Assembly: GCA_963775895.1 (NCBI GenBank)
Contig: CAVZKL010000018.1
Coordinates: forward strand, 1-64,000
Direction: 5' to 3'
Origin: Candidatus Bathyarchaeota archaeon
Lineage (GTDB): Archaea > Thermoproteota > Bathyarchaeia > Bathyarchaeales > Bathycorpusculaceae
DNA length: 64,000 bases
The position numbers were made by a program, and so were the translations under genes. The notes beneath the pieces are model-generated. The model ran no database searches. It was given only the letters and a program-made list of their open reading frames with translations, and had not been told where the DNA came from. Shown one piece after another: positions 1 through 64,000 of this stretch (position 1 is its first letter; the number at the start of each line of letters is the position of its first letter).

Positions 1-221
1 GCTATTGGTTGGGCCAAAATCAGGCGTGCTTTGTCATGCTTTTTTAAATCAATGCGGAAAGGCTTAAGAGGACGAATCTTTCTCGACAGATTCCCTCGTG
101 CGAAGACACTTGCTTTGGAATGGGTGCTCGACTGAGATGAGGAGTTTGTCTGTGTCCAGTAAGCAGAAATGTAACCTGTGTTGCAGGGTGTTGAGGACAA
201 GCGACTGTTTGGTCATCGGAC

Positions 222-1166
222 GTGTGGAATTTGACGAGCGATAAAGCTATCAGGGTCGAAGGACTGACCAAGCGTTACGGAGATTTGGTCGCGGTCAACG
301 GCATCTCCTTCACTGTTGACCGAGGAGAGATCTTCGCCTTTCTCGGACCTAACGGTGCGGGCAAAACCACAACCGTGGAAATGCTTGAGTGCCTTCGGAA
401 ACCCACTAGCGGTAAAGCTTTCGTTCTCGGGCTCGACATCGCAAAAGATCAGATGGCTATTAAGAAGAAGGCTGGTGTTCTGCCACAGGACTTCTACACG
501 TATGAAAGGCTTACCGTCAAAGAAACCATTCAGTACTACGGCGGCATGTTCGACAGCCATCCGGACGTTGACGGTTTGTTGAAGCTTGTGGATTTAGAAG
601 ACAAGAAAAACGTGCTCTTCAAACACTTGTCTGGAGGCTTGAAACAACGGCTGGGAATAGCCGTGGCCTTGGTCAATAACCCAGAACTGATCTTCCTGGA
701 CGAACCATCAGCAGGTCTGGACCCTAAAGCGCGCCACGGCGTGTGGCACATGATCGAAGGGCTTCATAGAGAAGGAAAGACCATTTTCCTGACGACACAT
801 TACATGGAGGAAGCAGAGATTCTTGCCGGCCGAGTGGGCATAATCCACAACGGCAACATCGTAGCCATGGATTCGCCGCAGGGGCTTATTTCCGAGTACG
901 GCAAACGCAACCTTCTCATACTCAAAAACACGAATTTGGCGGCCGTTCCAAACATAGAAAAACTCGGAATAAAAGCAAACTACGACCAGACAACGGGCGA
1001 TATTACCGTCCACCTGAATCACTCCATCGCTGTCTCTGACGTGCTTCACAGTCTGAGCGCCAGCGGCATCCCGTTCGGTGAACTTCAGGTGAAACGTTCA
1101 AGCCTTGAAGATGTCTTTCTGAATCTGACTGGAGAATCGCTCGGAGAAGAGGAGGACACTTTATGA
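222..1166 (+). CDS. ABC transporter ATP-binding protein (ABC-2/DrrA type)
   Basis: Walker A GPNGAGKTT, signature LSGGLKQR, Walker B IFLDEP, H-loop TTHYMEEA. Confidence 0.95.
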   Translation: MWNLTSDKAIRVEGLTKRYGDLVAVNGISFTVDRGEIFAFLGPNGAGKTTTVEMLECLRKPTSGKAFVLGLDIAKDQMAIKKKAGVLPQDFYTYERLTVKETIQYYGGMFDSHPDVDGLLKLVDLEDKKNVLFKHLSGGLKQRLGIAVALVNNPELIFLDEPSAGLDPKARHGVWHMIEGLHREGKTIFLTTHYMEEAEILAGRVGIIHNGNIVAMDSPQGLISEYGKRNLLILKNTNLAAVPNIEKLGIKANYDQTTGDITVHLNHSIAVSDVLHSLSASGIPFGELQVKRSSLEDVFLNLTGESLGEEEDTL

Positions 1167-2277
1167 GTCATGTAGTCATTGATCTCAAGGCCAGTGTGAG
1201 GAGTTTCGCACGAAACAAGAGCACGATTTTCTGGACGATCGCATTTCCGTCCGTGCTCATCCTTCTGTTCGGGGCCATTTTCAGCTACTCATCAGTGAAG
1301 TATGACCTCTACCTTCAGAATCAGGATCTGGTAGATGGAAAACCCACCTATTGGTCTAGTTCTCTGGTAGACGTGCTGAACTCTTCAGGCGTTTTCAACA
1401 TCCAGACTCTAAATTCCACCATCAACGCAACGGACTACGCGATAGCGAACAGGTTGAGCAGCCTTCTAATCATCCCGTCGGGTTTCAACGACTCTGCCAA
1501 TATGGCGCTTCTAACCCATACCCAGAGCCTTGAAAACGTGACTTTCGTGTACGATCAGTCCACATCCTCGGCTCCGATAGTGGGCAGCATCGTGAAGAGC
1601 ATAATCGGGAGCATCAACTTTCAACTCTCAAAGGGAGTCAACTACCTAAACGTCCAAGATCTGACGATAGCGCCGAAACGTTATGGTTACATCGACTTCT
1701 TCTTGCCAGGAATGATCGGAGTGACCGCTATGACCACGAGCATCTTCACATCAGTCTCGATCAGTGCTCAGTTCAAACAGAACGGCGTCTTCCACAAACT
1801 CGCCACGACGCCCCTGAAGCGTTACGAATGGATACTTTCCAGAACCGTCTACAACGTCCTCATAACATTTCTGGGCATGGCCGTCATGATCGTTCTAGGA
1901 GTTGCAGTGTTCGGAATGAAGATGACCATCGACGCCATCTCACTGTTCATGGTCACGATGGCTTCCCTCATGTTCACGGGTCTGGGAATGATAATCGCGA
2001 GGTTTGTGAAGGATCCTGACGGCGCGGACGCAGCAGCAAACGTGATAACCTTCCCCATGATGTTTCTCTCAGGCACGTTCTTCCCGTTGAGCCAAATGCC
2101 TTTGTTCCTGCAATCAATCGCACGCGTGCTCCCGCTCACCTACGTCAGCGATGGACTTAGGGCATCGATGATTTTGGCCAAGCGCAGACAGCCATCCTCA
2201 ACACAGGCATAGTCAGCGTGCTTGGTTTCGTGTGCATTGTCATAGGCTCATGGATAACTAAGTGGGAAGAAGACTAG
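1163..2277 (+). CDS. ABC-2 type transporter permease (frameshift near 2175)
   Basis: YIDFFLPG and FLSGTFFP motifs, multiple TM segments; last TM helix continues in another frame (AILNTGIVSVLGFVCIVIGSWITKWEED*) to TAG at 2275-2277. Confidence 0.88.
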
Positions 2278-2350
2278 CAACCAACGCGCACTCTTGTGAG
2301 TATGCCGTGTGTGCGGTGAGATTAAATAGTGTGGGGCTTAGTGCGTTTGT

Positions 2351-2821
2351 GTGAGGTGGCTGAGTTTGGGTAAGGCGTTGGTTGTCTATGACAGTGTGTA
2401 CGGTAATACTGAGAAGGTTGCGAGGGCTTTGGCGAAGGGGTTGGAAGACGGTGGAGTTGATGTTGACTGTGTGCGGGTTGATGCGGCAAAGTTTGATGAA
2501 TTGAGTAGGTATGATTTGTTGGTTGTTGGTAGTCCTGTTCATGCTTGGAGTGCTTCGAAACCGATAAAGGCGTTTCTGGAGCGTTTGAAGAGTGTGGAAG
2601 GCTTGAGTGGAAAGAAGGCGTTTGCGTTTGACACTAAGATGAGTAGGAGTAGGTTGGCTGGAAGTGCCGGAGGAAAGATTGAGGGAAAGTTGAAGAGTTT
2701 GGGCTTGACGATTGTTAAGCCTCATGCTTCGGCGGTTGTGAAGGGTAGAGAGGGGCCGCTCGAAGAGGGCGCGGAAGAAACATTCAAACAATTAGGCGCA
2801 GAGTTAGCCAAGATGATGTAG
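2351..2821 (+). CDS. Flavodoxin-like protein
   Basis: VVYDSVYGNTEKVA FMN-binding loop, LLVVGSP, AFAFDT. Confidence 0.9.
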   Translation: MRWLSLGKALVVYDSVYGNTEKVARALAKGLEDGGVDVDCVRVDAAKFDELSRYDLLVVGSPVHAWSASKPIKAFLERLKSVEGLSGKKAFAFDTKMSRSRLAGSAGGKIEGKLKSLGLTIVKPHASAVVKGREGPLEEGAEETFKQLGAELAKMM

Positions 2822-3001
2822 CGCGCGCTCTACCATACGTATGGGACACGTGTTTTGAAGGGACCCGTATACAAAAGCATCAACGAAACACACAAAAAAG
2901 GGACCAGCCCAGAAGAAAAGCCCAAAAGCCGAGACCGTCCATCCCAAACACTTTGCTGAGCCGGTGATACTCAAGGATCATCTTAGAATGGCAGAAGACC
3001 T

Positions 3002-3092
3002 AACCGCACGCGTGCATATTTGGATCCTAATATTCATGATACATTGAAACCGAGGAGGGGAGGTACACAATAAGCCTTTTTTCAGCGAATAA
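3002..3092 (+). repeat. Dispersed ~91-bp non-coding element, copy 1 (inverted copy at 28897-28988)
   Basis: AACCGCACGCGTGCATATTTGGATCCTAATATTCATGATACATTGAAACCGAGGAGGGGAGGTACACAAT matches the reverse complement of 28918-28988 with 1 substitution and 1 indel; CAGCGAATAA follows 11 nt later in both. Confidence 0.92.
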
Positions 3093-3113
3093 ACGCAACA
3101 GCGCAACGCGCGA

Positions 3114-3512
3114 CTATTTGGTCCTCATTATCTTGAGTCTACCAAGAATCTTCCAGTACTCGATCTCAACGCCGGGAGCAAGCTTAGACTTCAACTCTTC
3201 CTCCACCGGATAAGGAGCATCAAAATACTCGTAAGTCTCCAAATCCATAATCTGAACACCATTAGGATTAACCGCGAACACCTGCCCCATCCTCTTATCA
3301 ATAATCGGCACTTCCGCACCAAGATCAACCGGCTTAACAAACTGACGCTTCTGCCCATCAAAAACGCCGATAGCCACTATCCTAAACTTCGCAGAACCGT
3401 GCTTACCAGGCTTCGACTTCGTAATGTCAACGATATGACAAGGCTCCCCATCAATAATCATGTAACCCCCAACACGCAGACTCCCAACGTCAACAGGCTT
3501 GCTCATGCACAC
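3114..3512 (-). CDS. eif5a: Translation factor aIF5A
   Basis: Hypusine motif SKPGKHGSAK. Confidence 0.97.
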   Translation of the reverse strand: MCMSKPVDVGSLRVGGYMIIDGEPCHIVDITKSKPGKHGSAKFRIVAIGVFDGQKRQFVKPVDLGAEVPIIDKRMGQVFAVNPNGVQIMDLETYEYFDAPYPVEEELKSKLAPGVEIEYWKILGRLKIMRTK

Positions 3513-3585
3513 ACCAACACGACACGGTTATATCCACAGCAATTTTAAACAACACCCATATATAGCTTAAGGTGAGGCTACCACG

Positions 3586-4440
3586 CTGAAGACACAAAAC
3601 CAGTTCAAAACCGTCGGCCTAGTCGCACGCTACGACAAGAAAAAAGCCGTCAAACTAGCAGAAGACCTCGCCAACTACCTCACAACCCAAGGATTAGACG
3701 TCTACGCAGAAGAAACCCTAGTCACCAAAACAGGCATCAAAACAGCATCCGTCCCACTGAAACAAATGAAAACCGACCTCATAATAACCTTAGGCGGAGA
3801 CGGCACAATACTCCGAACCTGCATCACCATCCCCAAACCGGAACCACCCATACTCGCAATAAACATGGGCGTCAGAGGCTTTCTAACAGAAATCGAACCC
3901 AAAAACGCCCTCAAAGCAGTCGACAAAATCCTCAGCGGCAACTTCAAAACCGAAAAATACATGAAACTCTCCATAACCGCGAACGGACTAAACTTCCCCG
4001 ACGCCCTAAACGAAGTCGTAATCTCCCCCGACGAACCAGCAAAACTACTCTACGCCCGCATACTCAAAGACACAGAAACCATCCTGGACTGCCAATCAGA
4101 CGGCCTCATGGTCGCCACCCAAACAGGCTCCACAGGATACTCCCTATCGGCCGGAGGACCCGTCCTAGACCCAGGCGTCAACGCCTTCGTCATCACGCCA
4201 ATAATCCCACTCAGCATCTTCCGACCCATCGTCTTCCCAAGCAACACACAATTAACAATCGAAGTAATCAAATCGAGAAGAACACAGATACTAGTAGACG
4301 GACACTACAGACAAATCGCAACCTCAAAACTTCCCCGCATAAAGATCACCCGCTCAAAAAACGAAACCTCATTCATCAGATTCACACACAACTTCTACGA
4401 CCGCCTGAGAAACAGACTGTTCTTCAAAGGAATCAGGTGA
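3586..4440 (+). CDS. nadK: NAD(+) kinase (probable CTG start at 3586)
   Basis: LGGDGT, ALNE and TQTGSTGYSLSAGGP motifs; frame stays open upstream of the listed ATG (FKTVGLVARYD) to CTG 3586, preceded by GGTGAGG. Confidence 0.93.
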   Translation: MKTQNQFKTVGLVARYDKKKAVKLAEDLANYLTTQGLDVYAEETLVTKTGIKTASVPLKQMKTDLIITLGGDGTILRTCITIPKPEPPILAINMGVRGFLTEIEPKNALKAVDKILSGNFKTEKYMKLSITANGLNFPDALNEVVISPDEPAKLLYARILKDTETILDCQSDGLMVATQTGSTGYSLSAGGPVLDPGVNAFVITPIIPLSIFRPIVFPSNTQLTIEVIKSRRTQILVDGHYRQIATSKLPRIKITRSKNETSFIRFTHNFYDRLRNRLFFKGIR

Positions 4441-4975
4441 AAAACCATCACAAACCCCACCCGGAAAAAGGGCCATAGTCCTCGACACCTCGGCTCTCGT
4501 CGCGGGGTTCGATCCTTTTTCGATATGCGAAGAACAGTACACAGTCCCAGCCGTGAAGGACGAAATTCTACGAAAATCCATCTCTGGCTTCAGATTCGAA
4601 ACCGCTCAAGAAAGCGGCAAGATAAAAATCGAAAACCCCCAAGAACAATTCCTAAAAACCGCCAAAAAAGCAGCCTCCGAAGTGGGCGACGCATTCTTCC
4701 TATCAGAAGCAGACATCCAAGTTCTAGCTCTAGCCCTTCAGTTGAGAGCATGCGGCTACACACCCCTGATCGCAACGGACGACTACTCGATACAGAACGT
4801 TGCAAAACAGGCCCAGATAGAATTCGCTCCACTCGCCACGTTCGGAATCCGCCGCCGCCTAGAATGGATGCGTTACTGCCCCGCATGCCACAAGACCTAC
4901 TCCAACAACTATAGGTCCTCGAAATGCGAAATCTGCGGAACAGACTTGAAGAGGAAACCACTGAGAAAAACATAA
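4437..4975 (+). CDS. nob1: Nob1-type PIN endonuclease with C-terminal Zn ribbon (start uncertain, probable indel)
   Basis: AIVLDTSAL upstream in frame, LSEAD, TDDYSIQNVA, CPAC...CEICG. Confidence 0.88.
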
Positions 4976-5042
4976 ACGGACAAGCAGCCTCAAACTATGA
5001 AACAGTCCTGGACATCAAGTTCACAATAAACGAGGAAGAATC

Positions 5043-5618
5043 TTGAGTTCCATTAGAAAAACCACTCTGTACTTCGAAAAAGCGGGCGCACAGAACACTA
5101 AAGCCCTTCTCGAGTTCGCCAAGAAATACGTTGAAAAAGAGCATGTAAAAGACATCGTCGTTGCATCAACCTCAGGCCGCACGGGAGCGCAAGCAGTCAA
5201 AGTCTTCAAAGGCTGCAACGTGGTAGTCGTTACCCACGCATACGGATTTAAAGAACCTGGAAAGAACGAGCTTCAACAGGATTATGAAAAGAAGATACTT
5301 TCAAAAGGTGGCAAAATCTTCTCAGGAACCCACGCATTGAGCAGCGCCGAACGAGCCGTACGTAAAGATTTTGGTACGATTCAACCTTTGGAACTGATAG
5401 CAAACGTTCTCAGAAGATTCGGTGATGGAACGAAGGTTTGTATCGAGATAACGCTCATGGCAGCCGATGCAGGACTTGCCCCAGTGGACAAAGACATCGT
5501 AGCAATCGGCGGAACTGGACACGGCGCTGACACCGCACTTTGCATACGTCCAGCAAACGCAGCCAAGTTCTTCGACCTGAAGGTTAAGGAAGTAATAGCA
5601 AAGCCTCTGGACTTCTGA
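5043..5618 (+). CDS. Stand-alone pyruvate kinase C-terminal-like domain protein (MTH1675 family)
   Basis: YFEKAGAQNT, IVVASTSGRTG, KVCIEITLMAADAG, IGGTGHGADTA. Confidence 0.85.
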   Translation: MSSIRKTTLYFEKAGAQNTKALLEFAKKYVEKEHVKDIVVASTSGRTGAQAVKVFKGCNVVVVTHAYGFKEPGKNELQQDYEKKILSKGGKIFSGTHALSSAERAVRKDFGTIQPLELIANVLRRFGDGTKVCIEITLMAADAGLAPVDKDIVAIGGTGHGADTALCIRPANAAKFFDLKVKEVIAKPLDF

Positions 5619-5671
5619 GCGAGATACGACCTCAACTCTCACTGCCGTATTCAACGGAAGGACTCTTTTGT

Positions 5672-6100
5672 CTAGACATCACCGCTGTCCCGCTTACAAA
5701 AGTACAATATGTCATCATGCATAACGTAGCCGCTCTCCTCAAAAAGACGCCGCGAAGCAGTGTTAGAAGCCTCAACGAGCACGCAGAAGATACGCATACC
5801 GTCCTTTCTCAGCAATCTCTCACATTCACTGATCAGAGCCTTGGCGACTCCGCGTTTTCTGTAAGCAGCATCCACCGCCAACCGGTTTATCCAGCCTTTC
5901 CGCAGATCGCAGCTTATTATTGCCGTTCCCACCAATCGTCCGTCTTCAAAGGCGCCTAGAAAATAGTCGGGATGAAACTTCATCTCTTTAGAAATGGCCT
6001 TTTTACTGTCGCGACCTTTTGGTTTGAAGGGCAAGTCTGCCCTAGACCAAAGACTGATCATTTCCTCATAGTCTGCAATTGATAATCTTCGAATTTCCAT
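5672..6100 (-). CDS. GNAT family N-acetyltransferase
   Basis: RLAVDAAYRKRGVA acetyl-CoA motif A; N..SRRLFEESGY. Confidence 0.9.
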   Translation of the reverse strand: MEIRRLSIADYEEMISLWSRADLPFKPKGRDSKKAISKEMKFHPDYFLGAFEDGRLVGTAIISCDLRKGWINRLAVDAAYRKRGVAKALISECERLLRKDGMRIFCVLVEASNTASRRLFEESGYVMHDDILYFCKRDSGDV

Positions 6101-6121
6101 TTCAACACGTTAGATCGTGTG

Positions 6122-7460
6122 TCACTTCTCTTTTTCAACCTGTCTCGTAGCGTCTTCAATTATGTCCAGAGCAGAGTCGACAAGGTCTTTCGTGATTATC
6201 AAGGGCGGCGCAATCCTGATCGTCGAAACACCGCAAGAAATCACGTTAACGCCTCTTTTCCATGAACGCATCATTATCTCGTTCACCTTCGCAGGAGCAG
6301 GCTTCTTAGTTTCCTTGCTCTCAACGATTTCCATGCCAATCATCAAACCCTTGCCTCTGACGTCGCCAACGATATCACACTTTTCCTCAAGTTCAGTGAG
6401 CCTCTTCATGATGTGCGCGCCCTGTTTCGTTGCATTTTCCAAGAAGCCTCTCTTCTTTGATAACGTCGATCACAGCGCTTGCGGCGACGCAGGATAGCGG
6501 GTTTCCACCAAACGTGCTCGCATGAGAACCAGGAACCCAATCCATAACCTTTGCCTTAGCTATCATTGCCCCTAAAGGAAGCCCGGAAGCCAACGCCTTT
6601 GACGCGCAAACTATGTCTGGCTCAACGCCCCAGTGTTCAATTGCAAACCATTTTCCAGTTCTGCCCATGCCCGATTGCACTTCGTCGTCTATGAACAAGA
6701 GCCCATACTTGTCGGCAAGCTTCTTCAAGCGCTGGAAGTATTCTGGAGGTGGAACAACGTATCCACCTTCACCCTGTATCGGTTCAACCAGTATCGCAGC
6801 CGTGTCCTCAGGAGGCACGTACTTCTGTAGAACATATTCATCGATGAAATTCACACACCAGTAGTCGCATTCGGGGTAGGTCAGTTTGTACGGGCACCTG
6901 TAACAGTATCCGTAGGGCACGTGGGTTACTCCCGGCATAAGCGGGAAGAAATAGCGCCTTTGAGCAGGTTTGCTTCCAGTGAAAGAAAGTGCGCCCACCG
7001 TCCGTCCGTGAAAAGCACTTATGAACGCTATGAAAAGCTGCCTACGACTGTGCCATTTCGCAAGCTTCACTGCAGCTTCAACAGCCTCGGCCCCACTGTT
7101 GCCGAAAGAGACTTTCTTTTCAGGACTTCCAGGCGTTATATGCGCAAGCTTGTCGGCCAGTTCAACTACTTCCTTGTAGTAGAAGTCTGTGTTCGAGTAA
7201 TGCAAGAACCGGTCGCATTGATTCTTTATGGCGTTAACTACCTTGGGATGACCATGGCCTACATTCATACACACTAGGCCCGAGTTGAAGTCTATGTATT
7301 CGTTTCCATCAACGTCCGTTATGATGCAACCTTTGCCTCCCTCCACCACAAGCGGGTAGAATCGGCCATAGGATGGTGAAATGAGACTTTCATCCTTTTT
7401 CACGAGTTCTCTTGCTTTAGGGCCAGGAGGAGTAACGACAATTCTAGGGTAGCTGTCCAT
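6122..7460 (-). CDS. Class III PLP aminotransferase (acetylornithine/4-aminobutyrate type), frameshift near 6440
   Basis: NSGAEAVE, FHGRT, EPIQGEGG, DEVQSGMGRTG, HASTFGGNP; C-terminus (DVRGKGLMIG...IRIAPPL) in ORF 6122-6442. Confidence 0.92.
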
Positions 7461-7561
7461 TCAGATCACCAGTTGGAGCTAGACGTTTAGAAAAAGACAG
7501 TTTATATAACTATCTGTACAACCTCGACGGAAGATTACATGAAACATCCGAAGACATGCGC

Positions 7562-8482
7562 TCATGGTTTTGTGTAGAGAGCAAGGTCTGGCGTAGCAGT
7601 CAACCTGCGATACTTATCCCAGTCTTCGTCAACCCATTTTTGGATTTTCTCCACATCCTCCGCTGACAACCCGCGGAATCTTCCTTGCAATGCGAAATAT
7701 TCCTTGATTGGTTTGCGTTTGCTCTTGTCGAAAAGTCTATCGCTGGGCGAGTTGAGCTTGAATTTCCCATCTTCGATTTCGTAGAGCGCCCATAAACCAC
7801 TAAGCACTGCAAGCTTGCCCAACTCTATTGTTTTGCTGGTGTCGTAGCGCCATCCTGTCGGACAGGGTGCGAGCAGATGAATGTACTTAGTTCCCCTGAT
7901 CTCTCGGGCTTTCCTAACCTTGTTGACGAAGTCTAATGGATATGATGTGCACGTTGTTGCCACATAAGGAATTCTGTGCGCGGCCATTATAAGAGGCATG
8001 TCTTTCTTGCGTTCTCTTTTTCCAGTCGGCGTGGTAGTCGTCCAAGCACCGTATGGTGTGGCTCCACTACGTTGCATTCCGGTGTTGCCGTAGGCTTCGT
8101 TGTCATAACATATGTAGATGAAGTCCGTTCCTCTTTCAGCTGCTCCTGAGAGAGCTTGAATTCCTATGTCGACTGTTCCCCCGTCTCCAGCCCAACTTAC
8201 GACAGTGACATCATCGATTTTCCGCTGTTTCAAAGCTGCAACGATACCGGAGGCTCCTGCGGCGGCCGATTCGAACAGTATGTTTTGAAGTGGAACGGCA
8301 GAGGAAGTGTAGGGATAAGGTCCCTGAATCACTGTGGTGCAGCAAGCAGGAACCACTAGTATTACCTTCCTGCCTAAGGTCTTGAGAAGCAGGCGAAGTG
8401 AAACGGCTGGGCCGCAGCCTGCACATGCGGCGTGCCCTTTAAGCAGATATTCTTCTCTAGGAAGTTCCTTTATAGTCGCCAT
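7562..8482 (-). CDS. porB: Pyruvate/2-oxoacid:ferredoxin oxidoreductase beta subunit
   Basis: GHAACAGCG, TPP motif GDGG...YDNEAYGNTG, PCPTGW. Confidence 0.94.
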   Translation of the reverse strand: MATIKELPREEYLLKGHAACAGCGPAVSLRLLLKTLGRKVILVVPACCTTVIQGPYPYTSSAVPLQNILFESAAAGASGIVAALKQRKIDDVTVVSWAGDGGTVDIGIQALSGAAERGTDFIYICYDNEAYGNTGMQRSGATPYGAWTTTTPTGKRERKKDMPLIMAAHRIPYVATTCTSYPLDFVNKVRKAREIRGTKYIHLLAPCPTGWRYDTSKTIELGKLAVLSGLWALYEIEDGKFKLNSPSDRLFDKSKRKPIKEYFALQGRFRGLSAEDVEKIQKWVDEDWDKYRRLTATPDLALYTKP

Positions 8483-8488
8483 TCACGG

Positions 8489-9667
8489 TCACTCCTTCAA
8501 ATCAACCCACTCAGTTCCGTTCTCAAGTCTGCCTTCGCGCATGGTTTTCAACGATTTCTTGGCCATTCGTTCAATGGTCTCCGATGTAACGTCTCTTCCT
8601 CCCAAGCCCGCTATGAAGCTGGCGATAATTGGTCTGTCTTTCCGGTCAAACAGTGCAGCCTTAGTCTCTGAGGCTAGGAAACCTTCCATGCCGAAGGATA
8701 TGTGCCGGTCAATAGTTGAGATCATCTGAACATTTTCAGCAAGGTTGAGAATGTCCTCAACAGGATAGGGCCGATAGACGCGAAGTCTTGCGGAACCTAC
8801 CTTTTGTCCTTCCTTGCGCAGCTTGTCAACAGTCAGTTTTGCTTCACTGCCCATGGTGCCCATCGTCAGCATTACCAAATCTGCGTCTTCGCATCGATAT
8901 TTCTCGATTAGTCCACCGTACTCTCGGCCGAATTGCCTACCGTACTCTTTATCAATTTTCGGAATCAGATGCTTAGCGTTTTCCATAGCTTCCTGTATCA
9001 TATATCGGAATTCCATGTAATAATCTGGGGAAACCAGGTTTGCGTGGGAGTAGGGTTTATCGATGTTCAACATCCATCCTGACTTGTACGCGGGGAGAAA
9101 CGCGTCTATCTCCTCTTGGTCTGGAATACTGACTGGGGCGTACGTGTGGGAGAGAATGAACCCTTCAAGGCAGACCATTGCTGGCAGAAAGACTTGCTCG
9201 TTTTCGCAAAGTTTGTAGGCTTGGATGATGGTGTCGAAGACTTCTTGGTTGTCAGCGCAGTAGAACTGCATCCAGCCTGTGTCTCGCTGAGAGAGAGAAT
9301 CGCTGAAGTCCGGCATTATGCTCCAAGGAGCCCCCATAGCACGGTTGACAACCGCCATCACTATCGGCAAGCGTGAGCCCGAAGCCCATTGCAAGGCTTC
9401 ATGCATAAGTGCCAACCCATGGGCGGAAGTTGCAGTGAACGTTCTGACCCCCGCTGCGGCCGCGCCTATGCACGCCACCATGGCGCTGTGTTCAGATTCC
9501 ACACGAATGTACTCTGCATCCATTTCCCCTGACTCCACAAAATCAGCTATCTTCTCGACAATTGTTGTCTGTGGAGTGATAGGATATGCAGCGACAACCT
9601 TCACTCTTGCATTTTTCGCAGCGTAACCTGCTACGTGGTTTGCCGTGTCCACTATCATTTTGGCCAT
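8489..9667 (-). CDS. porA: Pyruvate/2-oxoacid:ferredoxin oxidoreductase alpha subunit
   Basis: AYPITPQT, VESEHSA, VNRA motifs. Confidence 0.94.
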   Translation of the reverse strand: MAKMIVDTANHVAGYAAKNARVKVVAAYPITPQTTIVEKIADFVESGEMDAEYIRVESEHSAMVACIGAAAAGVRTFTATSAHGLALMHEALQWASGSRLPIVMAVVNRAMGAPWSIMPDFSDSLSQRDTGWMQFYCADNQEVFDTIIQAYKLCENEQVFLPAMVCLEGFILSHTYAPVSIPDQEEIDAFLPAYKSGWMLNIDKPYSHANLVSPDYYMEFRYMIQEAMENAKHLIPKIDKEYGRQFGREYGGLIEKYRCEDADLVMLTMGTMGSEAKLTVDKLRKEGQKVGSARLRVYRPYPVEDILNLAENVQMISTIDRHISFGMEGFLASETKAALFDRKDRPIIASFIAGLGGRDVTSETIERMAKKSLKTMREGRLENGTEWVDLKE

Positions 9668-9949
9668 TTACTCCTCCTCCCTTTTCATAGTGATTGCTTT
9701 TGTCGGACACTCGTTGGCACAAATCCCACAGCCCTTGCAATAATCATAATCAATTCTGGGTGAGTCGTCTTCCTCTCGAACTATAGCGGCGTCTGGACAA
9801 TAGATCCAGCAAAGAGTGCAACGCGTGCATTTTGCGTTGTTCACTTCTGGACGAAAAGTCCTCCAAGATCCTGTCTTTCCCATGCTGCCTTCAGTTGGCG
9901 AAGACAGAGGGGTAATAGGAAGAGTCCTCCTACTTTTCTGAGTTGTCAT
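9668..9949 (-). CDS. porD: Pyruvate/2-oxoacid:ferredoxin oxidoreductase delta subunit (2x[4Fe-4S])
   Basis: TGSWRTFRP, CTRCTLCWIYCPD, DYDYCKGCGICANECP. Confidence 0.95.
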   Translation of the reverse strand: MTTQKSRRTLPITPLSSPTEGSMGKTGSWRTFRPEVNNAKCTRCTLCWIYCPDAAIVREEDDSPRIDYDYCKGCGICANECPTKAITMKREEE

Positions 9950-9957
9950 CTAGCTTC

Positions 9958-10518
9958 TCACTCCCACCACTTGACCAACCGTTCATAGGCCAGTTCTGTA
10001 GCCTTCATGTTCTTCTCTCCGGCCGCACCCGGCCAAGTTTCCTGCACGGCTTTTAATACGCTGCCCAGTTTCACTTCGTCGGTTGCCTTGGCAAAAGCGC
10101 CCAAAATAGACGTGTTAACAAGTGGTTGACCAGCGACAACCAAGTTGAGTTCAAGGGCTATGCCAGTTGCATCAACAGAAGCAACCCGCCAGCAGCTCAA
10201 CCCCATTTCCTCCGGCCTCTTCTTCGTGTTAATGACAACTGCTCCGTTCTTCTTCAAGCCTTCAGTGACGTCAACAACTTTGTAGATGTAGGGATCCAGG
10301 ACTATGACGTAATCAGGATTGTAGACCTGACTATGAACAAGTATTGGTTCACTGCTCAGTCTCGCAAAGGCTTTCACTGGCGCCCCACGCCGCTCAGCTC
10401 CAAAATACGGAAACGCTTGAACCGACTTACCCTCGATAAAAGCCGCATGAGCCAAAATCTCAGCCGCGGTGACACTGCCCTGTCCACCTCGACCGTGGAT
10501 CCTGATCTCCTTGAGCAA
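9958..10518 (-). CDS. porG: Pyruvate/2-oxoacid:ferredoxin oxidoreductase gamma subunit
   Basis: EIRIHGRGGQG, FGAERRGAPV. Confidence 0.95.
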   Translation of the reverse strand: MLKEIRIHGRGGQGSVTAAEILAHAAFIEGKSVQAFPYFGAERRGAPVKAFARLSSEPILVHSQVYNPDYVIVLDPYIYKVVDVTEGLKKNGAVVINTKKRPEEMGLSCWRVASVDATGIALELNLVVAGQPLVNTSILGAFAKATDEVKLGSVLKAVQETWPGAAGEKNMKATELAYERLVKWWE

Positions 10519-10576
10519 ACCTTCTCACTTCCGCTGAGAAATGAACCATGGACAAGCCAGCCTTATTAGTGTTAGC

Positions 10577-12406
10577 TCAAACAAACAATAAAAATATCAT
10601 CAATAGTAGCCCTGCACTTAAGAAAACAGGAAGAACAGATTTCTTCGCTGTTTGGAGACTTTTATCAATAAGGCGACATAACGTTTCAAGCTGATGAGCT
10701 CCCAAAACTGTGACGTCCTTGACGGTGACACTGCCACAAGCTGCACTTGCAGTTTCCAAGTTGCCTATTGCAGCCAAAGTTGCTTCTTTTACGTAGCCCA
10801 TTAGCCTCTCCTTGTCCATAACTTCTCCAACTGGATGATAACCGTGCCCACCAAGTATCAATGCACTCACCGCATGCGTATCGGTCGTGAAGATTTCGCC
10901 TTCATTCACGCCCAAGGAACTCAGAGAAGACAGAATCTCCTCGCGGAAACCTGAAACCACGTTATTACCGTCAATAACGACGTAGGCGGCCTTCTGACCG
11001 CCACACTGGACTACGATGACCGTGATGCCCCCTGCCCCCATACCGTCTTCTAGACTGAATTCTTTGGGCACCACAGTGGCTGCGCCAACTTGAAAAGGCA
11101 GCTGTTTCATGGAAGCAGCTTTTCTTAGGCATGCGTTTGTCACGTCCTTCAATGAATCCAATGACTTCTGCATCTCCGCATCTCCGTCAATACTGTTATG
11201 CGCATTGACAACTGCACAAAGATCCAACCCGTTCCTTCGAGCTTCTTCACTAACAAACAAACCCAATTCAGGCGGAAGATCTTCAATGGTTCTGGGAGCA
11301 AGGGTAAATGAAATCAATACGGATTTCCCGAAAACCTGGCAACAGGCAGTGGCCAGACCGTTTGTGACTTTGACAAAGGGTGAGCTTTTGCCGTCAGAGA
11401 CTCTAAGGTCGCGAACCGATGTTACAAGCTGGCCAATGATTTTCTGATTCTGCTCCTGTGAAGCCAAATCAAACTCGTGCCCCATCAGTCCATGCGGAAC
11501 GCATGCGATACACCCCGATTCTTTCTCTAAAGCAGCTTTGATCAATGATGGCAGAAGGCTGCTTCCAATATTCTTGAAAGGCCCAGGATGAACAGACGGG
11601 ACAACTATCACGGTTTCGGTTTTGGAAGAAACGAACTTCAAAAAACCCGTTTCAACATCTTTCTTTTCCCCCAGCTTCTCTAGGAGCTGCTCAAATGGCG
11701 TGTTAAGACCCAACACCCAATTGAGCATGAACGCCCTGAAAAGGGTCAATGAGCGCACTCCCAAGGTCTGTTCACCTATGCGATCAAGAAGGTGGAGAAA
11801 AACATAACTCGAGACCAACGTCAAGGTGATTGAGAAAAAAATAAAACCCAACGTCGGAATCGCGTTCAAGCGCCCAAGTTCAGACCAAAACGCTAGGAAG
11901 AGAGCTAAAGTGGTAAGGGGCTGTAGAAAAGTGGCAATAAAAATCTTGGAGTAGCTTAGAGAGGCTGTCGAAGAAAAGACCACCATGCGCGCGATCGTGG
12001 CTGCTGAGTAACCGAGAAGGCAAAACCTGATCCACCAACCTAGATCGTTGAGCACTATCGAAAGGAGAGATCCTAACAAGATGAAGAAAAGCCAGATCAT
12101 CCAAGAAAAGAGTGAAAGAACCATCTCCCGACGAAGATTGAAGATGGTCTCTCGCTTCAGAATCATCGCATTTGTGAAGTAATCTACGGCTATTTCGAAG
12201 ATGAAAACTGCCACACCAAAGAAAAGGCTGTAGGCTAGCCCATTTAGGGAAAGAGACAACGTCAAAGTGGAAAGGAAGCCTCCGACAATACATGAAACCG
12301 CCAGCAGAGAAACGACCACTCGGTCTGATGGAAGTCTGAAAAGCGATGAATACAGCCTCACAGCACTGTCCATGGATTGCTTCAATGAGTCTTCAGTGGC
12401 CACCAA
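10577..12406 (-). CDS. DUF2070 family membrane protein
   Basis: N-terminal TM bundle; HPGPF, NAHNS, DGNN, TTDTH motifs. Confidence 0.85.
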   Translation of the reverse strand: MVATEDSLKQSMDSAVRLYSSLFRLPSDRVVVSLLAVSCIVGGFLSTLTLSLSLNGLAYSLFFGVAVFIFEIAVDYFTNAMILKRETIFNLRREMVLSLFSWMIWLFFILLGSLLSIVLNDLGWWIRFCLLGYSAATIARMVVFSSTASLSYSKIFIATFLQPLTTLALFLAFWSELGRLNAIPTLGFIFFSITLTLVSSYVFLHLLDRIGEQTLGVRSLTLFRAFMLNWVLGLNTPFEQLLEKLGEKKDVETGFLKFVSSKTETVIVVPSVHPGPFKNIGSSLLPSLIKAALEKESGCIACVPHGLMGHEFDLASQEQNQKIIGQLVTSVRDLRVSDGKSSPFVKVTNGLATACCQVFGKSVLISFTLAPRTIEDLPPELGLFVSEEARRNGLDLCAVVNAHNSIDGDAEMQKSLDSLKDVTNACLRKAASMKQLPFQVGAATVVPKEFSLEDGMGAGGITVIVVQCGGQKAAYVVIDGNNVVSGFREEILSSLSSLGVNEGEIFTTDTHAVSALILGGHGYHPVGEVMDKERLMGYVKEATLAAIGNLETASAACGSVTVKDVTVLGAHQLETLCRLIDKSLQTAKKSVLPVFLSAGLLLMIFLLFV

Positions 12407-12658
12407 ACATTCCTCAAACTTGACTTTGCTAAGATGAAGACACGCACATATTAAATTGTCGCGACGACGAGAGCAATACAGCTTGAGTCAACGTAGCGTT
12501 GTGCAAACAAATTGTAGGAGGACGTATCGAGTTCTCTTGACATGAAACAGCCAAAGTTCAGGCAAGCAGATCCAGGAATTCTTTGTCAGCAACATAAGTA
12601 CACTATATATTTAGGGGCAGCGATTATCTCATATATCAAGTACCAACAGTAAGGTTTT

Positions 12659-12955
12659 GTGAGTCCTATGCCCGAGCAGAGCTTTCCTCCCACTATATTT
12701 CACATGCTCGAAAAAAATGTGGGAAATCAGATACGTGTGATCTTGGATCCTGCGTACGGTTTTGAGGGGACTCTCGTCGCTGTGACGCGAGAACCGTCGG
12801 GCATATGGCTTTCAGATTCTGAAGCCATCATTTTGCGTGCAACGATTGCACAGCCAATCCCTCAAGTCACCAGCAGGGAAGAAAGAAGCGAGATATTCGT
12901 GCACTTGAACTCTGTGCAAAGAATAGAAGTTTTACACACGAACTCCAAGCGGTAG
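12659..12955 (+). CDS. Hypothetical protein, possible divergent Sm/Lsm-fold
   Basis: LEKNVGNQIRVIL...FEGTLVAV...IWLSD (Sm1-like) and EIFVHLNSVQRIE (Sm2-like); TATA-rich upstream region. Confidence 0.55.
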   Translation: MSPMPEQSFPPTIFHMLEKNVGNQIRVILDPAYGFEGTLVAVTREPSGIWLSDSEAIILRATIAQPIPQVTSREERSEIFVHLNSVQRIEVLHTNSKR

Positions 12956-12964
12956 AGTCGCGCC

Positions 12965-13138
12965 CTAATGGAAGAACACGTTTGCCAAAGCGCATACTAC
13001 AATCAGAGCTATGGAGAAAGCAACTAGAATTTCAGGCCTAACTTTGATTCCCTCTGTTTCCTCTTCAAAGAATCTAAGCAGCCCGGCGCTTGCAGCAGGC
13101 ATCGGTGACTGGCTATCTTTCTTCTTCTTCTTGCTCAT
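12965..13138 (-). CDS. secG: Preprotein translocase subunit Sec61beta (not in the ORF track)
   Basis: Manual translation MSKKKKKDSQSPMPAASAGLLRFFEEETEGIKVRPEILVAFSIALIVVCALANVFFH*; AGLLRFF motif plus C-terminal TM. Confidence 0.92.
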   Translation of the reverse strand: MSKKKKKDSQSPMPAASAGLLRFFEEETEGIKVRPEILVAFSIALIVVCALANVFFH

Positions 13139-13261
13139 AGGTCAGGCCTTGATTCGAGATTCAATGAATAACCTCTAACGCTCTCTCCATTATTAACGTT
13201 ATGGAGACTCAAAGAGCTTTTATTTTTGAACAAATCTTACTGTGACGCAAAGGTGAGTCTG

Positions 13262-14579
13262 ATGTCTAGTCCTAAGGACTCCTATAATCGTTTGTTCGAT
13301 CTCCTTCAGGAGCATCACAAATGGTTCCAAGAGAGCATTCCACTGATTGCAAGTGAAAATGTGCCAAGTCCAGCCGTCCGAGAGGCCATTGTGACAGATT
13401 TTGGAAATCGATACGCTGAGGGGTGGCCAGGAGAACGGGTCTATGCTGGATGTCGCTTCATCGATCAAGTGGAATTCAAATGCATCGCCCTCATGAAGCA
13501 GCTCTACGACGCAGAGTTCGTGGATGTCAGACCCATTTCAGGCGTTGTGGCGAACCTTGCAGTCTACACAGCGTTCACGGAACCTGGTGACACTCTGCTG
13601 GCGTTATCTATACCTAGCGGTGGACACATCACGTCAGGTAAGAAAGAACTCGGAGGCACAGCAGGAGCGGTCAAAGGATTGAACGTGGAGTATCTGCCTC
13701 TTGATTACAAAGAACTCAACATAGACGTGGACAAGGCAAAAAGCAAGATCCAAGAGCTCGCTGCAAAAGGGAAACCTCCAAAGTTCGTCATGTTCGGTGC
13801 GAGTGTTTTCCCTTTCCCACATCCAGTCAAAGAACTGACGGACTCCGTACATTCAGTCGGAGCTATCGTAGGATACGATGCTGCCCACGTAGCGGGATTG
13901 ATCGCTGGAAAACAGTTCCAAGACCCACTTAAAGAGGGAGCGGACGTGGTAAGCCTGAGCACACACAAAACGTTCTTTGGACCTCAACATGGAGGAATAC
14001 TCTCCTGGAACAAGTACGCTGACCAGATAAAGAAGGCGACGTTTCCAGGCATGGTGAGCAATCACCATCTCCACAATGTGGCAGGATTGGCAGTCGCCTG
14101 TGCGGAGATGCTCGAATTCGGGAAAGAATACGCGAGCTCAAATAGTGAGGAACGCAAAGGCGCTGGGTCAAGCGCTTTACGAAAGAGGCCTTAATGTTCT
14201 GGCAGAACACAAGGGTTTCACGCAATCCCATGTCATCTTGATTGACATCACCAAACAAGGTGATGGTGGCACAATAGAAGAGACGCTGGAAAAGGCGAAC
14301 ATAATCATAAACAGAAACCTGTTACCATGGGACATAAAGGAAGGTAGACACTTCATGCACCCCGGCGGCATAAGAATGGGAGTTTCAGAAGTCACACGGC
14401 TGGGAATGAAGGAGTCAGAAATGACTCAGATAGCCGAGTTTGTAAAACGCGTTGTGCTTGGCAAAGAACCCGTTGAGAATGTAAGGAGAGATGTCGCCGA
14501 GTTCAGGAGAGATTACCAGAGAGTGCATTACTGCTTTGAGAACGCAACGGAAGCTTATAAGTACGTAAGAATTCGCTAG
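13262..14579 (+). CDS. glyA: Serine hydroxymethyltransferase (frameshift near 14140)
   Basis: LIASEN, RYAEG, YDAAHV, STHKTFFGP; C-terminus in ORF 14076-14579. Confidence 0.95.
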
Positions 14580-14625
14580 GACTCTTGCCATACCTGATTT
14601 TGGTCTGGACTCGTGATGGGAAGGA

Positions 14626-14925
14626 GTGGCTAACAAATTGCACATTCATGAATTTCAGGATCTTATGCGGCGCCTGTATCTGAATCGGGACTGTGAACGT
14701 GGTGCAAATGGAACGTACGAGCGGCTCACCGACGAGTTGAAAGAGTTGGGCGACGCATTGAAGGCGAACGACAAGAAGGGGATGGAAGAGGAGTTTGCGG
14801 ATGTCATTGCGTGGCTGGCTTCTCTTGCAAACGTACTCAAAGTAGACCTTGAGAAGGCATCTCTAGAAAAGTACGACGGCAAATGTCCGAAGTGCAGACG
14901 CGCGCCTTGCGAGTGCACTCTCTAG
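14626..14925 (+). CDS. MazG-like nucleotide pyrophosphohydrolase
   Basis: ELKEL...EEEFADVIAWLASLAN, C-terminal KY..CPKC...C.C. Confidence 0.9.
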   Translation: MANKLHIHEFQDLMRRLYLNRDCERGANGTYERLTDELKELGDALKANDKKGMEEEFADVIAWLASLANVLKVDLEKASLEKYDGKCPKCRRAPCECTL

Positions 14926-15195
14926 TTCGTGGAAACAAGTCGTTTCTGCCCCAAGCCTGTAAGAGTCCATACGTATGGTTTGTTTTCTCTTCCGTAGAAC
15001 AATACCTGTTTTTCTCATCAACTTCAGGTGGTACATGGCTACCGAATAGGACGATCCTGATTCCTTTGCGAGTGTTTTGGTGTCCCCAGAAGCTCTTTCA
15101 AGGGCGTTCAGGATTTTTGTTCGAGCCCTGAGCCCAAGCTTCACATTTCTCATGTTAGCTAAGTAAGCATTCGGGTGATAGTTTTCTTTTGTCAT
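14922..15195 (-). CDS. ArsR-like winged-helix protein (frameshift near 14990)
   Basis: RTKILNAL...LAKESGSSYSVAMYHLKLM; alternative-frame end KPYVWTLTGLGQKRLVSTN*. Confidence 0.7.
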
Positions 15196-15239
15196 ACCTG
15201 TTCAAAAATACTCTCTGCGTCTGCACAGAAAAGCCTTTG

Positions 15240-18200
15240 TTAGGCGAAGTCTGAGAGGCTGATCTGCCTAGGTTTCTTGCTTTCGAACAGGTCGTTAATC
15301 TCCTCCTTTACCAGGGAAATCCTTTGTGAGTAATACTTTGGCAGATTGTATTTCTCAACCAAGTTTTGGGCTGCTTCCATATACTTCTCTATTCCTCCTC
15401 GATGGACGGTAAGTGTTAGTTGACCGCCGCAGGATGTGCATTTGCCGCGCAGTGGCATTCGACGATGGCGTTTGCTACATGATTTGCATCTGAAACCTTG
15501 CGTTGAGAAGGCTCTAAGGTTACCTGCGATGTCTCGCATGAAATGAGTCGTCAACACTTTCAGGGCCACTTTATCCGCATCGACAGCATCTATTTTTCCA
15601 GCCAATTCAAGCTGGTGTTCCATCTTTTCTGTCATGGCTGTGAACCGTTTGTACGCACTCTCAGAATTCCCCGCGTTGATGTTACTAACAGGAGTTGTGA
15701 AACTGAAACCCTCAAACTGGGCTTCGGTTCCGAGCCTGTGACTCACGAGATCTATGAGGGAAATCGCCTGCCGAGCCTCTGCGTTTTGCCACGTCTTTTC
15801 ATAGAATTCAAGCGGATAGGATTCCGCAACGTCAAAATCGTGCGCCTGCCTCTGCACTTCTGTGGTGTTGACGACTGGAATCAGCATGAGAGGCGCATCC
15901 ATAATCCCACCTATCTGTGCGGGGAGATATTCGCGCGAAAAGTTCAGCAGCATGTCCAGAGCAAGCATAATTGTATCTTCGTCCCCGTCGCAGTCTCTCC
16001 TCTTCGCAGAGTGCCAGATTGGATGAGCATAACATAGGTGAAGGTTGGTGAATCCAACCACGCGACCAAGTATGCCGACACACGTGTGCGGAGCCAGCCC
16101 GATGACCAAATGGCCAACAAGGTCCTCGACGTGCCTGACATTATAGAAAGAAGACAGCCCGTAAACCTTCACAAGAAGGTCATCTACGTAACTCGCGATG
16201 CTTATGAAATACTCAGCAGCCTTGTAGGGAATGACAATATCCTGGAGTTTCAGCTCGCAGACTTGGTTTGGATCCTTTAGGGGCGCACCTTTGCAGTCGC
16301 ACGCATAACCAAGTTTACTAAGAGTCTCTGCGGAAACACCGATCTCAGATGATTTGAAGTGTGTCAACGGCGCATTAGTGGCGTCAAACCTTATGGTCCC
16401 ATCTTTGTAGACTGAAAGGTCATGTTTTGCCCGGAGCACCCCCTTTTCAAGTATTTCAGGTGTCTTGGTTTCGTTCGTGAGCCCCCTGACACCTTTCAAG
16501 ATCTTCGGCATGGACACGCTCAGTTCGGCACAGGTGGTTTCAAGAGACTCTTTTAGGTTGAAAACTTGTTTCTGGAACTTGCTCGCCGGAGCCTTGCAAG
16601 TAGGACACGTGTCTTCCTTGAGACTCTTGCCGCACTTGGGGCAACTCTTTTCTGGAACAGTTTCTGAACCGCATGAGGGGCATTTCACGCGGGAAGTATA
16701 GGTCTTGCAGACTGGACATTTCCGTTTATTCACTTCCACAAAGGTTGGCCCTTGCCTTGCAGCTTCGAGTATGTCTCTCTGCGAACCCCCCGCCAAACCG
16801 ATTGGGAAAAGCACGTGAACAAGCGGTTTCATTTCACGTCTCTTTGCTTTTTCAGGTCTGCCCATTCTGGCTCCTATGCTCGTTGGAGCTTTGTCTCTGA
16901 TGGGAACTCCTGACATCGAATTCACAGCCTCCAAAACAGTCTTTGATTGGGATGAAACTTCGCTGCAGGGAACCTTGTAGCCAAGTGAGAGTGCAAACGC
17001 AGCCGCATCGTCACCCTCAACAATGATCTTCCCATCTGAGACTCTGTGCGGCAGGCAGATTTGTTCCAAGGCTTTTTTGACTTCAGCATCTGCCTCGCCG
17101 ATGATCCTTTCAGCAAGGTCCTCTTGGTCTTGAATCTCGGATTTGAGAATCCACTGCCTCAACTTCTCAAGTTGCTCGAGGGAAGTCAAGGTTCGACCAG
17201 AAGTGTGTGAAAGCTGGATGAAATGCTATATGCAGTTGCATAGACAACATCACGGCTTCGTTCAAGGCGGGTTTCTTGGCGAACGGTTCAGTGAGAAAAT
17301 CCTGCAATCTCTGCATAGAAATGCCAAGATTAAAGGAAGCTTGCTCAAGGTCACTGCTGAACTTCGTAGCCAAAGCGTTTCGCAGATCTTCAGCCCACCA
17401 CTCCTCAACATAGCCTGACGGAGCCAGCAACTTGCTGTTGTAAAGGAAATCGCCGAAACTGACAAGCATGTCCCCTAGGAACAGAATCCTCTCGATTTTG
17501 TGTTTTATCTCGCCGTAGTTGCTCGTGGAAACGCGGAGGACAGACCCATCATTCAAGCGTACTACTGGTCCTTCAATCGTATCAACAGGAACCACGACGC
17601 CGCCTTTTCCTGGAAGTTCCGTGCGAAGCTGCGTTCCTCCGGCAAGAAACCCTTCAAGCACGAGCATTGTCGAAGGATGGATTCCTACAGCCGAAAGCCC
17701 ACTGTTTCGCGCTCGCCCATATCGCAAGCGAAAGCCTCCCCGGCGCGAAGGAAAGGAGAAAACAGGTCTTCCAGCTATAACGTCGTCCATGAAGCCCCCG
17801 GACTTCTTCTCAGATCTTTCCCCGAAGATCTTTCAGCCAATCCCATCCTTGAAACCCCAACTTCTCTACTATCGTGGAAACCTTGGAGGCGCGTCCAACG
17901 ATGCCGTCATTTACAACTCTCAGTGCTCCTCCTCTAACCCTGTTGGTTTCAATTCGTGGCAGGTTTCGAAAAGTCGACACTTCTATGGGGTCGGACTCTG
18001 TTCCAGTGACTTCGACAGGTAGAAACTGAAGCGCTTTTCTCAATTCTTCGTCTGGGATGTGGTACTGGAAGCGAGTTGCCGTACGCTCGTAGAGTCTCAG
18101 CTCCTCGATGAAACGGGATATTTCTTCCTCAGTGGGCTATGTAATTGTCAAGCTTGAGGAGGCGCCGAACGAAGTCGCCGACGACCAGCGTCAAAGCTTG

Positions 18201-18668
18201 ATCAGTTCCTCCAGCTGATCTTATCGGACCAGCAAAATAGATTGCTAGGTAACGGGTCCTGTCATTGTTTGTTTTTATCCTGACTTTTGCCACTCCTTGA
18301 ATCGGCGCTGCTGTCAATCCCTCTGTGAAAATAGCCAACGCCGTTCGTATTGCCTGTTCTGCAGCAGGCTCTGGCTCCAAGTGGCCAAACTTGCCGTAAA
18401 CAATCTGCTCGGTTACCTTGAATGCAAGCTCTTCCCTGGGAAGTTTGGAACTCAACTCTCTAATGCTTTCAGCAACGCCTTTCGGACCGACGAGTCCTTC
18501 TACCAGATCGGCCAAGTCCTTGGCGACCTTGCATTCAGGTTTCAAAGAAGGGTCTAACCCCTTCTCGCGAGCTCTTTCGGTCAGACGGTAGAGCCCATCC
18601 AATTCAGCCTCAAGATCCGTAACGTATTGTGAATATCCTTCGCTCATTCGAGAATCCAAATCTCCCAC
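15240..18668 (-). CDS. polC: DNA polymerase D large subunit DP2 (several frameshifts)
   Basis: YFAGPIRSAGGT, GFRLRYGR, RMGRPEKA, DGTIRFD, catalytic RRDCDGDED, C-terminal Zn finger; split over ORFs 18129-18668, 17810-18043, 17167-17790 and 15240-17189. Confidence 0.96.
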
Positions 18669-18820
18669 TCGCAGAAGCCTCTTGCTTGCAAGAGACTTAT
18701 TTCTGTTCTCTAACAGAAAAGAAGCAAAAACTCAAACGCTTAGATTTGGTCTACCCATCCTTCTTCTACACAAAAGTAGTCTGACTTGCTGCATCGATTA
18801 TCCCTAAACGCTGCAGCTTT

Positions 18821-19574
18821 TCAAGTTCTACCGCGCCTTATTCCTTCAACGATTTCAGACACTTTGCGCTTGATCCCGTTCTCTTCAACCACGTTGCCAG
18901 TAACTATAACGTCAGCACCAGCAGAGGCAGCGGCCAGCGCTTGCTCCCTAGATCTTATTCCTCCTCCAACGATCAGCGGAACATCAATGTAGCTCTTTAC
19001 GGCTCCAATCATTCCCGGCGGGACAGGGTTCTTCACGCCCGATCCGCCTTCCAAGTAGATGAACCTCATACCCAAGTACTGACCAGCCAAAGCGTGGGCG
19101 GCAGCAAGTTCAGGTTTGTTGTATGGTACCGGAATTGCCTTACCAATTACCCCTGCAGATCCGCCTTCGCCGACGATGATGTAACCAAGAGGAATGGGCT
19201 CCAAACCGTACTTCTTCACGAGAGGGTGCGCCCAGTATTTGAGCTCCCATGATGAAGTATGGGTCAACAGAGTTAAGAAGGGACATAAACCAAATCGCGT
19301 CTGCGTAACGACTTATTCCAGTCACGTTGTTTGGAAAGAGGATTATTGGAATCTTGACGGTGCGCTTGACTGTCTTTACGACATCGTCTAGGTGCGTGCC
19401 AGAAACAAAAGTTGAGCCGCCGATCATGATCGCAGAAGTCTCACATGCCTTTGCCTTGCTCGCGATCTTCGAAGCCTGCGGTGGCGTCACCTTTTCCGGA
19501 TCAATGAGGGTGATATGAATGGAGCCTTCGGCTTGGATTCTTTCAATGAGATACTTTTCGACGTTGCCTTCCAT
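18821..19574 (-). CDS. Geranylgeranylglyceryl phosphate synthase (frameshift near 19230)
   Basis: HITLIDPEK, IMIGGS, ILFP, YLEGGSG, VGGGI, VTGN. Confidence 0.93.
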
Positions 19575-19588
19575 AAAGACCGACCTTA

Positions 19589-19855
19589 CTAGGCACCACT
19601 AACTGCGGTTGGAGACGGGTTTCTAGGCTTCCCGTAAATCTTGTCGGTAAACATACAGTAGACATCCACTTCGGCCTGAGCTGGTCTTATTGGAAACTGC
19701 TCCTTCAAACCGCAACTGCTGCATCCTACGAGTGCTGTTCCGTCCTCTCTGGAGATCTCAACTCTCACGGTTTCCTTTCCGCATCTAGGGCATGGGAAGA
19801 ACTTTGGCAAATGCTTCTTTGGGATGCGAACGACCTTTTTTCTTCTTCTTCCCAT
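19589..19855 (-). CDS. elf1: Transcription elongation factor Elf1
   Basis: MGRRRKK, FPCPRCG, CSSCG, VDVYC. Confidence 0.9.
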   Translation of the reverse strand: MGRRRKKVVRIPKKHLPKFFPCPRCGKETVRVEISREDGTALVGCSSCGLKEQFPIRPAQAEVDVYCMFTDKIYGKPRNPSPTAVSGA

Positions 19856-19952
19856 GTTCAGGTCCTTCTAGGGCGCCAGATACTGTCCATCAATATTTGT
19901 GTTTGCCCTTAAATAGTTGCCTACAAACATAGAAAGCTGAGGGTGCGCTCTT

Positions 19953-20795
19953 TTGAATTTAGTGCCGGACGTCTTAAATCTCGATCTGTCAGAAGTGGAA
20001 AAACGAATCGAACGATTCATTGCAGACTACGTAGAAAAAACCAAGACAGACGGAGTTGTCCTCGGAATATCGGGCGGAATTGATAGCTGCACTGTAGCAG
20101 CATTGTCAGCCAAAGCCATAGGCGGCGGCAGAGTCTTGGGACTTATGTTACCCGAAAGGGAGACACGCAGCGCCAAGGACATTGAACACGCGACCGTCGT
20201 TGCCAAGAAATTCAAAATCAAAACGGAAACAATTGACATCACTCCCACATTGAAGTCGTTCTACAATTCAATTCCGATATTTGATCCTGCAAACAGATTA
20301 AGCAAGGGGAACATCAAAGCAAGAACGCGCATGATCTACATCTATTACCATGCTAACAATTTGAACATGCTTGCGTGTGGAAGTTCAGACAAATCGGAGA
20401 CAATGATGGGCTACTTCACTAAATGGGGCGACGTCGGCGGCGATATCCATCCGATAATGGACCTCTACAAAACTCAAGTTCGTCAACTTGCCTTGCATAT
20501 GGACTTACCAAAAGATATAGTGTACAAACCGCCCACACCTGCTTTGTGGCCAAACCAATTGGCGGAAGATGAGCTGGGAATGAAATACGAGCAGCTTGAC
20601 CTTATCCTCTATGGGCTCGAACGTTTCATGAGCCCAGATGAAATTGCTTCACAGCTTCAAATTCATAGGCGGGTCATCGACAAGATCAAGAGCAGGTGGC
20701 TGTTGGCAGAACACAAGAGACGCCCGTTGTTGACAGCAAAGCTTGAATATCGAACAATAGGAACTGACTTCAGACTTCCTCGTGATCCTTATTGA
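19953..20795 (+). CDS. nadE: NAD+ synthetase (synthetase domain only)
   Basis: SGGIDS, NIKARTRM, GYFTKWGD, DLYKTQV, EHKR. Confidence 0.96.
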   Translation: MNLVPDVLNLDLSEVEKRIERFIADYVEKTKTDGVVLGISGGIDSCTVAALSAKAIGGGRVLGLMLPERETRSAKDIEHATVVAKKFKIKTETIDITPTLKSFYNSIPIFDPANRLSKGNIKARTRMIYIYYHANNLNMLACGSSDKSETMMGYFTKWGDVGGDIHPIMDLYKTQVRQLALHMDLPKDIVYKPPTPALWPNQLAEDELGMKYEQLDLILYGLERFMSPDEIASQLQIHRRVIDKIKSRWLLAEHKRRPLLTAKLEYRTIGTDFRLPRDPY

Positions 20796-20814
20796 GAGCA
20801 AGAGAGGATGAATT

Positions 20815-21648
20815 ATGAAAGAAAAGTTCAAGATCGCCCTTGCGCAGATAAGCTGCAAACCTGGTGACAAGAAAGGAAACCTGGCCAAGATTGAACAAGC
20901 TGCCAAAAAAGCGGCGAAACAGGGAGCGGACCTACTCGTTCTTCCAGAAATGTCCCTGACAGGCTATGTTGTCAGAGATCAGATCTACGAATTGGCAGAG
21001 AGAATTCCTGGGTCGTCAACGAACCTAGCTGAGAAGATCTCAAGAGAGACGGGAGTTCACATGATTTTTGGGATGCCCGAACTGAGCCCGAAGGCACAGG
21101 CTACTATTCACAACACTGCCGTCCTTGTGAGCCCGAAAGGTCTGGTGGGAAAATACCACAAAATGTACCTGCCTACGCACAGCATGTTCGAGGAGAAGAG
21201 ATATTTCCGCCCGGGCTACAGGACCAGCGTTTTCGACACAGATCTGGGGAAGATAGGGCTCGTCATATGCTATGACATCTACTTCCCTGAAGTCACTCGT
21301 TTGATAAGACTCGAAGGCGCCCAACTGATCGTGTGTATCTCGGCCTCACCCGCAGTTCGGCAGAGTTTCTTTGAGACGCTTACATCTGCAAGAGCGATCG
21401 AAAACACTGCTTTCCTAGCGTTTGTCAACCTTACAGGCGTTGAAGACGGCCTGCAATTCTGGGGGGGCAGCAGACTAATAGGTCCTAATGGCCGAGTGCT
21501 TGTCCAAGCCAAATACGATGAGGAGGATTTCAGGATAGGCGAGGTTGACTATGCCGACATTAAATCCATTGAGGCTTTCGTCCCTGCAATGAAGGATTTG
21601 CGCCCGGAATTGTTCGACCAGCTAAAGAAGGCTGCAGAGGAGCTCTGA
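20815..21648 (+). CDS. Carbon-nitrogen hydrolase (nitrilase family)
   Basis: Glu-Lys-Cys triad motifs LPEM, YHKMYL...EKRYF, ICYD. Confidence 0.93.
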   Translation: MKEKFKIALAQISCKPGDKKGNLAKIEQAAKKAAKQGADLLVLPEMSLTGYVVRDQIYELAERIPGSSTNLAEKISRETGVHMIFGMPELSPKAQATIHNTAVLVSPKGLVGKYHKMYLPTHSMFEEKRYFRPGYRTSVFDTDLGKIGLVICYDIYFPEVTRLIRLEGAQLIVCISASPAVRQSFFETLTSARAIENTAFLAFVNLTGVEDGLQFWGGSRLIGPNGRVLVQAKYDEEDFRIGEVDYADIKSIEAFVPAMKDLRPELFDQLKKAAEEL

Positions 21649-21649
21649 C

Positions 21650-22790
21650 CTAGAAACGCTTGAGTCTTTTGACGACTTTTTCGATACGATCGAGAGCTTC
21701 CTCAAGTTGAACGTATGGCACAGTGAAAGAAAGCCTGATGTATCCCTCCCCTAAGCTTCCGAACATGGACCCTGGCACAGTTATGACGTGAGCTTCTTTC
21801 AATAGGAATTCCGAGAATCGGTCTGATGACATCTTGAATGACCTGATGTTTGGAAACGCGTAGAAAGCACCCCTCGGCAATGTGCACTTCATTCCATCGA
21901 TTCTATTCAGTCTCTCATGAACTAGATCTCGTCGCCTCTTGAATTCTTTCATCATCTTGTCAACAGACCGCTGTGGTCCCGTCAACGCCTGCGAGTGCTA
22001 TTTGCTGCGCGACACTGTCTACACAGGCGATAAAGTATTGATGCAATAGCCAGAGTGGAGCAATCAGTTCCTTTGGCCCATAGATGTAACCGACTCTCAG
22101 TCCAGTCATCGCATAGGTCTTCGAGAAAGAGCCCACGACAAGTGTACGTTCTCGCATTCCTGGCAGACTGCCCATGCACTCATGTCTTCTACCGTCATAG
22201 ACCACCTTCTCGTACACTTCGTCTGAAATCACGACCATATCACGTTCTGTAGCAATTTCTGCGAGCTGTATGGACTCCTCGTGTGAAAGAACCGCGCCCG
22301 TGGGGTTGTTCGGAAAATTGAGTAACATCACGCGTGACTTAGGTGTGAGCAGTGACATCACGTCACGCCTGGATGGTCTAAACTCGTTTCTCTCAAGCAA
22401 AGGGATGCCAATCGCGCGGCCTTCTGCCAAGGTCACGCATGGCTCATAGGCGGTGAAACCCGGGTTGGGAATAAGCACTTCATCTCTCGGGTTCAACAGG
22501 CCAAGCATGGCCAAAGAAATCGCCTCTGTTGCACCAACTGTAACCAAGACCTCAGTTTCAGGATCATATTTCAGCCCGTAGTCGAGAAAGGCCTTTTCTG
22601 TAAGAGCCCTGCGCAATTCGGCACTTCCGTTCGTCGGTTCATAACGGGTTCTTCCCTCGGTTATAGCCTTCCAACCTGCTCGCAGAGCTCTCTTAGGAAC
22701 CGAGAAATCGGGCTCGCCCAGGCTCAAATTAATGGAACTAGGCGTATCTCTCGCCAAAGTGAAAAACCGCCCCATTCCACCCTGTTTCAC
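21650..22790 (-). CDS. Class I/II PLP aminotransferase (frameshift near 21985; start uncertain)
   Basis: GEPDF, NFPNNPTG, DEVYE, SFSKTYAMTGLRVG; C-terminus GAFYAFP...YIRLSF. Confidence 0.92.
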
Positions 22791-22966
22791 CCGTTTCAGG
22801 CGTCTAGCAGGTTTCCATAGCTGAACGGTCTCTCCCTCCCACGACTAATTGATTTTACCCAAAATAAAATTCTTGTGCTCCCTCTCAACTCGCACAGACT
22901 CCTCAGAATCGATACGCTTAAGAGCGCAGCCCGTATACAAACCTGTATCCATTTGCACATACCGCG

Positions 22967-23443
22967 GTGATGCCAGTTTTGAAGCTAAAAGATAACGTCC
23001 AATCATGGCTATTAAGCTCGCTAAACGACCCAATAGTCAAAATAATCTCCAAAAACAGTCATTTAACGGCAACACAGCTCGAAACACTGCTCATAGACAT
23101 CTTGTCCGAGAATATAGCCGCCAAATCGCTAAAATACGACGAAAAAGCTCGCTTAAGACTAACCAAGGCACAAATAAGCCGTGGAGCCTTCAACAGGACC
23201 CTAAAACAGGCCAAACAAAACGTCACAAAATCAATTTACACAGTAATACTCCTAGGCTACTTAGGACTCTTCGAGACCACAACTCTGGATCCCTACCTCG
23301 AAATAGCCAACAAGTTGCACACATATCTAGAGGCCTACAAAAGTGCCCCTCACACCACAGAAGACCTTGCTGAACGCCTCAAACTCATCGAAATGATGCG
23401 AGATGAGCTAGAGAACAGCTTAAAACAGCTCTCAAGTTCATAA
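22967..23443 (+). CDS. Origin-adjacent hypothetical protein with HTH-like segment
   Basis: LTATQLETL...ISRGAFNRTLKQA resembles a sigma70-r4/Tfx-like HTH; intact 158-aa ORF. Confidence 0.65.
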   Translation: MMPVLKLKDNVQSWLLSSLNDPIVKIISKNSHLTATQLETLLIDILSENIAAKSLKYDEKARLRLTKAQISRGAFNRTLKQAKQNVTKSIYTVILLGYLGLFETTTLDPYLEIANKLHTYLEAYKSAPHTTEDLAERLKLIEMMRDELENSLKQLSSS

Positions 23444-23454
23444 ACAAGCCCTCC

Positions 23455-23756
23455 GTGACATCACAAATCACACACAGGACGCGACCACTATCTGAACGTT
23501 TGAACGGTACAGAAGAATAATCTTGATTAAGCCGTCAAAAGTCAAAAGACGCCCAAATCTAGCCTCTCGTTGGACCATGCCTCGTTCGTCTGAAATGGTG
23601 TGTGTTTGAACATCCTTGTGACCTGTGACATCATACTCGCCGTCTCTAACGGAAAGTACCATAAATCTTAAATGGTTGATGGGCAAATTGTGATCTGTGA
23701 CGCAACATGTGTGAGTCACGTCTGATCACGGGAGTATCACAGGAGGATATCACGTG
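23455..23756. repeat. Cluster of TGTGA/TCAC boxes between the origin-adjacent genes
   Basis: GTGACATCAC 23455, TGTGACC-TGTGACATCAT 23617, TGTGATC-TGTGACG 23689, GTGAGTCAC 23711, then TGATCAC, TATCAC and GATATCACGTG to 23756. Confidence 0.7.
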
Positions 23757-24452
23757 GATGAGTTAACGCTCACGCTGGTGGGCTTTTTGCTTGCCGTCAC
23801 TGTCTCGGCCTCTATCCTGTATTACCAGAGGCTTCGTCGAGCCCAGAGAGAGTACGAGAAGGCACGGAGCGCTGTGGACGATGTTCTTTTGAGTTTCAAC
23901 AGGCAATTTGAACGCGAGGACAAGAGACTCGAATTTATCGCTTATAAGGTGGAAGCTCTCACCTCAAAGGTCGATAGTGGTCTTAGCATGTCCGAGGACG
24001 TTTCGAAAAGGATGGATGTAGTGCAATCCAAAATCAGTATCGAAAGTGAAGGGAGATCGCAGATCACGCAGCGACTTTATGATGTCGAAAAGAAGGTAGG
24101 TGACCTCACAACATCACAGGAGGTACTCATGAATCGAGTCTCCAGTCTGGAGCAACGGCCGCAGCAGATATTGACTACGCCAGAAGTGAACCTCCAAGGG
24201 GTCATACCCATCAGAAGGGAGAAAGCGATGTCTCAGCTGACTGATACTGAAGTATCGGTGCTCGAAATGCTCGCTGCCGAAGGCTCGAAGACCGCTCCAG
24301 AGATCAAGGAAAGAGTCAAGCTGAGCAGAGAGCATACTGCTAGGCTGATGAAAAACCTGTACGAGGAAGGCTACTTAGAGAGGGAAACAGGGAAGATCCC
24401 TTTCAGATATAGCGTGAAGAAGGAAATGGAGAAGCTTCTTAAAGAAGACTGA
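23754..24452 (+). CDS. Membrane-anchored coiled-coil winged-helix protein
   Basis: N-terminal TM (LTLVGFLLAVTVSASILYY), heptad-rich middle, C-terminal wHTH LTDTEVSVLEML...TAPEIKERVKLSREHTARLMKNLYEEGYLER; GGAGG upstream. Confidence 0.8.
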   Translation: MDELTLTLVGFLLAVTVSASILYYQRLRRAQREYEKARSAVDDVLLSFNRQFEREDKRLEFIAYKVEALTSKVDSGLSMSEDVSKRMDVVQSKISIESEGRSQITQRLYDVEKKVGDLTTSQEVLMNRVSSLEQRPQQILTTPEVNLQGVIPIRREKAMSQLTDTEVSVLEMLAAEGSKTAPEIKERVKLSREHTARLMKNLYEEGYLERETGKIPFRYSVKKEMEKLLKED

Positions 24453-24480
24453 AAGTCAGGCTTCACAACCCGCCTAGCTC

Positions 24481-24933
24481 TTAACCCTCGCCGAGAATGT
24501 TATCTAGGGTGCCCGTGGTCTCAGTGTTGCTTGGGGAAGTGCCGGGAGCCAACTTGTACTTCAGGCTGTTTGATGGCCCAGTTCTTTGCAGGATTCCTTT
24601 GTTCGTCATTCTTGCCAAATACGTCGCCACTGTACTCAGGTTTATGGGTTCCTTCAGTTCTTGTTCATATATCATCTGGACTTCTCTCGAGGAGAACCAA
24701 ACGAGTGGAAAGTGTTTCTGAACAACGCCGCGAGTTCTGTCAGACTTGGAAGCTTCAATGGTCGTTCCAGGGTTGTTACTTATAGGGGAAGGCATGCCGG
24801 CCCCCCCTCCCAGAAGTTCGACCAAGTCCAGAAGGCGCATCGCTTTGTCCCGCGTAATCTGCCCTTCAAAACTCAGAGAGTATTTGTTGCCCTCGCTGTC
24901 GAATAGTTCAACGCGCATTCTTCTGGCAGGCAT
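24481..24933 (-). CDS. Origin-adjacent winged-helix protein with small N-terminal domain
   Basis: FSSREV...INLSTVATYLARMTNKGILQR...KYKL (BlaI/CopY-like wHTH); N-terminal RVELFDSEGNKYSLSFEG. Confidence 0.75.
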   Translation of the reverse strand: MPARRMRVELFDSEGNKYSLSFEGQITRDKAMRLLDLVELLGGGAGMPSPISNNPGTTIEASKSDRTRGVVQKHFPLVWFSSREVQMIYEQELKEPINLSTVATYLARMTNKGILQRTGPSNSLKYKLAPGTSPSNTETTGTLDNILGEG

Positions 24934-24958
24934 TTTCTATATCCTTCTAGTGCCTTTG

Positions 24959-25253
24959 TTCACAACTTCACAATTCACAAGTTATAGGTGTTACGGTGAA
25001 ATGGAGGAGTGTGCACAGTCGCAAATTGGGCTTCGATTTTGAAACTGAAGGTTCCCTGCACCCTTTTCATGATCTCAAAGATGACAAGTTGCGTGGAAAC
25101 GGAAAACGGCTTAGGATTCAGTTTGGAACCTGAATCTCCAGTAGAAGAGTAGGGGTGGGCACTTCACAGAAAACAGCCAAGAAAGGGTCAATAAAGTACG
25201 GAATGGTACCTCAGAACAGACATGAGGCAGTCAACTTCACAAGGAGTTCACGA
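24959..25253. repeat. TTCACAA direct repeats upstream of the 24481-24933 gene
   Basis: TTCACAA at 24959, 24967, 24974 and 25236; variants TTCACAG 25163, TTCACGA 25247. Confidence 0.7.
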
Positions 25254-25745
25254 ATAACGCGCGCGAAACGAGAGGAGTGATGCGTTCTAGAGGCTATTTG
25301 TCGTGTCAGCCTATGTAACTAGAGGATATAGTATTGAACTGCAGCGAGACGCCTGTAGCTTGATGTCATCTATGAGAAGTGATATGATATAATTAAAGAT
25401 GATCAGCCACCCGTGCATTTCCATTGGAATAGTAACCTGACTATTCATTCTGGTTGACCGTTTGGCAAGATTTTGTAATCTGTATCTAAAATGTTTAATT
25501 GGAATACTTATAACAGGTTAATGCTGATTACCTGTCACAGTATATTCCTGTTAATAATCAGGAATCATCATTCTTCTAAACAGCAATGTAATATTCCAGA
25601 GGAAAGTGTGGGGTGTGTGTGGGTGTCATATCAGTTGCTCATCGTTCGGGGATTTGCGTTCTCTTCAGGATAATTGTGATTTACATTTAGATTTCTGTAC
25701 GGCAGAGTTTATGTTTTCCAGAGGAAAAAGAGCCGTTGCTACTGA
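25135..25745. other. oriC: Replication origin (oriC): ORB elements flanking an AT-rich unwinding element
   Basis: ORB on minus strand 25407-25430 (TTCCAATGGAAATGCACGGGTGG), ORB on plus 25593-25614 (TTCCAGAGGAAAGTGTGGGG), TTCCAGAGGAAA 25716, degenerate TCTCCAGTAGAAGAGTAGGGG 25135; AT-rich 25431-25592; directly upstream of cdc6. Confidence 0.9.
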
Positions 25746-25763
25746 AACTTGATTGGTGATGCA

Positions 25764-27020
25764 ATGACTGACCCAGCGTTACTTGATGCCGTGTTTGACA
25801 GATTCGTGAGTAGTGCAAGAATTTTCAAGGACCGGGAAGTCTTGCGCCATGATTACCTGCCAGTTAGGTTGCCACATCGGGAGGATCAAATTCAGCAGCT
25901 CGGAGAAACTGTGGCACCTTTACTAAGAGGTGCGCGGGGGTCAAACGTTTTCATCTACGGGAAGACTGGAACAGGGAAGACTGCTGTCGTAAAGTATGTC
26001 CTCAGTCGCCTCGAGTTCAAAGCCAAGCAGTTTAGTGCACCGATCAGATTCTGCTACGTCAACTGTCGGCTGACAGGCTCCGATTACCGTGTCCTTGCGA
26101 GTCTGTGCCAGAGTCTTGGCATTCAAGTTCCGTTTACAGGGTTGTCTGTTGGTGAGGTATTCGACAGGTTTAGAACAGGCTTGGATATGTCTGGTGTAAT
26201 CTTTATGGTGGTTCTGGATGAGGCTGATGCGCTCATAAAGGCGAAGGGTGATGGTCTTTTTTACGAGCTCACGAGAATGAACGAAGTTTTGAGGAGGAGT
26301 AAGGTTACTCTTGTTGGGATTTCGAATGATCTGCGGTTGAAGGAGTTTTTGGATCCTCGCGTTTTGAGTTCGTTGAGTGAGGAAGAAATGGTTTTCAGAC
26401 CTTATGACGCTGGAGAGTTGAGGAATATTCTTGCCGAGCGTGCACAGACGGCGTTTTTAGGGGACGCGTTGTCCGATTCCGCGCTAGGGCTCTGTGCCGC
26501 TCTCGCCGCTGCTGAACACGGAGATGCCCGTCGAGCCTTAGATCTTCTTCGTGTTGCGGGGGAGGTGGCTGAGAGGAGGGGGGATGGTTCGATCACTGAG
26601 GAGCATGTTCGGGATGCCGAGAAGCGTATTGAACACAATAGAGTTGTTGAGGCGTTGGCAAATTTGACTTTGCACTCTAAACTTGTTACGCTTAGTATTT
26701 ACCATTTGGGCAGAGTTGGCGCGAAGGGTGCGATCACTGGCGAGATATCTGAGGTCTACAATGAGTTGAGCGGCGAATTGGGGATTACGCCTTTGACTCA
26801 ACGGCGGTTGAGTACGTTGATCAATGAGCTCGATGCGATGGGTATTCTTAACGCTAAGGTTGTCAGTATGGGAAGGTACGGACGGACGAAGAAGATTCGG
26901 CTCGAAGTCGCTCGGAGCCTGATCCACGACGTGTTTGCAGGTGACACCAGGCTTGGTCGACTTGTCGATTATCAGCCACGGTGTCTCGTGAAGTGTGTTG
27001 AAGGTCGGGGGTCTTCATAG
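25764..27020 (+). CDS. cdc6: Orc1/Cdc6 replication initiator
   Basis: LPHRE, Walker A GKTGTGKT, VLDEAD, GDARRALDLLR, C-terminal wHTH with GRYGRT. Confidence 0.97.
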   Translation: MTDPALLDAVFDRFVSSARIFKDREVLRHDYLPVRLPHREDQIQQLGETVAPLLRGARGSNVFIYGKTGTGKTAVVKYVLSRLEFKAKQFSAPIRFCYVNCRLTGSDYRVLASLCQSLGIQVPFTGLSVGEVFDRFRTGLDMSGVIFMVVLDEADALIKAKGDGLFYELTRMNEVLRRSKVTLVGISNDLRLKEFLDPRVLSSLSEEEMVFRPYDAGELRNILAERAQTAFLGDALSDSALGLCAALAAAEHGDARRALDLLRVAGEVAERRGDGSITEEHVRDAEKRIEHNRVVEALANLTLHSKLVTLSIYHLGRVGAKGAITGEISEVYNELSGELGITPLTQRRLSTLINELDAMGILNAKVVSMGRYGRTKKIRLEVARSLIHDVFAGDTRLGRLVDYQPRCLVKCVEGRGSS

Positions 27021-28631
27021 GGCTCCTTTTATGAAGCTGGAGATTGTGGTGGAGAAGTTGGGATTTTTGTCGAATGGGAGAATGGTCACTTCTAGGGTTT
27101 GAAGGTTCACCACGGGAACCTTGGCTGGGGTTGGTTTGAAGCCGTTTCTTTTCATGTAGCCAGTTTGCTCCTGCCAGCACCCTGAGTTTACTAGCAGAAC
27201 TCCGCGATAGTTTGCGTATTCTAAGGCGTGGACGTGTCCTACGTGGAAAATGTCGGGAACGTGTTCGATCACGAGAGAGTCTCTGCTTTCAGGTGAGATC
27301 GGGGTCTTTCCTCCATACAATGGTGCTAAGTGTCTTGCCTGCAGGAGTAGACGCATGGATTTCTCGGGGTGGTTGTGGTTCATGCCGGGAACGGTTGAGA
27401 TTACGTCGTCGAGGCTTCGGCCGTGGAACATTAGTATCTCGACGCCGTGGAGGTTGAGTGTGCATGGGTTTCCTAGGGAGTGGATTTTTCGTGATTCTTG
27501 GAGTGTTTCCAAAAACGTGTTTGCTATGGCGGGCTGAGGCAGTGCTTTTCTGGGGGCGTCATGGTTACCTGGCGTGATGATGACTTCAATGTAATCAGGG
27601 ATTTGTTCGATGTATTTTGAGGCGAGTCTGTACTGTTTGTTCACGTCTCTTATGGCTAGCTCTGCTGCTTGGTTGGGGTATATGCCGATGCCGTCCACGA
27701 TGTCTCCTGCTATGAGTACGTATTTCACGTGGCTTGCGATGTCGCGCATTCTGTCGTCGCCGTACTTGCAGTTGAGCCAGAGTATGAACCGATTGAATGC
27801 TTCTCGTGTGAACAGTGAGCTTCCTATGTGCAAGTCTGAGGTGAGCACCGCGTAAACTGGAATTGAGGCTTTGTGTTGAGGTCGCTGGGCGACGTCAGGC
27901 AGTATTATGTCTTCGGTGATGAGCAGGTTGCTTCTGGTCTTTAGAACGTCGATGCAGATGACTTGATCGAGCATCAGCTGGCTGGCTTTCTTCTGAACTT
28001 CTTGAGAGGCGTTTTGCGGTATGAGGACGGTCGCGGATGCTTTCAAGTCTTCGACGGTTAAGATTGCTTTTTGTTTTGATTCTCTCTTGTCTGTGATCAT
28101 TCCGATGATTTTGAGTCGTGTGTTGGGTTGGGCTTTTATGGCGTCCATTATGGAGGTTGCGCTCTTGACGTCCATTCTTTGTCTCAGCAGCTTCTCCATT
28201 TGTCTGAACCTGCTCTGGAAGTATTTCAAATAGTCGTCGATGGTTCCTGCTGTGTCAATCTTTGATCCTGGGTCGTCGAGTACTTTGATGTTGGAATCGA
28301 TTTCTTTGGCGTAGAGCTGAGGGGGCTTCTTTGGTTCAGATGTCAATGGGGTTCGTTCTTGCGGGGGTTCTTTGAGTCGCGGTTCCATCTCTTGCGTGAC
28401 AACCTCTTTGTCGGGTTCCTGAGGTTTCAGCATCTGTTCTAGGAAGTTTTTTTCGATGAACAGTGGTCTCTCTGTGAGATTGTTCATTTGTTTGATTGCT
28501 TCGAGGACGATTGACGCTGGGTCTTCGGTTGAAGATACCATGTTGAGAAACTCGAATGCCTCTTTGTTTAGTTGGTAACCTGCAGAGATCGTCAGTTCGA
28601 CGGCCTTCTGAAGCTTGTCAGTTTCGTTCAT
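27015..28631 (-). CDS. polB: DNA polymerase D small subunit DP1 (3'-5' exonuclease)
   Basis: SDLHIGS, GDIVDG, PGNHD, FHGRS, RHLAP, GHVH, NSGCWQ; likely start ATG 28631 (MNETDKLQKAVE). Confidence 0.96.
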   Translation of the reverse strand: MNETDKLQKAVELTISAGYQLNKEAFEFLNMVSSTEDPASIVLEAIKQMNNLTERPLFIEKNFLEQMLKPQEPDKEVVTQEMEPRLKEPPQERTPLTSEPKKPPQLYAKEIDSNIKVLDDPGSKIDTAGTIDDYLKYFQSRFRQMEKLLRQRMDVKSATSIMDAIKAQPNTRLKIIGMITDKRESKQKAILTVEDLKASATVLIPQNASQEVQKKASQLMLDQVICIDVLKTRSNLLITEDIILPDVAQRPQHKASIPVYAVLTSDLHIGSSLFTREAFNRFILWLNCKYGDDRMRDIASHVKYVLIAGDIVDGIGIYPNQAAELAIRDVNKQYRLASKYIEQIPDYIEVIITPGNHDAPRKALPQPAIANTFLETLQESRKIHSLGNPCTLNLHGVEILMFHGRSLDDVISTVPGMNHNHPEKSMRLLLQARHLAPLYGGKTPISPESRDSLVIEHVPDIFHVGHVHALEYANYRGVLLVNSGCWQEQTGYMKRNGFKPTPAKVPVVNLQTLEVTILPFDKNPNFSTTISSFIKGAL

Positions 28632-28896
28632 CGGCTGCAGGTTCTCCTTTCTCATTTGCTTCTCAGGGTGCACTCGAGGTGTTGACGCTTTCTTTCTGTT
28701 GTATTTCCTTCTCTGGCTTTTAACGCGTTTGCTTTTGATGCCCTGCAACTTTGGGTCTTGGGATCTTTGGTAACAAGTGTGTGGTTGCAGTAAGTTTACT
28801 GCTGGCATTGAGTGTTGAGGTCGACTGCTGGAAGATTCTTGGTGGGCTCAAGATAATGGGGATCAGGTGGTCTCTCGTTGCTTGGGTGGCGGGGGA

Positions 28897-28988
28897 TTAT
28901 TCGCTGTTTTTTCAGCCATTGTGTGACCTCCCCTCCTCGGTTTCAATGTATCGTGAATATTAGGATCCAAATATGCACGCGTGCGGTT
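28897..28988 (-). repeat. Dispersed ~91-bp non-coding element, copy 2 (inverted relative to 3002-3092)
   Basis: Reverse complement matches 3002-3092; lies between the divergent DP1 and PhoU genes. Confidence 0.92.
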
Positions 28989-29112
28989 GGGTTTTTGGGC
29001 TTTTTTGCTGAGTGGGCTTTTCGATTTTTTCGTTCGGGTTGGCGGGTGCGCGCGGGATTGAGGTTCGTAGATGTTTTAATATTGCCTTATGATACCGTAA
29101 GGATGGGGATGC

Positions 29113-30096
29113 GTGCGGATGAATGAACTGCGTAGGGTTCAGCGTACGACTGGCGGAACTTTTTTTGTTTGTTTGCCGAAGTCTTGGGCTGATCGTTACA
29201 ACCTTCAGCGCGGGGCGGTCGTCGGGATCAGTGAGAGCGCGGAGGGGAAGCTTGTTATTGACGCGAGATACGGAGCCGAGCCCTCACCTAAGACTGCGGT
29301 TTTGGAGCCTGGTCCTTTTCTGGGGCGTGAGATAATTGCGAATTACCTGCTTGGCGTTGACGTTATACGGGTTCAGGGAAAGGAGCGCGTTGGATTTGAG
29401 GTTCGGGAGGCGGTTAAGGGCGCTGTTGGTGGGTTGATCGGGTTGGAGATTGTTGAAGAGGATAAGTCTGGCATAGTTTTGCAGTGTCTTTTGGAGCCTT
29501 CTGGCTTTCCGCCTGAGAAAATTCTTCGACGGGCTTACGCTATCGCGGCGGGAATGCATCGGGACGTGGTCAACGCGTTTGTTGAGGGAGAGTCTCAGCT
29601 GGCAAAGAGTGTGATGGCTCGAGACAATGAAGGCAACAGGCTCTACTTCCTTCTTGTTCGAATATTGAGGACGATAATACAGAACCCGGGGTTGAGCCAA
29701 AAACTTGGCGTGGGCCCTATTGAATGTCTTGACTACCGGTTGGTTGCGAGTTTGGTGGAAGCTATAGGGGATGAATGTGTGCGTGTGGCACAGAAAACGG
29801 TGGAGTTGAAGGGCACAAAACCCGATAGGGACCTGGGGAAATTGTTCATGGATTTTCAGGGTGTTTGCTTCGCGGCGCATGAAAAAGCTTTGACAGCGTT
29901 CTTGACGGGTGACATCGACTTGGCGGAAAAGGTGCGAGCTATGCGCAAAGATGTTGAGAAGGAATTCGCGAGTATCGAGGGGCTCGCTCAGACCCAAGCG
30001 ATTGAGGTTGTTCCTCACATTTTGGCGATAGCCTCGTTTCTAAGGCAGATATATGAGCACAGTGTGGACGTATCGGACTTGGCTGTTCCCCGATGA
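29113..30096 (+). CDS. phoU: AbrB-PhoU phosphate uptake regulator
   Basis: RRVQRTTGGTFFVCLPKSWA AbrB domain; two PhoU repeats (RLYFL, EAIGD). Confidence 0.9.
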   Translation: MRMNELRRVQRTTGGTFFVCLPKSWADRYNLQRGAVVGISESAEGKLVIDARYGAEPSPKTAVLEPGPFLGREIIANYLLGVDVIRVQGKERVGFEVREAVKGAVGGLIGLEIVEEDKSGIVLQCLLEPSGFPPEKILRRAYAIAAGMHRDVVNAFVEGESQLAKSVMARDNEGNRLYFLLVRILRTIIQNPGLSQKLGVGPIECLDYRLVASLVEAIGDECVRVAQKTVELKGTKPDRDLGKLFMDFQGVCFAAHEKALTAFLTGDIDLAEKVRAMRKDVEKEFASIEGLAQTQAIEVVPHILAIASFLRQIYEHSVDVSDLAVPR

Positions 30097-30115
30097 CTCT
30101 GAGGTTCGGGCGTTT

Positions 30116-31336
30116 TCAGGTTGGAACCGCGCTGACTTTCTGCGGGGGTTTCCCGAATGAAACGTCTCTTTCTTGTCTTAGGTCGTTCGTGTATTGGGTT
30201 TCCCCGTTTACTCGGCAATGAGATTCAATCGTGATGTATTCACCGTAAACGTTCTCTGCGGTTGCTCCGCTTCTGAGCAGTATCTCTTTGCCGTAGAGGT
30301 TTTCCACGTGTGCCTCTTTACCGATTGTGATTTCTTCGGCTCTCACAGGACCATGGATTGTGCCTCTGTTACCGATTTCAACCGAGCGTGCTTTGACGCC
30401 TTCGCCGGTGTTGATTGACCCGCCAACCTCGACGCTATCCTCTGCCGAGACCACTTTTGCGCGTAGGGTTCCTCCGATTTCGATGTCTCGGGCTGTGACT
30501 TCACCGCTGACATCTAAACGGCCGCCTACCTCAACTGACCCGGAGAGTTTCAGTGTTCCGTCAACGTCAACCGAGCCTCCGACCTCTATCTCCTGGCCGT
30601 GCAGTGAGCCCTTGGCTTCTACTTTCCCGCCTGCTTCGATTCTTTCGAATTCGAGGTCACCTTGAACTTTGAGAAACCCGCCGACTTCGATTTCACCGCC
30701 CCTGCTTTCTCCTGTGAGTGAAACCGTTCCCCCAACGTCGATGTCTTCAAATTGGAAGGGGGCTCTCGACTCGAAGGTTCCGCCGACGTCTATGTGGAGA
30801 ATTCTGCCGCCTCCAATGCGCACGGTTCCGCCTACGTCGATGCTTTTAGCATCAACTTTTGCGTCGGCAGACAGGCTTCCTCCGACTTCGATCTTGTCTG
30901 CAGTTACTTCGCCTTTTGCTTCGAAGCTGCCTCCTACTTCAACGTTGTCGATTCTTGCTTTTCCTTCGACCTTGAGGCTTCCTCCGACTTCGATTTCGTC
31001 AACCGAAAGATCTTTGGTCACGTACACCGCGTTGCCAACATCGGCACTTTTAGCGGTCATGTTGCCGTAGACGGTTAATCGTCCATCTTCAACTTCAACG
31101 TCGCCATCGACGTTTAGATCACCTTGCACAGTGACCGAATCTTCGGCGTTCAGTTCTTTGGCTGATAATGTGCATTCGAAGGTGTCATGGCCTTCGCAGT
31201 AGACCGTTCCGTTCACTCTGACGGTCGGAGGGCTTCCCGTTCCTCTGACGGTGACGTGTTTCCCTATCTCCATGTCTCCATCGACCGTCTCCACTGTCAG
31301 TGTCGTGTGTGACGGAGCCGTAACCTTGCTCGCCAT
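30116..31336 (-). CDS. Long beta-helix repeat protein, bactofilin/polymer-forming cytoskeletal-like
   Basis: About 14 repeats of [IV][ED][VAI]G[GN] spaced about 16-18 aa; V/G/E-rich; no TM. Confidence 0.75.
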   Translation of the reverse strand: MASKVTAPSHTTLTVETVDGDMEIGKHVTVRGTGSPPTVRVNGTVYCEGHDTFECTLSAKELNAEDSVTVQGDLNVDGDVEVEDGRLTVYGNMTAKSADVGNAVYVTKDLSVDEIEVGGSLKVEGKARIDNVEVGGSFEAKGEVTADKIEVGGSLSADAKVDAKSIDVGGTVRIGGGRILHIDVGGTFESRAPFQFEDIDVGGTVSLTGESRGGEIEVGGFLKVQGDLEFERIEAGGKVEAKGSLHGQEIEVGGSVDVDGTLKLSGSVEVGGRLDVSGEVTARDIEIGGTLRAKVVSAEDSVEVGGSINTGEGVKARSVEIGNRGTIHGPVRAEEITIGKEAHVENLYGKEILLRSGATAENVYGEYITIESHCRVNGETQYTNDLRQERDVSFGKPPQKVSAVPT

Positions 31337-31408
31337 TCTCATTCCACCTTACGATCTTCATGTTCACCTTCGTTTAAAAGGGGTACTCACATTCGGTGAC
31401 TAGTGTGC

Positions 31409-31630
31409 TCACTGCAGTATCTGAGCTCTTCTCAACAGCATTATGTCGGTGATTCTCGTGATCTGAGCGCTGGGTTCGGCGCGTGCAAGAGTTTCTTGCG
31501 AGGCGTATGCGCCTATTATTGCTATAGCCCCCGTGCTGTTTGGCGTGAGATCCTTTTCTGCGAGGTGGAGTCCAGTTAACTTAGCTTTTCTCCACGTCTT
31601 CCAACTCAAACTTCTTATCCGGTTTGTCAT
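31409..31630 (-). CDS. Small hypothetical protein
   Basis: ATG 31630 preceded by GAGGTGG and an AT-rich promoter-like stretch; 73 aa. Confidence 0.45.
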   Translation of the reverse strand: MTNRIRSLSWKTWRKAKLTGLHLAEKDLTPNSTGAIAIIGAYASQETLARAEPSAQITRITDIMLLRRAQILQ

Positions 31631-31849
31631 TCTAACCACCTCATTGTTCTGATGTATACTAGTTGAATCATTAGGAGCCCTTAAAAGGCGACGCACATGG
31701 TGAGAACACGCTTTGTAGTCACAGATTGTGTCTCCACTTCTCATCTCCACCGACGCAGCCCTCCTTTTCTTTACTCGCAGAATAAACATGTTCGTGCCGA
31801 ACGCTATCTCATCCTTGCTCGCGCACTTCGACAAAGTGTATTTGACCCG

Positions 31850-32308
31850 TCAACCTTGCCAATTCTTTAGTATTGTTTTGTCAAACGTGTCAAGATTTAG
31901 GGTGCCTGCATCAGCGTTTCCTGGAATGCCTAGAAATGTCCATGCTATGCTTACGCTGTACGAATCTCCGTTGGGAAGGTCTATCGAATATGTTCCTGGG
32001 TTTCCTCCTGCAACATTGGTTACGTAAGTAGCCGCGTTTCTCATGCTTGTGAATGTTATCTTTTGTGGAACGGTTCCCGTTCGTACAGTGATGACCAGCC
32101 CACTCACAGTCACGGTGCCCGGCTTACCGACCCCTGGCACAAACCCAGGGATATTCATGACTATTAACACAGCTGCAATGACCCCGATAATCACGATTAC
32201 CCCAATTACGACATTCCTGCCAGTATGCGAGACCTTAGCATTGGTTACTGGTGAAGGTGGCGGGGGTGGTTCGTATGTTCTTATAGAAAACATTTTCTTC
32301 TCATGCAC
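31850..32308 (-). CDS. Single-pass membrane protein with beta-rich extracellular domain
   Basis: Pro-rich N-terminus, TM VVIGVIVIIGVIAAVLIVM, GTYSIDLPNG. Confidence 0.7.
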   Translation of the reverse strand: MHEKKMFSIRTYEPPPPPSPVTNAKVSHTGRNVVIGVIVIIGVIAAVLIVMNIPGFVPGVGKPGTVTVSGLVITVRTGTVPQKITFTSMRNAATYVTNVAGGNPGTYSIDLPNGDSYSVSIAWTFLGIPGNADAGTLNLDTFDKTILKNWQG

Positions 32309-32621
32309 CGATGTGTTAGCATACTCTAAATAAGTTTAGCGGGTTACACGCAATCGCAGAAAGCGCGCGTCGAAGACCAATCAACCACGACCGCCCCCGC
32401 GAGCGCTTTTGCTCGACTCGTGCGCGATGGCAGAAGTCTCCATCGCAAACGAAAGCTCTGACGTGGAAACTAGCAACTTTGAAAATTATCGATAGCTTGT
32501 AGTCACATGGAGTAACTAGTGGAGACGTCTCCCACACAATTCCCCCTCCTTTTTTTATTTGAAGGCGTTTGCTGGCTTGTGCAGGGTTCTAGTTAACAAT
32601 ATTAGACGGGGAAGCTCTATT

Positions 32622-35075
32622 ATGGTTGGGAGGATGGAGGCTGGAAAGGCTGTGAGGCTGTTTCTAGTCTTGTTCTGCGTTTGCATTCTGTTTGTCTCTT
32701 GTTACTTGCCTGCAAGTTCATATTCACGGTCGTCTATCGACACGAGCAGGTTCGTTGAAGGAACGACGGCTTGGGGTCCCTACGACGCTGATCCAGGAAT
32801 TGCCTACGATGTTCAGAGCGGAGAACTGATATTCAACACGTACCAGAACCTGATCGCCTTCAACGGCGAGCAGTACTACGGTTTTGTTCCGCAGCTGGCG
32901 ACGAACGTTCCGACACTGCAGAACGTGACGATGACGGTGACTAACACGTCAGCAGTCGTCATCGGTGGAGACGCGATGGTACCACTTGGACGGACGGAGT
33001 GACAAACTACACCGTGGTCTGGTGGACGGACGAGTTCGGGGATGGTTTCCATCAGGGTGACGTAATCACTCTGAGTCCAGGCTACATGACACTTGGACGG
33101 TTGACAGCCTCACTGGCACGTCGGCTGATAACGTTGGGCCTGTGGCATGGGCAGTACGTGTTCAACATCGACACAACCCACAACATCTACTTCTACGACA
33201 ACAATGGCAACCACGTTGGCAAGTTCAACGTCACTGACGCAGCCTACTCGCTGCAGAGGTACCTCGTCATGGACGTGCCAGGTCAGCCGATATGGATGTT
33301 CGACAAACCGCTGTTCGACCTCGCAGACCACACTGGTTTCACGAATGATACTGCGATGGTTCTGGCGAACATGATAAACGCCGCAGTCGTTTCTGACACT
33401 GTCGCCAACACGCTGACGATAAACGTTGGCTGTCACTTCCCTGACAACGCCTTCAAGCAGATATTGTCGAGCACTTGGAGTGCCATCGGAAGCATGAACA
33501 ACACGATCGCGATCGGAGGCTGGAACGGGAATCTGTTTGACACTTCTAAGTATGGCGGTCCATTTCCTGACTGGTGGATCGACTGGGCTGGACAAGGTAA
33601 CGGAACAAACTACTCGACAGATCCGTCAGACCAGCTGCTTCCATCAGTGTACGTCGGCACAGGACCATACCACATCGTGACAATCGACGAAGCAAACAAC
33701 AAGGTGGTCATGCAGAGGAACCCGGACTTCTGGATGGGCTGGCCTGCAGCCAGGATGTAACGGTGTCTCTGGACACGATTGAAATAGACTACATCGCAGA
33801 CTGGTGGACGAGGAAGGCTGACTTTTTGGCCGGTTCAATCGATACTTGGCAGGTTCCAACGGTCTACCAGTTCGAGCTGCTTGACAACCGAACAAAGCAA
33901 CCGATCATCCCGCAGATAGAGACAGTCAAGAATCTTCCGCAACTGCATCGGAGATGTACATGTTCGACTTTACCATCAACAGCTCAAGCCCGTACATCGG
34001 AACTGGAAGCCTTCCAAACGGCATACCCCGGACTTCTTCAACAACACGCACATCAGAAAAGCGTTCGCCTACTCTTTCAACTGGTCAACTTTCGATGCGG
34101 AAGCGTACTTCGGAGAGTCATGCTACCGAAACAACTTTCTGATCCAAGGCTTGTACCCAGACTACTACAGCTACGGTACGCCCGCCTAGGCTACTACGAG
34201 AGCCTGACAACGCCGAAGCCGAGTTGAAAGCAGCGATCTTCGACGGACGAGCGTCTGGGACAGCGGTTTCACCCTCACATTGCCCTACCCTACTGGACAA
34301 AATCCTCAGATTCATATCCCTGCACTATGATCGTTGATTTCTTCTCGACGCTCAGCACTTTCGACGGCACGAACAGGCAAACCCGCTTTCAATAGTCGTT
34401 CTCGAAGAAATCGACTGGACCACTACAATAAATGGTATGACGCAGAGGCTGCTTCCGATGTTCGACAATAAATGGCTCGCTATTCGAACCCTTGGGAGGA
34501 GGCACAAACTTCGCGGACGCTGATGAATTCGCACGTCCATACATGCACAGCAGTGGTTTTTTCGCGTACTACGAGAACTACACTGCTGCCAACGGTTGGG
34601 GCAGTCTAAAAGATCAGTTGGTCGACCAAGCAGCCTTGACGCCTGACGGTCCCGCAAGACAGAGCTCTGTACGATCAGCTGCAGCTGATCTTCTACAACG
34701 ATTGCCCAAGCTTTCCAGTCAACAACCCTCTGGCAGGTTCTGGTGTCAGTACTGGGTCAAAGGATGGTACTACAACGCGATGTATCCAGCGACTTCTACT
34801 TACACGATGTGGAAGGGGACAACCCCTGGTACGACGTCAGCGGCAGCACGCCAGGAATCTCGGACGGCGTTGTCAACATGAAAGACATAGCCTACCTCAT
34901 CGCTCACTTCAACGCCAAAGCACCAGTTCCAGGCCAGCCGCCAGATCCGAAGTGGGTAGGCGTGTACGGTGCAAACGGTTGCGTTGACCCGTTCGGAGAC
35001 CGCGTTTGCAACATGAAAGACATTGCAGGCGCAGTAATACACTTCAACCATCACGCGAACACAGGCACACCGTGA
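32622..35075 (+). CDS. ABC-type oligopeptide substrate-binding protein (family 5) with C-terminal dockerin-like domain; multiple frameshifts
   Basis: Signal peptide, DPGIAYD...ELIFNTYQNL, PQLAT, GTGPY, RNPDFW, RKAFAYSF; paired dockerin motifs DGVVNMKDI / DRVCNMKDI. Confidence 0.82.
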
Positions 35076-35167
35076 CTCTGAGTTATTCACAGAGATTTTT
35101 GCTACAGCTGAAAACTTCGCCGACATCTGAAACAGTAAAGCGCGTCCTATAGTCACAACTTGTGAGG

Positions 35168-35443
35168 TTACTCTTGCAGGGCAGCAAAGAATTTGCGCAT
35201 GCGTTTGAACGTTTCCAAGTATTCAAGCCCCCATTTCGTGGCTCGATACTTCTTAGAATCCTCCAACTGTACTTCGGTGATGAAACCATGGGCCATTAGA
35301 AAGTTGAGTTCTTTCTTGGTTCGGTCAACGGGCATGTTGGCTCCGTAAGAGACTCGAGTTAGTGAACAAAGTCCTTTTCTGGCGATTATATCAACTATGT
35401 CTGCGTAGATGTCGTACTTTGTTCTTCGCCGTTCCTCAGACAC
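35168..35443 (-). CDS. Small winged-helix transcriptional regulator
   Basis: RRTKYDIYADIV...LTRVSYGANM...L..HGFI...YRATKWGLEYL; GTG start at 35443. Confidence 0.85.
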   Translation of the reverse strand: MSEERRRTKYDIYADIVDIIARKGLCSLTRVSYGANMPVDRTKKELNFLMAHGFITEVQLEDSKKYRATKWGLEYLETFKRMRKFFAALQE

Positions 35444-35499
35444 GTCAGAGTCTCCGAACCCATTACTATTAAATTCTTGCAGGCTTAATCTTAATTTCG

Positions 35500-36331
35500 G
35501 TGAACAAAAACGCATTCCAGAACTCACAGTCCGTCTCAATATCATATTGGTTGCAAGAAAGGTGACCTTGCCAAGTATCTGATCGTTCCCGGAGACCCTG
35601 ATCGAGTCCCAAAGATCGCTCAATCATGGGATTCAGTCAGGGAGATCGGGGCTCACCGTGAGTTTCGGAGTTGCACAGGAGAGTACAAGGGTGTCGCTGT
35701 TTCTGCGCTTTCCAGTGGAATTGGCCCAGCCTGCATGGCTATCGCGGTGAACGAAGCAGCGAACATCGGAGTGAAAACGTTCATTCGGGTGGGCAGCACG
35801 GGTGCTATTCAACGAAACATCAGGTGTGGCGACGTGATAATATCCACTGCCGCGGTGCGTCTGGATGGCACGAGCAACTGTTACGTGATTCCCGAGTTTC
35901 CAGCCGTGGCAAGCTATGAAGTTGTCATGGCACTGATCACAGCGGCGGAGGAATTAGGAATAATCAATTACCACGTTGGAATAACCGCAACAACAGCTGA
36001 TTTCTACGCAGGACAGAACCGCTGCTCCCCAGCAGGCCATCTTCCCTTAATGGACAACTTGATGCCGATGCTTCAGAGGGCCGGTGTGTTGAACTTTGAG
36101 ATGGAAACGGCGACTCTCTACACGCTGGCTGAGCTTTTCGGGTTGAGAGCAGGCGCCGTATGCGCCGTGTACGCAAACAGGTGTACAGACGAGTTCGAGG
36201 CGGGGGCTGGAGAGGAGAACGCTATTAGGATAGCGAACGAAGCTGTCAAGATACTGAGCGGTTGGGACGCAACGAAGAGAAAGAGGAGAAAACGGTGGCT
36301 CTTCCCGTCTATTGTTTGCCAAGGACAGTAG
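35500..36331 (+). CDS. udp: Uridine/nucleoside phosphorylase (start uncertain)
   Basis: Upstream in-frame QYHI...PGDPDRV...HREF, SGIG, RVGSTG, NFEME. Confidence 0.92.
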
Positions 36332-36376
36332 TGTGTGGATAAAGCTAAAAGGCGCAGTTCAGAAGTTCTAAGCAGT

Positions 36377-36508
36377 GCCGGGGTGGCGGAGTGGTTATCG
36401 CGCTGGCCTCGAGATCATGTCAAGAGGAAAGTGGGCCTAGGCATACAATGACAAGTCAGCCAGTGGGCCTTTGGGCTCGCAGGGGTTCGAGTCCCTTCCC
36501 CGGCGCCA
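36377..36508 (+). tRNA. tRNA-Ser(CGA) with ~44-nt intron at about position 37/38 (about 36414-36457)
   Basis: Acceptor GCCGGGG/CCCCGGC, discriminator G plus encoded CCA, anticodon arm CTGGC-CT-CGA-G...A-GCCAG, long variable arm, GGTTCGAGTCC. Confidence 0.93.
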
Positions 36509-36709
36509 TTTTATCACCAGCATGAAGGGAATGGATGTTCATGCATCTAAAGAATTCCGATTGAGGAATGTACTCTTTGGGAGTGTTCCCAAGAAGCTAT
36601 TAACAGGCGGATCACATACGTTGCAACCTACGTAAATGGGAAAACTATCCTTCCAATGTCTCCGAGAAAGTTCCTCAAAGACCTTGCGAAACAGCGTTAT
36701 TCTTGCAAT

Positions 36710-37205
36710 TCACTCTTTCCGTGTTTTGAGGGGTATTTCCGTCGTTTCCTTGCAAGTCTCGAAGACCATGCATGTGAGAGTCTTTTCGATTCCCCTGACA
36801 AACCGTAGCTTATCAATAACGAATTGTCCTATCGAGTAAACGCTTTCTGCTCTGAGCTTTATCAGGAGGTCCCAGTCGCCCGTGATTATGTGAACCTCTT
36901 GAACCTCAGGAAACCTGGATATTTCCGCCGCTCTTTCTCTCTGCGAAAAAGGCTTCTCCTCATTCCTTACCCCGTAAGTTACGGAGGCAAGAATAAAGGC
37001 TGTGGTGCCGCAATCAAGTTTCTTTGGATCCAAGAACTGCTCTGTACTCTTTTATGACCCCCCGCTCTTCCATGCGCTTTATCTTCGCGAAAACGGTTGT
37101 TATTGGCGAATCAATTTTTCTGGCAATCTCCCTTGCAGTGAGCTTGCAGTCTCTTTGAACAAGAGCCAAGATTGCTATGTCTTTCTCGTCGAGTTTCGCT
37201 TCCAT
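36710..37205 (-). CDS. Lrp/AsnC family regulator (frameshift near 37030)
   Basis: LDEKDIAIL...AREIA...TVFAKIKRME HTH; EVHIITGDWDLLIK RAM domain. Confidence 0.92.
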
Positions 37206-37369
37206 AGCTGTAATTATTACATCTTCTGCTATAAAAAACTAACGTTTTCTGAAAAATTTCCAATTTTTGTTATAAAAAGTTTATTTTCCAGTACGCGCAC
37301 TTCTACACGCATTAACATTGGTCAATCTGGAAGTGTTCACAAGACATGCTGAAATCAAAAGGTGATTGG

Positions 37370-38359
37370 ATGAGTGAAAAACGTTTCAGCCCGCAGAGAA
37401 GTCTGACGATTGGTGAGTTGCCGAGGCCCTTGGAGGAATTGTCTGAAGACGAAATTCAAAGAAAACATTGCATCAGCAAGATAATGACTTGCACTCTGAA
37501 ATGCCTCACTCAAGAGTTTACCGACAACGACTTCGAATGGTTGCTGCCAGTCATTCTTTCCCAGTCAACCGACCCCCTGTGGCCAGACTCATGTGCATCC
37601 ATTGAGAAACGCGTTGAGGTCGAAATCTACGGAAAAACAGTCAGAACGACGACAAGCATGATAGTTCACAAGATGGTTGCCTGCTCCTTAGCCGTTCCAA
37701 AGCTATTCATACTCTCTCCGAACGTAAGGATAGAAAAAAGCGAAAGAGCAGCTACTGGAATGCACGCCTACGAGTTCACACAACTTGACTTCGAGGTTAG
37801 AAACACCACATCACAGGATATCAGAAACTTTGTTGAAAGAACTGTCCAGCGATTGATAGATAGTTTGAAAACGAACATGAAGGATGAGCTAATCTCTCTC
37901 AGAAAACATGATGGTTTGAGAACACCAAGAATCCCCTTCAAAGTCTACGATAAGGCAGAACTCGAAGAAGACTATGGAAAAGAATGGGAACCTCAAATTC
38001 TATCTGAAACCGAGGATCCTGTCTGGGTGACCAACATTCCCCGAGAATTCTACGATTTTGAGGATGCCAAGAGCGGCAAATGGGACAACTACGATCTATA
38101 CTTGCCAGGATACGGAGAGGTCTTGTCCGGTGCGAGAAGAGAGTTCGAATACGCCAAGCTTAGCGGAAAAATGGAGAGAGATGGCGTAAGAAAGGAGAAC
38201 TATAGGCTGCTGCTGAAACTCGCAAAAGAGGGAAGATTGAAGCCGACAGCCGGCGCGGGAATAGGTATAGAAAGACTAGTAAGCTGGATAGTTGGGGCCA
38301 AACATGTTGGAGAAACACAAGTGTTTCCCAAGGTACCAGGGGCAATCTATGATTTGTAG
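37370..38359 (+). CDS. asnA: Archaeal asparagine synthetase A (AsnRS/AspRS-derived, lacks anticodon domain)
   Basis: TDPLWPD, SMIVHK, SPNVRIE, EFTQLDFE, GEVLSG, AGAGIGIERL. Confidence 0.88.
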   Translation: MSEKRFSPQRSLTIGELPRPLEELSEDEIQRKHCISKIMTCTLKCLTQEFTDNDFEWLLPVILSQSTDPLWPDSCASIEKRVEVEIYGKTVRTTTSMIVHKMVACSLAVPKLFILSPNVRIEKSERAATGMHAYEFTQLDFEVRNTTSQDIRNFVERTVQRLIDSLKTNMKDELISLRKHDGLRTPRIPFKVYDKAELEEDYGKEWEPQILSETEDPVWVTNIPREFYDFEDAKSGKWDNYDLYLPGYGEVLSGARREFEYAKLSGKMERDGVRKENYRLLLKLAKEGRLKPTAGAGIGIERLVSWIVGAKHVGETQVFPKVPGAIYDL

Positions 38360-38477
38360 GGTGGACCGATGAAGACGGCACTCATCGTTCACGCAGGAGA
38401 GATAATATTAATAGTTGGTATCAAAAGATTTGGTTGAAATCGGAGACTGCCTTTATCTCCAATTTCAGAGGGATCTT

Positions 38478-38822
38478 ATGAAGAAACTCTATGTTTGTGG
38501 GAGTTTCAAGTTCATGCGTGAGATGGAAGGATTGGGGCGCAAGCTCAAGGAGGAGAACATTCAATTTCAGATATCAAAGGAAATGGACAGTCGCGGGATT
38601 ATGGGATGTCTAAAGAAAATCGATGATGCAGATGTTGTTTACGTCGTTAACCCGGAAGGCTACATTGGAAAGAGCGTGTCCGTTGACATAGGATACGCCT
38701 ACGCAAGAAACAAGCCAGTTTATGTCATGCATCCAGTGGATGACCCGCCAGTAATGGACTTGATACGTGGTGTCTTGTCTCCAAAAGCGTTAATCGCCTT
38801 TCTCAAGGAAGGCTCCCACTAG
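38478..38822 (+). CDS. Nucleoside 2-deoxyribosyltransferase-like protein
   Basis: KLYVCGS, KIDDADVVYVVN..GYIGKS...DIGYAYA..KPV. Confidence 0.65.
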   Translation: MKKLYVCGSFKFMREMEGLGRKLKEENIQFQISKEMDSRGIMGCLKKIDDADVVYVVNPEGYIGKSVSVDIGYAYARNKPVYVMHPVDDPPVMDLIRGVLSPKALIAFLKEGSH

Positions 38823-38837
38823 AGTGAGCTGAGAAAC

Positions 38838-39149
38838 TCATTGACGACTGTTCTCGAATTTTTCCCACTTTTCAATCTCCACATCCAATTTTCTTTTAAC
38901 CGCTTTCCACAAGTCAACTCCACAGACTTTAGCACATGTAAAAGTGGTAATCACGATGTCTGCGAGTTCATCGCTCAGCTTTGTCTTGATCTCACTGGCA
39001 CCATAGTTTTCCCTTCTGAGCCCTGTTAGCTTAAAAGCTAGGCTTATTGCTTCTCCAGTTTCTTCAGCTATCTTTGCAGCTTGAAAGACTGGATGCTTCA
39101 GTGGAGCCTTATCAAAAAGCTTAAACAATCTCTCAAACTCGTCGTCCAA
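38838..39149 (-). CDS. MazG-like nucleotide pyrophosphohydrolase
   Basis: KIAEETGE...DELADIVI. Confidence 0.82.
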   Translation of the reverse strand: MDDEFERLFKLFDKAPLKHPVFQAAKIAEETGEAISLAFKLTGLRRENYGASEIKTKLSDELADIVITTFTCAKVCGVDLWKAVKRKLDVEIEKWEKFENSRQ

Positions 39150-39212
39150 ATCGCGCGCGCAAGACTTTACGACGAATGGCTACAGAACCAAACGAAATAG
39201 CATGGCGCGCAG

Positions 39213-39401
39213 TTACCTGCTGATTCTGACGGTGGCAAGAGTCTTCAAAGGCTTGCTTTCTTGGGAGATTCTCACTAGCTTAACGGCCAGTCTGTCTATT
39301 GCATATTCCGCAGCTTGCTTGGCTTCTCTTCTGGTTGCGTACTCCCTTTTCAGCTCGATCCATGGCAGCGTTTCGTCGATTCTTATCCATACGGTGTACA
39401 A
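39213..39401 (-). CDS. Small hypothetical protein
   Basis: TTG start after GGTGA; YTVWIRIDETLPWIELK...YATRREA. Confidence 0.55.
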   Translation of the reverse strand: MYTVWIRIDETLPWIELKREYATRREAKQAAEYAIDRLAVKLVRISQESKPLKTLATVRISR

Positions 39402-39608
39402 GCGGTTTCACCAACTACCGACAAACGTTGATCTGAAGTGATTAAAACAGTTATGAATTCAGAGTAGTGATCCAAAATCAACGTGTCAATTGAACGCACG
39501 CGTGAATGCTTGAGCTCTCTATTGGTAATCGTTGGTTACTTCGGATACTAATTCTGACTGCATTAATACTATAAGGGGCAAGGTCAGATTGTTAGATGAG
39601 GATACATA

Positions 39609-39995
39609 ATGCCAAAAAGGAAAGAGCTTCCGAGGGAAGATCAGACCTTCACATGTTCAAACTCTGCTTGCAGTCTCGTCTTTTCCAAGCCCATCAAGGT
39701 CATCAACTTGCGTGCCGCAAACACGGAGCCCTACGATGCGTGTCCTCGGTGCTTTACTGAGCTTGTTATCGAAAGCAAGCCCGCGACTGATAAAAGGCAG
39801 AAACTCGACGTAGAGGCAGCCGAAGTCGAGATCAAACCTGAATCTCATGGCAAGAAAGTTGAAGAGGAACCCACGGTCAAGTGTGCACATCACTTTGGTT
39901 ATCTGAGTGAACGTTCAAGGAATGAACAGATACCTGATGAATGCGTGACATGTGAACACATAGTGAACTGCATGCTCAAGGGTATGAGCAAATAG
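39609..39995 (+). CDS. Cys/His-rich putative double zinc-finger protein
   Basis: CSNSAC...CPRC and CAHHFGYL...ECVTCEHIVNC separated by an acidic linker. Confidence 0.75.
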   Translation: MPKRKELPREDQTFTCSNSACSLVFSKPIKVINLRAANTEPYDACPRCFTELVIESKPATDKRQKLDVEAAEVEIKPESHGKKVEEEPTVKCAHHFGYLSERSRNEQIPDECVTCEHIVNCMLKGMSK

Positions 39996-40084
39996 TTCAA
40001 ACGTTTTCGACCCGTAGAATGCAGTTTAAATAGAATGGGTTTGTTCAAAGCAAAAAAAGATTAGGGCTTAGCTATCTCTGTCCT

Positions 40085-40441
40085 TCACTTTTTCTTCTCG
40101 GGCTTCTTTGGCTCTTCCTTGGGCTCTTCTTTCACAGCTTCTTCGGCTGGCTTCTCTTCAGTCTTCTTCTCTTCTGTTTCTATTTCGCTTGTGATTTCTT
40201 CGATTGGTTTCGGCGGCGGTGTAGTAGCCATTGTCCAACCAATCCATGCGCCGATGCCCATTATAGCGATGAATGCGACGAGAACTGGGACAGCAACGAT
40301 CCAGAATCGGATGCTATCCTGGTCTGTGAGGTTGAAGTAGCTGAGCCATTGGGGATAGAACAGTGTTACGACGTAGAACAGGCCAACGATTGCGCAGACG
40401 ATGAAGATTAATCCACCTATAGCTTGATCTTTACTGACCAT
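40085..40441 (-). CDS. Conserved archaeal two-TM membrane protein
   Basis: MVSKDQAIG, two TM helices, WIGWTMATTPPPKPIEE, charged tail. Confidence 0.8.
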   Translation of the reverse strand: MVSKDQAIGGLIFIVCAIVGLFYVVTLFYPQWLSYFNLTDQDSIRFWIVAVPVLVAFIAIMGIGAWIGWTMATTPPPKPIEEITSEIETEEKKTEEKPAEEAVKEEPKEEPKKPEKKK

Positions 40442-40510
40442 TGATATCACCACATGATAGCCAAGTTTATCTCTGTGATACCTTTTAAAGTTTACCATGA
40501 TTGGCAGGCT

Positions 40511-41767
40511 TTATGTTGTGCCTGATTCCCATGTGCGCAGATATTTCTTCTGTTCTTTCGTTAATGCGTCTATTTTGATTTTCATTGATGCGAGTTTCAG
40601 TTTTGCCACTTCTTCATCGATTTCTCTGGGCACCTCATAGACTTTAGCGTCAAGTTTCTGGCTCTTGGCGATGTGTTCAACGCAAAGTGCTTGGTTCGCG
40701 AATGACATGTCCATAACTTCCGATGGGTGTCCTTCGGCTGCAGCCAAGTTGACGAGTCTCCCTTCGGCCAGCAGGTACAGTCTCCGCCCATCTTTGAGAG
40801 TGTATTCGTCAAGGTTGGGCCGGATGTTTCTCTTCTTTACCGAGATTTCTTGAAGGTCATTTTGATCTATCTCCACGTTGAAGTGACCACTGTTAGCCAT
40901 CACGGCGCCGTCTTTCATCTTTTCCATATGCTCTCTTCTTATGATGCTGGTGTCGCCTGTTGCTGTCACGAAAATGTCGCCCACCGCTGCGGCTTCGGCG
41001 ATGGGCATGACTCTGAAACCGTTCATTGCGGCCTCGAGTGCTCGTAGGGGATTTGCTTCGATTACGATGACGTTTGCTCCCATGCCCTGGGCTCGCATCG
41101 CTATTCCTCTTCCGCACCAGCCGTAACCGCAGACTACGAAGTTCTTTCCAGCTAGGAGGATGTTTGTGGCTCTCATTATGCCGTCCAACGTGCTTTGTCC
41201 TGTGCCGTAACGGTTGTCAAACAGGTACTTTGTGTAAGCATCGTTGACAGCTATTATCGGGTACTTGAGGGCTCCATCCTTCTCCATGGCTCTCAATCTC
41301 AGAACGCCAGTTGTTGTTTCCTCCGTGCCTCCTTTGATTCTGGGCAGAACTTGCTTTCTTTTGCTGTGAAGAGTGCTGACTAGATCTGCGCCATCGTCAA
41401 GAGTTATGGACGGGGCGAGGTCAAGCACTCTTTCAACGCACCAGTAGTATTCCTCAGTGTTCTGACCTCTCCAAGCGAAAACGCTGACACCTCTCTTTGC
41501 CAAAGCCGCTGCCACATCATCTTGCGTCGACAATGGATTAGAGCCGCACAACGCCATTTTGGCACCTCCAGCCAGAAAAGTTTCAGCCAGTACACCCGTC
41601 TCCTTCGTGACGTGAAGACATGCGCCTAGGGTCAAACCTTTCAGAGGCTTGTTCTCGCTGAATCTCTTCCTCACCTGAGCTAGAACAGGCATGTGCATCG
41701 ATGCCCATTCAATCTGCAACTCTCCGTTAGAAGCCAAACTTGGATCTTTGACTTTGAATTTTTCCAC
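40511..41767 (-). CDS. ahcY: Adenosylhomocysteinase
   Basis: [42 protein letters not shown]. Confidence 0.97.
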
Positions 41768-41968
41768 GAGTTTTCACCGTTTACGTTCTTCGTTGATACT
41801 ATTTAAGGCTAATTCACAGACGTTCCAGTGTTCAACTAACTTCATGCAAAGAGCAGTGTTCATTGCTTCCCCTCTAGTTTTTCTTCTTCGGCTATTTCAC
41901 GCATGTCGCGCGTGTCGTATCGCTACACTTTTAACCCGTGATGGCTAACTCTTGGTTCTGGTGGTCTT

Positions 41969-43059
41969 GTTGGTTGAATTGAAGCTTGAAAGAGTGGAGG
42001 AGTACCTCTCGGACGTTTACAAGACAGCTGTGAAAGTCTTGCGAATCGTTCCTCTCAAGGACGGTCAAGCTGCTGATCTGAAGGGTTTCGGTTATGGCGC
42101 ACCTTACACAATCGAGTTTACCGTTGAAAATCAGACTAGGCTATGCGTTCTTGAGACGTTGCGTCCAGGAATCTTCGGCCACGATCACTTTGCAGACAGA
42201 GCTGGGATCCTGCTCTGGCAGTATTCAACCTTCAACAAACTGCCCAGGCACGTTCATTCTATAGATGTGGGCTCGTTCTTGAGCGATGGTGAATCATTGA
42301 AGTCTTTGGGCGATTGCGTCGAGTATCTTTCTTTTGACGGATTTCGTTCAAGGATCGCTGTATCACCTGGATCTTGATAGGATCGCACAAACGTGTGAAG
42401 TCATCGATCTTGACGAGGAGAGGTGTGTTGCCTTGGCAGATTATCTTGCTGAAATTCACTCAGTGAAGAATGCGGATGCGCCTCAACTCTATTTTCGCAG
42501 GATTCGTGACCTTCTTGGTCACGGTGAAGGAATATTCGGACTGACTGACAGCTACCCGACCAACTTGGGGTACGTTAACGAGAAATCCTTGGTCGAGTTT
42601 GAGAAGCGATGCTTGGAGTGGCGCTGGCGTCTGAAGCACAAAGCTCAAAGACTTTCGCAAGTGCATGGAGACTTTCACCCATGGAACATAATGTTCACGC
42701 AGGGTAACGAATTCACGGTGCTGGATCGAAGCTGGGGTGAGTGGGGCGAGCCTGCTGACGACGTGGCCACACTGACGATGAACTATGTCTTCTATTCTTT
42801 GCGGGCTTTCGGCGAGATGAACGGACCATTCGGAAGATTGTTTGCTCTCTTCTGGAAGAACTACTTGGACAGAACAGGAGATGACGAGATATTGAAAACG
42901 GTTCAACCATTCTACGCTTGGCGGAGTCTGGTGCTGGCTTCACCCCTCTGGTATCCAAATTTGTCTGTGGACGTTAGAAAGAAAATTCTCCGGTTCGCAG
43001 AGAAAATCATCAGCTGCAAGGAGTTTGAATTCGAAAGTGTTGAATCTTACCTGAAATAG
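41969..43059 (+). CDS. Aminoglycoside phosphotransferase/kinase-like protein (frameshift near 42330)
   Basis: LKGFGYG, HGDFHPWN, LDRS, GEPADD. Confidence 0.82.
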
Positions 43060-43171
43060 TGTTCAGAACGTTCTCCTCGTTGACTAAGGGAATATTGAAA
43101 GCGTATATCGACCGCTGGACTAAAGCTTAAATAGAGTCCGAAGCAAGGCTTTTCTGGATGCGGGGTCAAAC

Positions 43172-43291
43172 TTGACTGTAGAGTCTATTGATGACCTTGA
43201 ACGGCGTTTGAGAGAGATGGGCTATTCGCGTGGTGCGGTTACTGAAATATTGAAATGGTACCGAGAGAAGGATTCTTCTGGGGCAGAATGA
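43172..43291 (+). CDS. Small 39-aa protein (not in the ORF track)
   Basis: TTG...TGA reading MTVESIDDLERRLREMGYSRGAVTEILKWYREKDSSGAE; stop overlaps the next ATG (ATGA); TTAAATA box upstream. Confidence 0.55.
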   Translation: MTVESIDDLERRLREMGYSRGAVTEILKWYREKDSSGAE

Positions 43292-43689
43292 AAGGTATTT
43301 ACGTTCTCATGATCTCGGTTAGCAGAGACATTAACGTCCAAATTGGCGCTCTAGGTCTTCTGCGTTTTGAAAAGGGTTTGTATGCTTATGTCGGTTCGGC
43401 CCAGAATAATCTTGAAAAGAGGGTAGCTCGCCACCTCGGCAAAGTTAAGAAAAAGTTTTGGCACATAGACTATCTGCTCGGCGATGCAAGAGTAACCGTT
43501 CAAAGAGTCCTTACAAGAGAGTCAGGAAAATCTGAGGAATGTGAACTGGCAGATCAGTTATGTCGAGAAGGTTCCCCGGTTCTAGGTTTTGGTTGTTCAG
43601 ACTGCAAGTGCAAGAGCCACTTGTTCAAGATCAAAGGTTATGAATTCTTAAAGGAACGCATGCATGAAACAGTGGTGGAGTCAGTTTGA
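43288..43689 (+). CDS. GIY-YIG (Uri/DUF123) nuclease family protein
   Basis: KGIYVL...YAYVGSA...RVARH...WHIDYLL...FGCSDCKCKSHL. Confidence 0.9.
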   Translation: MKGIYVLMISVSRDINVQIGALGLLRFEKGLYAYVGSAQNNLEKRVARHLGKVKKKFWHIDYLLGDARVTVQRVLTRESGKSEECELADQLCREGSPVLGFGCSDCKCKSHLFKIKGYEFLKERMHETVVESV

Positions 43690-44264
43690 AGAAACTCTGT
43701 CCAACCGAGACTGGCTGGTGCGTTTGGATCACAGGCTTGCCTGGCAGCGGCAAGTCTGTCGTGTCTGAAGCATTTTTGGCGTTGCTGTCTGAGAATCGTG
43801 TTCCGGCCCAGTTGCTGTCTTCAGACGCGTTACGAAGGGTGATTACGCCCAAACCGACTTACTCTCTGGACGAACGCGAAGTTGTCTATGCGAGTCTCGT
43901 CTACATTGCCAAACTCTTAACACAGAACGGGGTGAATGTGATTATTGATGCTACAGGAAACCTGCGACGCTACCGTGATACTGCGCGAAGACAAATATCA
44001 AGGTTCATCGAAGCCTACCTCAAGTGTCCCCTAGACATTTGCATGGAACGCGAACGCAAGCGGAAAAAGACTTACCACGCTCCGAGGAGAATATACGCTC
44101 AAGCTTTGAAGCGCAAGGGATCAACCGTGCCAGGGGTGGGACAGCCTTACGAAGAGCCTTTGAATCCAGAAATTGTTTTGGACGCCTCTGCTTGCTCACC
44201 ACGAGAGTGCGCTGAAGCGATTTGGAAAAGGATAATGCAGCTGGAGAGCGAAGAAGAGAAGTAG
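43686..44264 (+). CDS. cysC: Adenylylsulfate kinase-like P-loop kinase
   Basis: WITGLPGSGKS, CPLDICMER, PYEEPLNPE. Confidence 0.82.
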   Translation: MKKLCPTETGWCVWITGLPGSGKSVVSEAFLALLSENRVPAQLLSSDALRRVITPKPTYSLDEREVVYASLVYIAKLLTQNGVNVIIDATGNLRRYRDTARRQISRFIEAYLKCPLDICMERERKRKKTYHAPRRIYAQALKRKGSTVPGVGQPYEEPLNPEIVLDASACSPRECAEAIWKRIMQLESEEEK

Positions 44265-44429
44265 CCAGTTGTGCAGCCGAAATTGCTGATTCTCTTGAGC
44301 CCTCCCTGAAAATGATCTCTTCTCTGTTGCCTGAAGAGTGATGTGCAGGTGCTATTTGGCGGAGGTTTCAGTCAAAAAACGGAGTTGAGCTTCTCTAATG
44401 ATACTCGGTGCGCTAGATTGCTGTCGGGC

Positions 44430-45041
44430 TCACAGTTTCTTCACGTAGTCTAGAACGGCTTCTCCCTGTTCTTTCGTTATTTTTGATTCCTGAACAAGCT
44501 TTTGCGCTAGGTCGGTGATCTTGGCCAGGGAGCTGACTTTGTAGCCAAGCTTTTCGAGTTTTTCTTTGCCGCGTTGTTCTCTGTCAACGATGACAAGTAT
44601 GTGTTCAACCTTTGCTCCGAGTTCTTCAAGAGGTTTTATTCCCTCAACTTTGGATAGTCCCTCTGTGACCACGTCGTCAAAAAACAGTATCCGTTCACCT
44701 TTTACGATGTCCGAGCCAGCGGTTCTTCCAGTTGCGCCGTAGCTCTTCGTCTCTTTTCTAACGATCACGCAGGGCATGTTTGTTCGGCATGCGATGCTCG
44801 GAAGCATCAAAGCTCCTTTGAGCTCGATCGTTGCCAGTTTGTCCACTCTGTCCTTGGCTGCAATCTGTTTCACTCGTTCAGCGGCTATGTCGACCAAAGT
44901 GCAAAGGTCTTTCGGCGAAGAAAGCACGGACGCTAGGTCAATGTAATACGGGCTCAGAACCCCCGACTTGAGTCGGAACGTGCCAAACTTCAGGCACCCA
45001 GAATTGAAAAGGGCTCCGGCCACTTCTGACGTGATGTCCAT
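44430..45041 (-). CDS. pyrE: Orotate phosphoribosyltransferase
   Basis: FGTFRLKSGVLSPYYID, VRKETKSYG, FDDVVT. Confidence 0.92.
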   Translation of the reverse strand: MDITSEVAGALFNSGCLKFGTFRLKSGVLSPYYIDLASVLSSPKDLCTLVDIAAERVKQIAAKDRVDKLATIELKGALMLPSIACRTNMPCVIVRKETKSYGATGRTAGSDIVKGERILFFDDVVTEGLSKVEGIKPLEELGAKVEHILVIVDREQRGKEKLEKLGYKVSSLAKITDLAQKLVQESKITKEQGEAVLDYVKKL

Positions 45042-45256
45042 GATTCAATCATCAACAAGATTATGCGCTTGAAGATTTAACGCTTACCAAGAATGTGAAA
45101 AACGCAGACTGGAACGCGTCAACGTTTGCGTTCTGCTAGGGTCGAAATCTTTATTATAACGGGTCTATATTCGTTTGTTGCACTATCAAAAAGGAACGAG
45201 AACAATCGTCAATAACGCATTGTTCAGATTCCTAGAAGACACGAAGCGGAAATACA

Positions 45257-46269
45257 ATGGGACATCGCAAAACACATGCTCCTAGACATGGTTCTCTCGC
45301 TTATCTGCCTAGGAAACGCGCTGAAAGTTTACTGGCTAGAATACGTTTTTGCCCAAGATCGAATCAGAAACGCCCAGGTTGCTGGGTTTTGTAGGCTACA
45401 AAGCCGGTGGGACACATATATTCACGATAGAGGACCGAAAACGTTCACCGAACTTCGGCAAGGAGGTAATCCTTCCAGCAACGATCTTGGACACTCCGCC
45501 CACGATCGTTTGTGCCGTGAAAGCTTACGCCAAAGACATTAATGGTTTACGAACTTTTGCTGAGGCATGGGTCAAGGAGCCTCCGGCCGACTTGGAACGC
45601 GTGTTCACTCTTCCCGAGAATTTCAAGACGGAAGAAGCTTTGAAGAAGATTGAAGAAAGCCTACCGATGGTTGCGAAGATTCGCGTTGTGGTTATCACTC
45701 AACCCAGGGAAACGAGCGTGCCCAAGAAGAAGCCTGATATGGGGGAGGTTGAGGTAGGCGGCGGCACGGTTCAGAAACAGTTCGAGTACGCGAAGAGTCT
45801 TCTCGGTAAAACAATCACGGCCGCGGAGATATTCAAGGAAGGCCAGTTCGTCGATATCGCCTCAGTGTCAACTGGAAAAGGATGGCAAGGACCGGTGAAG
45901 CGCTGGGGAGTCACGATACTTCAGGCTAAGGGAAGGAAGACAAAAAGAGGTGTTGCAACTCTCGGTCCATGGAACCCTCATCACGTAATGTACTCTGTTG
46001 CTCGCGCTGGCCAGATGGGTTTTCATCAGAGAACGGAGTACAATAAGCGAATTCTCAAGATAGGCAAGGATGGGAAGGAAATAACTCCTAAAGGCGGTTT
46101 CCTCCGATACGGTATCGTAAAGGGTCCATACCTTCTTGTTGCGGGAAGCATTGCGGGCACCGAGAAACGACCGATACGACTACGCTATCCGGCCCGTCCG
46201 CCTAGTGGTTTTGCGGAAGAGCCGCCGCAGATAACTCACATATCATTAGAGTCGCCACAAGGAAGATAG
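45257..46269 (+). CDS. rpl3: 50S ribosomal protein L3 (frameshift near 45350)
   Basis: [22 protein letters not shown] from 45257; [27 protein letters not shown]. Confidence 0.96.
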
Positions 46270-46282
46270 GCGGTGCACACTG

Positions 46283-47075
46283 ATGGTCAAGAGGGCAGCG
46301 AAGGTTTTCAACCTCGAGGGAAAACCCGTAGGGAAGATTGAGCTTCCACCAGTTTTCACAACACCGCTCAGGCCAGACGTTATCAAACGCGCGGTTCTCG
46401 CAATACAGTCATCCAGGATTCAGCCGCAGGGCAGAGATCCTATGGCTGGAAAAAGGACAACCGCAGAATCTAGAGGAACAGGCTCAGGAACAGGCCAGAT
46501 TGCCCAGACGTAAGACAGGTGCGGGGAGAGCAGCTTTTGCACCTGGCACGGTCGGTGGAAGACAAGGACACCCGCCTCTTTCAGAGAAGAAGATCCTCAA
46601 GAAAATTCCCAAGAAAGAAAAGAAGCTAGCTTTGTTCTCAGCCATAGCTGCAACAGCTTCAAAAGAACTCGTAGCAAAAAGAGGGCACAACATAGAAGAC
46701 GTTCCTCAGATTCCTCTCATAGTTACCGCCGAACTCGAGGAGTTGAAGAAAACCAAGGAAGTTGAGGAAACTCTCATTCATTTAGGAATCCTGTCCGAAC
46801 TCTTCAGGGTGAGAGAGAGCAGAAAAGTGCGGGCTGGAAGAGGCAAAAGCCGAGGACGAAAGATGAAACAAGCTTCTGGTCCTCTCATAGTGGTGGCAGA
46901 GAACAAAGGGATAATGGAGGCAGCAGGCAACATCCCTGGAGTTGATGTCGCTCTACTAGCAAACCTCAACACCGAAATGCTTGCTCCTGGAACGCATCCC
47001 GGAAGGCTTACCTTGTGGACAAATACCGCGATAGAAGAACTGGCCACGTTGTCAACCAAAGGAGGACGCGCATAA
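46283..47075 (+). CDS. rpl4: 50S ribosomal protein L4 (frameshift near 46490)
   Basis: [35 protein letters not shown]. Confidence 0.95.
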
Positions 47076-47335
47076 TGGACCCTTATGCGGTCATACTTTA
47101 TCCGTTGATGACTGAATCTGCCAGTCTGATGGTTGAAAAAGAAAACAAGCTTGTCTTCGTGGTAGGCATGAAGGCCAACAAATCAGACGTCAAGAGAGCC
47201 GTTGAACAGTTGTACGAAGTGAAAGTCGACGGCGTAAACATCCAGATAACTCCTAACGGAGAGAAGAAAGCTTTCGTGAAACTCAATCCTGAATTCAAAG
47301 CCGCTGACATTGCGATTAGACTGGGAATACTGTAA
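47075..47335 (+). CDS. rpl23: 50S ribosomal protein L23
   Basis: PLMTE, N.LVF.V, KKAFVKL. Confidence 0.96.
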   Translation: MDPYAVILYPLMTESASLMVEKENKLVFVVGMKANKSDVKRAVEQLYEVKVDGVNIQITPNGEKKAFVKLNPEFKAADIAIRLGIL

Positions 47336-47356
47336 GCTGACATGGAGGACTGTTTG

Positions 47357-48136
47357 GTGGGAAAGAGAATTCGGGTTCAAAGGCGTGGACGTGGCGGTTC
47401 CACATTTCGCGCTTCAACGCACAAGAGAGTGGCACCGTCGAAATACCCTGCGAGTACGAAAGTGAAGGAAAGTTTTGACACATTGGTGACCGGTGTCATC
47501 GAGGAATTGGTTCACGATCCAGGCCGAGGAACACCGTTGGGCTTTGTCAGGTTTAGCAGCGGCGAAGTCTTCTACACCGTGGTTCCTGAAGGGGTTTTCG
47601 AAGGGAAACGGATTCAGTTCGGAGGGAAAGCCGTGGTTGACGTCGGCAACATTCTGCCGATCGGCAAGATCCCTGAAGGCACAATGATTTGCAACATTGA
47701 GCTTCGCCCAGGTGATGGGGGCAAACTGTCAAAATCATCAGGTTCGTACGCTACGGTTGTCACGCACACACCTAACGGAACGATAATCAAGCTGCCGTCT
47801 GGGAAGACAAAGTACGTTGCAGACTACTGCAGAGCAACCATCGGCGTCGTGTCGGGTTCTGGCAGGACTGACAAGCCGTTCTTGAAGTCAGGAACGAAGT
47901 TCCATTTGATGAGGGCAAGAGGACGCAAGTATCCACGGACCAGCGGAAGGAAGATGGTGGCTGCAGTGCACCCGTATGGAAGCAGCAAGAGAAGCGCACG
48001 CAAGGCAACTACCACTTCGCACGGTGCACCGCCGGGACAAAAAGTCGGACTTATCGCAGCCAGAGGAACAGGAAGGAAAGCAAAGAGTGCGCGTGACAAA
48101 GACAAGATCAGTAGACAATCAGAAGGAGAAAGTTAA
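47357..48136 (+). CDS. rpl2: 50S ribosomal protein L2
   Basis: GKRIRVQRRGRG, HDPGR, NIELRPGDGG, PPGQKVGLIAAR. Confidence 0.96.
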   Translation: MGKRIRVQRRGRGGSTFRASTHKRVAPSKYPASTKVKESFDTLVTGVIEELVHDPGRGTPLGFVRFSSGEVFYTVVPEGVFEGKRIQFGGKAVVDVGNILPIGKIPEGTMICNIELRPGDGGKLSKSSGSYATVVTHTPNGTIIKLPSGKTKYVADYCRATIGVVSGSGRTDKPFLKSGTKFHLMRARGRKYPRTSGRKMVAAVHPYGSSKRSARKATTTSHGAPPGQKVGLIAARGTGRKAKSARDKDKISRQSEGES

Positions 48137-48169
48137 TAGCATTAAGAACTACGGATCAGGTGAAGAAGA

Positions 48170-48574
48170 ATGCCGAAAGAATTCACGTATCGCGGACTGA
48201 ACTTAAGCCAGCTGCAAGGCATGTCGATGGACGAGTTCATAGATCTTCTGCCCTCGCGCCAGAGAAGGAGTCTCCATCGCGGTCTTCAACCCGAACAGAG
48301 AATACTTCTTGAAAAGGTCAGGAAGGCGAGAGAGGAGTTTCGAAATGGAGGCAGCCCATCCGTCAAGACGCACGTACGCAACATGATTATTCTTCCCGAA
48401 ATGATCGGCTTGACGATCGGAGTTCACAATGGCAAAGACTTCGTGCAAGTTGAAATAAAACCCGAGATGATCGGCCACTACTTGGGCGAATTTGCGGTCA
48501 CAAACAAGCCTGTGAGGCATGGAACCCCAGGCATAGGTGCTTCTCGTTCTTCAATGTACGTTCCGCTGAAATAA
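48170..48574 (+). CDS. rps19: 30S ribosomal protein S19
   Basis: [34 protein letters not shown]. Confidence 0.97.
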
Positions 48575-48588
48575 CTTTTCTCAACTTT

Positions 48589-49026
48589 CTAAGTGGTGTA
48601 ATCTCTGCCAGATGATTTGCTTACGGCCTGCTTGACTTCACTCACCTGAGGCAATGGAATGGGCGGCGGAATATTCAACGTCTTAGAAATGAGAATTGAT
48701 TCGGTCAGGGCAACGTTGGAAACTGACTGCAAGACGACAGGTGGCGGCGGTTTCTTGTCCTCATAATCCTTGTACGCCTTGTCGATCTCTGCCTTGTCTC
48801 CAATAACGAATGCCATGCCCTTCAGGTTTATCTGAGCGACCGAAGGATTGTAGCTTATCGTTAAAACGAACGGAACCTCAAGGGAATTGTCTGGTTTTCT
48901 CTCCATCTGTGTGAGGTTTAGGTTCGTGTTTATTTGAATTTGAGGGAGAGGTTTTCTAATATCCTGAAAGCGTTCGGCTGAGATGCTTGATACGGTAACG
49001 TTTACTCTTAGCATTTCTTGAATCAT
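48589..49026 (-). CDS. Conserved archaeal hypothetical protein (SecB-like fold possible)
   Basis: ISAER, F..TISYNPSVAQINLKG, C-terminal IPPPIPLP. Confidence 0.7.
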   Translation of the reverse strand: MIQEMLRVNVTVSSISAERFQDIRKPLPQIQINTNLNLTQMERKPDNSLEVPFVLTISYNPSVAQINLKGMAFVIGDKAEIDKAYKDYEDKKPPPPVVLQSVSNVALTESILISKTLNIPPPIPLPQVSEVKQAVSKSSGRDYTT

Positions 49027-49063
49027 CAGAAGGTTATCAAAGCTTCGGACGATTTAAAGCTGT

Positions 49064-49384
49064 TCATTCCTTGGCAGGCTTGTACTTCGTAAACCCGCAG
49101 TGCCCACAGGTGTATCTGTTACCATGATCTGCCATGAAATAGCCTAGTCCGCATCTTTCACATGTTGGGCGAAGTCGAACAACCTTGTCATTTTCAACCT
49201 TGTAGAGTTTGAAGACGCCTTTCTCTTCTTTCTTTTTTTTCTCTGGTTTAGGGGCTTTCTCTGCTTTTGCTGGTTTTGCCTCTTCCTTGGGTGCCTCGAC
49301 TTGTGGTGGTGCTACTTCCTTCTTTGCTTCCTTCTTGGGTTCTTCCTTTTTTGCTGCTTCTTTCTTGTCAGGTTTCTTCGACAT
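49064..49384 (-). CDS. rps27ae: 30S ribosomal protein S27ae with K/E/A/P-rich N-terminal extension
   Basis: CERCGLGYFMADH.NRYTCGHCG. Confidence 0.93.
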   Translation of the reverse strand: MSKKPDKKEAAKKEEPKKEAKKEVAPPQVEAPKEEAKPAKAEKAPKPEKKKKEEKGVFKLYKVENDKVVRLRPTCERCGLGYFMADHGNRYTCGHCGFTKYKPAKE

Positions 49385-49392
49385 TGGCTAGG

Positions 49393-49707
49393 TTACTCCT
49401 TCTTTCCTTCCTCTGTTGGTTTGGGAGGAGGTGGAACGTTTCTCTTGATTACGTATTCTGGTTCGATGAGTTTTGCCTGATCGGCAGAATCGTAAAGGTT
49501 TGCCACTCCAAGGGCGGTGTGCATTCCGGGTCGTGTTTCAAACTTTTTGACAAAAAGTAAGTCGACATTTGCCCTTAAAGCGTCTGCAACTGCCCGTCTG
49601 ATTTCAGGTCTTGGTGGAGTCGCGCTTGCAACGTGGGTGACGTCGAAGCGGATTTCCTTTCGTTTCAATAAGGGGTTGTCTTTCTGTGAGAGTATTTTGA
49701 TTTCCAT
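49393..49707 (-). CDS. rps24e: 30S ribosomal protein S24e
   Basis: NPLLKRKE, TP.R, EPEYVIKRN. Confidence 0.94.
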   Translation of the reverse strand: MEIKILSQKDNPLLKRKEIRFDVTHVASATPPRPEIRRAVADALRANVDLLFVKKFETRPGMHTALGVANLYDSADQAKLIEPEYVIKRNVPPPPKPTEEGKKE

Positions 49708-49761
49708 GACGTTTCTCCGTTTGTGGTGTTGACTTGATGTTGCACGCTCTTATTTAGCTTT

Positions 49762-50283
49762 TTAGGGAACTTCCATCGACTCCAAGATGTGAGCGATTTC
49801 TGCTTTTTTGTCCGCTGTAACTTTGATCACAACTATCCCCTCGTCTGGTTGTCCGTATATCACGTACGAGTTTTCAGGGGCATGAGCAACGGCAACGAGG
49901 GTTAGCAGGTCTTCTTCGCCGTCAACGACAATCTTGAAGCTTTCATGGTTTTTCAGGGCGTCTTCCACCGCTGTTTCCGCCTCTTCGGTGATCGTTCCTC
50001 GAGGGTTTGTGACGTAGACCGTTCTGTCGGCGAGCAGTCTTGGTGGTCTGGTGCTTTTTCTCTTGGACTTGTTGTCTATTATCAAGAGCTTGGGGGCAAA
50101 ACCGTTTCTTGCAAGGTTTTTGGAGACGGTGTCACCGACGGCGATTATGTTCGGCGGGTCATCTTCTGCAACCATGTCCTTGAGTCTTTTCATCGTCTCG
50201 ACGAAGGATCCTCTTATCAGAATTCCCAGAGGGTGCTTTAGAGCGGTTCGCAGCTGTGGTGTAAGACGGAGTTTAACGGGCAT
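49762..50283 (-). CDS. GTP-dependent dephospho-CoA kinase (DUF359)
   Basis: AVGD, NPRGTI, VDGEEDL, YGQP.EG; conserved position next to rps24e. Confidence 0.9.
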   Translation of the reverse strand: MPVKLRLTPQLRTALKHPLGILIRGSFVETMKRLKDMVAEDDPPNIIAVGDTVSKNLARNGFAPKLLIIDNKSKRKSTRPPRLLADRTVYVTNPRGTITEEAETAVEDALKNHESFKIVVDGEEDLLTLVAVAHAPENSYVIYGQPDEGIVVIKVTADKKAEIAHILESMEVP

Positions 50284-50284
50284 T

Positions 50285-50470
50285 TCATCTGACCCTTAAA
50301 GCGTAACGTCCTTTCTCTTTTATGTTCATTGCCTTGGCGATGGCTGAACTTTCAGGGTCGAAAACTATAGCCAAGCCGCTGTAATCGTCGCTAAGACTGG
50401 TCGATTTGCATTTTGGGCAAACGTTTTCTTTCGTGAGGAAGTGGCAGTTTGTGCAGGCTTTCTCGCTCAT
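50285..50470 (-). CDS. spt4: Transcription elongation factor Spt4 (RpoE'')
   Basis: ACTNC...CPKC, S.IAK, GRYALRVR. Confidence 0.95.
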   Translation of the reverse strand: MSEKACTNCHFLTKENVCPKCKSTSLSDDYSGLAIVFDPESSAIAKAMNIKEKGRYALRVR

Positions 50471-51066
50471 TTGGTTTCACCCTTCTTCTCTGGAGGCTTC
50501 TTCTTTTCCGCTGCCTCTTTCATCTTTTGAAGGTCGGAATCAATCCATTCTAGCTTTCCAAGAAAGGGTTGCCTGGCTGTTACGCCGATCTTGCCTGAAC
50601 TTCCAGCTCGTCCGAGGGAGACTGCGGTTACGCGTACGCGGACTTGGTCCCCGCTCATTAGCCTGCGTTTTGATTCTTTTCCGAGGAGAACTCCCTGTTT
50701 TTCGTCGTAGGATATGAAGTCGTCCATGAGTTGTGAAACGTGAAGGAGGGCGTCGATCGGGCCTATGCGAACGAAGGCGCCGAAGTCGGCGATTTCGACT
50801 ACTTCTCCTTCGACTACTTCTTGGATTTTGGGGTAGAATGTTAACAGTGAGAAGTTGACTCTGTGATAAGTTGCGCCATCGCCGGGGATTATCTTGCCAA
50901 TGGAGCTTACTTTCACTTCTGTCACGGCTATTACGTAGCCAAGCTCCTCGTCGACAACACCCTCGTATTTCGCCTTGACCTGCTGGTATCCCACCGCTTC
51001 TAGTGGGTTGCCAAACGTGTTAGGCGGAATCCTGATCGTGTCTTCCATCGTTATAAGTTTAAACAG
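50467..51066 (-). CDS. rpoE1: RNA polymerase subunit E' (Rpo7), probable CTG start at 51066
   Basis: (M)FKLITMEDTIRIPP, S1 domain FGAFVRIGP.DALLH.SQ, RQPFLGK. Confidence 0.95.
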   Translation of the reverse strand: MFKLITMEDTIRIPPNTFGNPLEAVGYQQVKAKYEGVVDEELGYVIAVTEVKVSSIGKIIPGDGATYHRVNFSLLTFYPKIQEVVEGEVVEIADFGAFVRIGPIDALLHVSQLMDDFISYDEKQGVLLGKESKRRLMSGDQVRVRVTAVSLGRAGSSGKIGVTARQPFLGKLEWIDSDLQKMKEAAEKKKPPEKKGETK

Positions 51067-51069
51067 GGA

Positions 51070-51495
51070 CTAAATCCTCCCATCAATAGCCAAACGTGAC
51101 TTTTGTCTCACATAGATAACTGGCACATTTATATCTCTTAGCCTGTTGCGAAGTTGCCTGTCATTCGTGAAAACCGGGTACCCGTATTTGCGGGCTGCTT
51201 GAAGAACTGAATCGTCTGTGGAGTCCTCTTTGCGCGGGCCCGTTTCAAGCAATGCACATCTTTCGGCCAGTTGCAGGGCAATAGCTGCTCTTTTCCTCGT
51301 CTCAAGCCTGCCTCGCAAGGCAATCATCTCGAGCTCCCTCTTGACCGATGGGAGTAAGACAAGCTCAAAGTTCCTGTTCAACAGGTTTTTGAGTTCTTCA
51401 AAGATATCAATGTTAAACTGCAGTGGAACAAACAGTGCGTTTGAGTCAAGAATGATTTTTAGTTTCTTCCTCGCAGATTTGGACTCTTTCGTCAT
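51070..51495 (-). CDS. PIN domain protein (Fcf1/Utp24-like)
   Basis: ILDSNAL, DD, TND..LR. Confidence 0.88.
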   Translation of the reverse strand: MTKESKSARKKLKIILDSNALFVPLQFNIDIFEELKNLLNRNFELVLLPSVKRELEMIALRGRLETRKRAAIALQLAERCALLETGPRKEDSTDDSVLQAARKYGYPVFTNDRQLRNRLRDINVPVIYVRQKSRLAIDGRI

Positions 51496-51667
51496 TTTGT
51501 CTTGTCAATCCAAAAGGTCTGAGGGCATTTGCTTGCTCATATTCTTATGTCTTTGTCCGTTTATGAATGAAGGATCGACGCATGTTGTAACGGCCTGATT
51601 TATCGGAGGGGGGCGTGCGCCATGAACGAACTAGATCACACCTTAAATACCTCAAGTACGAGAGACT

Positions 51668-52574
51668 TTGTCCATGGGGTACCAATCGCGGGCAGGGTCA
51701 CGACGAGATTCTGGCAGAGGGCATGGAATTCCGAGACATGAAAAGGCCAAAGGCAAAACCACGGGACACAAACATCGATCCAGTGAGAGGTACAATTTGG
51801 AGGAGAACCAGGTTGCGACCCAGGAAGAGGTTGTTACTGGAACTCTCAACAGGCTTCGTAACCTAGGAAACCAGAGATTTGTCCTTTCGCCGTTCAGTGA
51901 GTATTTCAACGACTGGTTGACAAGCCTAAAAAACGTAATGTCCGAGTTTGAGTCAAATCCCATCATAAGCTTGGATGAACAATTCGTCGAAGAGCGTTCG
52001 CAAATACTCTCGAATGTTGAGGTTGAACTTCAGAAAAGACAACAGAAGGAGTCATCTCGTGAGGGAATTGTCAAGAGTCTCTCTGAAAATAGACTTTTTC
52101 TTGAACGAATCGAAGCAGAATACGCTGCTAGAACGAGAGAGATCAAAGTACAGAAGAATAACGAAATCAAGCGTGTGTCCCGCAAAATCGATGATCTCAA
52201 AGAAGAATTGGATCGCACAACTCGAATAAAAACCGGCATCTTCCGAGCAGTCTCGAAAAAGGCAAAAGCCCAAAAAGTGGCCAGAAGCAACTCAAAGACT
52301 GAAGACCGCACGAGAGGAGCTCGCATCAGTCATGGAGCGAGAAACTGTTGAGCAAGAGAGGCTCAGAGAAGAGAAGGAAAGAAGGAAGCAACCCATCATC
52401 GAACAGGTTCGAGATCAGGAGAAAGTGGTTGAGAGCCAAGAAATCGATGACTCGCTGGAGGCCAGGCGAGTTGCATGCGAATCTCTGATCAAGTCAGTGA
52501 ATATGCTTCTCCAGAGAAAAAGTTCGCTCGCTTCACTAAAGTCGTGTTTACTTTATTATTCCAAAACCTATTAA
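51668..52574 (+). CDS. Coiled-coil hypothetical protein (frameshift near 52280)
   Basis: [18 protein letters not shown] followed by long E/K/R heptads; continues in ORF 52332-52574. Confidence 0.6.
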
Positions 52575-53793
52575 TCGCCATCTTCCTGAGATTTTTCTGC
52601 TCAGTGCAACTCTTGATCCGGGTTGCACACAGACTGGACGGGTGAGCTTGATTTGAACGCTGCTCTTTCTCGATCGAGGACACTTTTCCGACGCTTATGG
52701 CGGCGCCCACGTGTAGAAGAAGAGTTTCGTTCATTGCTACCTGTTCAATCTTCGTGAGCTCTTTTGTGCCCACTGCCGTGTCAAGAATCTGCGTTTCTAA
52801 TAGCAATTCAGAAGTCGTCGGTGGTAACATGCCTGCTTTTCCTGCGATGTTACCGATGAGGCTGTCCGCTTTGGAGTACGATGGATCCAGCAGCGTACCG
52901 ATTCCCACCAGTCCGCCGCAACGCGCCTCAGTGACGCCTCTTCCGCCAGCTTTTAGGCTTACAACTTCGCTGAACAGCGGTTCGTACGTGTTTCTTCCCT
53001 CCACTGGGATTCCAGGTCGTATTTCGATTTCGTCTCCAACGCTGAATTTTCCTTGCACTATGGTTCCTCCAAGAACCCCTCCTGCGAGTTCGTCGATTTC
53101 AGTTCCTGGTTTGTTAATGTCGAATGAACGCACTATGTACATGAATGGCGGTTTTGTTTCATCCCTTTTTGGCGTGGGTATGAACTGTTCCATTGCGTTG
53201 AGAAGGACGTCTATGTTGACTCCTCGTTGAGCAGAAATCGGGATCACCGGAGCGTTTTCAGCCACGGTTCCCTTTACAAAGTGCTCGATCTCAGAGTAGC
53301 TCTGATGTGCCCTCTTCTCGTTGACGATGTCGATTTTGTTTTGAACGACGATGATGTTCTTTATTCCGATTGCTTGTGCGGCAGCCAAATGCTCTCGGGT
53401 TTGCGGTTGAGGGCACGGTTCGTCTGCAGCGATCACCAGTAACGCGCCATCCATTATGGCGGCCCCTGAAAGCATGGTTGCCATCAACGCTTCATGCCCG
53501 GGTGCATCTACAAAACTCACCGCGCGCACAAAAACTGCTTTTGTTCCACACGCGGGGCAGGTCGGTTCTGTCGTGTAGTTTTTTGGCGGTTCGCACTTTG
53601 GACATTTGTACACTGGCATGTCTGCGTAGCCGAGTTTTATCGTGATGCCTCTTTTCAGTTCTTCGCTGTGTCTTGAGGCCCAGACACCTGTTAGCGCTTG
53701 AACCAATGTCGTTTTGCCGTGATCAACATGTCCTATCGTGCCTACATTGACTTCGGGTTGACGAGGCAAAGGTGCACGTTCTTCGTTGCTCAT
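52548..53793 (-). CDS. eif2g: Translation initiation factor aIF2 gamma (frameshift near 52660)
   Basis: [29 protein letters not shown]; shifted C-terminus [11 protein letters not shown] ending 52548. Confidence 0.96.
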
Positions 53794-53858
53794 TCTCTAT
53801 TTTCCTACAAATGTGAACAAATTATTGAAGGATTAGAATTACTGCTGTTAATAAACAA

Positions 53859-54362
53859 GAATTCGCCGACCTGACAGTCTGTCACATCGTGCTCAGCAAC
53901 CTACCAGATGTACCTCGAGCCGTAGCTGAAATGGCCCGGGTGATGAAAAAGGACGGAATAGTCGCTGCGATAGAGCCTGGCGAAAGTCGAATGCACTATT
54001 CACCTGATCCCAAATTGAATGAGATGGAAGAGAAAGTGTTGCAGGCATACGGAAAAGGTATCTAGGACCTGCGGACCAGACTGATCGACTTTTCAAAGGA
54101 TTTGAAAAAGAAAAACGCTCGGTACCGAGAGGTCTTCAATAATTGTGGTCTGCGCAACGTAGAGGTACATGGCATGCTTTCTGTCTTCTTGCTCAGCGAT
54201 CCTCGTAGAGATGTTACGGAAATTCTTGGGTGGCTCAAGAAGCGAGTATTTCTTTTCGAAAGAGACTGGGATCGTACAAAAGTCATCCTTCAGCGCGGAG
54301 GACTCGAAGGGCATGATATCCAGACATATTTTGAAGCTGAGAAAGCGTATCTAGGCAAATAA
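53859..54362 (+). pseudogene. 5'-truncated class I SAM methyltransferase fragment with internal stop
   Basis: EFADLTVCHIVLSNLPDVPRAVAEMARVMKKDGIVAAIEP, TAG at 54063, then continues in frame as ORF 54102-54362; SAM-binding motif I absent. Confidence 0.65.
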
Positions 54363-54375
54363 ACATTAAGCGTGA

Positions 54376-54825
54376 TTAGGCGTTGCTTTTGGGTTCAGTC
54401 TTTTGCGTCGCTTCTTTATGCGCGGCCGGTGGTTCTTCCTTCTTTTCCTTCTGCTTCTTCCCTTCCTTTGTTTGTTTCGGCCTTTCAACAATTTTCATGT
54501 TGATCTGAACAATCTCGTCGGTTATGACGTTGCCGCGAATGGTCTTGCGTCTTCTCATTCCTTCATTGGTGGGGTTTAGGCCTACTCCGCCGCTGAGCAC
54601 TATTCGTCGGCGAACACCGCCGTGAACGCTCGGTCTCATCGGGAACCCATCTTTGTCGGAGCCTCCCGTGACTTGAATCTTGTGTCCTGGATAGTCCACT
54701 GGCGCGCCGTCCATGATTTCGCCTATCCGCTTTCCGATCAGCGGAGCGGTGCGTGTCTCTGCAAGTTCAACCACTTTTGAAGTTCCCGTTTCTGGATCTG
54801 AGACGATGACCTTGAATTTGGCCAT
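54376..54825 (-). CDS. rps6e: 30S ribosomal protein S6e
   Basis: MAKFKVIVSDP, TGGSDKDGFPMR, RRKTIRGN, QINMK. Confidence 0.95.
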   Translation of the reverse strand: MAKFKVIVSDPETGTSKVVELAETRTAPLIGKRIGEIMDGAPVDYPGHKIQVTGGSDKDGFPMRPSVHGGVRRRIVLSGGVGLNPTNEGMRRRKTIRGNVITDEIVQINMKIVERPKQTKEGKKQKEKKEEPPAAHKEATQKTEPKSNA

Positions 54826-54881
54826 GCTGCTTGCCTCGTGGGTAGTGGTATGAAAGTTGAACAACTGTCTATTAAGGATTT

Positions 54882-56174
54882 ATGAAGAGCCAGCGAGCTG
54901 CTCACAGAAAAGCCGTCATTGCACACGTAAAAGCTTTAATTCAAGCTTGGCAACGTTTTCTGGCTATGTGGCGCATAGGATTCTTTTTCCACGAGATGGG
55001 TTATGGACTTTTGTCCGTATTCCTGCCTTTGTACGTGATTGCCATCGGTGGATCATTGTTCGAGATCGGCGTTTTGACGTCCGTGGCATTGCTCTTCTCG
55101 ATACCAGCCTCTTTCATGTGGGGTTACCTGTGCGACAGAGGTAGAAGGTATAAGCGGTACATTCTTCTTTCGTTTATTGCCTCAGCGATTCTTCTGTACT
55201 CTTTCACTTACACGTCTAACGTTATGTTGCTCATCATTCTTTACACCGTAATGTCGATTCTTCACGTGGCTCATGAAGCTCCGAAGAACGTGCTTATCGC
55301 TGAACTCTATTCAAGACAGGATTGGGACAAGTCCTTCGCATCCTATGAGGGCTTTACAGAGGTCGGTTGGCTCATCGGACTGCTTTTGGGTTTCATCTCG
55401 TCGACCTTCAAGTTCGGATCCGTGAATACCCTGTTCATCTGTGCAGGACTGAATCTCGCGGCCTTTCTGTTGTCTGCGGCTTTTGTGAGGGATCCTGCTT
55501 TGGTCTTTGAGAGGAGTCTAGTGAGTATTGAGAAGTCGGTTGATTTCGCTTCCCGCGGTATTTCGGTTGCCTCAAGCGTGCTGGACGGCGTGGCTGTGAC
55601 AACTAGACTGAAGAAGGAAAATGTCAATGCTTTCTGCCTTGGATTGATTTTGTTTTCGCTGGCGACCAGCATACTCTTCACGCCGATGCCCGTGTTCGTT
55701 TCGCGTGTCGTCAGTGCTGCTGTCCTTCCGGCGGGGTTGGTGTTCGCGATTTTCGTGTTAAACTCTGGAGGAGGCGTGTTAGGCTACGCTTTAGCTCGGA
55801 GAAGATCAGAAGAACCGATGACGAAGAGCAGCACTGGCCGCCTCGTTCTGTTCAGAGGAGTATTTGCGTTCCTGCTCATCCTGACCGTGCAGTTGTCCGC
55901 TCTGGGGTCGGTTGGTTTGACTACGGGAGTCTTGGTCATTCTGGGCTTACTCAACGCACTCTTCTTGGTCAGCGTGCTTTCTCTGTCTATGGAAGTGATT
56001 CCTGCAGGGAAGGCGGGTCTGTTTAACGTTTTGATAGGCGTCGGCGCAGCAGGTGGGTCGTTTATTGGGCCGCTCATCGCGCAAACTTTCGGCTACCCAT
56101 TTGGGTTCCTGGATGCTTTCATGGTTTCGGGCGTGATGTTCATCCTGGCCTACGTTGCTTTCAAGATCTTCTGA
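54882..56174 (+). CDS. MFS transporter
   Basis: About 12 TM segments; WGYLCDRGRRYK motif A. Confidence 0.9.
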   Translation: MKSQRAAHRKAVIAHVKALIQAWQRFLAMWRIGFFFHEMGYGLLSVFLPLYVIAIGGSLFEIGVLTSVALLFSIPASFMWGYLCDRGRRYKRYILLSFIASAILLYSFTYTSNVMLLIILYTVMSILHVAHEAPKNVLIAELYSRQDWDKSFASYEGFTEVGWLIGLLLGFISSTFKFGSVNTLFICAGLNLAAFLLSAAFVRDPALVFERSLVSIEKSVDFASRGISVASSVLDGVAVTTRLKKENVNAFCLGLILFSLATSILFTPMPVFVSRVVSAAVLPAGLVFAIFVLNSGGGVLGYALARRRSEEPMTKSSTGRLVLFRGVFAFLLILTVQLSALGSVGLTTGVLVILGLLNALFLVSVLSLSMEVIPAGKAGLFNVLIGVGAAGGSFIGPLIAQTFGYPFGFLDAFMVSGVMFILAYVAFKIF

Positions 56175-56202
56175 CAAAAAGAAAATGGGAATTTTGAAGA
56201 GT

Positions 56203-57658
56203 CTATTCAACGTGCACTCTGAAGAGGTCTATGTCTTCACCCATCTGCGGCGTTACTTCGAGGAAGTCTCTTACAGAACGTTCGACATCCTTCGACTGTG
56301 TAACGTATCTGCCGACGATGACTATGTCTGCGCCTTTCTCCAATGCCTCTTTTGCGGTTTCTGGGACTATTCCGCCGGCGACTGCGATAAGGAATTTCTT
56401 GTCCTTGAAGGTCTGTCTGATCTCGGGAATAATGTTCAGTCCGTGTTCCCTTCCGGTTTCTTGATCTATGCCCCTGTGCAGGATTATTATTTCTGGGAAT
56501 TCTTTGACAGGATTTTAGCTTCTTGAGCGGGTCGTCCACGTTCATCATGTCTACCACCGCGTATATTCCGAGCCTTTTTGCTTCGTGAACGAACGCGTCA
56601 ATCGTTTCGCCTGGCGCGAGTCCAGATGCGACGACCGCGTCAGCGGTTTCATCGTAGGCAAGGTCAACTTCGACTTTGCCCACATCCAGAGTCTTGAGGT
56701 CAGCGACGAAGAAGAAGTCTTTTGCCACTTGTCTCAGGTCGTTTATGACTCTTGCGCCGTATCTTTTGATGAGAGGGGTTCCGACTTCCAGTATTATTCT
56801 GTCGCTTCCAGGCAGTTCGGCTATGAGTCTCTTCGCTCTTTCCAGGTCGGGGTTGTCGATTGCGATCTGAAGGTAGGGTGGTCTCCACAACCGTGGTACT
56901 TTGAATCCCATTATCGGGTGTTTGGCTCTGTCTTTGTCGTAGAGTATCTTCTCCAATGGCGGGTACTTGGCGATGGCTCTTCTGAGGGCGAGTTTGGTTG
57001 CGCCGTAGTTGTACTGGTATATCTTGCGAAAATCGGTAGCCTGAGGATGGACGAAGACGCTGGCGATTATGACCCAGTCGTCGATTTTTTCTCGGGGGAT
57101 TATTCCCTCTTCCACGGCGTCAGCGACTCCTTTTGCCACGGCTGCCTGAGCGGGCCCGAAGATTTTGCTGACGTCTTCAAGGTTCTTTGTGGTGACTTTG
57201 GGCACCAGCAGAGTGTGTGGTTTCGGTGGTAGGTTGGGGCGGATCACTGCTAGAAGAGGAGTGTGTCCTGCCGACATGTTGCTCATTCCTGCCGCAAAGG
57301 CGTCTCCGACAGGTCCTTCTTTGTCCCCTATGAGCAGGTCAATGTGCGCGACTTCGTTTCCTTCTCCGATGAGTGCTTCACCGATGAGGTACGCGTGTTT
57401 TGATTCTTCCATTTGATCCGACATCAAATTTGCAGGGAGGTTGTCGGTGATCTCTTTGAAGTCGACATTGAACTCTTTAAGCCACGTGTACAACGTGTCC
57501 CTGTGGATGTTAAGTGCTTCAGCTGTGCCGAGAAGTGTAGGTTTTGTCGGTTTTGCTCTGGAAGTTGCACGTTCTTCAATTGATTTTTTGGCTGCTTCCG
57601 TCAGTACATTGACGAGTTCTTCTTTGGTCTCAGGTTTCTTAACGTTCTGATCCGACAT
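56203..57658 (-). CDS. fae-hps: Bifunctional formaldehyde-activating enzyme / 3-hexulose-6-phosphate synthase with N-terminal HTH (frameshift near 56500)
   Basis: Fae: [31 protein letters not shown]; HPS: LQIAID, EVGTPL, DLKTLD; shifted end VAGG...VGRYVT...DLFRVHVE*. Confidence 0.92.
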
Positions 57659-57985
57659 TTCTTGACCAGCAATGTAGTCTTGAATGCGTTACTTGTATAT
57701 AAAAGTGTCGGGACGAACTGAATGGCCAACGATCTGGATTCTGATATCGCCATCGAGATGTCGATGATACTAGAGGTCGGATATCCTATCCGGCAGTAAT
57801 ATGTCGTTATTGTCGCTTTGATTCGCTCTATTCGCGCGTACTTAGGTCCTTTTGCGACGTTGGAATGTCGATGTGCGCACCAGATGTCTTTGTCGAGAGA
57901 TTTGTTGATGATTGGTTCCGGTATCGGTAAGTCTATATACTTTGATGATGTAGAAGGCTTAAAACTTGTCGAGGGAGTTTCGTAA

Positions 57986-58186
57986 GTGTCGTGGCGGGTG
58001 TGGCGAGACGTCGTGTCTGTTCTGTTGGTCATCGTTGGTACAATCATGTTTCTGTACGGCGCAAACTACTATGATGCCACGGTTGGGCGGACGGGGTTCG
58101 GGCTTTTCATAAGCGGGTTTGTCGTTTACCTCGTTCTGAAAGCCTACGAGGTTGCCAGGAAAGGGCAGAGCGGTCAGAAGCCGTAG
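57986..58186 (+). CDS. Small two-TM membrane protein
   Basis: Two hydrophobic helices around YGANYY; GAGGGAG upstream. Confidence 0.6.
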   Translation: MSWRVWRDVVSVLLVIVGTIMFLYGANYYDATVGRTGFGLFISGFVVYLVLKAYEVARKGQSGQKP

Positions 58187-59709
58187 AGTTCAGAGTATTT
58201 CTTGTTCAAGTAGGTCAAGTATGGTTTTACGGTCAGTTCTTTTCCAGTGATTCTTTTTATTAGTTCTGCGGGGTCGTAGAGGTTTCCGAATGAGTGGACG
58301 TTTTTGGCCAGCCAATTTTTTACACCGTTGAAGTTGCCTTCTGCGATTTGTGTTCGCCAATCTGGCAGTGTTTTCTGCATTGTTTCGAGTAGTTGTCCGC
58401 TGTAGATGTTGCCGAGTGCGTAGCTGGGGAAATAGCCGAAGCTGCCGCTGGCCCAGTGCGTGTCTTGCATTACGCCTTCTGAGTCGTTTGTGATTTTGAT
58501 GCCGAGAAATTGTTTGTAGCTTTGGTTCCAGGTTTCTGGGAGTTCTTTTATTGTTATCTTTCCTGCGAAGAGGTCGCGTTCGATGTTGAACCTTATGATT
58601 ATGTGCAGGCAGTAGGTCACTTCGTCTGCTTCGACGCGTATTTTTGAAGGCTTGACTTGGTTGATTGCGCGGACGAATGGTTCAAGTTTCAAGTTTGCAA
58701 GTGTTTTTCCTGTGGTTTTTTTGAGTTTGGGTAGAAAGTATGTCCAGAATTCTTTTGATCTTCCAATTATGTTTTCTACTGTGCGTGATTGTGATTCATG
58801 GAAGCCCATGGAGGCGCTGTTGCCGACGGGTTGGTACATCCATTCCTTTTTGAGGTCCTGTTCGTACAGTGCGTGTCCTGATTCGTGTAGGACTGAGAAA
58901 AGCGATGACGTGAAGTTGTTCTTGAAATAGTGTGTGGTTATTCTGACGTCGTCGTAGTATCCCGTTGTGAATGGGTGTTCTGTTTCGTCTATTCTGCCTC
59001 CTGATTGCTTGGAGGTAACGTCGTAGCCTACGAACTGTGCGAGTTCTCTGGCGATTTTGCGTTGGGTTTCTATGGGGACGTTGCGTTTGAGGATGCTGAT
59101 GTCTGGCTGTTTTGGCGCGGATTGGCATTTTTCTATGAGTGAGACTAGGCCGATTTTCAGTTCGTCGAAGATCTTCGTTATGCGTGCAGTGGTCATCTTG
59201 GTTTCGTAGATGTCGATCAGCGCGTCGTAGGGTGTTTTGGTTTTCTTGACTTTTGCCAGTATGTTAGCCGCTTTTTTCTCTAGTTCGAAGAGTTTTTCGA
59301 GTTCGGGTCTGAACATGGCGTAGTTTTTTGTTGCTTTGGCTTTCTTCCAAACGTCGATTGTAAGTGCTTGTTGTTTTGCGGTTTCTGCTACGAGCTGTTC
59401 GGGAAGTTTTGTCTGCTCGTCATAACGTTTCCTGATCAAATGGACGTTTCTTTTTTGCACTTTGTCTAGTTTGTCGTAGTCTTGGTTGTGTGTTATCTTG
59501 TCAAGCAGTGTTTCAATTTCTGGGTCGGTGCTCATCTTGTGTTCGGTCTTGCTGAGGAGGGAGAGTTGTTCGCTTCGAAGCTGGATGGCTTTTGGAGGCA
59601 TCATGGTTTCCATGTCCCAGCCGATGATCGATTCGACTGACTGTAGGATCGCTAGTTGTTTGCTTTTATTCATCAGTTGCTTGTAGTTTGATGTCAACGT
59701 GTCCGCCAT
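58174..59709 (-). CDS. Carboxypeptidase M32
   Basis: HPF, DVRITT, HESGH, HESQ, IRVEAD, QDTHW, GYFPSY. Confidence 0.96.
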   Translation of the reverse strand: MADTLTSNYKQLMNKSKQLAILQSVESIIGWDMETMMPPKAIQLRSEQLSLLSKTEHKMSTDPEIETLLDKITHNQDYDKLDKVQKRNVHLIRKRYDEQTKLPEQLVAETAKQQALTIDVWKKAKATKNYAMFRPELEKLFELEKKAANILAKVKKTKTPYDALIDIYETKMTTARITKIFDELKIGLVSLIEKCQSAPKQPDISILKRNVPIETQRKIARELAQFVGYDVTSKQSGGRIDETEHPFTTGYYDDVRITTHYFKNNFTSSLFSVLHESGHALYEQDLKKEWMYQPVGNSASMGFHESQSRTVENIIGRSKEFWTYFLPKLKKTTGKTLANLKLEPFVRAINQVKPSKIRVEADEVTYCLHIIIRFNIERDLFAGKITIKELPETWNQSYKQFLGIKITNDSEGVMQDTHWASGSFGYFPSYALGNIYSGQLLETMQKTLPDWRTQIAEGNFNGVKNWLAKNVHSFGNLYDPAELIKRITGKELTVKPYLTYLNKKYSELYGF

Positions 59710-59798
59710 TTTTGGTCGCCTTTTTTGTGAAGTCTACTCGATAGTTGGACGTTATATTTGAGCTTGGCCCAGACGAACGCGGGTGCGACTGAAAACAG

Positions 59799-59876
59799 TG
59801 GTGCTCCGGCCGGGATTCGGACCCGGGTCTCCGGCTCGAAAGGCCGGAATACTTAACCGGGCTATACTACCGGAGC
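59799..59876 (-). tRNA. tRNA-Glu(TTC)
   Basis: Reverse complement GCTCCGG...CCGGC-CT-TTC-GA-GCCGG...CCGGAGC-A-CCA cloverleaf. Confidence 0.94.
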
Positions 59877-59919
59877 TCTAGCCCAGCGCAATGAGGTTGT
59901 GTTTCCGTTCGAATAAAGC

Positions 59920-61091
59920 TTATCCTCTAAGTGCTGTTTTCAGACATTCTTTCATCGGTGCGAGTATCGGTGTAGCTTTGCAGAGTGAAGGGGTGTAGTA
60001 GGCGGTCTTGGCGGAGTTGGTCATGATCGATCTTATTCCAAGTTTTTCTGTCCATGAAACGATGGTGCACACGCCTGTCAGGACGTGGCCTCCGCTCTTT
60101 TCTATTTGCTTGACGTGTTTTTCGCCCATTTTTTTCACGTGGTTTGACGTGCAGACCCAGAACTTGATTTCTGAGCGACCTTCTTTCCCTGAACAAAGCG
60201 TGCAATTTGTTTCATCTCACTTAGTGAGCAGTGTGGGCACCCCAGAAAGACTAGGTCTGGTTTCTTGACTGAGGATGGGGACAGTTCCTCAATGGTTTGT
60301 TTGAGGTTTGAGGCTTCAACCGTTATGGTTTCGAACCGGGCTCTTTTCGGGCATGTGCCGCAGTGAAACATGTTCGTCATACCCGTCGTGGCGATAGCAG
60401 CGCTAAGTTGCTTCAGTCCGTCTGCTGGAATCCTCTGCAGGTTGTCTATCACTGGAATCTTGTCCTGCAACAGTTTGCCCAGGTAGATTCCAAGTGCGCC
60501 GAGTTCTGTTTCGTTCTGCAACTTCGCTTCGACGTGCACGCCGATTTTTGGCTCTCGATTCTCGGCTTTGTGGATTCCGTAGTTCGGTGTCTTCCCGATT
60601 ATTCCTGCTGCGAGGGCGCTGGGTCCACCTTCACGGTTTGTTCTGCCGCCAAGGATGGAATTGGAATAGACTACGGCTGATGATTCGGCCCAGGCTAAGT
60701 GTGAATCAGGCTGTATCTCGTTGAGATAGTATGGTGTGCACGTTGAGGATTGTGTTAAGCCCATTCTGTCGAACTGTTTTAGAATGTCGAGTTGTTTCTT
60801 GACTAGGTTTTCGGGAAGCTGTTTGCTCATGTACTTTGGGTCGAGGCTCTGCGGGTTCAAAGTGGTTCTTACTCTTACTTTTGCTCCGCGATCTGCGAGG
60901 GTTTTGAGAAATTCTATCGGAGCATCGCCGAGCGTTTTGTAGGATACTCCTGAAACGTGTGCTGACGTGATGGGAATCAGTTTTTCAGCGTCAAACAGGT
61001 CGCCTAGGCGGACGAGTATTTTCATGCAGGTCTGGTTTGCCCATCCGCATTCGCCGTTGAGAATTCGTTCTTCCTCTTTCGTTAAATACAT
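59920..61091 (-). CDS. Aconitase X catalytic subunit (phosphomevalonate dehydratase large subunit), frameshift near 60170
   Basis: MYLTKEEE, AHVSGVSY, TCTPY, ESSAV, GCPHCS, TNSAK. Confidence 0.88.
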
Positions 61092-61513
61092 TCGTTGGCT
61101 AGTTCTCCTTTGGTTTTCAGTATTTTTGCGAAGCCTTTGCACGCGTCGACTTCAACCGTGTCGCCGGTTCTGATCTGTTTGATGTCGATCTGATCGAGCA
61201 TGGGCACGTTTGCGATTATTGCACCGACCACCACGACGGGGTCGGCTGTCTGGTTGAGTATTGCCTTTGGCGCCAGCCCTTTCTTAGCTAAGGAGTAGAG
61301 CACGTAACTGCCTACGGTGGAGCCATGCCCGTGAGGAAAACACAGCACCTTGTCCTTTATGCACATGCCGAGCAGCTCGTGGTTTTGTTCGATCACCTTT
61401 CCGTCTGCAGGGTCGATTCCTCCCAGAAAACTGATCGGCTTTGCGCTGACCAACGCTTCGGCTTTGCAGTGTCCCTCAACGATCACGCGGCCTTTCAAGG
61501 TTATCGATTGCAT
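61082..61513 (-). CDS. Aconitase X swivel subunit (DUF126; phosphomevalonate dehydratase small subunit)
   Basis: ISFLGGID..G, GSTVGSY, AP.A. Confidence 0.9.
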   Translation of the reverse strand: MQSITLKGRVIVEGHCKAEALVSAKPISFLGGIDPADGKVIEQNHELLGMCIKDKVLCFPHGHGSTVGSYVLYSLAKKGLAPKAILNQTADPVVVVGAIIANVPMLDQIDIKQIRTGDTVEVDACKGFAKILKTKGELANECI

Positions 61514-61523
61514 CTTGACTCCT

Positions 61524-62804
61524 TCAGTACGATATTTTTGCTGAGGATGGGATTCTGCCCAGGATTTTCGTGGCTGCCTCGCCTACTTTTTCGCGTTGTT
61601 CCGCCGTGGTGTAAACACGCAGTATGTTCATGAATCCCCTCAACGTTTCGAAAATCTTGGAGATCTCGCTCAGTCTTTGCGGTATCTTCTTTCCTTCTGG
61701 TGTCCTGTAGAAGACTGGAATTTCCATGCTTTCGGTGAGCACTGAGTGTTCGTAAGGTACGGATGGAACCGTTGGCACGTCGATGATCACGGTTTCTGTT
61801 TGGACGTTGGCATCTTCCGCGATTTCGATTTGCAACTGTTTCCGGTAGTTTTCACGGCTGAAGATGTTTGAAATCATCGTGTCTTTTTCGTAGAAGGTTT
61901 TTTCGTAGGCGCACTTGAGCATTCTTCTGTTTTCAAGATCTCTTATGATTCCTTTTGATTTTGAACAGTTTTTCAGCATAGTATAGACCGTATAGTCGTC
62001 CATGGCCAGATATTGTTCAGGAGTCTTGAAGCGTGTTAGTCCGAGTTCTTCGTTTGCCTTGTCCATCGCTGTGGACAGCATTATTTGGGCGGCTCTGCCG
62101 ACGCGGTGGAAGTATATGCTTTTGAAGGATTCTATTCGGGCTATCAACAGCGATTCGAGTGCGGAGAGTGCTCCAATTTCGACCGCGAGGTTTTCGCCGA
62201 CTACATCTAGTGTATGAATGAGACGGAAGATGTCGATGTAACCGTATTCTGCGCCCGTGTGATAAGTGTCGCGAACGATGAAGTCTTGTTTGTCAACGTC
62301 GACTGTGCTGCTTATTATCTGATCCAGAAAGGCTTTCTTGGGTTTGTGCAGTTTGCCCACTGCGAGTTTTCCGATTTCTTGCGGGCTGTATCCCGCTCTG
62401 CTTATTATGTCCTTCAGCTCGCTCTTCTGAATGATCCACGTCGTAAGATCCTCGTGGGTCTTGTCCAACTCTCTCGTGAGTAAGTGTTCAAAAACGTGTG
62501 AGAACGGACCGTGCCCCACGTCATGGAGCAGGGCGGCGATTCTGACCATTTCAGCTTCGTTTCCGGTCACATGTTCCGAAATGTTTGGGTTGCCAACCAC
62601 TCCGCTAGCCAGGTGCATGACTCCTACAGAGTGCTCGAAGCGGGTGTGGTTTGCTCCTGGATAGACGTATTCTGCGCCTGCCAGTTGGCGTAGTCTGTGG
62701 AGTCTCTGTACGGGGTATGAATCGATGATTGTCTTTTCTTTCTGCGTTATGTAGACGTAACCGTGGACGGGATCTTTTATTTCGGCGCAATACTCTCTGG
62801 GCAT
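61524..62804 (-). CDS. HD-domain phosphohydrolase (SAMHD1/dGTPase-like)
   Basis: IKDPVHG, QRL..LRQL, HTRFEHS, LLHDVGHGPFSH, DVDK.D...RD. Confidence 0.92.
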   Translation of the reverse strand: MPREYCAEIKDPVHGYVYITQKEKTIIDSYPVQRLHRLRQLAGAEYVYPGANHTRFEHSVGVMHLASGVVGNPNISEHVTGNEAEMVRIAALLHDVGHGPFSHVFEHLLTRELDKTHEDLTTWIIQKSELKDIISRAGYSPQEIGKLAVGKLHKPKKAFLDQIISSTVDVDKQDFIVRDTYHTGAEYGYIDIFRLIHTLDVVGENLAVEIGALSALESLLIARIESFKSIYFHRVGRAAQIMLSTAMDKANEELGLTRFKTPEQYLAMDDYTVYTMLKNCSKSKGIIRDLENRRMLKCAYEKTFYEKDTMISNIFSRENYRKQLQIEIAEDANVQTETVIIDVPTVPSVPYEHSVLTESMEIPVFYRTPEGKKIPQRLSEISKIFETLRGFMNILRVYTTAEQREKVGEAATKILGRIPSSAKISY

Positions 62805-62988
62805 TTCTAGTTGCTCCCTCTGGTGCTGGTTATTGATTAGTGCAGTTTCGTTCTTATAATGCCCTATGTTCTTAGTGAAGTATCCAGTTTGGATCTCCTT
62901 TTTGCAATCTCATACACGGGAGGTACCGTGACTGGCGTTGAAAGAGAGATCCTCTGAGAATTCGAAGAAGCGGAGTTGTGACATACGC

Positions 62989-63405
62989 CTAGATTTCCTT
63001 TTTCAGAAGGGTCATGATTGTTTCGTATCCAAAGTACGCGGCGGCCACGACCAGCATTGTTGTTGCAAACACGTATTCCCTAGTTAGTGCAGCGGGCCTG
63101 AACAGGATTACCTGAAACATGATGGCTGTGGCGAAGAGTATGAAGTAGAAGAGATATTTTGGCACCAGAAGTTGTCGGAGTTTCACGAAGTTTTCAAGTA
63201 CCAGTTTTTCTACAACGTACCCCTCTGGCGTTTGTTTCAGTAGCCCTGCTTCTTCCAACTTGTCCAAGTGATAGGCTGCGAGTGTTGGGCTGCTTAGTTT
63301 GAGCGCTCTTTGAACCTCTCTAACTCCTATTGGTTTTCTCTGCTTCACGGCGTACTTGTAGACTTGAGCGGTGTTGCCTGTCAAAACATCGCGTTCATTC
63401 TTCAC
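62989..63405 (-). CDS. Winged-helix protein with two C-terminal TM helices
   Basis: GVREVQRALKLSSPTLAAYHLDKL..AGL followed by two hydrophobic segments. Confidence 0.8.
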   Translation of the reverse strand: MKNERDVLTGNTAQVYKYAVKQRKPIGVREVQRALKLSSPTLAAYHLDKLEEAGLLKQTPEGYVVEKLVLENFVKLRQLLVPKYLFYFILFATAIMFQVILFRPAALTREYVFATTMLVVAAAYFGYETIMTLLKKEI

Positions 63406-63527
63406 GTCTTTATCCGACTCACTAAGAATCTACTCATAGATGCTATTTTTGGTTGTCGCCGTACAACAGAATTGTACAACCGTACAAAAGTCTAGGATTA
63501 AATCAAAGCTCGCTTTGTGTAGTGGGA

Positions 63528-63985
63528 TGGTGAAGTCTTTGAGTCTATCCAAGAAAAAAGTAACACGATCAGTGATAATTCCAATAATTGCAGTTTCTCT
63601 TCTCGCCGCAACCGTTTACTACTCGGTTCCAGACAGTCTCCACCTCAGATCAATCGCGTTTGCACTTGGTCCTAGCCTATCCAACTCTATGAACTCAGCA
63701 AATTCCTCATTATATTCACTCATAGCAGATCTGAACGTGACGTTCCAAAACGGAACAACCTGGGAGTTTTACAACTCGCCATTCGGACTGAATTATGTAG
63801 GAGCGGCTGAACTGAATTCAACAGACATCAAAGAGATCCAACTTTTCCCCTTCCCTGGTTATAGCCCTGGCCTCGATCTTCAAAAACCCTTTTGGGCAGC
63901 AATCGAGTACGCAGCAGATTGGGGGATACGCGCTGAGTCTCACGGGGGAAGAAAAGACGAATCTGGGCGTGCTAAACGCTTTTAA
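63528..63985 (+). CDS. Secreted or membrane-anchored hypothetical protein (end uncertain)
   Basis: Basic N-terminus plus hydrophobic IIPIIAVSLLAATVYY; N/S-rich, several N-x-S/T sequons. Confidence 0.5.
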
Positions 63986-64000
63986 CTACACTTTTAGCTT

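Follow-up and report, generated by a model that had tools for sequence, protein, structure and literature searches.

The window (the whole stretch of 64,000 nucleotides analysed here) contains three small genes, A, B and C, next to a predicted replication origin. Gene A (22967..23443, plus strand, 158 aa) and gene B (23754..24452, plus strand, 232 aa) are followed by gene C on the opposite strand (24481..24933, minus strand, 150 aa); the positions given for them in the preliminary description are those of ORFs in the ORF list, and all three genes are real and conserved. Homologues begin with MKLK, which makes the TTG at 22979 the probable true start of A. Beyond C lie the orc1/cdc6 initiator gene (25749..27020, plus strand; Cdc6_lid 4.5e-25, Cdc6_C 4.7e-25) and, as the conserved outer flank of the module, the gene for the PolD small subunit (27015..28808, minus strand), recognised by DNA_pol_E_B at 1.5e-22 and by synteny.

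The region between C and cdc6 has the sequence features of an archaeal oriC of the ORB/cdc6 type, namely inverted ORBs, an AT-rich stretch, an adjacent cdc6 and a skew switch. ORB1 (TCTCCAGTAGAAG followed by a G-run; 25135..25159, plus strand) lies in the conserved block T.TCCAgTaGAAg...AGGGGTg, and the inverted ORB2 (25406..25430, minus strand) and ORB3 (TTCCAGAGGAAA with GGGGTGTG; 25594..25616, plus strand) were recognised by their motif and in a 21-sequence alignment. The AT-rich stretch between these two (25431..25593; GC 0.32-0.33 at 25450-25599) is the likely unwinding element, and a mini-ORB in the cdc6 leader (25716..25727, plus strand) was found by its motif and is conserved in the 21-sequence alignment. 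The cumulative GC-skew minimum falls at 23-24 kb. These features bear out the ORB-containing origin that had been placed beside the trio.

Repeat motifs in the two intergenic spaces

The spaces between A and B and between C and the origin had been described as carrying one TGTGA/TCACA core. This shared motif was rejected, since the counts of TGTGA[C/T] (class I) and TGTGAA (class II) are mutually exclusive by spacer. TGTGA as such is not enriched across the window (141 found, 159 expected). TGTGA[CT] occurs seven times in the A-B spacer (0.25 expected, P 1e-8) and never between C and ORB2, whereas TGTGAA occurs five times between C and ORB2 (0.39 expected, P 5e-5) and is absent from the A-B spacer of the window. 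From ORB2 to cdc6 there are two class I sites (0.28 expected, P 0.03) and no class II site. Class I density is 26.1 per kb in 79 A-B spacers and 0.8 in 71 C-cdc6 spacers (background 1.41), and class II density is 0.8 and 7.6 per kb, respectively (background 0.94). In the whole genome (1.77 Mb), the B promoter is the top class I cluster and the C promoter the sole class II cluster (at least three sites within 100 bp); all four exact matches to TGTGANNTGTGA in the window, and four of the five in the genome, fall at this locus. There are thus two separate motif classes, kept strictly apart, and two distinct motifs suggest two separate binders rather than one shared array.

Class I forms an array of three sites around the promoter of B. 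Site 1 (23455..23473), with inverted GTGA/TCAC cores and a third TCACA, lies 17 bp past the end of A and is a block of constant position in the 21-sequence alignment. Sequence, alignment and spacing define site 2 (TGTGAC-C-TGTGAC, then TCA; 23616..23634, plus strand), at a distance of about 161 bp from site 1 and ahead of the B TATA box, and site 3 (TGTGAT-C-TGTGAC; 23688..23701, plus strand), over the expected transcription start of B; the sequence and alignment also show further TGTGA/TCAC half-sites in the B leader (23710..23753), followed by GGAGG and the start codon. The putative BRE/TATA of B (ACCATAAATCTTAAAT; 23658..23673, plus strand) coincides with the conserved block aCCatAA..cTTAAAt, and the archaeal promoter consensus was used to place the promoters of both B and C. 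In 72 of 80 loci, sites 1 and 2 are separated by a median of 161 bp (IQR 159-163) across unconserved sequence, and sites 2 and 3 by 70 bp (IQR 68-72); of 70 loci scored, 58 have TTAAA 20-21 nt ahead of site 3. The distance from this array to ORB1 is 1.4 kb, or about 4 kb where HerA-NurA intervene.

The class II sites, assigned from the alignment and the counts, include three TTGTGAA repeats on the strand of C (24959..24980, minus strand; also evident in the sequence itself) between its ATG and its putative TATA box (TTATAG on the plus strand; 24982..24989, minus strand; conserved block TTATAGcTgTTatGGTgAA). Conserved sites of this class also occur outside the C promoter: TTCACAG at 25163..25169 abuts ORB1, and about 75 bp beyond lies the pair TTCACA-N5-TTCAC(G) at 25236..25254, to which relatives add an inverted TGTGAA.

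Gene order and the pairing of motifs with proteins

Conservation of the trio next to cdc6 and the ORBs had been named beforehand as the test of the proposal, which withstood it: the arrangement is kept in all 80 Bathyarchaeia loci, to the extent that each contig covers it, and in 14 of 20 loci from other families. In the former, the order A-B-C-ORBs-cdc6-PolD is kept as far as the contigs reach; among these best 80 loci, A is present in 79, C in 76 and cdc6 in 71, and wherever one of them is missing a contig end cuts the locus. Of the 20 other-family loci, 19 have A beside or close to B (by profile), 15 contain C and 14 have cdc6 alongside, and archaeal AmoA was detected in four of the five genomes tested among them. 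The AmoA-positive loci have a cdc6 of no more than about 40% identity and have lost nadE, nitrilase, aminotransferase and PhoU from the neighbourhood, whereas A, B, C, cdc6 and PolD remain together. Because the order is kept in the 14 other-family loci, including AmoA-positive genomes of ammonia oxidisers, the link to Nitrososphaeria made in the preliminary description proved right. By hand collation, at least 106 of the 130 genomes with B have C no further than 3.5 kb from it, and in one genome (G050) the two are 13 kb apart. Eight further other-family loci have cdc6 beside C in two cases, only ORB-like sites in two and neither in four; the link between the trio and cdc6 is not universal.

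No ParA-like gene (PF13614) was found on the contig of the window (C18), the matches in the source genome being on C17 and C25 only, and tblastn detected no ParA-like neighbour among the genes tracked in the loci inspected, in agreement with the earlier remark that no ParA/SegA ATPase is visible in the window. A HerA-NurA pair stands between B and C in 35 of 77 cases (76 loci and the window; Pfam DUF87 2.5e-8). It is absent from the window, the HerA of one such locus (L025) has no match in the source genome (88.8% complete), and the interval between C and NurA shows no motif enrichment. HerA-NurA was therefore rejected as the missing ATPase, being found in less than half of the loci, absent here and without motif sites before NurA; it is treated as an accessory insert. 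Other DUF87 genes occur on other contigs of the source genome.

Loci that lack one of the genes help to assign the motifs. Where C is missing (L090, L091, L095), the ORBs directly follow B, TTCACA is absent, and the TGTGA sites upstream of B are kept. A locus with B but no A (L107) keeps the TGTGA array, one with A and C but no B (L106) has no such array, and one with C and cdc6 but neither A nor B (L111) keeps TGTGAA. The array is also absent from the f33 loci L101 and L102, where B lies directly behind the upstream gene. From Bathyarchaeia to AmoA-positive genomes, TGTGAT is as invariant as the B recognition helix SREHT(A/S)RLMKK; in the AmoA-positive genomes the helix of C is changed and the origin-side sites have become GTTAACA, with sites of this type between the two ORBs. 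With one locus each for the B-only, A-plus-C and C-only arrangements, three related loci without C, and related genomes that are not independent samples, the comparison favours B over A and C as the likely binder of the A-B array, and C as that of the origin-side sites. The proposal that A and C are the repeat-binding partners is thus favoured for C at the origin, but the comparative evidence speaks for B at the array.

Predicted properties of the three proteins

In B, residues 4-22 are hydrophobic (mean Kyte-Doolittle 2.22) and all 19-aa windows beyond residue 40 stay at or below 0.48. Of 95 homologues, 87 have an N-terminal hydrophobic helix of 19 aa with basic residues behind it, the starts of the remaining 8 having been called too late. 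The winged helix at residues 161-221 passes the Pfam cut-offs (in brackets, in bits) of TrmB at 32.8 (25.6), MarR at 28.3 (24.6), MarR_2 at 28.5 (27) and HTH_27 at 23.8 (22.2), which identifies B as a predicted member of the TrmB/MarR winged-helix superfamily; no MerR family is among the 25 Pfam matches listed. The coiled-coil segment gave weak matches only (SMC_prok_B at E 0.0037, DUF7310 and CENP-F_leu_zip), and its length varies between lineages. B is therefore, by prediction, a single-pass membrane, coiled-coil protein with a C-terminal winged helix, which confirms the architecture reported for it, with the coiled coil resting on those weak matches. The last ~10 codons are shifted by one extra A compared with 240-aa relatives.

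A is 66-84% identical across 80 loci, and its AF2 model (pLDDT 79.6) is all-helical with seven helices. It has no match in Pfam or NCBIfam and none in the PDB by sequence or profile search, and a profile search of 1.84 billion representatives returned 361 clusters; a Pfam scan of 35 of these relatives gave no common family. Foldseek matches to sigma region 4, GerE and TFIIB appear only at E>0.7, those to SigD4, sigma-E region 4 and GerE having target TM 0.53-0.67 and E 1.7-3.8, and an Atlas lead at 0.79 is a cluster with Sigma70_r4 on 14% of its members. The label "HTH-like" thus finds no statistical support, and naming A was given up after all these searches had ended without a significant match. 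By eye, the stretch LT.TQLETLLI...ISRGAFNRTLKQAK resembles sigma region 4. A complex prediction of B (residues 24-232) with A, each supplied as an alignment, returned a score of 0.00 with the verdict "no answer" and bears neither way.

The AF2 model of C consists of a beta-beta-alpha domain (1-41), a disordered linker (44-60) and a winged helix (63-128), and the 41-aa N-domain is conserved. Penicillinase_R matches at 18.7 bits, below the cut-off of 22.6 and over residues 84-126 only, NCBIfam CopY_TcrY reaches 11.7 bits against 121.95, and Foldseek hits are spread over RosR, MecI, BlaI, Fur and MarR at E 3e-3 to 3e-2. Because of this spread and the sub-cut-off Penicillinase_R match, C is better regarded as a generic winged-helix protein; in its earlier description as a BlaI/CopY-like wHTH, the winged helix stands and the family membership does not. 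A profile search of the PDB gave nothing below E 0.15 and the Atlas only hypothetical Bathyarchaeota clusters, and we gave up naming C beyond "winged helix". Of the 401 Thermoproteota genomes sampled, 258 have C, as a single copy.

Origin tethering, its alternatives and known systems

Judged by sequence, A-B-C is an old origin-linked module in which two private sets of DNA sites accompany three putative small DNA-binding proteins, and this arrangement may hold and control the origin. B would form a coiled-coil dimer with one N-terminal membrane helix and a cytoplasmic C-terminus, and its winged helices would bind the TGTGA[C/T] dyads as candidate sites. It may set its own level, because one dyad covers its own start site, and binding at the 300-bp three-site array could pin origin-proximal DNA to the membrane, because the genome holds no other such cluster. 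A, the near-constant companion of B, is possibly its co-binder or regulator. C may bind the TTGTGAA sites and repress itself, because these candidate sites cover its own start site, and because they also adjoin ORB1, it may occupy the left half of the origin and could modulate access of Orc1/Cdc6. Of the origin-to-membrane tether envisaged in the preliminary description, the parts are present in B; the tether role itself we infer. Taken together, C would be an autoregulated origin-binding factor while B and A pin an origin-proximal site to the membrane, a reading that we hold tentatively and rate somewhat below an even chance. A bolder version, about which we are rather doubtful, is that this is the first archaeal origin-to-membrane anchor, ancient and common to Bathyarchaeia and ammonia-oxidising Nitrososphaeria, in which B and A clamp a three-dyad "centromere-like" array of fixed geometry to the membrane and C gates Orc1/Cdc6 at ORB1, coupling initiation, origin position and perhaps segregation in archaea without a known segregation machine at this locus. 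A full-text literature search, with most subscription journals outside its scope, found no paper on the trio.

B and C could instead be ordinary self-regulating transcription factors that act on their own promoters only, with the B helix used for signal-dependent sequestration and the adjacency to cdc6 due to slow change of origin-proximal gene order, without a role in replication or segregation. We consider this possible, though on the unlikely side. Their winged-helix folds are common, the operator-like sites overlap both putative start sites, as those of any autorepressor would, and a single nearby cluster is no proof of tethering; however, the fixed 161-bp spacing over unconserved DNA exceeds the needs of a simple operator, and neither protein has a clustered target beyond its own gene, which leaves them without an obvious purpose as regulators. 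Within Bathyarchaeia, synteny extends to the PolD small subunit and PhoU and accounts for part of the conservation, but the AmoA-positive loci have lost PhoU and other neighbours and kept the trio with cdc6 and PolD. Similarly, C is away from any cdc6 or ORB-like site in four of the eight further loci, whereas its conserved sites outside its own promoter lie at and just beyond ORB1.

Less probable, in our opinion, is initiation control without mechanical holding of the origin, in which C, perhaps with B and A, gates Orc1/Cdc6 binding or cdc6 expression, and the B anchor holds a repressor close to the origin, or keeps it at a distance, at set times of the cell cycle. The contact of class II sites with ORB1, the GTTAACA sites between the ORBs of AmoA-positive loci, the single-copy presence of C across the phylum and the constant partnership with cdc6 and the PolD gene are all consistent with it. 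However, with at least 1.4 kb between them, the class I array is too distant from the ORBs to occlude them directly, and the ORB2-cdc6 part with the cdc6 promoter shows no enrichment beyond the two class I sites mentioned above. We give hardly any credence to the idea that the A-B spacer encodes a structured non-coding RNA or that the trio is the remnant of a mobile or defence element, represented by HerA-NurA, that inserted at the origin. The spacer has a constant length of about 290-325 bp, but its middle is unconserved, the folding of its core does not surpass that of shuffled sequences (z 0.02 and -0.24) and 22500-26000 has no Rfam match at E up to 1, on which grounds the RNA was rejected; HerA-NurA lies between B and C in the 35 of 77 cases noted above, but the trio occurs with or without it and keeps its place across classes, and no motif enrichment precedes NurA.

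The tether reading has its closest counterparts in Firmicutes. RicO, RocS and RacA are described as binding specific sites near oriC and anchoring origins by a small HTH, a self-associating coiled coil and a membrane-binding helix, which in RocS is replaceable by an unrelated transmembrane domain, and RacA and RicO have many sites spread around the origin (bioRxiv 10.64898/2026.03.06.710092). Like RacA of Bacillus subtilis, RocS of Streptococcus pneumoniae and RicO of Staphylococcus aureus, as that preprint presents them, B is predicted to contain HTH-type, coiled-coil and membrane parts. Its order is reversed, with the membrane helix N-terminal and the DNA-binding domain C-terminal; this domain is of the TrmB/MarR type, whereas theirs is an N-terminal MerR-type HTH, and a predicted true transmembrane helix takes the place of the amphipathic helix of RicO and RocS or of the partner DivIVA. 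In contrast to the scattered sites of RacA and RicO, the candidate sites here form a single compact array of three, 1.4 kb from the ORBs, and B is nearly always accompanied by a second protein, A. B is archaeal, and no sequence homology to these proteins of Firmicutes was found. By analogy, the module would functionally resemble the RacA, RocS and RicO anchors, built from unrelated domains in reverse order. If this is true, archaea tether or gate the origin as Firmicutes do, from unrelated parts.

SegB partners with the ParA-like ATPase SegA and is not known to have a membrane anchor, whereas the trio has no ParA-like gene on its contig. SegAB of Sulfolobus includes a site-specific DNA-binding protein proposed for archaeal chromosome segregation, and a 2024 review describes how SegAB drives segregation, and whether it is essential, as not understood (PMC7617429). 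The mechanism by which archaeal chromosomes are positioned and separated is largely unknown, and this locus provides a definite candidate open to testing, with three small proteins, two short DNA motifs at defined positions and homologues in cultured ammonia oxidisers.

C has its nearest likeness in repressors of the BlaI/MecI/CopY kind, as RosR, MecI and BlaI are the nearest folds to its winged helix, with the weak Penicillinase_R match, and short, closely spaced half-sites lie over its own promoter. In BlaI, MecI and CopY the winged helix is N-terminal and a dimerisation domain follows at the C-terminus. The domain order of C is different, because its winged helix is C-terminal, after the beta-beta-alpha domain and the disordered linker. 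As for the origin itself, the AT-rich region between inverted ORBs beside cdc6 conforms to archaeal Orc1/Cdc6-ORB origins as outlined in PMC4010727. The winged-helix protein WhiP, described as Cdt1-like, is encoded beside oriC3 of Sulfolobus (PMC4010727), so that in both cases a winged-helix gene adjoins an origin; however, WhiP replaces cdc6 there as the origin-adjacent initiator gene, whereas here cdc6 and canonical ORBs are present and the C sites are distinct from the ORBs. No sequence or family match links WhiP to A, B or C (Pfam, NCBIfam; PDB profile). In haloarchaea, extra repeats near ORBs have been proposed to bind regulatory factors (PMC3936714). This control, with G-rich repeats and extra ORBs that titrate Cdc6, is one of cis elements and, as described there, not a protein analogue, whereas here a separate, dedicated winged-helix protein would have its own motif. 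Even without a tether, C is a widely conserved single-copy protein with candidate sites touching an ORB, and as such would be a new accessory-factor candidate for Orc1/Cdc6 origins.

The trio and the origin beside it

By its sequence features, the origin beside the three small genes A, B and C is real. Three origin recognition boxes with a G-run, at 25135-25159 (ORB1), 25406-25430 (ORB2, inverted) and 25594-25616 (ORB3), and a mini-ORB at 25716 are conserved in a 21-locus alignment. GC content falls to 0.32-0.33 between ORB2 and ORB3, the initiator gene cdc6 lies downstream of these boxes, and the cumulative GC skew reaches its minimum at 23-24 kb. These features bear out the ORB-containing origin of the preliminary description, and the layout fits the textbook archaeal origin as outlined in a review (PMC4010727). 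An isolated mini-ORB-like site, exact and palindromic (TTCCACTGGAAA), was also seen at 35709-35720, 10 kb from the origin.

All three reading frames first described were recovered, namely A at 22967-23443, where homologue starts suggest translation from TTG 22979, B at 23754-24452, and C at 24481-24933 on the minus strand. Of the architecture originally given for B, the membrane segment and the DNA-binding domain hold up: residues 4-22 form the sole N-terminal hydrophobic helix (mean hydropathy 2.22; maximum 0.48 beyond residue 40), directly followed by YYQRLRRAQ, and the C-terminus is a winged helix above the Pfam cut-offs for TrmB, MarR, MarR_2 and HTH_27, nearly invariant in over 4000 relatives that match B in length. 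The coiled coil between them amounts to weak matches in the mid-stretch. At its end (24441-24477), the frame of B stops 8 residues early (KED*), and reading one base later, from 24442, gives KKTESQASQPA*, as in 240-aa relatives; an extra A within an A-run shifts the last codons, through a genuine frameshift or a fault in the assembly.

C is a generic winged-helix protein and no member of the BlaI/CopY group to which it had been likened. Its AF2 model (mean pLDDT 72.9) has a beta-beta-alpha element (residues 1-41) joined by a disordered linker (44-60) to a winged helix (63-128), the nearest folds span RosR, MecI, BlaI, Fur and MarR (E 3e-3 to 3e-2), and the Pfam match to Penicillinase_R is under the cut-off. 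For A, modelled by AF2 as seven helices (pLDDT 79.6), searches of Pfam, NCBIfam, PDB profiles, Foldseek and Atlas gave no family, and none was common to the 35 relatives scanned; its HTH-like character is a likeness by eye to sigma region 4, together with weak fold matches.

Two repeat classes and their layout

The single TGTGA/TCACA core reported earlier proved to be two motifs, cleanly partitioned by the base after TGTGA, by which we defined class I (TGTGA[CT]) and class II (TGTGAA, read as TTGTGAA or TTCACA by strand). TGTGA as such is not enriched over the whole window (141 observed, 159 expected), and the exact sequence TGTGANNTGTGA falls at this locus in 4 of 4 window matches and 4 of 5 genome matches. 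The window's A-B spacer holds seven class I sites (0.25 expected) and no class II site; the stretch from C to ORB2 holds no class I site and five class II sites (0.39 expected). Relatives' A-B spacers (n=79) carry 26.1 class I and 0.8 class II sites per kb, and their C-cdc6 spacers (n=71) 0.8 and 7.6 per kb, at whole-locus backgrounds of 1.41 and 0.94 per kb, respectively. Neither class reaches a meaningful level between ORB2 and cdc6. Across the 1.77-Mb genome (88.8% complete), the strongest class I cluster is the B promoter and the sole class II cluster with at least three sites in 100 bp is the C promoter.

The A-B spacer begins, 17 bp past A, with an inverted core pair and a third core, followed by about 161 bp of A-rich, unconserved DNA, a direct dyad and a conserved ACCATAA..CTTAAAT block, which from its sequence is read as a putative BRE/TATA element. 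A further direct dyad is found 20-21 nt past the TTAAA block, over the expected B start site, and three further half-sites follow in the B leader. The class I spacings are 161 bp (IQR 159-163) and 70 bp (IQR 68-72) across the 72 scorable loci out of 80. On the C side, two or three TTGTGAA sites stand between the predicted C TATA and the ATG, one class II site abuts ORB1, and a class II pair, accompanied by an inverted copy, follows about 75 bp past that site. Rfam and folding energy argue against a structured RNA in the A-B spacer.

Conservation of the gene order

The window belongs to a Bathyarchaeia genome. Its 80 best related loci (79 titled Bathyarchaeota, Bathyarchaeia, Bathyarchaeales or Bathycorpusculum, and one 'Thermoproteota archaeon') have the order nadE, nitrilase, (aminotransferase), A, B, C, origin, cdc6, PolD small subunit (DNA polymerase D) and PhoU, kept as far as contigs reach: A is present in 79/80, C in 76/80 and cdc6 in 71/80, with every miss at a locus end. 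Because these 80 Bathyarchaeia genomes are kin, sampling was extended to more distant loci, and the B profile matched 130 of 401 sampled Thermoproteota genomes at E <=1e-10. Among 20 loci from other families, A was found in 19 by profile, C in 15 by tblastn and cdc6 beside the module in 14; two more stop at a chromosome end and one at a contig end right past an ORB. This distant set includes archaeal AmoA genomes (4 of 5 tested), and the neighbourhood of cdc6, singled out in the preliminary description, keeps the trio's order both across Bathyarchaeia and there. C is single-copy in 258 of the 401 genomes, went undetected in several complete families among those searched, and in at least 106 of the 130 B-positive genomes is no more than 3.5 kb away from B (hand collation).

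Several variants of the locus were also observed. In 35 of 77 cases (76 loci plus the window), B and C are separated by a HerA-NurA pair encoded on C's strand; in locus L025 (10716-13275), for example, it comprises a HerA-like ATPase (513 aa; DUF87, HAS-barrel) and a 343-aa NurA-like gene. Four further loci have intermediate B-C gaps, some with HerA remnants. The window's own gap (24452-24481) is without the pair, the L025 HerA had no match in the window's genome (88.8% complete), and no motif sites were found upstream of NurA. Beyond the PolD small subunit, the window encodes a protein that joins an AbrB/MazE-like N-terminus to a PhoU domain (29113-30096); the gene was detected at this place in 59 of the 80 Bathyarchaeia loci, most misses being at locus ends, and in none of the AmoA-positive loci. 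Genome G384, of the same order, carries the neighbouring B and C genes twice, on separate contigs (C58:4291-5308 and C1:44776-45794), which could point to a second origin, to duplication or to a mixed bin. In genomes of family f28, genus g113 (G297, G291, G333, G363, G207, G243, G369), the B-like match is confined to 120-137-aa frames on C's strand, about 700 bp from C; judging by their length, they are too short for a membrane helix and coiled coil and may be a soluble form.

Proposed motif assignment and a possible membrane anchor

The sequence comparisons, which cover few independent lineages, would be most simply explained if class I were recognised by B and class II by C. Three related loci lacking C have ORBs directly past B and no TTCACA, with TGTGA kept upstream of B; a locus with C and cdc6 and without A or B (L111) keeps TGTGAA; one with B and without A (L107) keeps the TGTGA array; and one with A and C and without B (L106) has no array. 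The B recognition helix and TGTGAT are both invariant out to AmoA-positive genomes, in which the C helix is altered and GTTAACA palindromes stand on the origin side instead. The loci of family f33 have B without the array.

On this assignment, C would repress its own gene and sit beside ORB1, and B, as a membrane-anchored dimer, would repress itself through an array without counterpart elsewhere in the genome; bound there, B would keep a stretch of DNA 1.4 kb from the origin fixed to the membrane. In the main alternative, the proteins are plain autorepressors whose place at this locus is retained through origin synteny. The origin link is not universal, since eight further loci comprise two with cdc6 beside C, two with ORB-like sites only and four with neither; in the AmoA-positive loci, where the identity of cdc6 is about 40% and the metabolic genes no longer flank the module, A, B, C, ORBs, cdc6 and PolD are still together. 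The second alternative is control of initiation without tethering. Tethering by B would share a proposed logic with the Firmicutes origin-to-membrane anchors RacA, RocS and RicO, in which an HTH works with a coiled coil and a membrane helix at sites near the origin. By domain type and order, B is not a member of that family. According to a preprint, the RocS membrane helix can be replaced by a transmembrane domain (bioRxiv 10.64898/2026.03.06.710092). Full-text literature searches, covering mainly open-access papers, found no description of the trio.

In the AmoA-positive loci L096-L099, repeated GTTAACA replaces TTCACA at the C promoter and between two tandem ORBs, over about 350 bp on C's origin side, and TGTGAT repeats extend as far as the A-like gene, overlapping its 3' end. 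In C-less Bathyarchaeia of family f7, an unrelated small ORF with an HTH-like stretch starts at C's usual place just after the second ORB (L091, about 10200-10620, and L095, about 10490-10662, numbered with each locus turned so that B reads on the plus strand) and may be a replacement origin-side factor.
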